Shown: positions 1 through 32,000 of the stretch, piece by piece
Layout: each line of letters opens with the position of its first letter
Numbering within the stretch: position 1 is the stretch's first letter
Source of the DNA: Deinococcus radiodurans R1 = ATCC 13939 = DSM 20539
GTDB lineage: Bacteria; Deinococcota; Deinococci; Deinococcales; Deinococcaceae
Direction: 5' to 3'
Assembly (NCBI RefSeq): GCF_000008565.1
Contig: NC_001263.1
Coordinates: forward strand, 2,293,347 to 2,325,346
DNA: 32,000 nt
Made by a program: the position numbers and the translations under genes
The notes under the pieces: model-generated
What the model saw: only the letters and a program-made list of their open reading frames with translations
Told to the model about the DNA's origin: nothing
Databases searched by the model: none

Positions 1-674
1 GGGTGGCCCTGCTCGGCGAGGGCAAAAGCCTCGGCGGTAGACACCTCGCGGTTCAGGGCGTAGCTGGCATCCCGCGCAATGGCGGTGCCGCTCGCGACCG
101 CTTCGAGCGCCCCGTCGAGCCCCGCGCCGCTCACCGGGCCACCGGGCTGCACGGTGACGTGCCCGAGTTCGCCCGCTACGCCGTGTCGCCCGCGCCACAG
201 CCGGCCATGCAGGACCAGCCCCGCGCCGATGCCGGTGCTCACGGTCACGTAGATGCTGCTCTCGCTGCCCCGCGCCGCACCAAGATGGGCTTCAGCGAGC
301 GCGGCGGCCTTGGCGTCGTTTTCCAGCACCAGGGTTTGCGCGGCGGTGAGGTGCAGCCGTTCCCGCAGGCCGTCTATGAGCGGCACGTCGGTGAAGCCGT
401 AGATGTTGGGCGCGAACTTGACGCGGGTGCGCTCGGCATTCAGCGGGCCGGGCACGCCCACGCCGATGCTCTGGGCGCCCGGGTGAGCCGCCTGAAGTGC
501 CCGCACCTGCGCCGCCACCGCGTCGAGCACCGCTTCCCAGCCGGTTTCGGGGGTGGGCTGCACCTGCCGCTCGATAAGTTCTTCGCCCCGCAGCACGCCG
601 CAGGCGATTTTGGTGCCGCCCACATCCACGCCGATGCTCAGGGGGGCGGCGCCGCCGGAGACAGGCCGCGTCAT
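1..674 (-). CDS. ROK-family sugar kinase (glucokinase-like); 3' end runs off the window
   Basis: Absent from the ORF track because it has no stop in the window. My reverse-strand translation starts at the ATG (complement of 672-674) and reads MTRPVSGGAAPLSIGVDVGGTKIACGVL...LENDAKAAALAEAHLGAARG...YVTVSTGIGAGLVLHGRLWRGRHGVAGELGH. It shows the DVGGT phosphate-binding motif and ROK-type GxGxG...GELGH. The start overlaps the upstream stop as ATGA (671-674). Confidence 0.8.
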   Translation of the reverse strand, partial: MTRPVSGGAAPLSIGVDVGGTKIACGVLRGEELIERQVQPTPETGWEAVLDAVAAQVRALQAAHPGAQSIGVGVPGPLNAERTRVKFAPNIYGFTDVPLIDGLRERLHLTAAQTLVLENDAKAAALAEAHLGAARGSESSIYVTVSTGIGAGLVLHGRLWRGRHGVAGELGHVTVQPGGPVSGAGLDGALEAVASGTAIARDASYALNREVSTAEAFALAEQGH

Positions 675-967
675 GGTTCCCCCTGCGGCGGCTCGCCGGG
701 CGCGGGGCTGGGGTCTTCCCCGAGCAGTTCTAGGGCCTCGTCCCACTGCACCAGCGGCACGTACAGGCCCACATCGCCGAGGTAGCCGCCGGTTTCGATC
801 TCGATCACCGGGCTCGCCATCACCCACTGAAACGGCGTGCGAATCACGCTCACCACGCCGCCCTGCGACAGGGTGCGCCGCCAGCCCTCGGCGAGCAGGC
901 GCGGCAGGGTATCGAGCCGCACCCAGGGGTCGCCCTGGTACAGCACCCGGTCTTCAAAACGGGTCAT
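671..967 (-). CDS. small hypothetical protein (98 aa), possibly DUF2007-like
   Basis: Inner ATG of track ORF 671..1174; the N-terminal extension looks like high-GC noise. Sequence: MTRFEDRVLYQGDPWVRLD...GLYVPLVQWDEALELLGED. There are ATGA start/stop overlaps with both neighbours (964-967 and 671-674), which suggests translational coupling. Confidence 0.55.
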   Translation of the reverse strand: MTRFEDRVLYQGDPWVRLDTLPRLLAEGWRRTLSQGGVVSVIRTPFQWVMASPVIEIETGGYLGDVGLYVPLVQWDEALELLGEDPSPAPGEPPQGEP

Positions 968-1434
968 GCCGGGTTCGGGGAGTCCTGGCCGGGAACCAGC
1001 AGCCGCGACATGAGTTCGCGCAGTTCGGGCTCCAGCGGTTGGGGCCGCAGACCGCCCTCGCCCACGCGCACCTGCACCGTGCGCGAGTAGGCGCAGGGCT
1101 GGCCGTCGGCGACCATGCGGCACACCGTGGTCCACGACGTGTTGCCCAGGCGCTCGATCAGGGCCTCGACCCACACGTCCTGCCCCCAGCGGACCTCACG
1201 GCGGTAGTCGATTTCCTGGTGGGCGATCACCGAGCGGTCGAGGTGCGGCGGGATGCCCAGATCTTCCCAGACCAGCACGCGGGCGGTTTCGAAGTACTGC
1301 ACGTACACGGCGTTGTTCAGGTGCCCCATGGTGTCGAGGTCGGCGTAGCGCATCTGGATGCGGTGGCGCAGCGCGCGGCTCCAGTCGAGGGCTTCGTACA
1401 CCTCTTCGGGACGGGGACGAGAAGAAGCAGTCAT
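964..1434 (-). CDS. acyl-CoA thioesterase, hotdog fold (4HBT/YbgC-like)
   Basis: Track ORF 964..1461 trimmed to the ATG at 1432-1434 (MTASSRPRPEEVYE...). The motif RYADLDTMGHLNNAVYVQYFE is typical of 4HBT thioesterases. Confidence 0.7.
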   Translation of the reverse strand: MTASSRPRPEEVYEALDWSRALRHRIQMRYADLDTMGHLNNAVYVQYFETARVLVWEDLGIPPHLDRSVIAHQEIDYRREVRWGQDVWVEALIERLGNTSWTTVCRMVADGQPCAYSRTVQVRVGEGGLRPQPLEPELRELMSRLLVPGQDSPNPA

Positions 1435-1479
1435 GCCGGGTAGTGTAGGCGCCCGCCGCACGCCGGGAGTGACCCTGGT

Positions 1480-4050
1480 TCAGTCCTCTGAGAGTGACTG
1501 CCGGGGTGACTCCTGGCGTGCTTGCTGGGATGACGGTGACTGTGTGGGCCACGGCGAGTCTGGAGCGCCCGCCGGGAGCAGCGCGGCGGCCTCGGCGGGC
1601 GGCAGCGGACGGGCCAGCCAGTAGCCCTGCGCCTCGTCGCAGCCCATGCCGCACAGCAGGTCGTACTGCTCGGCGGTCTCCACGCCCTCGGCCACCACCC
1701 GCATCTGGAGGTTGTGGGCGAGGCGCACCATGACTTCGATGAACTGCTGCGAGGCAGCGAACTGCTCGGACGCGGCGCTGAGGTCCTGCAAGAACTCGCG
1801 GTCGATCTTGAGCAGGCCGAAGGGCAGGCTCTTGAGCATGCTCAGGCTGCTGTAGCCGGTGCCGAAATCGTCCATGGCGACCTTGACCCCGAGGGCCTGC
1901 AACTCGCGCAGCGTCTGCTTGGCGAGGCGCGGGTCGCGGTGCACCATGCTCTCGGTGAGTTCAAGGACCAGGCTGTGCCCCGGCAGGCCGTGCTGCTCCA
2001 GGCAGGCGCGCACCCCGGCGACGAAATCCGACTGCTCGAACTGCAACGCCGAGACGTTGACGGCCATCGTCAGGCCGCGCTCGGGCAACTGCCACGCCCG
2101 CGCCTGCCGGCAGGCCTCATCCAGTACCCAGCGCCCGAGTTCGAGAATCAGGCGGCTTTCCTCGGCGAGCGCGATAAAGCGGTCAGGGGGAATCATGCCG
2201 CGCTTGGGGTGCGGCCAGCGCACCAGGGCTTCGAACCCGCTCAGACGCTGGCCTGGCAGCAGAAATATGCCCTGGTAGTGCAGCTGCAACTGACCGTGCC
2301 GCACGGCGTGGCGCAGGTCCTGGCTGAGCATCCGCCTTTCCTCCTCCTCGGCGCTCATGTCGCCAGCAAAGGCGACGGCCATGTTGCGGCCCTGGGCTTT
2401 GGCCTGAAACAGCGCCAGATCGGCGCGTTTCTGGAGCAGTTCGACGTCGCCGCCGTCCTGCGGGGCCACCACGTAGCCGAGCGACACCGTAGGCACGACC
2501 AGTTCGGTGCCGCATACGCAAGGTTCGCGCAACTGTTGCAGCAGCCGCTCGGCCACCAGCCGCAGGTCGCCGGGGGACGCCAGATCGCTGAGCAGCATCA
2601 CGAATTCGTCGCCGCTCAGCCGGCCCACGAGGTCGCCGGGCCGCACCGCCTCGCACAGGCGGCGGGCAAGTTCGGTAATGAGCAGGTCGCCCACCGCGTA
2701 CCCGAAGCGGTCGTTGATCGCCTTGAGGTGGTCGATATCGGCCACGATCAGCCCCAGCGAGCGCCCCGGTGCCAGGAGGTCCAGCGCCTGCCGGGCACGC
2801 GTGTAGAAAAACGAGCGGTTGGCGAGCCCGGTGAGCTGGTCGTGCGAGGCCTGGCGACTGAGTTCCACCCGCGTCTCGCGCAGCGCCGAGGCCGCCTGGG
2901 CGCGCTCGTTCCGGCGCTTGCGCTGCAACTCGGCCTCGCGCCGCAGCACCTCGTAGCGAATCTGCTCGGCCAGCAGGCCCGCGCGCTGCTCGGCCAGCCG
3001 CGCCCGGTGCTGTTGCTCGAGCTCCCGCTGCTCCCGCAGACACCGCAGGGCCTGCGCCGGGTCACCGAGTTGCTCATACAGCCGCGACTGGCTGCCCCGC
3101 ACCCGCGCGAGCAGCGGGGGCGTGTTCGCCAGCTCCTCGGCGCGGCCCAACCCCTCGCGGGCCTGAGCCAGGTCGCCGCGCACCAGGGCTGCTTCGCCCA
3201 GCACCCACGCGGCGGCGCCCGGCACGGTGTGCTCGAGGGGAGCCGCGAGGGCCTGTGCCTGCTCGGCGTGTCGGGGAGCCGCGAGGGCCTGTGCCTGCTC
3301 GGCGTGTCGCCGGCTGGCGTCCAGCTCCCCCAGCGCCAATTGGGTCAGCGCCTGCTGCAACTGAACCTGGGCTTCGAGCTGCGGGAGGCCCACCTCCTGG
3401 CACACCGCGAGGGCCTGCGCGGCCAGTTCCTGACTTTCAGCGTACTCGCCGAGCTGATGCAGCGTCCGCGCCAGCCCTACCTGCACCGCAGCGGTGACCG
3501 GGCGGGCCGCAGGCAGCTGTGCCAAGCCCGCGCGGTAGAAGAGCAGCGCCTGCGGATACTCCTCGAGCCGCTCCAGCAGGTCGCCGACCCGCCCCAGCAG
3601 CCGCCCCTGTCCGGGCGTGTCCCCCAGGGCGTGCAGCAGGTACAGGCTCCGGCGCAGCAGCCACGCCGCCTGCTTCACGTCGCCCTGACGGCCCCGCACC
3701 ACGCCGAGCACCTCGAGGCAGCGGGCCTCCAGCGAGCGCAGGCCCAGGTCGTGGGCAAGGCGGCGCCCGGTTTCGGCGTGGTTGGCGGCGGCGCCGTCCT
3801 CCCCGAGCAGCACGGCGCAGCGTGAGAGCAGTTGCAGCGCGGTGGCCTGGGCCGCCAGTTCGGACGGCCCCGGGCAGGAGTCTGGGGCAGGCGACGCTGG
3901 AGAGGGGACCGCGGCGCTCAGGCCCGGCCACAGCGCCAGCACTTCGGCGTAGACCTCGGCGGGACGGGCAAGAATCTGCGTTTCGAGCACCTCCAACCGG
4001 GCCACCCGCTCCGCTCTCGGCCAGTTTGGACTCCCTTGGGACGTGGACAC
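1480..4050 (-). CDS. TPR-like N-terminal region, coiled coil, GGDEF (SGDEF variant) and EAL domain protein (c-di-GMP turnover)
   Basis: 856-aa ORF. SGDEF is at complement 2602-2616, and RPGD (an RxxD I-site) lies 5 residues upstream at 2632-2643. The EAL domain shows FEALVRW...DDFGTGYSSL...KIDREF...EGVET. The N-terminus is Leu/Ala-rich and TPR-like. Confidence 0.9.
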   Translation of the reverse strand: MSTSQGSPNWPRAERVARLEVLETQILARPAEVYAEVLALWPGLSAAVPSPASPAPDSCPGPSELAAQATALQLLSRCAVLLGEDGAAANHAETGRRLAHDLGLRSLEARCLEVLGVVRGRQGDVKQAAWLLRRSLYLLHALGDTPGQGRLLGRVGDLLERLEEYPQALLFYRAGLAQLPAARPVTAAVQVGLARTLHQLGEYAESQELAAQALAVCQEVGLPQLEAQVQLQQALTQLALGELDASRRHAEQAQALAAPRHAEQAQALAAPLEHTVPGAAAWVLGEAALVRGDLAQAREGLGRAEELANTPPLLARVRGSQSRLYEQLGDPAQALRCLREQRELEQQHRARLAEQRAGLLAEQIRYEVLRREAELQRKRRNERAQAASALRETRVELSRQASHDQLTGLANRSFFYTRARQALDLLAPGRSLGLIVADIDHLKAINDRFGYAVGDLLITELARRLCEAVRPGDLVGRLSGDEFVMLLSDLASPGDLRLVAERLLQQLREPCVCGTELVVPTVSLGYVVAPQDGGDVELLQKRADLALFQAKAQGRNMAVAFAGDMSAEEEERRMLSQDLRHAVRHGQLQLHYQGIFLLPGQRLSGFEALVRWPHPKRGMIPPDRFIALAEESRLILELGRWVLDEACRQARAWQLPERGLTMAVNVSALQFEQSDFVAGVRACLEQHGLPGHSLVLELTESMVHRDPRLAKQTLRELQALGVKVAMDDFGTGYSSLSMLKSLPFGLLKIDREFLQDLSAASEQFAASQQFIEVMVRLAHNLQMRVVAEGVETAEQYDLLCGMGCDEAQGYWLARPLPPAEAAALLPAGAPDSPWPTQSPSSQQARQESPRQSLSED
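3237..3308. repeat. perfect 2 x 36-bp tandem duplication inside the GGDEF-EAL gene
   Basis: ggggagccgcgagggcctgtgcctgctcggcgtgtc occurs at 3237-3272 and again at 3273-3308. It is in frame and encodes RHAEQAQALAAP twice. Confidence 0.95.
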
Positions 4051-4156
4051 GCTGTCATGTTAGGAGATGTGCTCACACGAAAAGGTCATTTTTTTCACGT
4101 CATGGGGGGTAGAAACACCCCCTCCTGTGGGGGAGGTCCGCGCTAGACTTGCCCTT

Positions 4157-6829
<2,673 letters not shown>

Positions 6830-6860
6830 GCGTTGATGGTAGATAGGTGATGGATGATAG

Positions 6861-6892
6861 AAAAAGGCTGGGGCGTTGGCTCCAGCTTTTTT
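6861..6892 (+). terminator. rho-independent terminator after alaS
   Basis: aaaaaggctgg / ccagctttttt stem (6861-6871 pairs with 6882-6892), 10-nt loop, and a T-run at 6887-6892. Confidence 0.7.
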
Positions 6893-6904
6893 GTGGAGGG
6901 AGTG

Positions 6905-7498
6905 GTGGAAGAGTTCCTGAGCCAGCTGGACGACCTGGACGACGCCGTGTCCAGCGTCAGCCTGAGCGCGGCGCAGCTTACAGGCGACAACCTGCATCTC
7001 ACTTTCCGACTCGCGGGCCAGACGTGGGACGGCACAGACATCACGCAAAGCTGGCAAGTGACCGCGCAGGGCGTCGCAGAACACCGCTTGAGTTTGGGCG
7101 AATGCGGCAGGTGGCCTGAACTGCTCTCTGCCTCCCCGCGTCTGCTGGTCGCACAGGCGCCGTGGCGGAAGCTGATGTTCTCCACCGCCCCGGCGGATGC
7201 AGCGGCTTTCCTTTCCGACCTCCGCGCCGTCCACGACGACGAGAAGTGGGACACCTTCGGCAAATACGGTCTGGGCGGGCAACTCGACTTGGGCTACGGC
7301 GTATTTGCCGACGGCCCCGCGCCCCTACTGGAGCTGTACCACCCAGTTTTGGAGGCGCACCGAATGCGGCCTAGTTGGCTGCCATCTGCCCCCCGGCCTA
7401 CGCCGCCGCGTAAGTGCTTGCATCTGGGCGGCACGGTTTGGAAAGACGACCTGTATATGCTGGCACAGGCGTTTGTCGCCACCCAACAACCGCTCTAG
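6905..7498 (+). CDS. hypothetical protein
   Basis: Track ORF 6854..7498. Its first 13 codons overlap the alaS terminator hairpin, so I moved the start to an in-frame GTG (6905; alternatives 6893 and 6902) preceded by GGAGG at 6895-6899. Third-position GC is coding-like. No recognisable domain. Confidence 0.55.
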   Translation: MEEFLSQLDDLDDAVSSVSLSAAQLTGDNLHLTFRLAGQTWDGTDITQSWQVTAQGVAEHRLSLGECGRWPELLSASPRLLVAQAPWRKLMFSTAPADAAAFLSDLRAVHDDEKWDTFGKYGLGGQLDLGYGVFADGPAPLLELYHPVLEAHRMRPSWLPSAPRPTPPRKCLHLGGTVWKDDLYMLAQAFVATQQPL

Positions 7499-7531
7499 CG
7501 ATGAATCAGGCCACGTCCGTTACAGTGGCTC

Positions 7532-8020
7532 ATGTCTGAAACTCAGCACTGGTTGGACGGCATCGTGGATATCTTGCGCGAGGCGTTGGAAGGCGGCGAG
7601 CCGGGGCAGGGCACCGCTTTCGTGGAAAATACGGGCGCTGACGGCGTGCGTTATGGGCTGTTGCCCACGCTCGCCCGGCTGAGCGCGGCCCAGGCCAGTC
7701 AGGAGGTGTACGGCACCAGCGTGGCGGGGCACGCCCGGCACACCGCTTTTCATTTGGAGGTGCTGATTCGCTGGGACCGCGACGGCGAGCGCGGGCCTTT
7801 CGACTGGAAAGGCAGTTTCTTGCCCATGCAGACCAGCGAAGAGGAGTGGCCGGCGGTGCAGCAGCGGCTGCGCGACGCTTACGAAGCCGTCGTCGCTTTT
7901 GAAGCCTCGCAGCGGAGTCAGGCCCCGAACGGCGACCTGAGCGGCAGCTTTGCGGGCGCGGCGGCCCACGCGGCGTACCATCTGGGCGCCATCCGGCAGC
8001 TGATCAAAGTGGTGGCCTAA
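7532..8020 (+). CDS. DinB-family (DinB_2) metal-dependent four-helix-bundle protein
   Basis: 162 aa with conserved His residues (HARHTAFHLEVL ... AAHAAYHLGAIRQL), typical of the DinB superfamily that is expanded in Deinococcus. Confidence 0.7.
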   Translation: MSETQHWLDGIVDILREALEGGEPGQGTAFVENTGADGVRYGLLPTLARLSAAQASQEVYGTSVAGHARHTAFHLEVLIRWDRDGERGPFDWKGSFLPMQTSEEEWPAVQQRLRDAYEAVVAFEASQRSQAPNGDLSGSFAGAAAHAAYHLGAIRQLIKVVA

Positions 8021-8625
8021 CGCTCAAGCTCCTTTCCCAGCACCCGGAAAAACTCCGCCACATGCCAGCCGTCGCACGCCGCGTGGTTCGCCTGCACCGC
8101 CAGCGGCAACGTGACCTGCCCGGCCTCCTCACTGAAGCGCCCCGCCGTGAACACCGGCAGCAGGTAGTCGCGCCCGTAGTCCAGATTGAACGCTGCAAAG
8201 TCCAGCCAGGGCGCAATGGACAGGTTGACCACGTGCGCCGGGGCCGGGCCTTTGGGGAAGAAGGCGGGGTCGTCGCCGTAGCGTTCTACGTCCGCCCGGT
8301 ACTGCGTCAGAAAGTCTGCGAAATCGGGTGAATAGTCCGTCCAGAGCACTGAAAATGTCCCAGTAGACGGGTGAAAGACCGTGTAGGCCGGGCACACCTC
8401 GTCCCAGTACCCCGGCACGCCGCCTTGCTCGGTCATCCGTAGGGCAGGCAGCCGGTTGACCGTGCGGCAGACGGCATGAATCAGCGCCGGGGCGAAGGGC
8501 CGCCCGGAGCGGCGCAGCGCCGTCACGTCTACCCGCTGCGTGACCGAGTAGCTGCACGGGTTGCGGCGGTAGTGCGCGTAAGCCTCGCGGCGCGGCCAGT
8601 CGGCGGGAAAGGGGCAGAAGATCAT
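8017..8625 (-). CDS. chloramphenicol acetyltransferase (CAT) family protein
   Basis: Track ORF 8017..8703 trimmed to the ATG at 8623-8625 (MIFCPFPADWPRREAYAHY...). The upstream extension lies inside a repeat element. The active-site motif NHAACDGWH resembles canonical HHAVCDGFH with the catalytic His retained. It converges on the DinB gene and overlaps it by 4 nt. Confidence 0.75.
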   Translation of the reverse strand: MIFCPFPADWPRREAYAHYRRNPCSYSVTQRVDVTALRRSGRPFAPALIHAVCRTVNRLPALRMTEQGGVPGYWDEVCPAYTVFHPSTGTFSVLWTDYSPDFADFLTQYRADVERYGDDPAFFPKGPAPAHVVNLSIAPWLDFAAFNLDYGRDYLLPVFTAGRFSEEAGQVTLPLAVQANHAACDGWHVAEFFRVLGKELER

Positions 8626-8663
8626 GGGTTGAGGGTAACGGTTCACCTTTTGATGGTGGGGAT

Positions 8664-8689
8664 AATAAAAAATCCGCCCTCTCGGACGG
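8664..8689 (-). terminator. hairpin plus U-run carried by repeat copy A (candidate terminator for the MFS gene upstream on the minus strand)
   Basis: On the minus strand, ccgtccgagagggcgg (5 GC pairs, 1 mismatch, tetraloop; 8689-8674) is followed by attttttatt (8673-8664). Confidence 0.5.
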
Positions 8690-8758
8690 TGATAGAAAAA
8701 CAATAACGCGGTATGCAGCCTGTGTCAAATTTATGCTGAGGCCCAGAAAAGGCACGTC
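8664..8758 (+). repeat. ~95-bp small intergenic repeat, family 2, copy A
   Basis: aataaaaaatccgccctctcggacggtgata...aataacgcggtatgca...tgtcaa...agaaaa..cgtc. It is near-identical over its first ~60 nt to 10732-10826, in the same orientation. Confidence 0.85.
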
Positions 8759-8803
8759 CAGAACGATGTTCTTTCTCCACACACAAGCACGCCATACATT
8801 GCT

Positions 8804-9994
8804 CTACCGTCTTCCACGTAATAGCGCCCCCAAACCCAGCAGGAGCAACACCACCCCGGTCCCCTGCAAGACGCCTGACAGTCCCAGCGCTGGCAGCGTC
8901 GCCGTCGCCAGCCCCAAACCCAACGGCGCGGCCCCAGCCAACAGGCTCGACACTGCGCCGAGCACGGCGCCGCGGCTCGTGGCAGGAGCCCCTTCCTGCA
9001 ATTGCGTCATGGCCGCGATGGAGGCCACCGCCACCGCTGAGCCGCCCAGCAGTAACAGACCCGCGCTGACCGGCAACGTGCCCGCGACGCTCAGGCCCAG
9101 GCGAACCGCGCCCGCCACCAGGACCGCGAGCCCCAGCCCGGCCAGGCCACGGGGCCGCACCCCCAGCAGCGCCAGCCCGCCCCCGAGCACGAACCCGGCA
9201 CCGAAGGCGGCCTCTAACGCCCCCAGCGCCTGCGGACCCAGCTGCAACTGGTCATGCACCAGCGACGGAAGCAGCGCCGGCATGGGCGCGGCGAAGGTAA
9301 TGAAGGCGCACACCAGCACCACCAGTTGCCGCAGGTCCAGCGATAGCTGACACCACAGCTCGCTGAGGCTGGAGCGAGGGATGCCGGGCGACGTAGGCAC
9401 CACTACCCGCGCCGGCCAGCGGGTCAGCGGCACCAGCAGGAAACACAGCAGATACGCGAACAGACCCACCGTCGCCGCCGCGCCCACGCCCCAGCTGGCG
9501 AGCACGCCGCCGAGCAGCGCCCCACCGATGCTGCCGGCACTCATCAGCAACTGGTGCAGGGCATTGATGCGGCCAAGTTCTCCTTCCCCCGCGAGTTCGG
9601 GCAAGGAAGCGAGAAAAGCAGGTTCGTCAAAAGTCAGGGCCACATTCAGCAGCACGCCCGCCAGGAGCAGCGGCACGGTCAGCGCTGCGGCTGTTCCTTC
9701 CGCGAGCCACACCACCCCGCCCAGCACGCCCGCGCAGGCGAGCGGCGCCAGGATCAAGATGCCTTTGCGGTCCACCCGGTCGGCCAGTCGGCCCGCCGGC
9801 ACACCCAGGAGTAACACCGGCAGGGCGAAAAGGGCACCGGCCAGCGCCAGCAGGCGGTCATCGCCTCCCCCGGCCTTCAGCGTCCACAGCGCCGCCACGC
9901 TGTATGCCGCGCTGCCCATCACTCCCAAGCACTGAGCAGCAAGCAAAAGAGGCAGCGGCGTCACTACGTCCAGAGTCCGGCGAACTGTCGTCAT
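8804..9994 (-). CDS. MFS transporter
   Basis: 396 aa, about 12 hydrophobic segments, with a GRLADRVDRK loop motif between TM2 and TM3. Confidence 0.85.
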   Translation of the reverse strand: MTTVRRTLDVVTPLPLLLAAQCLGVMGSAAYSVAALWTLKAGGGDDRLLALAGALFALPVLLLGVPAGRLADRVDRKGILILAPLACAGVLGGVVWLAEGTAAALTVPLLLAGVLLNVALTFDEPAFLASLPELAGEGELGRINALHQLLMSAGSIGGALLGGVLASWGVGAAATVGLFAYLLCFLLVPLTRWPARVVVPTSPGIPRSSLSELWCQLSLDLRQLVVLVCAFITFAAPMPALLPSLVHDQLQLGPQALGALEAAFGAGFVLGGGLALLGVRPRGLAGLGLAVLVAGAVRLGLSVAGTLPVSAGLLLLGGSAVAVASIAAMTQLQEGAPATSRGAVLGAVSSLLAGAAPLGLGLATATLPALGLSGVLQGTGVVLLLLGLGALLRGRR

Positions 9995-10023
9995 GCCAGC
10001 AGCGTGGGGCTAGGCTACTGGAA

Positions 10024-10725
10024 ATGTCAGATTCCTTTTCCACTAGCTCGCCCGCACCGGCTTGCTCAAGCGAGTGCGAGTGCCTGACCGTGACCGACGC
10101 TCGGCAGGCCGCCGCCATGATTCACCCCGAGTTCAGCCCCCTGATGGACGCCCTGACTGGACGCGAAGCGAGCGTGGGTGCCCTGGCACGCGAGCTGGAC
10201 TGGCCGCTGGACACTGCCCACTACCGGGTCAAGAAACTGCTGCGGCTTGGACTGCTGCGCGTGGTGCGCGAGGAAAAACGGGCCGGACGCCCGGTCAAGG
10301 TCTACCGCGCGGTGGCCGACGCCTTTTTTCTGCCCTACTCGTCGTTTACCCACGCCACGCTGGAAGAGAAGTTCCTGCGCCACGAACTGCAGGTGGCCCG
10401 CTCGCTGGTCCGCAGCTACGTGCGGTTGCTGCACGACACGTTCCCACAGCCCGGCACCCTCGGCCCTTACCTCTTCCGCGACGAGGCCGGGCACCTGCAA
10501 GAAGACCTCGCCGCAGCGCCGGGAAAGCTGCTGGACCTCGCTGCCGCCTTTCCCACGACCACCGAACACCTGCGTTCCTTGACGCTGACCGACGCCGAAG
10601 CCCGGCACCTCCGCGACGTTCTGGACGCCCTGGCGGCAGAGTTTCCCCGACGCCGCGCCGGGCAGCCACTCACGCACATGCTGCGGCTGTGGCTCGTTCC
10701 CGCCCGCGAGGAGGACTGGCAGTAG
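10024..10725 (+). CDS. winged-HTH transcriptional regulator (ArsR/HTH_20-like), divergent from the MFS gene
   Basis: Track ORF 9904..10725 trimmed to ATG 10024. An alternative start at ATG 10117 (MIHPEFSPLMDAL...) is equally plausible. The wHTH region reads SVGALARELDWPLDTAHYRVKKLLRLGLLRVV. Confidence 0.6.
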   Translation: MSDSFSTSSPAPACSSECECLTVTDARQAAAMIHPEFSPLMDALTGREASVGALARELDWPLDTAHYRVKKLLRLGLLRVVREEKRAGRPVKVYRAVADAFFLPYSSFTHATLEEKFLRHELQVARSLVRSYVRLLHDTFPQPGTLGPYLFRDEAGHLQEDLAAAPGKLLDLAAAFPTTTEHLRSLTLTDAEARHLRDVLDALAAEFPRRRAGQPLTHMLRLWLVPAREEDWQ

Positions 10726-10731
10726 GGCAGC

Positions 10732-10757
10732 AATAAAAAATCCGCCCTCTCGGACGG
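10732..10757 (-). terminator. hairpin plus U-run carried by repeat copy B (candidate terminator for the MerR gene)
   Basis: Same ccgtccgagagggcgg hairpin (10757-10742) followed by attttttatt (10741-10732) on the minus strand, 80 nt after the MerR stop. Confidence 0.5.
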
Positions 10758-10826
10758 TGATAAAAAGAGAATAACGCGGTATGCATCCCTTGTCAACTCC
10801 ATGCGCGGGACTAGAAAAAGCTCGTC
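10732..10826 (+). repeat. ~95-bp small intergenic repeat, family 2, copy B
   Basis: Second copy of the 8664-8758 element, lying between the convergent wHTH and MerR genes. Confidence 0.85.
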
Positions 10827-10837
10827 TGTGGCGGCCT

Positions 10838-11305
10838 TTACGCCGGGTCTTTCTCCCGCAGCAATTCACCTACCTGCGCCCCGGCCAGCCGCCGCTGCAC
10901 GTAGTCGAGGTCGCGCTGCACGTCGCGGCGCAGGGCACGGGCGTCCTTCAGTTCCTTTTCGGCGGCGGTAATGCGTGTACTCAGCACCGTGAGCTGGCTG
11001 CTCAGGTCGCTTTCCAGGGTGTGCAGCGCTTCCTGGGTAAGCACCTGCCGCCCGTCGGGGTCGCTCTCCTGCGGGTGGGTGGAAATCGCCTGAATGGTGC
11101 CCAGGCTCAGGCCCAGCGCGCGCATCCGGCGAATGCGTTCCAAGCGCTGCACGTCGGCTTCCGAATACATACGGTAGCGGCTGTCGGTGCGCTCCGGCGT
11201 GACCAGCCCAAGTTCCTCATAGTACTTTAGGGTCCGCAGCGTCAGGCCCAGCCGGGCGGCCACTTCACCCACCTTGTAGCGGGCCGGTTCGGTCATGATG
11301 GTCAT
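10838..11305 (-). CDS. MerR-family transcriptional regulator
   Basis: YKVGEVAARLGLTLRTLKYYEELGLVTPERTDSRYRMYSEADVQRLERIRRMRALGLSL is a canonical MerR HTH followed by a coiled-coil dimerisation helix. Confidence 0.9.
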   Translation of the reverse strand: MTIMTEPARYKVGEVAARLGLTLRTLKYYEELGLVTPERTDSRYRMYSEADVQRLERIRRMRALGLSLGTIQAISTHPQESDPDGRQVLTQEALHTLESDLSSQLTVLSTRITAAEKELKDARALRRDVQRDLDYVQRRLAGAQVGELLREKDPA

Positions 11306-11308
11306 ATT

Positions 11309-11441
11309 CTAGAGCCTTTGACAAAAAGATGGCACAGCTTTTTGGCGAGCGGAGCGAGTACAAAACAAGGAGCAGAACGGAGAATGGAGCGGGTGGCGGT
11401 GCTGTTCCGACGCACGCGTCATTCGGAGAACTGCTCTAGAG
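11309..11441 (-). repeat. SRE/SNR-type small noncoding repeat (~133 bp), copy 1
   Basis: Bounded by CTAGAG...CTCTAGAG. Its reverse complement matches 20029-20160 at roughly 90 percent by eye (ctagagcagttctc.gaat.acgcgtg.gtcgg...ccacccgctccattct.cgttctgctcc.tgttttgtactcgct.cgctcgccaaaaagctgtgccatctttttgtcaaagg). Confidence 0.9.
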
Positions 11442-11516
11442 GTTCTCCAGCAAAATCAGCGGACTCCTGACATCTCCGGAGTCCGCTGAGGGATAAGTAA
11501 AGTCGAGAAAGGAAAC

Positions 11517-12734
11517 TCAGTGAACGTGCGGGTCGCTCGCCCGCGCCGCGTCAATCTGCCGGGCCGCCAGCGCCGTGATGACCAGGCCCAGCGCCACCGC
11601 GCCCGCGCCGAAGCCGTAGGGCATCTTGCCGCCGAGGTGCTCGGCAATCAAGCCGCTGCTCACCGGGGCCGCCGCCGCACCGAGCCAGCGCAGAAAGTTG
11701 TAGGCGCTCGTGGCGGTGGGCCGGGGCATGTGACTGACTTCCACGCTCAGGGTGGTCAGGGTGGCGTTCATCAGCCCGAACAGCACGCCGCTCAGCACGA
11801 CCAGACCGACCTTGACGCCCACCGCGAAGGGTGCAAAGCCCAGCAGCGCGAAAATGATGGTCAGGCCCGCCAGCGCACCCATCACCACGTTGCTCGCCTT
11901 GACGCGGCGCAGCAGCACTTCGGCCAGCTTGGTGCTGCCCAGGCCGAGCAAAATGCCCCAGCCGAAGAACATCAGGCCCAGGTTCAGGGTGCTGAGGTGG
12001 AGGAACAGCGGGGTGTAACCGAGCAGCAGGAAGAAACCGAAGTAGTACAGCAACCCGGTCAGGCCCACCGCCAGAAAGGCCGGGCGAGTGTAAGCGCGGA
12101 ACACGTCACCGATGGGCCGGGGCGGCTCCTTGCTCTCAGGCACCTTGACGAAGGCGGCCACCGAGGCGAGGGCGAGCAGCATCAGCGTGGCGGCCCCGAA
12201 AAAGGGAAAGCGCCAACTGTGCGAGCCGAGCACGCCGCCGAGCAGCGGCCCCATGCTCATGCCCAGGCCGATGGCGGCTTCGTAGCGCATGATGGCTTTT
12301 TCGGCGTGCCCGATCAGCGCCAGCAGCAGCACCAGCGCGGTGGGCGTGAACAGGGCGCTCCCCAGACCCCAGCCCCCACGGAAGACGGCGAGCGCTGGAA
12401 TAGACCCGCTCAGCCCGCAGGCGGCAGCGAACAGCGCGATGAGACCCAGGCCGATCAGCGCGACCCGCTTGCGCCCCAGCTTGGCCCCGATGTTGCCAGC
12501 AAACAGGGTCATGACGGCCATGACACCGAGGTAGGAGGTGAACAGCAATTCGACCTGGGTGGGCGTGGCCCCGAGCTGGCGCCCGATTTCCGGCAGGATG
12601 GGGTCCACCACCCCGACGCCCATGAAGGCGATGAGGCAGGCCGCCGTGACCGCCCACGACGCGACGTTGCGCCGACTGGCCTCCGACGGATCGAGGGCCA
12701 CCTCGCCAGGCAGAGAAGAAGCAGAAGCAGACAT
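11517..12734 (-). CDS. MFS transporter (drug-efflux-like), upstream of MerR on the same strand
   Basis: Track ORF 11517..12749 trimmed to the ATG at 12732-12734 (MSASASSLPGE...). It has about 12 TM segments and the motif GAKLGRKRV. Confidence 0.85.
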   Translation of the reverse strand: MSASASSLPGEVALDPSEASRRNVASWAVTAACLIAFMGVGVVDPILPEIGRQLGATPTQVELLFTSYLGVMAVMTLFAGNIGAKLGRKRVALIGLGLIALFAAACGLSGSIPALAVFRGGWGLGSALFTPTALVLLLALIGHAEKAIMRYEAAIGLGMSMGPLLGGVLGSHSWRFPFFGAATLMLLALASVAAFVKVPESKEPPRPIGDVFRAYTRPAFLAVGLTGLLYYFGFFLLLGYTPLFLHLSTLNLGLMFFGWGILLGLGSTKLAEVLLRRVKASNVVMGALAGLTIIFALLGFAPFAVGVKVGLVVLSGVLFGLMNATLTTLSVEVSHMPRPTATSAYNFLRWLGAAAAPVSSGLIAEHLGGKMPYGFGAGAVALGLVITALAARQIDAARASDPHVH

Positions 12735-12813
12735 AACCCAAACGTACACGTACAGGTTTAGGACGTTTGTGATCTGGCTTTCGTGTTGTTCCTCTGCGGG
12801 AAGTAACGGAATC

Positions 12814-12822
12814 TGCTAGAAT
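12814..12822 (+). promoter_or_regulatory. candidate extended -10 promoter (TGcTAGAAT) upstream of der
   Basis: tgctagaat at 12814-12822. There is no convincing -35. The leader to the der ATG would be about 95 nt. Confidence 0.3.
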
Positions 12823-12920
12823 GTCAGGTCTATGTCTCTCCCCTCGCCGTGAGGGAGGAGCCCCCTCGGCGGAATGCGCGAGACGCCGCGCAAACCGACA
12901 CCGTAAAGGAGCGTCTAAAA

Positions 12921-14237
<1,317 letters not shown>

Positions 14238-14255
14238 CCCGCCGCGCCCAAAAGA

Positions 14256-14286
14256 AGGAGACGACCTGCTGCTGGGGCCGTCTCCT
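14256..14286. terminator. bidirectional terminator between convergent der and the 14297-14905 gene
   Basis: aggagacg / cgtctcct 8-bp stem (14256-14263 pairs with 14279-14286), 15-nt loop. It is followed by ctcttcttgtt on the plus strand and tcttttggg on the minus strand. Confidence 0.55.
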
Positions 14287-14296
14287 CTCTTCTTGT

Positions 14297-14905
14297 TCAG
14301 TGGACCAGTTTGTCTTCCAGCAGTTTCAACACGCTGGCCGGCAAGCCCTGCCGAAACGGGTTGAAGTCCTGACCGCCCAGCACCGCCTGAACGGTCGTCT
14401 GTCCGCCGGGCACCTGAAAGGCAAGGCGATAAAACACCCGGTCCGGCAGCCCCTCGTCGCGGGCCAGACGACTGCTCGCCAGTTGCAGGGCCGCGCGGCG
14501 CTCAAGCTGGGCGCGGGCGGCGGCCAACTGACGCTCGCCGGACGGTCCCAGAGCCGCGTGCAGGACGGCGAGGCTCGCCTGCGCGGCGGCTGGGGTCAGC
14601 GCCGGAAGGGACCGCAGGCGCACGAGTTCCCGGCTCAGGTCAGTGGGTTGGGCCACGTCGAAACTGCTCAGCCGCGCCGCGTCGCGCAGGGCACTGACCG
14701 TGACGAGCAGCTCGAAGGTGGGGTTGTCCCATTTGGGTTGGGAGGGTGTCGTCATTTTCGGCATTGGCTGGGGCGCCGCCTGCGACGGAATCGTGTGCGG
14801 TGAGAGCGGCGAACCGGGGCCGACCTTGATGGCCAGCGACCCGGAAAAGGCCACGAGCGCCGCGAGCGCGGTGGCTGTCACTGAACTGCGGGAAGAGCTG
14901 AACAT
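14297..14905 (-). CDS. hypothetical secreted protein
   Basis: Track ORF 14297..14953 trimmed to the ATG at 14903-14905 (MFSSSRSSVTATALAALVAFSGSLA, signal-peptide-like). It is preceded on the minus strand by aaggagtccgaATG and a further AGGAGG. Confidence 0.6.
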   Translation of the reverse strand: MFSSSRSSVTATALAALVAFSGSLAIKVGPGSPLSPHTIPSQAAPQPMPKMTTPSQPKWDNPTFELLVTVSALRDAARLSSFDVAQPTDLSRELVRLRSLPALTPAAAQASLAVLHAALGPSGERQLAAARAQLERRAALQLASSRLARDEGLPDRVFYRLAFQVPGGQTTVQAVLGGQDFNPFRQGLPASVLKLLEDKLVH

Positions 14906-15006
14906 TCGGACTCCTTTGGAGGCTCCTCCTTCTAAAAACATACGGAGCGCCATACCTCCCCATTCTCACGCCGCAGCTTGACGGCGGTCTGAACGCGGGA
15001 CCTCTG

Positions 15007-15038
15007 AAAAAGGGGCGCCCGCCGCAGCAGACGCCCCT
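15007..15038 (-). terminator. candidate terminator after the metalloprotease gene
   Basis: aggggcg / cgcccct stem (15011-15017 pairs with 15032-15038), 14-nt loop, followed on the minus strand by a short U-run (complement of 15007-15010). Confidence 0.5.
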
Positions 15039-15067
15039 AAAAAGATCTAAAGCTCAGAGAGCCAAAT

Positions 15068-17200
15068 TCAGGGAGCCAGACGCTTGGCGCGCAGTGCCGG
15101 GGTTTCTTCCGGGCGCTGAACCGGGCCCTGCACGGGGCGCATGTGGTTGACCTTGCGGGCGGCGCGGGGCTGCTCGGTGGAGAGCTGGCCGACGCGGTCG
15201 TACCACTTGTAGCCTTCGACGCTCACGCCGTTCTGGCGGGCGGCGTCGATGACCTGACGGTAGCCCTGGTGGGCCAGATCGGCGGCGGCGCGGTAGTTGC
15301 GGGCCTGGTAAGCGTTCAGCGCCGAGGCGAAGGTCCGGTCGGCCTGCTGCGCGGCGCTGCGCATTTCAGGCACCTTGGCCGAGTTGCGCACGAGCTGCAA
15401 GATCGCGTTGCTGTTGGTGAGGTAGGCGGCGGTCAGGTAACGGTACTGCGCGTCGAGGTTGAACTGCCCGAAGGTCTTGGACAGGTTGTTGTAGCTCATG
15501 ACGCTGTGGACTTCGTCGCCCACGTTCACGAAGTTGGTGGGGCCACTGGGGCCGAAGTCCTCGTAACGCTCGCTGTCGTAGCCGTCGTGGGGGTGCGACT
15601 GGCTGAGGTGGTGGCCCGACTCGTGCACCGCGGTGTCGGTAAAGCCGTAGCCCGCCTTGTTCAGCGCCGGGGTCAGGAAGTCGAGCGTCATGGTCTGGGT
15701 GCCGGTCACGCCGTCGCTGATCGCCTGACCGAGCAGCCCCTGGTTGGGCGTCTTGGCGTTGGTGTCGTTGAACAGGTAATTGGTGAGCTGATACTGCCCT
15801 GGCGTGGCCTGGTTGCGCTGACGGATTTCGGCCTGCGCGAGCTGGAAGAACTGTTCGCCCTCGGCGTCGGCGTAGTCGGGCGAGCAGGCGTCGTCGGTGG
15901 GCAGCGGGAAAAAGCACTTGTAGGCGTCGGCCACGTCGCCACTCAGCGGCGTTTCGCGCACGCTGGCCGTCCACTTGATAAAGGGGTTGAGGACGCTCAG
16001 GCGCTCGCGCACCACAGCGGGGTTGACCACGCGAGCACTCGCGGGGGCGTCGGGGCCCTGCTCCAGCGCGAGGTCCACATTGATCTGCTCGGGCATGTCG
16101 GGCGGGGTCAGCGCCGCGCGGTACAGGGCGCTGGGGGTAAACAGCAGGTCGATGGCGGTGTAGCGCACGACCTGACCGAGGTCGGCGGTGATCTTCTGGC
16201 CGTAAGCCGCGCTGGCCTTGCGGGTGCCGTATTCCCAGATGGGCGGCATGCGCTTGTCGGGAACATCGTCGCCGTCGAGGTCAGCGTCGCTGATGTTCCA
16301 GGCGTTGGTCCAGTAGTCGGGGTTGGCCGACTGGTCGTAGAACCAGAGGCGGCGGGCGCTGGCCTGATCCTCGCTGGGGGTGCCGCCCCAGGCGACGGTG
16401 CGGCGGCTGCTGCGCTGCCCGAAGTCGACCCCGGTGTCGGACTCCACCGACTCGGGGCGCTCGTGCGAGTAGCTGTGGAACTTGAAGTCGGGCCGGCCGT
16501 ACCAGTTGATCAGGAACACGGTGTGCTGGGTGGGGTCGATGCCCAGTTTGCCCGCGTTGTCGCCCAGCCACTTCTCGACAGCGAGGCCGTCCACTTCCCA
16601 GTTGCCGGTGATCTCACGGGCAATGTTACCGGCGGGCTCGGGGCAGGCGTAGAGCGGCGTGAGGTCGCCGGGCTTGCGGTCCAGCACCTTGAGGACCTTC
16701 TGGGTGTCCGCCGACTGGCAGTTGTAGGCCGCCGCCGAGATGTTGAGGTAGGTCAGCCCGTCTTTCTGCACCGACTCTTCCTTGCCGCTGCTCGCCAGGA
16801 AAGCGAAGAACTCGTCCTCAAAGCTCTTGGGCGCCGTGACGTAGTTGTAGTCGAAGGTGAAGTTGTTGCCGCTCAGCTCGTTGTTGCCGTAGAAGCTGGG
16901 GTAACGGTTGATGGTCTTGTAGGTCGCGGGCAGTTCCTGACGCAGGCTGCTGAAGTTCAGGTCGCGCGCCCCCGTCACCTGGCCGGGCGAGGTGGCCGCG
17001 TAGCCGATGTTGACGATGTTGACCTTGAGCTTTTGCTCGATGGTGCCGAGTTCGCCGGGCTGGAGCGTGCTGAGCTGCCCGAACGACGAGGGGTCGAGCT
17101 TCTCGGGCTGGGGCTTGGGCTGCGGTTGGGTGTCGGTGTTTCCGCAGGCAGCGAGCAAACTGGCGCCGAGCAGCGCGATTCCCAGTGCTTTGACTTTCAT
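15068..17200 (-). CDS. secreted lipoprotein, metzincin-like zinc metalloprotease (710 aa)
   Basis: Track ORF 15068..17662 trimmed to the ATG at 17198-17200 (MKVKALGIALLGASLLAACGN, lipobox LAAC), with RBS aaggagaccccATG. HESGHHLSQSH (HExxHxxxxxH) is at complement 15593-15625, and a Met-turn-like SVMSY lies downstream. Confidence 0.8.
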   Translation of the reverse strand: MKVKALGIALLGASLLAACGNTDTQPQPKPQPEKLDPSSFGQLSTLQPGELGTIEQKLKVNIVNIGYAATSPGQVTGARDLNFSSLRQELPATYKTINRYPSFYGNNELSGNNFTFDYNYVTAPKSFEDEFFAFLASSGKEESVQKDGLTYLNISAAAYNCQSADTQKVLKVLDRKPGDLTPLYACPEPAGNIAREITGNWEVDGLAVEKWLGDNAGKLGIDPTQHTVFLINWYGRPDFKFHSYSHERPESVESDTGVDFGQRSSRRTVAWGGTPSEDQASARRLWFYDQSANPDYWTNAWNISDADLDGDDVPDKRMPPIWEYGTRKASAAYGQKITADLGQVVRYTAIDLLFTPSALYRAALTPPDMPEQINVDLALEQGPDAPASARVVNPAVVRERLSVLNPFIKWTASVRETPLSGDVADAYKCFFPLPTDDACSPDYADAEGEQFFQLAQAEIRQRNQATPGQYQLTNYLFNDTNAKTPNQGLLGQAISDGVTGTQTMTLDFLTPALNKAGYGFTDTAVHESGHHLSQSHPHDGYDSERYEDFGPSGPTNFVNVGDEVHSVMSYNNLSKTFGQFNLDAQYRYLTAAYLTNSNAILQLVRNSAKVPEMRSAAQQADRTFASALNAYQARNYRAAADLAHQGYRQVIDAARQNGVSVEGYKWYDRVGQLSTEQPRAARKVNHMRPVQGPVQRPEETPALRAKRLAP

Positions 17201-17391
17201 GGGGTCTCCTTGAAAAACGGGCAATGCAGAACAGGACAGGAACGAAGACTCGGGCTCCGTGAGCAAAAGATGTAGAGAGCTTGAGCGGCAGAATAGCAAA
17301 CGCCAGGGGCGGCCAGGAAAAGCATCTTCCCTCAGCCGCCCGCAAGAGTTGCCGTATTCAGACAACTCATGTTCCCGTTGTGATGTCGCGC

Positions 17392-18333
17392 TCAGCCCAG
17401 CCGCGCGTACTCCGCCGCGACCTGCGCCGCCGCCGCCGCGTTGTGGCGGACTAGAGCGATGTTCGTCTCCAGGCTGCGGCCCCCGGTGAGTTCCACGATG
17501 CGGCCCAGCAGGTACGGCGTGGTGTCCTTGCCGCTCAGCCCAAGCGCGGCCATGTCCGCCAGCGCCCGCGTGATGTGGGTTTCCATCTCCTCGGCGGGAA
17601 TCTCGGCGGTTTCGGGCACCGGATTGGCGAGCAGGACGCCGCCGGTCAGGCCCAGGTCCCACTTCACCTTCAGCACGCGGGCGGCCTCGGCGGGGGTCTG
17701 GACCGTGAGCGGCGAGCTGAAGCCGCTGCGGCGCGAGTAGAAGGCAGGAAACTCATCGGCGCCGAGGGTGATGGCGGGCACGCCCTGCGTTTCCAGCACT
17801 TCCAGCGTCAGGCCAATGTCCAGAATGCTCTTGACCCCGGCGCTCACCACGCACACGTCGGTGCGGGCGAGTTCGAGCAGGTCGGCGCTGATGTCCATCG
17901 TCTCGCCCGCGCCCCGGTGCACGCCGCCGGTGCCACCCGTTGCAAAGACGCGAATCCCGGCGAGCGCGGCAATCCGCATGGTGGAGGCCACCGTCGTCGC
18001 CCCGTGGCCCCCGAGCGCCACCGTCACCGGCAGGTCGCGGGTGCTGATTTTCTGCACCGCCTTGTCGGTGGCGAGCAGCTCCAACTCGTCGGCACTCAGC
18101 CCCACCTTGAGCCGCCCGCCGAGCACAGCGATAGTCGCGGGCACGGCGCCGTTGTCGCGCACGATTTGCTCCACGCCCCGCGCCATCTCCACGTTTTGCG
18201 GGTAGGGCATCCCGTGGCTGATGATGGTGCTTTCGAGCGCCACCACCGGGCGGCCCTGCGAGAGCGCGGCGGCGACTTCGGGCTGAAGGTCGAGGTAAGA
18301 ATGGAGGCGGTCATTGCTGGGTTTGCTGGTCAT
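17392..18333 (-). CDS. psuG: pseudouridine-5'-phosphate glycosidase
   Basis: 313 aa. VVALESTIISHGMPYPQN...TGGTGGVHRG...DISADL is characteristic of the YeiN/PsuG (IndA) family. Confidence 0.9.
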   Translation of the reverse strand: MTSKPSNDRLHSYLDLQPEVAAALSQGRPVVALESTIISHGMPYPQNVEMARGVEQIVRDNGAVPATIAVLGGRLKVGLSADELELLATDKAVQKISTRDLPVTVALGGHGATTVASTMRIAALAGIRVFATGGTGGVHRGAGETMDISADLLELARTDVCVVSAGVKSILDIGLTLEVLETQGVPAITLGADEFPAFYSRRSGFSSPLTVQTPAEAARVLKVKWDLGLTGGVLLANPVPETAEIPAEEMETHITRALADMAALGLSGKDTTPYLLGRIVELTGGRSLETNIALVRHNAAAAAQVAAEYARLG

Positions 18334-18379
18334 GGGATTCCTTCCTTTGGTGCAGAGCTGATGGTGCAGGGCTGGTGAT

Positions 18380-19495
18380 TCAAGATTGGGCGAGGCGGGC
18401 CTGAATGGCCGCTCGTGAGAGGTCAGGGACGACGGTGAGCGGGCTTTCCACCGTCAGCGCGGCGGCGGCGTGACCCTCGCGGGCGGCGTGAAGCGGGGTG
18501 AGGCCCGCCACCAGCCCGGCGAGAAAGGCGGCGAGCATGGCGTCTCCGGCGCCGGTCACGTCCACCACGGCGGCGGGGAGGGCGGGCAACTCGTGACTCT
18601 CGTCGGGCAGGCTGAGCACGCTGCCGCGCTCGCCCCGGCGCACCCAGACGAGTTCGGCGCCCAGCGCGTGCAGTTCCAGCGCCGCTTCCCGAATGGCCGC
18701 CGGGCTATCGGCCACCTCACGTCCCACCAGGGCAGCGAGTTCGGCGAGGTTGGGGGTCACGGCGTAGGGCACGTGCCCGGCAGCGAGCGCGGGGCGCAGG
18801 CGGGCCGCTTTGGGCACGCTGACCGGCTCGTAGACCACCCGCACGCCGGTTTCGGCGGCGAGGGCGAGCAGCGTGGGCAGGGTATCTGCGGGCAGGTTGC
18901 CGTCGGCCACCACCCACGCGGCGCCGCGTAAGGAGGCCCGCAGGCCGCGCAGGGCCGCCGGGGTCAGGTGCTCCATCACGTCCATCGCCGCCACCGCGAG
19001 CAGCAACTCGCCACCCGCGCCGAGCACCGCCGTATAGCTGCCGGTCGCCGCGCCGGACACCCGCAGCACGCCCGACACGTCCACCCCCGCCGCCTCCGTC
19101 TCGCGCAGCAGGACGTCGCCCAGGCTGTCGGGCCCCACCGCCGACACCAGCGCGGCCGACACCCCCAGCCGCGCCAGATTCTCGGCCACGTTGCGCGCCA
19201 CGCCGCCGGGCGACTGGCTGGTCACGCCGGGGTTGCTGGTGCCGGGGACCGCCTCGCCCCGCACGCGCGCCTTGAGGTCCATGTTGGCCCCGCCGACCAC
19301 CACCACCTTCTGCGGCGCCTCACCGGCCAGCACGTACCCGCGCCCGAGCAGCGCCCCTTTTTTCAGCAGGTTGCTGACATGCACGTTCACCGCCGCCCGC
19401 GTCGTGCCGAGCTGCCGGGCAAGCTCTTCCGGGGTGGCGAGCGGCGCGGCGCGAATCAGGTCGAGCAGCTCACGCTCGCGCGGGGTCAGGTCCAT
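18380..19495 (-). CDS. psuK: PfkB-family carbohydrate kinase with N-terminal wHTH; probable pseudouridine kinase
   Basis: Track ORF 18380..20206 trimmed to the ATG at 19493-19495 (MDLTPRERELLDLIRAAPLATPEELARQLGTTRAAVNVHVSNLLKKGAL...). PfkB motifs include VVVVGGANMDL and DVTGAGDAMLAAF. It lies immediately upstream of psuG on the same strand. Confidence 0.75.
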   Translation of the reverse strand: MDLTPRERELLDLIRAAPLATPEELARQLGTTRAAVNVHVSNLLKKGALLGRGYVLAGEAPQKVVVVGGANMDLKARVRGEAVPGTSNPGVTSQSPGGVARNVAENLARLGVSAALVSAVGPDSLGDVLLRETEAAGVDVSGVLRVSGAATGSYTAVLGAGGELLLAVAAMDVMEHLTPAALRGLRASLRGAAWVVADGNLPADTLPTLLALAAETGVRVVYEPVSVPKAARLRPALAAGHVPYAVTPNLAELAALVGREVADSPAAIREAALELHALGAELVWVRRGERGSVLSLPDESHELPALPAAVVDVTGAGDAMLAAFLAGLVAGLTPLHAAREGHAAAALTVESPLTVVPDLSRAAIQARLAQS

Positions 19496-19567
19496 ACTTA
19501 GTAGAGTAAGTTGATTTAGTCGAATAAGCAAGGGCCGGCTTTCATCTGCCTGCTCTACGCTCGCCGG

Positions 19568-20032
19568 ATGATGTGGTCCGCTTTTCTTCCCGTCCTGGCG
19601 CTGCTGGGCACGCCGACCCCTCCCGAAACGGTCCTTCCCGCGCGGGCCGGACAGACCGCCACCCTGCGCGTGGACCTCGGCACCCGCGAACTGCTGCTCA
19701 ACCGCGAGGCGCCCAACCTGCTGACCCTGCGGACGCCGTGGGGACAGGTGCAGACCCGGCCCAGCGGCACCCCGCACCGCGACCCCGCCTACGCCGGATA
19801 CTTCGGGCAGGTGCGGCCCGCGCTGCTCAAAGTCAAGGTGCCGGCGGCGACCAAACCGGGCCGCTACGCCGCGCACCTCACCGCCGACCTGTTCGTGTGC
19901 GACACCGGCGACAAGCTCTGTACCCGCCGCACCCTCAAGCTGCCGGTGCAGGTGCAGGTGGGCAACGGGGCCCGCCCCGGCACGCTGACGCTGAAAGACG
20001 AACACCTGCGCCCGTCTAGGCTGCGGTTCTAG
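19568..20032 (+). CDS. hypothetical secreted protein (Cys-x6-Cys near the C-terminus, weakly DsbD-N/DsbC-domain-like)
   Basis: 154 aa with a signal-like N-terminus (MMWSAFLPVLALLG) and the motif LFVCDTGDKLCTRRTLKLPV. The stop codon TAG (20030-20032) lies inside the terminal CTAGAG of SRE copy 2. Confidence 0.55.
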   Translation: MMWSAFLPVLALLGTPTPPETVLPARAGQTATLRVDLGTRELLLNREAPNLLTLRTPWGQVQTRPSGTPHRDPAYAGYFGQVRPALLKVKVPAATKPGRYAAHLTADLFVCDTGDKLCTRRTLKLPVQVQVGNGARPGTLTLKDEHLRPSRLRF

Positions 20033-20160
20033 AGCAGTTCTCTGAATTACGCGTGTGTCGGCAGCAGCAACGCCACCCGCTCCATTCTTCGTTCTGCTCC
20101 ATGTTTTGTACTCGCTTCGCTCGCCAAAAAGCTGTGCCATCTTTTTGTCAAAGGCCCTGA
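20029..20160 (+). repeat. SRE/SNR-type small noncoding repeat, copy 2
   Basis: Inverted relative to copy 1 (11309-11441). See that entry for the alignment. Confidence 0.9.
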
Positions 20161-20226
20161 ACTTTGGCCAGACGACGGCTGGCACTCCGCTGACCATCCG
20201 GGGCAAAGCGTTCGCTACACTGAGCC

Positions 20227-20580
20227 ATGAAGCCCGAAGAGAGGAACCCGGCTGACGCGGCGCGCTCCCACGCGGTTCGGCACCTGACTGTGCACGGGGC
20301 CTGGCAGGGCAAGGTGGGCGACCCCCAGCGCATCTTTGAAGGCACGGTGACGGCCTCGGACCACCCCGCGCTGAGCAGCGGCGAGCGCGTCACGGTGCGC
20401 TACCAGATGGACGCGGGGCGGGTGCCCGGCGCCAGCGAACACGGCCATTACGTCCTGAGCAGCGACGCCGGCAGCTCTCTGCTCGTCAGCTTCACCTGTC
20501 GTTCGGCGGCCACCACCGGCAAGCAGGGCACCGACGATACCCGGCCCGCCGACTGGCAGGCGGTCGTTCAGCCGGAATAA
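20227..20580 (+). CDS. hypothetical protein (117 aa)
   Basis: ORF with strongly GC-biased third positions. No recognisable motif. Confidence 0.45.
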   Translation: MKPEERNPADAARSHAVRHLTVHGAWQGKVGDPQRIFEGTVTASDHPALSSGERVTVRYQMDAGRVPGASEHGHYVLSSDAGSSLLVSFTCRSAATTGKQGTDDTRPADWQAVVQPE

Positions 20581-20651
20581 GGGCAAGCAGCCTATAGAAA
20601 AAGGGAAAAGGCCCGTCGCCTCTCCCCCACTTTTTTTCTAGGTCTGAAGCA

Positions 20652-20732
20652 TTTGACAGAAAAGACCCCCCTCACCCCTGCCTTCGGCAGGCCCTCTCCC
20701 ACAAGGGTAGAGGCTCAAAAACGCAAAACATT
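20652..20732 (+). repeat. small palindromic intergenic repeat, family 3, copy C
   Basis: tttgacagaaaagacccccctcacccctgccttcggcaggccctctcccacaagggtagaggctcaaaaacgcaaaacatt. Its reverse complement aligns with 23792-23881. Confidence 0.8.
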
Positions 20733-20734
20733 AG

Positions 20735-21613
20735 TTACAGGTCGCGCCGGCTCAAACGCCACATTGCCGCCCCTACGGCAAGCAGGGTGAGGACCGCCGC
20801 CCAGACCACCAGCCCGGTCGCCACCGGCTCGCTGCCGAACACCGGGTTAGGTACGCCGCGCCCCGCCTGACGGAGCAGGTCGGGTTGCAGGTGGTAGCTC
20901 GCGCCCAGCCACAGCGCGTTGGTGGGCATCAAAACGTTGGCGACGCGGCCCAGCGTGGACACGGTGGGGTTGTTGGAAATGCTCCCGATGAGGCTCAGGA
21001 TGCCGCCGCTCGACCCCACGCCGTAGAGCACAAAGACGCCGATGCCGTTGGCGAGGGTGGAAAACAGCGTGCTGCCGAGCACCGTCAGCCCGGTGAGCAG
21101 CGCCATCGCCAGTTCGATGAGCGCCAGCGCGGGCCAGATTTCGGGCGGGGTGTAGCCGGTAATGAGGTACACGCCGCCGAGCAGTCCCGCCGAGAGGAGC
21201 GCCACATACGCCATGTTGACGAGTGCAAAGCCCAGCCAGCGCCCCGCCACCAGCCCGGCGCGGCTGACCGGGCGGGCGAGGACGCTCTGCATCACGCCGC
21301 TTTCGATGTCGCCACTTACCGCGCCCACAGTGGACAGCACGCTCATCAGCGAGCCGAGAAAGTACACGAGGTACATCCCGAACATCGTCGCGTACATCAG
21401 CGGCGTGTTGGCGAGCCCGGTGCGGCTGCGGTGCTCCAGCCCAGCCTCGATGGCGCGCTGGTTGAGCTGGTCGTCGATTTTGTAGATGCCGAAGAGGTAA
21501 AAGCCGAGGAACAGGGCGCTGAGCACCAGCAGCACCGCCACCAGTTTTTTCCGCACCGCCTCGCGCAGCGCGAGTTCGGCCATCAGCCGCGCCGAATGCC
21601 AGAAGTTACGCAT
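20735..21613 (-). CDS. ABC-2 type transporter permease
   Basis: 292 aa with about 6 TM segments. Its start overlaps the ATPase stop by 8 nt (21606-21613). Confidence 0.8.
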   Translation of the reverse strand: MRNFWHSARLMAELALREAVRKKLVAVLLVLSALFLGFYLFGIYKIDDQLNQRAIEAGLEHRSRTGLANTPLMYATMFGMYLVYFLGSLMSVLSTVGAVSGDIESGVMQSVLARPVSRAGLVAGRWLGFALVNMAYVALLSAGLLGGVYLITGYTPPEIWPALALIELAMALLTGLTVLGSTLFSTLANGIGVFVLYGVGSSGGILSLIGSISNNPTVSTLGRVANVLMPTNALWLGASYHLQPDLLRQAGRGVPNPVFGSEPVATGLVVWAAVLTLLAVGAAMWRLSRRDL

Positions 21614-22589
21614 GGTGGCCTCCGTGAGCGTGGCCCGCCGGCCCTTCGATGAGTTCCAGGAACAGGCTTTCGAGGTCGGGCCGGCGCGGGGTCAGGGCGT
21701 AGAGTTGCGCGCCCGCCGCGTGAATCGCCGCCGCCACCGCAGGCACCTGCGCTTCACTTTGCAGCCACAGGTCGAGGTCGGCGCGGCCCGGGGTGTTGGT
21801 GTCCTCGCGGTGAATCTCGCCGATGCCCTGCAAGGCGGCGCGCAGCTCGGATGTCAGGCGGTCCACACGCACGCTGACCGGAATCACCCCGCCCATCAGC
21901 TCGCGCATACTGCCCTGCTGCAAGACCCGGCCCGCCTTGACGAAGGCCACCCGGTCACAGACCTGCTCGACTTCCGAGAGCAGGTGCGAATTCAGAAAGA
22001 CCGCCACGCCTTCGCCCTTGAGCCGCTCGATAATCTCGCGCACTTCCACCCGGCCAATCGGGTCGAGCGCCGAGGTCGGTTCGTCCAGAAAGACCAGCTG
22101 GGGCCGCGCCAGAATCGCCCCAGCCAGCCCGCAGCGTTGCAGCATCCCCTTGGAGTAACCGCTGAGCTGCTCGCCGCCGCGTCCGCCGAGGCCGACTTCT
22201 TCGAGCACCTGCGGCACCCGCGTCCGCAACTCATTCGACTTCATTCCGGCGAGCTGGCCGTGAAAGTTCAGGAACTCCTCGGCGGTCATCCACAGTTGAA
22301 AACGGAACTGCTCAGGCAAAAAGCCCAGCCGGGCGCGCACCGCCGGGTCAGCGGGCGAGCCGCACAGCACCCGCGCCTCGCCGCCCGACGGGATGACCAG
22401 CCCCAGCAGCATCTTGACGGTGGTGCTTTTGCCCGCGCCGTTGGGCCCGAGAAACCCGAAGACCTCGCCCGCGCCCACCGTCAGGGTCAGGCCGTCCACC
22501 ACCGCCCGGTCCCGGTAGACTTTGCGTAGCTCGCGGGTCTCGATGACGTTGCCGGGGGCGCCGGCGACTGTTTCAGGGGGAGCACTCAT
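21606..22589 (-). CDS. ABC transporter ATP-binding protein
   Basis: Track ORF 21606..22631 trimmed to the ATG at 22587-22589 (MSAPPETVAG...). It shows Walker A GPNGAGKST, signature LSGYSKGMLQR, Walker B LVFLDEPTSALD, and a C-terminal extension of about 100 aa. Confidence 0.9.
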   Translation of the reverse strand: MSAPPETVAGAPGNVIETRELRKVYRDRAVVDGLTLTVGAGEVFGFLGPNGAGKSTTVKMLLGLVIPSGGEARVLCGSPADPAVRARLGFLPEQFRFQLWMTAEEFLNFHGQLAGMKSNELRTRVPQVLEEVGLGGRGGEQLSGYSKGMLQRCGLAGAILARPQLVFLDEPTSALDPIGRVEVREIIERLKGEGVAVFLNSHLLSEVEQVCDRVAFVKAGRVLQQGSMRELMGGVIPVSVRVDRLTSELRAALQGIGEIHREDTNTPGRADLDLWLQSEAQVPAVAAAIHAAGAQLYALTPRRPDLESLFLELIEGPAGHAHGGHHA

Positions 22590-22752
22590 CCCGGCAGCAT
22601 AGGCGACAGGCTGCCCGCGCGAGTGCGCCAAAAGTTGCAGAAAAGCACGGAAAAGCTGAGGCGGTCAGCCCCCGCGCCTTTCTAAAGATTTCTTGAGCTG
22701 ACCAGCCGTCCTCCTGCGCCGCCAATGCTTTAAGAGTTAAAGTGAGCGGCAT

Positions 22753-23700
22753 ATGGAATACCGCAAACTTGGCAAAAGTGGCCTGAAGGTCAGCGAGGTC
22801 GCCCTCGGCGGCTGGGAAACCTACGGCGTCAACCAGGACGCCTCCAAGATGGTCGGGGACATCGTGCGCGCCGCCTACGACGAGGGCGTGAATTTCTTCG
22901 ACCAAGCCGACGTGTACGCGCGCGGACAGTCCGAGCAACTGATGGGCGCCGTGCTGCGCGACTTTCCCCGGCACACGCTGGTGCTGTCGAGCAAGGTCTT
23001 CTGGCCGATGAGCGACGACGTGAACGACCGCGGGCTGTCGCGCAAGCACGTGCTGGAGAGCATCGACGGCTCGCTGCGCCGCCTGGGCACCGATTACCTC
23101 GACATCTACTTTGCCCACCGCTACGACCCCGAAGTGCCGATGGAAGAAATCGTGATGGCCTTCGACCAGGTCATCCGCGACGGCAAGGCGCTGTACTGGG
23201 GCACCTCCATGTGGCCCGCCGCCCGCATCGCGCAGGCGGTCGAGTTTGCCAAAGCCAACGGCCTGCACGCCCCCGTCACCGAGCAGCCCGAATACTCGAT
23301 GGTGCGCCGCGACCGAGTGGAACAGGAAATCCTGCCCTACACCGAGGGCGCGGGCATCGGCCTGGTCGTCTGGAGCCCGCTGGCGATGGGCCTGCTGACC
23401 GGCAAGTATGACGAAGGCCGGCCCGAGGGCGCCCGCCTGACCGAGAAGGAAAACTGGGCCGGCAGCTACCTCACCGACGAGAACATTCAGAAGGTGCGCG
23501 ACCTGAAATCCATCGCCGACGACCTCGGGGTGACGCGTGCCCAGCTCGCCCTGGCATGGCTGCTGCGGCAAAAGGGCGTGAGCAGCGTGATTACCGGCGC
23601 CACCAAGGTGAATCAGATTCAGGACACCGTCAAGGCGGCGGGCGTGCGCCTGAGCGACGACGTGCAGCGCCGCATCGAGGACATCCTCAAGCCGGCCTGA
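22753..23700 (+). CDS. aldo/keto reductase (Kv-beta-subunit-like AKR)
   Basis: 315 aa: MEYRKLGKSGLKVSEVALGGW...FFDQADVYARGQSEQLMG...YLDIYFAHRYD... Confidence 0.9.
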   Translation: MEYRKLGKSGLKVSEVALGGWETYGVNQDASKMVGDIVRAAYDEGVNFFDQADVYARGQSEQLMGAVLRDFPRHTLVLSSKVFWPMSDDVNDRGLSRKHVLESIDGSLRRLGTDYLDIYFAHRYDPEVPMEEIVMAFDQVIRDGKALYWGTSMWPAARIAQAVEFAKANGLHAPVTEQPEYSMVRRDRVEQEILPYTEGAGIGLVVWSPLAMGLLTGKYDEGRPEGARLTEKENWAGSYLTDENIQKVRDLKSIADDLGVTRAQLALAWLLRQKGVSSVITGATKVNQIQDTVKAAGVRLSDDVQRRIEDILKPA

Positions 23701-23731
23701 GCGTCGAGCGACACGCTCAGGACAGATAGGG

Positions 23732-23759
23732 GGCACTGGCAAATGCTGGTGCCTTTTTT
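23732..23759 (+). terminator. rho-independent terminator after the AKR gene
   Basis: ggcactggc aaat gctggtgcc (9-bp stem including 2 G-U pairs, 23732-23753) followed by TTTTTT (23754-23759). Confidence 0.7.
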
Positions 23760-23791
23760 GTTCTGCTTACCCTTGGAGTATTTGACATAAG

Positions 23792-23881
23792 AATGCTTTG
23801 CGTTTCTGACCCTCTACCCTCGTGGGAGAGGGCCTTTGCGGAGCAAAGGGGTGAGGGGGCGTCCCGACCACCTCTGACAAA
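23792..23881 (-). repeat. small palindromic intergenic repeat, family 3, copy D
   Basis: aatgctttgcgtttctgaccctctaccctcgtgggagagggcctttgcggagcaaaggggtgaggggg... It contains internal hairpins ccctct..agaggg and cctttgc..gcaaagg, and is inverted relative to copy C. Confidence 0.8.
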
Positions 23882-23965
23882 ACCTCAACCTGACAACTGC
23901 TCTGGCTGCCCCATTTCCCTGGCCCTCTCGTCCTCAGCCCTGGTCAGCCCTGCCCCACCTCTCTC

Positions 23966-24598
23966 ATGAGAGCGGCGGCTAGAGTGCAGCCCGTGCAGAA
24001 CGTCGGCCCACTCGCCCTCCTTGGGATTCTGGTCTTTGCTCTGGTGTTCGCCCTGCTGCCCAGCGGGAACGCGCCCAGAGCGCAAACCGGCGTCACCCTG
24101 CAAAACGTGCAGCTGACGCTCTACCCCGCCCGCGACCCCGAGGCGGTGTGGCAGTTTCGGGCCGCCGGGGTCAAGAACGACCCGGTCAGCAGCACCACCG
24201 AACTCAGCCGCATCACGGACGGCCAGCGCCTGCTGCGTGCCCGCAACCCGGACGGCAGCTTCAGCGGTGCCGAAACGCTCGACGCCACCATCGCCGCCCC
24301 CAGCCTGACCATCAACGGCCAAGACGACATGGTGACGCCCCGCGCCGACATCACCCTCGTCAAGGAATGCGCCGACCTGTCGCTCGACGGCACGGCCGCG
24401 CAGCCGGTGAAAATCGAGCAAGGCTACGGCTTTTCCGCGCCGCACGCCAAGCTCGATTCGCCGGCCATCAAGGGCGAAATTCAGGACCTGCGGATGGATT
24501 TTCAATTCAACGTCGAGCAGGCCGGAGCCCAGTCCAATTTCGGCTGGGACCCGGATGCCAGCGAAACCTGCCGGGACGGCAAGCGCGTGCCGCTCTGA
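23966..24598 (+). CDS. membrane-anchored LptC-like protein (hypothetical)
   Basis: 210 aa with a single N-terminal TM segment (GPLALLGILVFALVFALL) and then a beta-rich periplasmic part. It is the first gene of a cluster with two OstA/LptA-like genes. The assignment rests on architecture and context only. Confidence 0.5.
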   Translation: MRAAARVQPVQNVGPLALLGILVFALVFALLPSGNAPRAQTGVTLQNVQLTLYPARDPEAVWQFRAAGVKNDPVSSTTELSRITDGQRLLRARNPDGSFSGAETLDATIAAPSLTINGQDDMVTPRADITLVKECADLSLDGTAAQPVKIEQGYGFSAPHAKLDSPAIKGEIQDLRMDFQFNVEQAGAQSNFGWDPDASETCRDGKRVPL

Positions 24599-24667
24599 GC
24601 CCTCATCACTGGGGACCGACCCGTCCGCTCCCACTGTTCACCCCTACTGCCCACCAGGAGACTTGCC

Positions 24668-25579
24668 ATGAAAAAGATTGCCCTGATTGCTGCCGTGTCC
24701 ACCGCTCTGCTGACCCCCGCCGTCCTCGCGGCGCAGTCCAACCCCTCCGCCGGGACTGAAAAACGCATCATCAACTTTCAGGGGGCCCCGACGGGCAACC
24801 TGCGAACGGGTCCGCTCACTTTTACCGGCAGCCCGGTCAAGGCGACGGTGAGCACGCTGCAAATCACGGCGCCCAAAGCGGTTCTCAGCGCCCCCGCCGG
24901 CACCGCCATCGTGGAGGCCAAAGGCAGGCGCACCGGCGAATTTTCCGGTCCCGTGACCGTGTCGCGTGGCCGCCTGAGCGCCAGGGGCGGCAGCCTGACC
25001 TACAGCGAAGCGTCGGGCAACGGCATCCTGAAGGGCAACCCCAGCGCGACCTTCGTGCCCGAGGACAGGAAAGACGGCGACCCGGTGAACATCAGCGCCG
25101 CGCAGATGAGCCTGGACGTGGACACCAACGTCTCGACGAGCACCGGCGGCGTGAAGCTGGTCAGCGGCGAGCAGACGGGCCGCGCCGACAAGCTGATTTT
25201 CGACGAGGACCGCGAACTCGCGCAGCTCACCGGCACGCCCACCCTGACCCGCGCCGCCAAGCAGGGCCAGAAGGAACTCGTCATCAGCGGCGACGAGGTG
25301 CGGGCGCTCACCAAGGACAAGACGCTGTACGTGAGCGGCGGTGTCAAGCTGGTGCAGGGCACGACGACGACCACTGGCGACGCGGTGTACTACAACGACG
25401 ACAAGGACGTGGCTTACGTGGTGGGCAACGCGGTGAGCGTGGACTCCAAGAGCAAGGTGACGCTGCGCGCGCCCAAGAGCGGCTATCTGGAGCAGAACAC
25501 CAAGTTTGCCCGCGTGAGCGTGAAAAACGGCACCTTCAACATTCCCACGGCGCAGTTCAAGCTGCGCGGCGAGAAGTAA
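24668..25579 (+). CDS. OstA/LptA-like periplasmic protein (repeated OstA_N-type beta-jellyroll segments)
   Basis: Signal peptide [23 protein letters not shown]. It contains repeated segments of the type A(D/G)xLxYxxxxxxxxLxGNP/GGVKLVxG (for example [21 protein letters not shown] and [20 protein letters not shown]). Confidence 0.6.
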
Positions 25580-25600
25580 GGCGGGGAGGGCAGACGGGCC

Positions 25601-26701
25601 ATGCCTGAGCGCCGCTTTCTTCCCGCTCCGCTGCTGGGGGTTTCCCTGCTGACTGCGGCCCTGTGCGGCTCGGTGCTGTGGGGAGCGGCGCACGCCCAGG
25701 ACACTGCGCCTGCCCCTCAGTCGGCACCAGCAACCGCGCAACCGGCGGCTTCTTCCACCGAGACGGCCCCGACTCAGACTGCCCCCAGCCCCAGCGAGGC
25801 CGCCCCCGACATCAACGCCCCGACCGCCCACGAGCAGGCCGGGCGCTGCGTGGAGGGCACCGAGCAGACCTGCATGGACCTGGTGCGCCGCAGCAAGGAC
25901 GGCGAGGAGCGCCGGATCATGGTCATTCGCACCGGCAGCGACGACACCACCGGCATCTACGCCCTGTGTACCCCGCAGGACGACGAGCCCGAGGACGCCC
26001 CGAACGTGGGCGTGTTCAGCGAAAGCGGCGCGGGCGGGATTCGCATCGTCATCGACAAGAACCTCATTCAGGCGCCGCTGGCGGTGGTGACGCAGCAGGC
26101 GGCCAAGAGTGACGGTGAGGGAGAGGCCGCCGAGGGCAGCGATGGCCGGGTGGAAGCGAGCAGCGGCACCGCCCGCTTTCTCGACGACGTGCCCGAAGGT
26201 CAGACCGACCGGCTCGCGCGCTGCGGCGTGGCTGTGGACCGCAAGCCCACGCCCGGCACCGTGCGCGTGACCCAGGGCAAGACCCACCTGACCGGGCAGA
26301 CCCTCAACTACGACGGCGACGACGGCATTGCCCGCATCGCCGGTCCCATTACTTTTCAGCGCGACGACCAGGAAGACCCGTTGTCGGGTGAGAGCAAGAA
26401 TATCGAAATCAACGTGGACACTGAGGCCACCGTGCTCGTCGGCGACGTGGTGCTGCGCAGCAAGGGCGGGCGCGTGAGCAAGGCGGGCCGGGTGGAGTAC
26501 GACGACCAGGCGAACACCGCCCGGCTCTACGCCACCCCCGAACAGCCTGCCGAGAGCGTGCGCGGCAACGACGTGCTGCGTATCAGCAGCGGCGTCATCG
26601 TGTACAACCTCGAAAAGAACGAGGTCTACACCAACGCGGGCGAGGGCGGCAACATCACCGGCGAGTTTCAGGACGAGGCGGCGCCAGATACGAGTCCCTG
26701 A
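25601..26701 (+). CDS. secreted protein with a Pro/Ala/Thr-rich linker and a C-terminal OstA-like region
   Basis: Signal-like N-terminus, low-complexity [34 protein letters not shown], then [21 protein letters not shown] and [17 protein letters not shown], which fit the OstA_N pattern. Confidence 0.55.
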
Positions 26702-26711
26702 CGTCTCTTGT

Positions 26712-26754
26712 CCACCGCGCCGTGCCCATCGCCCTTGCTGGCGGTGGGTTTTTT
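26712..26754 (+). terminator. candidate terminator after the OstA-like cluster
   Basis: ccaccgc / gcggtgg stem (26712-26718 pairs with 26741-26747), 22-nt loop, T-run at 26749-26754. It overlaps the N-terminal extension of track ORF 26722, which supports the later start at 26797. Confidence 0.5.
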
Positions 26755-26796
26755 CGTGTTTCTGCACCGCCAGCTCGAACGCCGTACCCTGAAGCC

Positions 26797-27162
26797 ATGT
26801 CCTACGCCGAAGTCCTGGGGATGACCATACTCGACGCCTCGCCCGACCTGACGCGGGTGGCCCTGACCGTGACGGAGGCGGGCCTGAACATGCACGGCAC
26901 CGCGCACGGCGGCCTGATCTTCAGCCTCGCCGACGAAGCGTTCGCCGTCATCAGCAACCTGGACGCGCAGGCGGTCGCCGCCGAAACGCATATGAGCTTT
27001 TTCCGCGCCGCCCGTGAGGGAGAGCGGCTCGTCGCCGTCGCCACGCCCGAGCGGGTGGGCCGGACCCTGGCGACCTACCGCATCGAGGTGCGCCGGGGCG
27101 AGGAGGGCGAAGTGCTGGCGCTGTTTCTCGGCACAGTGTCGCGGCGGGAAAAGCAGAGCTAA
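26797..27162 (+). CDS. PaaI-family hotdog thioesterase
   Basis: Track ORF 26722..27162 trimmed to ATG 26797 (MSYAEVLGMTILDASPD...). NMHGTAHGGLIFSLADEAFA is the PaaI/4HBT class II signature. Confidence 0.8.
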   Translation: MSYAEVLGMTILDASPDLTRVALTVTEAGLNMHGTAHGGLIFSLADEAFAVISNLDAQAVAAETHMSFFRAAREGERLVAVATPERVGRTLATYRIEVRRGEEGEVLALFLGTVSRREKQS

Positions 27163-27189
27163 AAAAGCCCCGCATCACCAGAGACACGG

Positions 27190-27230
27190 GAATAAAAAGA
27201 GGTGCGGGGGCGTGTCAGCCTCCCGCACCT
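27190..27230 (-). terminator. terminator after the subtilase gene (possibly bidirectional)
   Basis: aggtgcggg / cccgcacct 9-bp stem (27200-27208 pairs with 27222-27230), followed on the minus strand by ctttttatt (complement of 27191-27199). Confidence 0.6.
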
Positions 27231-27250
27231 TCAACTTTGTATTTTCAGGT

Positions 27251-28084
<834 letters not shown>

Positions 28085-28100
28085 GCTTGAGGGGCGCACA

Positions 28101-28120
28101 CTCGTGACTTCAGTCATGAG
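28101..28120 (+). repeat. left-end subterminal imperfect palindrome (TnpA recognition hairpin)
   Basis: ctcgtgac ttca gtcatgag (8-bp stem with one G-T), 16 nt from the left cleavage point. It is nested within a gaggggc/gcccctc stem (28089-28095 pairs with 28124-30) and followed by a tcgccct-gaaa-agggcga hairpin (28131-28148). Confidence 0.75.
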
Positions 28121-28177
28121 TTAGCCCCTCTCGCCCTGAAAAGGGCGATGAAAAGCGGAAGCCTCTAGCTTTTCCAG

Positions 28178-28600
28178 ATGACATATGTTATTCTTCCCCT
28201 TGAGATGAAGAAAGGCCGGGGTTACGTCTATCAGCTTGAATACCACCTCATCTGGTGCGTGAAATACCGTCATCAGGTGTTGGTGGGTGAGGTTGCTGAT
28301 GGACTGAAAGACATCCTGCGTGACATTGCCGCTCAGAACGGGCTGGAAGTCATCACGATGGAAGTCATGCCTGACCACGTTCACCTCCTGCTAAGCGCAA
28401 CCCCACAGCAAGCCATCCCCGACTTCGTGAAGGCGCTGAAAGGCGCTTCCGCACGTCGGATGTTCGTGGCCTACCCGCAGTTGAAAGAAAAGCTGTGGGG
28501 CGGCAATCTCTGGAACCCGTCGTATTGCATCCTGACTGTTTCTGAAAACACCCGCGCTCAGATTCAGAAATACATAGAGAGCCAGCATGATAAGGAATAA
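28178..28600 (+). CDS. tnpA: IS200/IS605 Y1 (HUH) transposase TnpA
   Basis: 140 aa. The HUH motif is HVH (H67/H69 in PDHVHLLL) and the catalytic Tyr is at 132 (QKYIESQ). It overlaps tnpB by 14 nt. Confidence 0.95.
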
Positions 28601-29813
28601 GGCTTTCGTGGTCAGGCTGTACCCAAATGCGGCTCAGACTGAACTGATTAACCGCACGCTGGGTAGCGCAAGGTTCGTCTACAACCACTTCCTTGCCCGT
28701 CGCATTGCGGCCTACAAGGAAAGCGGGAAGGGACTGACCTACGGGCAAACGAGTAGCGAACTGACCCTTCTGAAGCAGGCTGAAGAAACCTCCTGGCTCT
28801 CGGAAGTAGATAAGTTTGCTTTGCAGAACTCGCTGAAAAACCTTGAGACCGCGTACAAGAACTTCTTTCGGACTGTGAAGCAGTCCGGTAAAAAGGTAGG
28901 ATTCCCACGTTTCAGAAAGAAGCGCACGGGAGAGTCCTACCGGACTCAATTCACCAACAACAACATCCAAATTGGGGAAGGTAGGCTCAAACTTCCTAAG
29001 CTGGGATGGGTGAAAACCAAGGGCCAGCAGGATATTCAAGGGAAGATTCTGAATGTCACTGTGCGCCGTATTCACGAAGGCCATTACGAAGCGTCCGTTC
29101 TCTGTGAAGTCGAGATTCCCTACCTGCCTGCGGCTCCCAAGTTTGCAGCGGGTGTGGATGTCGGCATCAAGGATTTTGCCATCGTGACCGATGGCGTGAG
29201 GTTTAAGCATGAACAGAATCCGAAATATTACCGCTCCACCCTGAAAAGACTTCGTAAAGCTCAGCAAACCCTGTCCAGACGGAAGAAGGGCAGCGCACGT
29301 TACGGGAAAGCGAAAACCAAGCTGGCTCGGATTCACAAGCGCATTGTCAATAAGCGTCAGGATTTCCTTCACAAGCTCACCACCTCCCTGGTGCGTGAGT
29401 ACGAAATCATCGGAACCGAACACCTTAAACCCGACAACATGCGGAAAAATCGCCGCCTTGCACTGAGCATCAGTGATGCGGGCTGGGGTGAGTTCATCCG
29501 GCAGTTGGAATACAAGGCAGCGTGGTACGGGCGACTGGTATCTAAAGTCAGCCCCTACTTTCCATCTAGCCAGTTGTGTCATGACTGCGGATTCAAGAAT
29601 CCCGAAGTGAAGAATCTTGCCGTCCGTACATGGACTTGCCCGAACTGTGGGGAAACCCATGACCGAGACGAGAACGCTGCGCTGAACATTCGGCGTGAAG
29701 CGTTGGTGGCTGCGGGAATCTCAGACACCTTAAACGCTCATGGAGGCTATGTCAGACCTGCTTCGGCGGGCAATGGTCTGCGAAGTGAGAATCACGCGAC
29801 TTTAGTCGTGTGA
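28587..29813 (+). CDS. tnpB: TnpB (OrfB_IS605), RuvC-fold RNA-guided DNA endonuclease
   Basis: 408 aa. The RuvC triad is D191 (GVDVG, 29157-29159), E278 (GTEHL, 29418-29420) and D361 (RDENAALN, 29667-29669). The zinc finger is C331-x2-C334 ... C351-x2-C354. The stop lies 7 nt from the element end. Confidence 0.95.
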
Positions 29814-29820
29814 GGTTCAA

Positions 29821-29836
<16 letters not shown>
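29671..29836 (+). ncRNA. predicted omega-RNA / reRNA of TnpB (scaffold from the tnpB 3' end plus right end, and a 16-nt guide from flanking DNA)
   Basis: Placed from established knowledge of ISDra2-type TnpB. The 3' boundary of the scaffold is the element end (29820) and the guide is 29821-29836 (gccggcaatcacgccc). The 5' boundary is not determinable from sequence, so I assumed about 150 nt. Visible structure: cagacc/ggtctg (29753-58 pairs with 29775-80), gtga-gaa-tcac (29785-95) and cacgcgac-ttta-gtcgtgtg (29793-29812). Confidence 0.6.
29793..29812 (+). repeat. right-end subterminal imperfect palindrome (TnpA recognition hairpin)
   Basis: cacgcgac ttta gtcgtgtg, 8 nt from the right end. It resembles the left-end hairpin position by position (c.cg.gac tt.a gtc.tg.g). 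Confidence 0.75.
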
Positions 29837-30585
<749 letters not shown>

Positions 30586-31103
30586 GGTGGTCCTCCTGAC
30601 TTCCTGCGGCTGCCACGACCCAACGCTCAGCCCAGGCGCCCACCCCAGAAGGCGGCGCCCAGCCGTTCGGGGTGTGACCACTCGGCTTGGAATTGGAGAG
30701 AAGATAGGGGCCAGCGCCCCGCGTGTGAAGATCACGCAATTTTTCTTATTCGCTTCTCACAGGTGAAAACTTCTGTCAAGGGACAGCTTTCCGACGTGTC
30801 CCACAGAGAAAAGTGGTGTTCGGTATATCGGGACGGCATCTTCATGTAAGATTTTTGTTTGAAATCTTTGGAAGGTCTTTTCGATTTATGACGCAACAGG
30901 ATTTCCTAAAGAGGTCAAGTTGACGGCGTTTCTGCCAAGATTTGCCGGGTTTTTCACACTTTATTTCGTCTGGTCGTCTGGCGAGGCAGCGGAAAGGTCT
31001 AGATTTTCGCCCAGTCGCTGAAGGTGAAAGAGGGCCTGTTTTCTCCCCGACTCCACCTTTTGGCGGACGCAACTCTGGCCCAGTCAGGCGCGTACTATCA
31101 GTC

Positions 31104-31871
31104 ATGACCGACAAAGATCGCGACGCAGGCCCGTCCGGCAACGCTCCCTCGTGGGTGGACGAGGTGCTGTCTTCCTCGTCGTCTGCCCCGCGTCCAGTCG
31201 AAGGGCGGCACGGGCAGACGGCGGACCCGGCGCAGAACCCGGCGGGCACGGCGCCCGGCAGCGGGTGGGACCACTGGCCCCAGACGGACGCAGCGCGCGA
31301 CCTGCGCCTGCCGGGAGATCCGCCGCGCCCCGCGCCGCCCTCCTTCGACAGCGACGACTGGGCGGCCCGCGCCACCGGGGGGGAAGTTCGTGACCCGCAG
31401 GGCAGAGACCCCCAGGAGAGCCGCACCACCGTCTACTCCGCCGCCCCGCAGACCGACGCCTGGGGCGACCCGGTGCGGCCTGCACCCCCGGCGCCGGTCA
31501 AGCCGGTACGTGGGCAGATGGGCCAGAGCAATGGGCCCGCTGGCCTGCCCGTGCGGGAGGACATCGCGCAGAAGAAGCTGATTGCCGGACTGCTCGGCAT
31601 CTTTCTGGGCAGCCTGGGCGTGCACAAGTTCTACCTCGGTCAGAACGGGGCAGGGCTGCTGATGCTGGGGGTCAACATCGGCGTCTGGGTGCTGGCGATT
31701 GTGCTGTCGCTGCTCACGCTGGGCCTCGGGGCCATCATCCTGTTTCCGCTCGCGGGCTTCGTGACCAGCGTGCTGGGCGTCATCGGGCTAATCGAAGGCA
31801 TCCTGTACCTCACCAAGTCCGACGCCGACTTTCAGCGCGACTACCTGTACGGCAACAAAGCCTGGTTCTGA
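31104..31871 (+). CDS. TM2-domain membrane protein with a Pro-rich N-terminal region
   Basis: Track ORF 30942..31871 (TTG start) trimmed to ATG 31104 (MTDKDRDAGPSG...). The C-terminus KKLIAGLLGIFLGSLGVHKFYLGQNGAGLLML...LIEGILYL is a TM2 domain. Confidence 0.7.
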   Translation: MTDKDRDAGPSGNAPSWVDEVLSSSSSAPRPVEGRHGQTADPAQNPAGTAPGSGWDHWPQTDAARDLRLPGDPPRPAPPSFDSDDWAARATGGEVRDPQGRDPQESRTTVYSAAPQTDAWGDPVRPAPPAPVKPVRGQMGQSNGPAGLPVREDIAQKKLIAGLLGIFLGSLGVHKFYLGQNGAGLLMLGVNIGVWVLAIVLSLLTLGLGAIILFPLAGFVTSVLGVIGLIEGILYLTKSDADFQRDYLYGNKAWF

Positions 31872-31935
31872 GCGCACTGGTTCTGGCCCCGGCAGCGTTC
31901 GCGCTCCTTTAACCGTTTGCTCCTAGACTGCCCCC

Positions 31936-32000
31936 ATGCGCCTGCTGCTCGTCGAGGACGACCCCCGCATTGCCGAACCCACCGCCGCCGCCCTGCGTGA
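31936..32000 (+). CDS. response regulator (OmpR-type receiver domain start), truncated by the window edge
   Basis: ATG 31936; MRLLLVEDDPRIAEPTAAALR is a classic receiver N-terminus. Only 21 codons are visible. Confidence 0.6.
   Translation, partial: MRLLLVEDDPRIAEPTAAALR

What the first reader, a model, noticed from the sequence alone, without database searches (positions are those of the whole stretch)
28587..29836. TnpB plus right-end omega-RNA: an IS-borne RNA-guided nuclease whose guide and TAM can be read directly from this locus
Seen in sequence:
- A 408-aa OrfB/TnpB has an intact RuvC triad: D191 at 29157-59, E278 at 29418-20 and D361 at 29667-69.
- It has a CxxC...CxxC zinc finger.
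- The ORF stops only 7 nt before the element end.
- The last ~70-150 nt of the ORF plus the right end are packed with stems: 29753-58/29775-80, 29785-95 and 29793-29812.

Established knowledge (work on ISDra2 TnpB published from 2021 on): this region is transcribed as a reRNA/omega-RNA. Its 3' ~16 nt come from DNA just outside the right end and guide TnpB to cut DNA next to a 5'-TTGAT TAM.

Inference for this copy: the guide would be gccggcaatcacgccc (29821-29836). Precise excision would rejoin 28084 to 29821, giving TTGAT+gccggcaatcacgccc, which is exactly TAM plus a matching target. The element is therefore set up to cleave its own empty donor site, so that recombinational repair can restore the IS.

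This is no longer undescribed as a class, but it is the most remarkable system in the window, and it would look like a plain 'transposase accessory ORF' to routine annotation.
Basis: partly seen in the sequence, partly recalled or inferred. Interest (0 to 1): 0.9.

Follow-up and report, generated by a model that had tools for sequence, protein, structure and literature searches.

The report
ISDra2 TnpB and its guide RNA

Summary
Window 28085-29820 is a complete 1736-bp ISDra2 (IS200/IS605 family). It is inserted 3' of TTGAT (28080-28084) in a Deinococcus radiodurans S8 peptidase gene on the minus strand.

- **Proteins.** TnpB (28587-29813, 408 aa) is 100% identical to the solved ISDra2 TnpB structures (8BF8, 8EX9, 8EXA, 8H1J). 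TnpA is 100% identical to 2XM3. D191, E278, D361, both CxxC motifs and the 7-nt gap to the element end are all exact.
- **Boundaries.** Other D. radiodurans chromosomes carry the empty site. Removing 28085-29820 gives 5180 bp at 100% identity with no gap, reading TTGAT|GCCGGCAATCACGCCC. The predicted TAM, guide and donor joint are therefore right.
- **RNA structure.** The scaffold (29705-29820) fits the published cryo-EM architecture. Compensatory changes in related Deinococcus elements support that structure. The third (29793-29812) is stem 4, which is also the right-end hairpin of the element.
- **Not shown for this copy.** RNA expression, cleavage and homing were not tested here. They rest on published work with the identical element and with relatives.

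Verdict: interpretation supported, already known, low interest.

The parts
28080..28084 (+). TTGAT: the TnpA target and left cleavage site. It stays behind after excision and serves as the TnpB TAM.
   Evidence: Sequence. Present 5' of the left end in all five other D. radiodurans copies. Retained in natural empty sites. TAM role from PMC8612924.
28085..29820 (+). Complete ISDra2 insertion sequence, 1736 bp, 52.7% GC against 67% for the rest of the window.
   Evidence: Deleting exactly this interval gives 100% identity over 5180 bp, with no gaps, to CP150840.1 and CP031500.1. Zero mismatches to five other 1736-bp copies. The 1736-bp length is published (PMC2806898). GC values.
28100..28121 (+). 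Left-end subterminal hairpin (ACTCGTGACTTCAGTCATGAGT). By family knowledge it is the TnpA-binding ssDNA hairpin.
   Evidence: DNA fold gives 9 bp with a 4-nt loop. It resembles the right-end hairpin: a weak partial hit of the RNA model at 28101-28120. Conserved in relatives.
28178..28600 (+). tnpA, a 140-aa Y1/HUH transposase. It overlaps the tnpB start by 14 nt.
   Evidence: 100% identical to PDB 2XM3/2XQC. Pfam Y1_Tnp at 2.3e-43. NCBIfam transpos_IS200.
28587..29813 (+). tnpB, a 408-aa RNA-guided DNA endonuclease with RuvC residues D191/E278/D361 and zinc ligands C331/C334/C351/C354.
   Evidence: 100% identical over residues 1-408 to PDB 8BF8/8EX9/8EXA and 8H1J. Codons checked. Pfam HTH_OrfB_IS605 + OrfB_IS605 + Cas12f1-like_TNB. 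NCBIfam NF038281 at 490 bits, above the 425 cut-off.
29705..29820 (+). Omega-RNA (reRNA) scaffold, published positions -116 to -1. Helices: stem 1 29705-29729; pseudoknot 29716-18 with 29816-18; stem 2 29737-40 with 29786-89; stem 3a 29744-50 with 29773-79; stem 3b 29757-61 with 29766-70; stem 4 29793-29812. The longer precursor form starts at 29590 (-231).
   Evidence: Every nucleotide named in the published numbering (PMC10097598) maps onto the window sequence. Covariation. The MFE fold recovers all non-pseudoknot helices. The covariance model gives a single full hit in the window, 135 bits.
29792..29813 (+). Right-end subterminal hairpin. The same bases form the ssDNA hairpin at the right end (TnpA-bound by family knowledge) and omega-RNA stem 4.
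   Evidence: DNA fold. All 8 stem-4 pairs stay paired, one with a compensatory change, across 8 relatives. Five of the 8 pairs are compensated across 13 sequences.
29816..29820 (+). TTCAA, the right-end terminal pentanucleotide. It sits where a TAM would have to be in the occupied locus and differs from TTGAT at 2 of 5 positions.
   Evidence: the only match to TAM plus target in the window is this site, with 2 mismatches, both in the TAM. Conserved as the last bases of related elements. Protection from self-cleavage is inferred.
29821..29836 (+). Predicted 16-nt guide of this copy, GCCGGCAAUCACGCCC. It is flanking host DNA, antisense to the S8 peptidase gene.
   Evidence: The boundary is fixed. 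The guide length of about 16 nt comes from PMC8612924. Transcription from this copy was not tested.
27251..28084 (-). C-terminal part of the interrupted S8 (subtilisin-like) peptidase gene: codons 256-532 plus the stop codon.
   Evidence: The joined ORF of 532 aa is 100% identical to P0001, 'S8 family peptidase [Deinococcus radiodurans]'. Pfam Inhibitor_I9 + Peptidase_S8 + PPC.
29821..30585 (-). N-terminal part of the interrupted S8 peptidase gene, codons 1-255.
   Evidence: The junction falls within ...GVIAG|INWAV...

Best explanation
The locus is an intact copy of ISDra2, an IS200/IS605-family element, in the Deinococcus radiodurans chromosome.

**Published for this identical element**
- TnpA excises the top strand as a single-stranded circle, cutting after TTGAT on the left. 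The right end of this copy is ...TTCAA.
- It reseals the donor without a scar.
- The tnpB transcript is trimmed to an omega-RNA of about 130 nt (29705-29820) plus about 16 nt of flanking sequence.
- TnpB bound to this RNA cuts double-stranded DNA that has TTGAT followed by a match to the guide.
- D191A abolishes cleavage in vitro, and D191A and E278A abolish interference in cells.

**Shown here**
- The boundaries are exact. For this copy the guide would be GCCGGCAAUCACGCCC, and the only natural target is the empty donor joint TTGAT|GCCGGCAATCACGCCC.
- That joint exists as the intact S8 peptidase allele in other strains.

**Inferred**
- This particular copy transcribes the RNA.
- The occupied site is spared because TTCAA, not TTGAT, precedes the guide match.
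- A cut at the empty joint is repaired from the sister chromosome and reinstates the element. This 'peel, paste and copy' step has been demonstrated only for Geobacillus relatives in E. coli.
For: - **Identity.** TnpB and TnpA are 100% identical to the solved ISDra2 proteins. The element is 1736 bp, as published.
- **Boundaries.**
  - Empty-site chromosomes match at 100% over 5180 bp with no gap once 28085-29820 is removed.
  - The restored ORF equals an annotated D. radiodurans S8 peptidase seen on 146 contigs.
  - Five other copies share identical ends and TTGAT but have different right flanks.
  - Homology to eight relatives ends at ...TTCAA|.
- **RNA.**
  - The published omega-RNA numbering and pairings map base for base onto the window.
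  - Across 8 relatives, 97.5% of cells are paired and 11 pairs are compensated; no shuffle in 500 does as well.
  - Across 13 sequences, 24 of 35 pairs are compensated.
  - The covariance model hits the tnpB 3' end in loci held out of the model: L007, L011, L009, L010 and L016.
- **Mechanism from the literature.**
  - reRNA, 16-nt guide, TTGAT TAM, D191A/E278A and the donor-joint model (PMC8612924).
  - 5' processing at -117/-116 (PMC10097598).
  - Donor-joint cleavage and transposon retention (PMC10055086).
  - TnpA is required and TnpB dispensable for excision (PMC2806898).
Against: - No experiment or RNA-seq for this copy is available here. Expression of the RNA, its 3' end and cleavage of this specific target are all inferred.
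- No promoter-like site on the + strand and no terminator-like site downstream were found. The D. radiodurans promoter type may not be covered by that scan, and the 3' end is thought to be set by trimming.
- Rfam holds no family that matches, so no curated RNA model confirms the assignment.
- The pseudoknot pairs show only invariant or one-sided changes. Covariation therefore says nothing for or against the pseudoknot.
- Homing has not been shown for ISDra2 in its own host.
- From my own knowledge: Pasternak et al. 2013 reported that TnpB lowers ISDra2 excision and insertion. The homing model explains that result only indirectly.
Confidence: 0.9

Rival explanations
1. In its native host, TnpB's main role at this element is to repress transposition by lowering TnpA-mediated excision and insertion. 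On this view it is not primarily a homing nuclease that restores lost copies.
For: TnpB is dispensable for excision and insertion (PMC2806898). From my own knowledge, Pasternak et al. 2013 (Mol Microbiol) reported higher ISDra2 excision and insertion without TnpB. I could not retrieve that paper here.
Against: - The apparent drop in excision is what one expects if empty donor joints are cut and then repaired or lost.
- The identical protein is a proven TAM- and guide-dependent nuclease.
- Nuclease-dependent retention has been shown for relatives.
- The two roles are not mutually exclusive.
Confidence: 0.1
2. The conserved helices at the right end are DNA features, namely single-stranded hairpins for TnpA, and not an RNA scaffold. 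The covariation would then reflect transposase recognition only.
For: Stem 4 (29793-29812) is the right-end hairpin and also folds as DNA. A similar hairpin sits at the left end.
Against: - Covarying helices extend 116 nt into the element, well beyond the single subterminal hairpin. They include long-range stem 2 (29737-40 with 29786-89) and stem 1.
- Several conserved pairs are G-U, which is a G-T mismatch in DNA (pair 122:135).
- Cryo-EM shows exactly these RNA helices bound to TnpB.
Confidence: 0.03
3. This copy is a silent relic. The element is structurally intact, but neither tnpB nor the guide RNA is expressed at this site, so nothing is targeted.
For: No sigma-70-like promoter was found on the + strand in 27900-30100. 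No expression data are available for this copy.
Against: - The sequence is identical, with 0 mismatches, to the other copies and to the element shown to be active.
- The site is filled in this genome and empty in others, which fits a recent insertion.
- The promoter scan covers only one promoter type.
Confidence: 0.07

Closest known systems
ISDra2 of Deinococcus radiodurans R1 (IS200/IS605 family): TnpA, TnpB and reRNA/omega-RNA (Karvelis et al. 2021; Nakagawa et al. 2023; Sasnauskas et al. 2023; Pasternak et al. 2010)
   Same: Everything tested is the same:
- 1736 bp in length.
- TnpA and TnpB are 100% identical to the solved proteins.
- The published omega-RNA positions fit base for base.
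- TTGAT on the left and TTCAA at the right end.
- Zero mismatches to five other genomic copies.
   Different: Only the insertion site differs, and with it the 16-nt guide. This copy sits in an S8 peptidase gene that is intact in other D. radiodurans assemblies. I could not determine whether this site is one of the copies listed for the sequenced R1 strain.
Geobacillus stearothermophilus IS605-family elements (ISGst2 and relatives; Meers et al. 2023)
   Same: The same logic applies. TnpA excises without a scar, and TnpB or IscB with a right-end guide RNA cuts the donor joint next to the same motif that TnpA uses. The cut promotes retention of the transposon.
   Different: It is a different host, with different TAMs and proteins. 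Retention was demonstrated there, in E. coli, and has not been shown for ISDra2.
Cas12f and other type V CRISPR effectors
   Same: They share a RuvC fold with an inserted zinc finger, a guide-RNA pseudoknot, and cleavage that depends on a 5' motif. There are weak NCBIfam hits to C2c8 and Cas12f2, both below their cut-offs.
   Different: There is no CRISPR array and no spacer acquisition. The guide is fixed by the insertion site. TnpB works as a monomer with a single RNA.

Membership tests
IS200/IS605 insertion sequences (ISDra2) | Encodes a small Y1/HUH tyrosine transposase, TnpA | tested here: met
   The 140-aa ORF at 28178-28600 is 100% identical to PDB 2XM3. Pfam Y1_Tnp at 2.3e-43. NCBIfam transpos_IS200 at 148 bits, above the 55 cut-off.
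IS200/IS605 insertion sequences (ISDra2) | Inserts 3' of a specific short motif (TTGAT for ISDra2) without duplicating the target site, and precise excision restores the original sequence | tested here: met
   Empty-site chromosomes equal the window minus 28085-29820, with no gap or mismatch over 5180 bp. TTGAT is present once. All other copies are also preceded by TTGAT.
IS200/IS605 insertion sequences (ISDra2) | Has subterminal imperfect hairpins at both ends instead of terminal inverted repeats | tested here: met
   Hairpins at 28100-28121 and 29792-29813 have similar sequences. The RNA model cross-hits the left-end hairpin.
IS200/IS605 insertion sequences (ISDra2) | The active top strand lies on the lagging-strand template | not tested
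   GC skew within the window is uninformative. I did not establish the position of the replication origin in the reference records.
TnpB RNA-guided endonucleases | Split RuvC domain with a D-E-D catalytic triad | tested here: met
   D191, E278 and D361 are at the stated codons. The protein is identical to the structurally characterised enzyme.
TnpB RNA-guided endonucleases | CxxC...CxxC zinc finger (TNB domain) inserted in RuvC | tested here: met
   C331/C334 and C351/C354. Pfam Cas12f1-like_TNB at 5.6e-26. The zinc ligands are named in PMC10097598.
TnpB RNA-guided endonucleases | Passes the curated family model | tested here: met
   NCBIfam NF038281 IS200_TnpB scores 490.4 bits against a 425 cut-off. 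NF040570 guided_TnpB scores 351.5 against 100.
TnpB RNA-guided endonucleases | A structured omega-RNA scaffold overlaps the tnpB 3' end and the right end, and is followed by a guide derived from the flank | tested here: met
   The structure is supported by covariation, by the MFE fold and by the published cryo-EM pairings. The flank diverges immediately after the scaffold in every copy.
TnpB RNA-guided endonucleases | The RNA is made from this copy and co-purifies with TnpB, and cleavage depends on the TAM and the guide | not testable with these tools
   Published for the identical protein and scaffold with other guides. Not measured for this copy or this guide.
Curated Rfam RNA family for TnpB omega-RNA | Match to an Rfam covariance model | tested here: not met
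   No Rfam 15 family matched at E <= 1 in 27800-30200. None matched at gathering score across the whole window. This means no curated family covers this RNA. It is not evidence against the RNA.

The most novel reading that the evidence does not exclude
The S8 peptidase site is filled in this genome and empty in other D. radiodurans strains, and the species is naturally transformable. This copy's guide could therefore act as a natural gene drive. After DNA exchange between strains, TnpB would cut empty alleles (TTGAT-GCCGGCAATCACGCCC) and convert them to IS-bearing alleles. The copy would spread through the population by homing and not by TnpA transposition. This filled/empty pair would then be a ready-made native system for testing TnpB homing in the original host.
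Probability: 0.15. Interest if true: 0.35.

Novelty: already known. Interest (0 to 1): 0.1.

Why it matters
It matters little as a discovery. ISDra2 TnpB is the founding example of transposon-encoded RNA-guided nucleases and is already an engineered genome editor.

The useful results are these:
- The first-stage reader can recover a real, mechanistically rich system, with its guide and TAM, from raw sequence alone.
- The exact boundaries and the natural empty allele are now documented for this copy.

Tried and rejected
- **Rfam.** The permissive search of the locus and the gathering-score search of the whole window matched nothing. Rfam cannot confirm the RNA.
- **tRNA scan.** None found in the window, so there is no tRNA-linked integration.
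- **Inverted-repeat finder.** It missed the end hairpins at the settings used. I folded the ends as DNA instead.
- **Promoter and terminator scan.** It found nothing useful on the + strand. I did not use it as evidence either way.
- **Folding the 247-nt long form.** The 116-nt processed form recovers the published helices.
- **Genome collection scan with TnpB.** It returned no D. radiodurans record, only relatives. I obtained the species' own copies and empty sites through exact-protein look-ups.
- **Decayed or nuclease-dead (TldR-like) TnpB.** Considered and rejected, because the triad is intact and the protein is identical to the active enzyme.
- **A second right-end or orphan guide-RNA copy in the window.** Considered and rejected.
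- **Replication-strand orientation.** Considered but not resolved.

Full report
**1. What is in the sequence**

The ORF 28587-29813 on the + strand encodes 408 aa.
- Two CxxC motifs lie at residues 331-334 and 351-354.
- The TGA stop codon ends at 29813.
- TTGAT occupies 28080-28084, and 29821-29836 reads GCCGGCAATCACGCCC.
- A 140-aa ORF at 28178-28600 lies upstream and overlaps the tnpB start.
- The interval 28085-29820 is 1736 bp and 52.7% GC. The rest of the window is 67% GC.

**2. Identity**

- The 408-aa protein is identical at every residue to the chains of PDB 8BF8/8EX9/8EXA and to 8H1J, all 'RNA-guided DNA endonuclease TnpB'.
- The 140-aa protein is identical to PDB 2XM3/2XQC, the ISDra2 transposase.
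- Pfam gives HTH_OrfB_IS605 + OrfB_IS605 + Cas12f1-like_TNB for the first and Y1_Tnp for the second.
- NCBIfam NF038281, 'IS200/IS605 family element RNA-guided endonuclease TnpB', scores 490 bits against a cut-off of 425.
- The published length of ISDra2 is 1736 bp (PMC2806898).

**3. Boundaries, tested three ways**

(a) Joining 28084 to 29821 restores a 532-aa minus-strand ORF that reads ...GVIAG|INWAV....
- The ORF has Inhibitor_I9, Peptidase_S8 and PPC domains.
- It is 100% identical over its full length to an annotated D. radiodurans S8 peptidase found on 146 contigs.
- The DNA of two complete chromosomes that carry this intact gene (CP150840.1 and CP031500.1) matches the window with 28085-29820 removed. 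The match is 100% over 5180 bp with no gap, and the site reads TTGAT|GCCGGCAATCACGCCC.

(b) Five other places in D. radiodurans assemblies that encode the same TnpB were examined.
- Each holds a 1736-bp element with 0 mismatches to this one.
- Each is preceded by TTGAT and ends in ...GGTTCAA.
- Among them there are three different right flanks.

(c) In eight related Deinococcus elements (72-81% nucleotide identity), homology stops at the same right-end base and starts just after TTGAT or TTGAC.

**4. The RNA**

Taking -1 as 29820, every nucleotide identity named in the cryo-EM paper fits the window: -231G, -117T/-116G, the pseudoknot, and stems 2, 3a and 4 (sequence).

The published architecture places the helices as follows:

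| Helix | Window coordinates |
|---|---|
| Stem 1 | 29705-29729 |
| Pseudoknot | 29716-18 with 29816-18 |
| Stem 2 | 29737-40 with 29786-89 |
| Stem 3a | 29744-50 with 29773-79 |
| Stem 3b | hairpin around the UUCG loop at 29762-65 |
| Stem 4 | 29793-29812 |

Results on an alignment of the window with seven Deinococcus relatives:
- This structure pairs 97.5% of cells.
- 11 of 35 pairs carry compensatory changes.
- No shuffle in 500 reaches these values, and versions with the 3' partners slid by 1-3 columns fall to 30-39% pairing.

One caveat applies. The structure was taken from this very sequence, so the pairing percentage is biased. The compensatory changes are not.

A covariance model built from these eight sequences gave the following:
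- One full hit in the window, at 29705-29820, 135 bits.
- Hits at the tnpB 3' end of loci that were not used to build it: L007 and L011 (122-128 bits), Sphaerochaeta L009 (39 bits), Selenomonadaceae L010 (33 bits) and Levilactobacillus L016 (24 bits).

On the 13-sequence alignment, 24 of 35 pairs are compensated. That alignment is fitted to the model, so it leans towards the structure. The pseudoknot pairs never change on both sides, so covariation is silent on them.

They also conflict with the cryo-EM pairings. It coincides with the right-end hairpin of the element, the kind of subterminal ssDNA hairpin that TnpA binds in this family.

The 116-nt scaffold alone folds into the published non-pseudoknot helices (z = -2.28). 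Rfam has no matching family.

**5. Mechanism**

Published for this identical element:
- TnpB co-purifies with an RNA of about 150 nt that matches the tnpB 3' end and the right end, plus about 16 nt of flank.
- With that guide it cuts DNA next to 5'-TTGAT.
- D191A blocks cleavage in vitro, and D191A and E278A block plasmid interference.
- The authors proposed that the target is the donor joint left by excision (PMC8612924).
- The RNA is trimmed at -117/-116, and the 5' part is dispensable (PMC10097598).
- A 2026 preprint abstract states that TnpB processes its own mRNA into the reRNA.
- TnpA is required for excision and insertion 3' of TTGAT, and TnpB is dispensable (PMC2806898).

Published for relatives only:
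- Donor joints are cut by TnpB or IscB, and the transposon is retained in a nuclease-dependent way (PMC10055086).

Shown here:
- For this copy, TAM plus target is TTGAT+GCCGGCAATCACGCCC.
- That sequence exists as a natural allele.
- In the occupied locus the guide match is preceded by TTCAA, two mismatches from the TAM.

Inferred:
- This copy expresses the RNA.
- The occupied site is spared.
- The empty joint is cut and repaired from the sister chromosome.

**6. Comparison and novelty**

This is not a relative of ISDra2. It is ISDra2 itself. Only the insertion site, and with it the guide, is specific to this copy. The finding is already known.

**7. Surroundings**

The rest of the window is ordinary chromosomal sequence: a GGDEF/EAL protein, alanyl-tRNA synthetase, MFS transporters, an EngA-type GTPase, a PfkB kinase and an ABC ATPase. 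It contains no tRNA and no Rfam match.

Noticed in passing
window 28131-28148: A second GC-rich hairpin (CGCCCTG-AAAA-GGGCG) lies just inside the left end, upstream of tnpA. The relatives keep a hairpin at this position with quite different stem sequences (for example GCCGCGCC...GGCGCGGC in L001 and GCTGCTCT...AGAGCAGC in L007), so it appears to covary. It might block read-through transcription or regulate tnpA. I did not test this.
   Followed up: partly
L003, L004, L005, L008 (roughly locus positions 2800-4550): These related Deinococcus elements keep about 85 nt of the left end, tnpB, the guide-RNA scaffold and the right end, but have no tnpA. A tblastn search with TnpA finds it only in L001, L002, L007, L017 and L016. 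They are non-autonomous tnpB-only derivatives.
   Followed up: partly
L008:3785-4099: An insertion of about 316 bp interrupts tnpB in Deinococcus sp. Arct2-2. It has terminal inverted repeats (CAAGAGTTTCC...GGAAACTCTTG) and an apparent ATAAGC target duplication, so it looks like a MITE.
   Followed up: no
L006:1270-1370: The Deinococcus marmoris element naturally lacks 15 nt of omega-RNA stem 3b. This is the region that published truncation experiments found dispensable.
   Followed up: no
Left flanks of L001-L008 and L017: The motif next to the left end is TTGAT in the window, L001 and L007, but TTGAC in L002-L005, L008 and L017. All of these elements end in TTCAA or TTCAG. This suggests a TAM shift within the clade. 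One could compare it with the TnpB residues that contact the TAM and with the TnpA guide bases.
   Followed up: no
L023 versus L025 (D. radiodurans assemblies GCA_045277105.1 and GCA_965136095.1): The same left flank (next to a DctM gene) is joined through an identical ISDra2 to two different right flanks. This fits recombination between two IS copies, or a misassembly, in one of the genomes.
   Followed up: no
window 28365-29660 (- strand): A 431-aa ORF runs antisense through almost all of tnpB. I regard it as a mechanical ORF with no support. I record it only so that it is not mistaken for a gene.
   Followed up: no
window 4100-7282 (-) and 15068-17662 (-): Two very long ORFs have no Pfam match. 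The 1060-aa one lies opposite the alanyl-tRNA synthetase gene (4067-6829, +). They are probably the shadow ORFs typical of high-GC DNA.
   Followed up: partly
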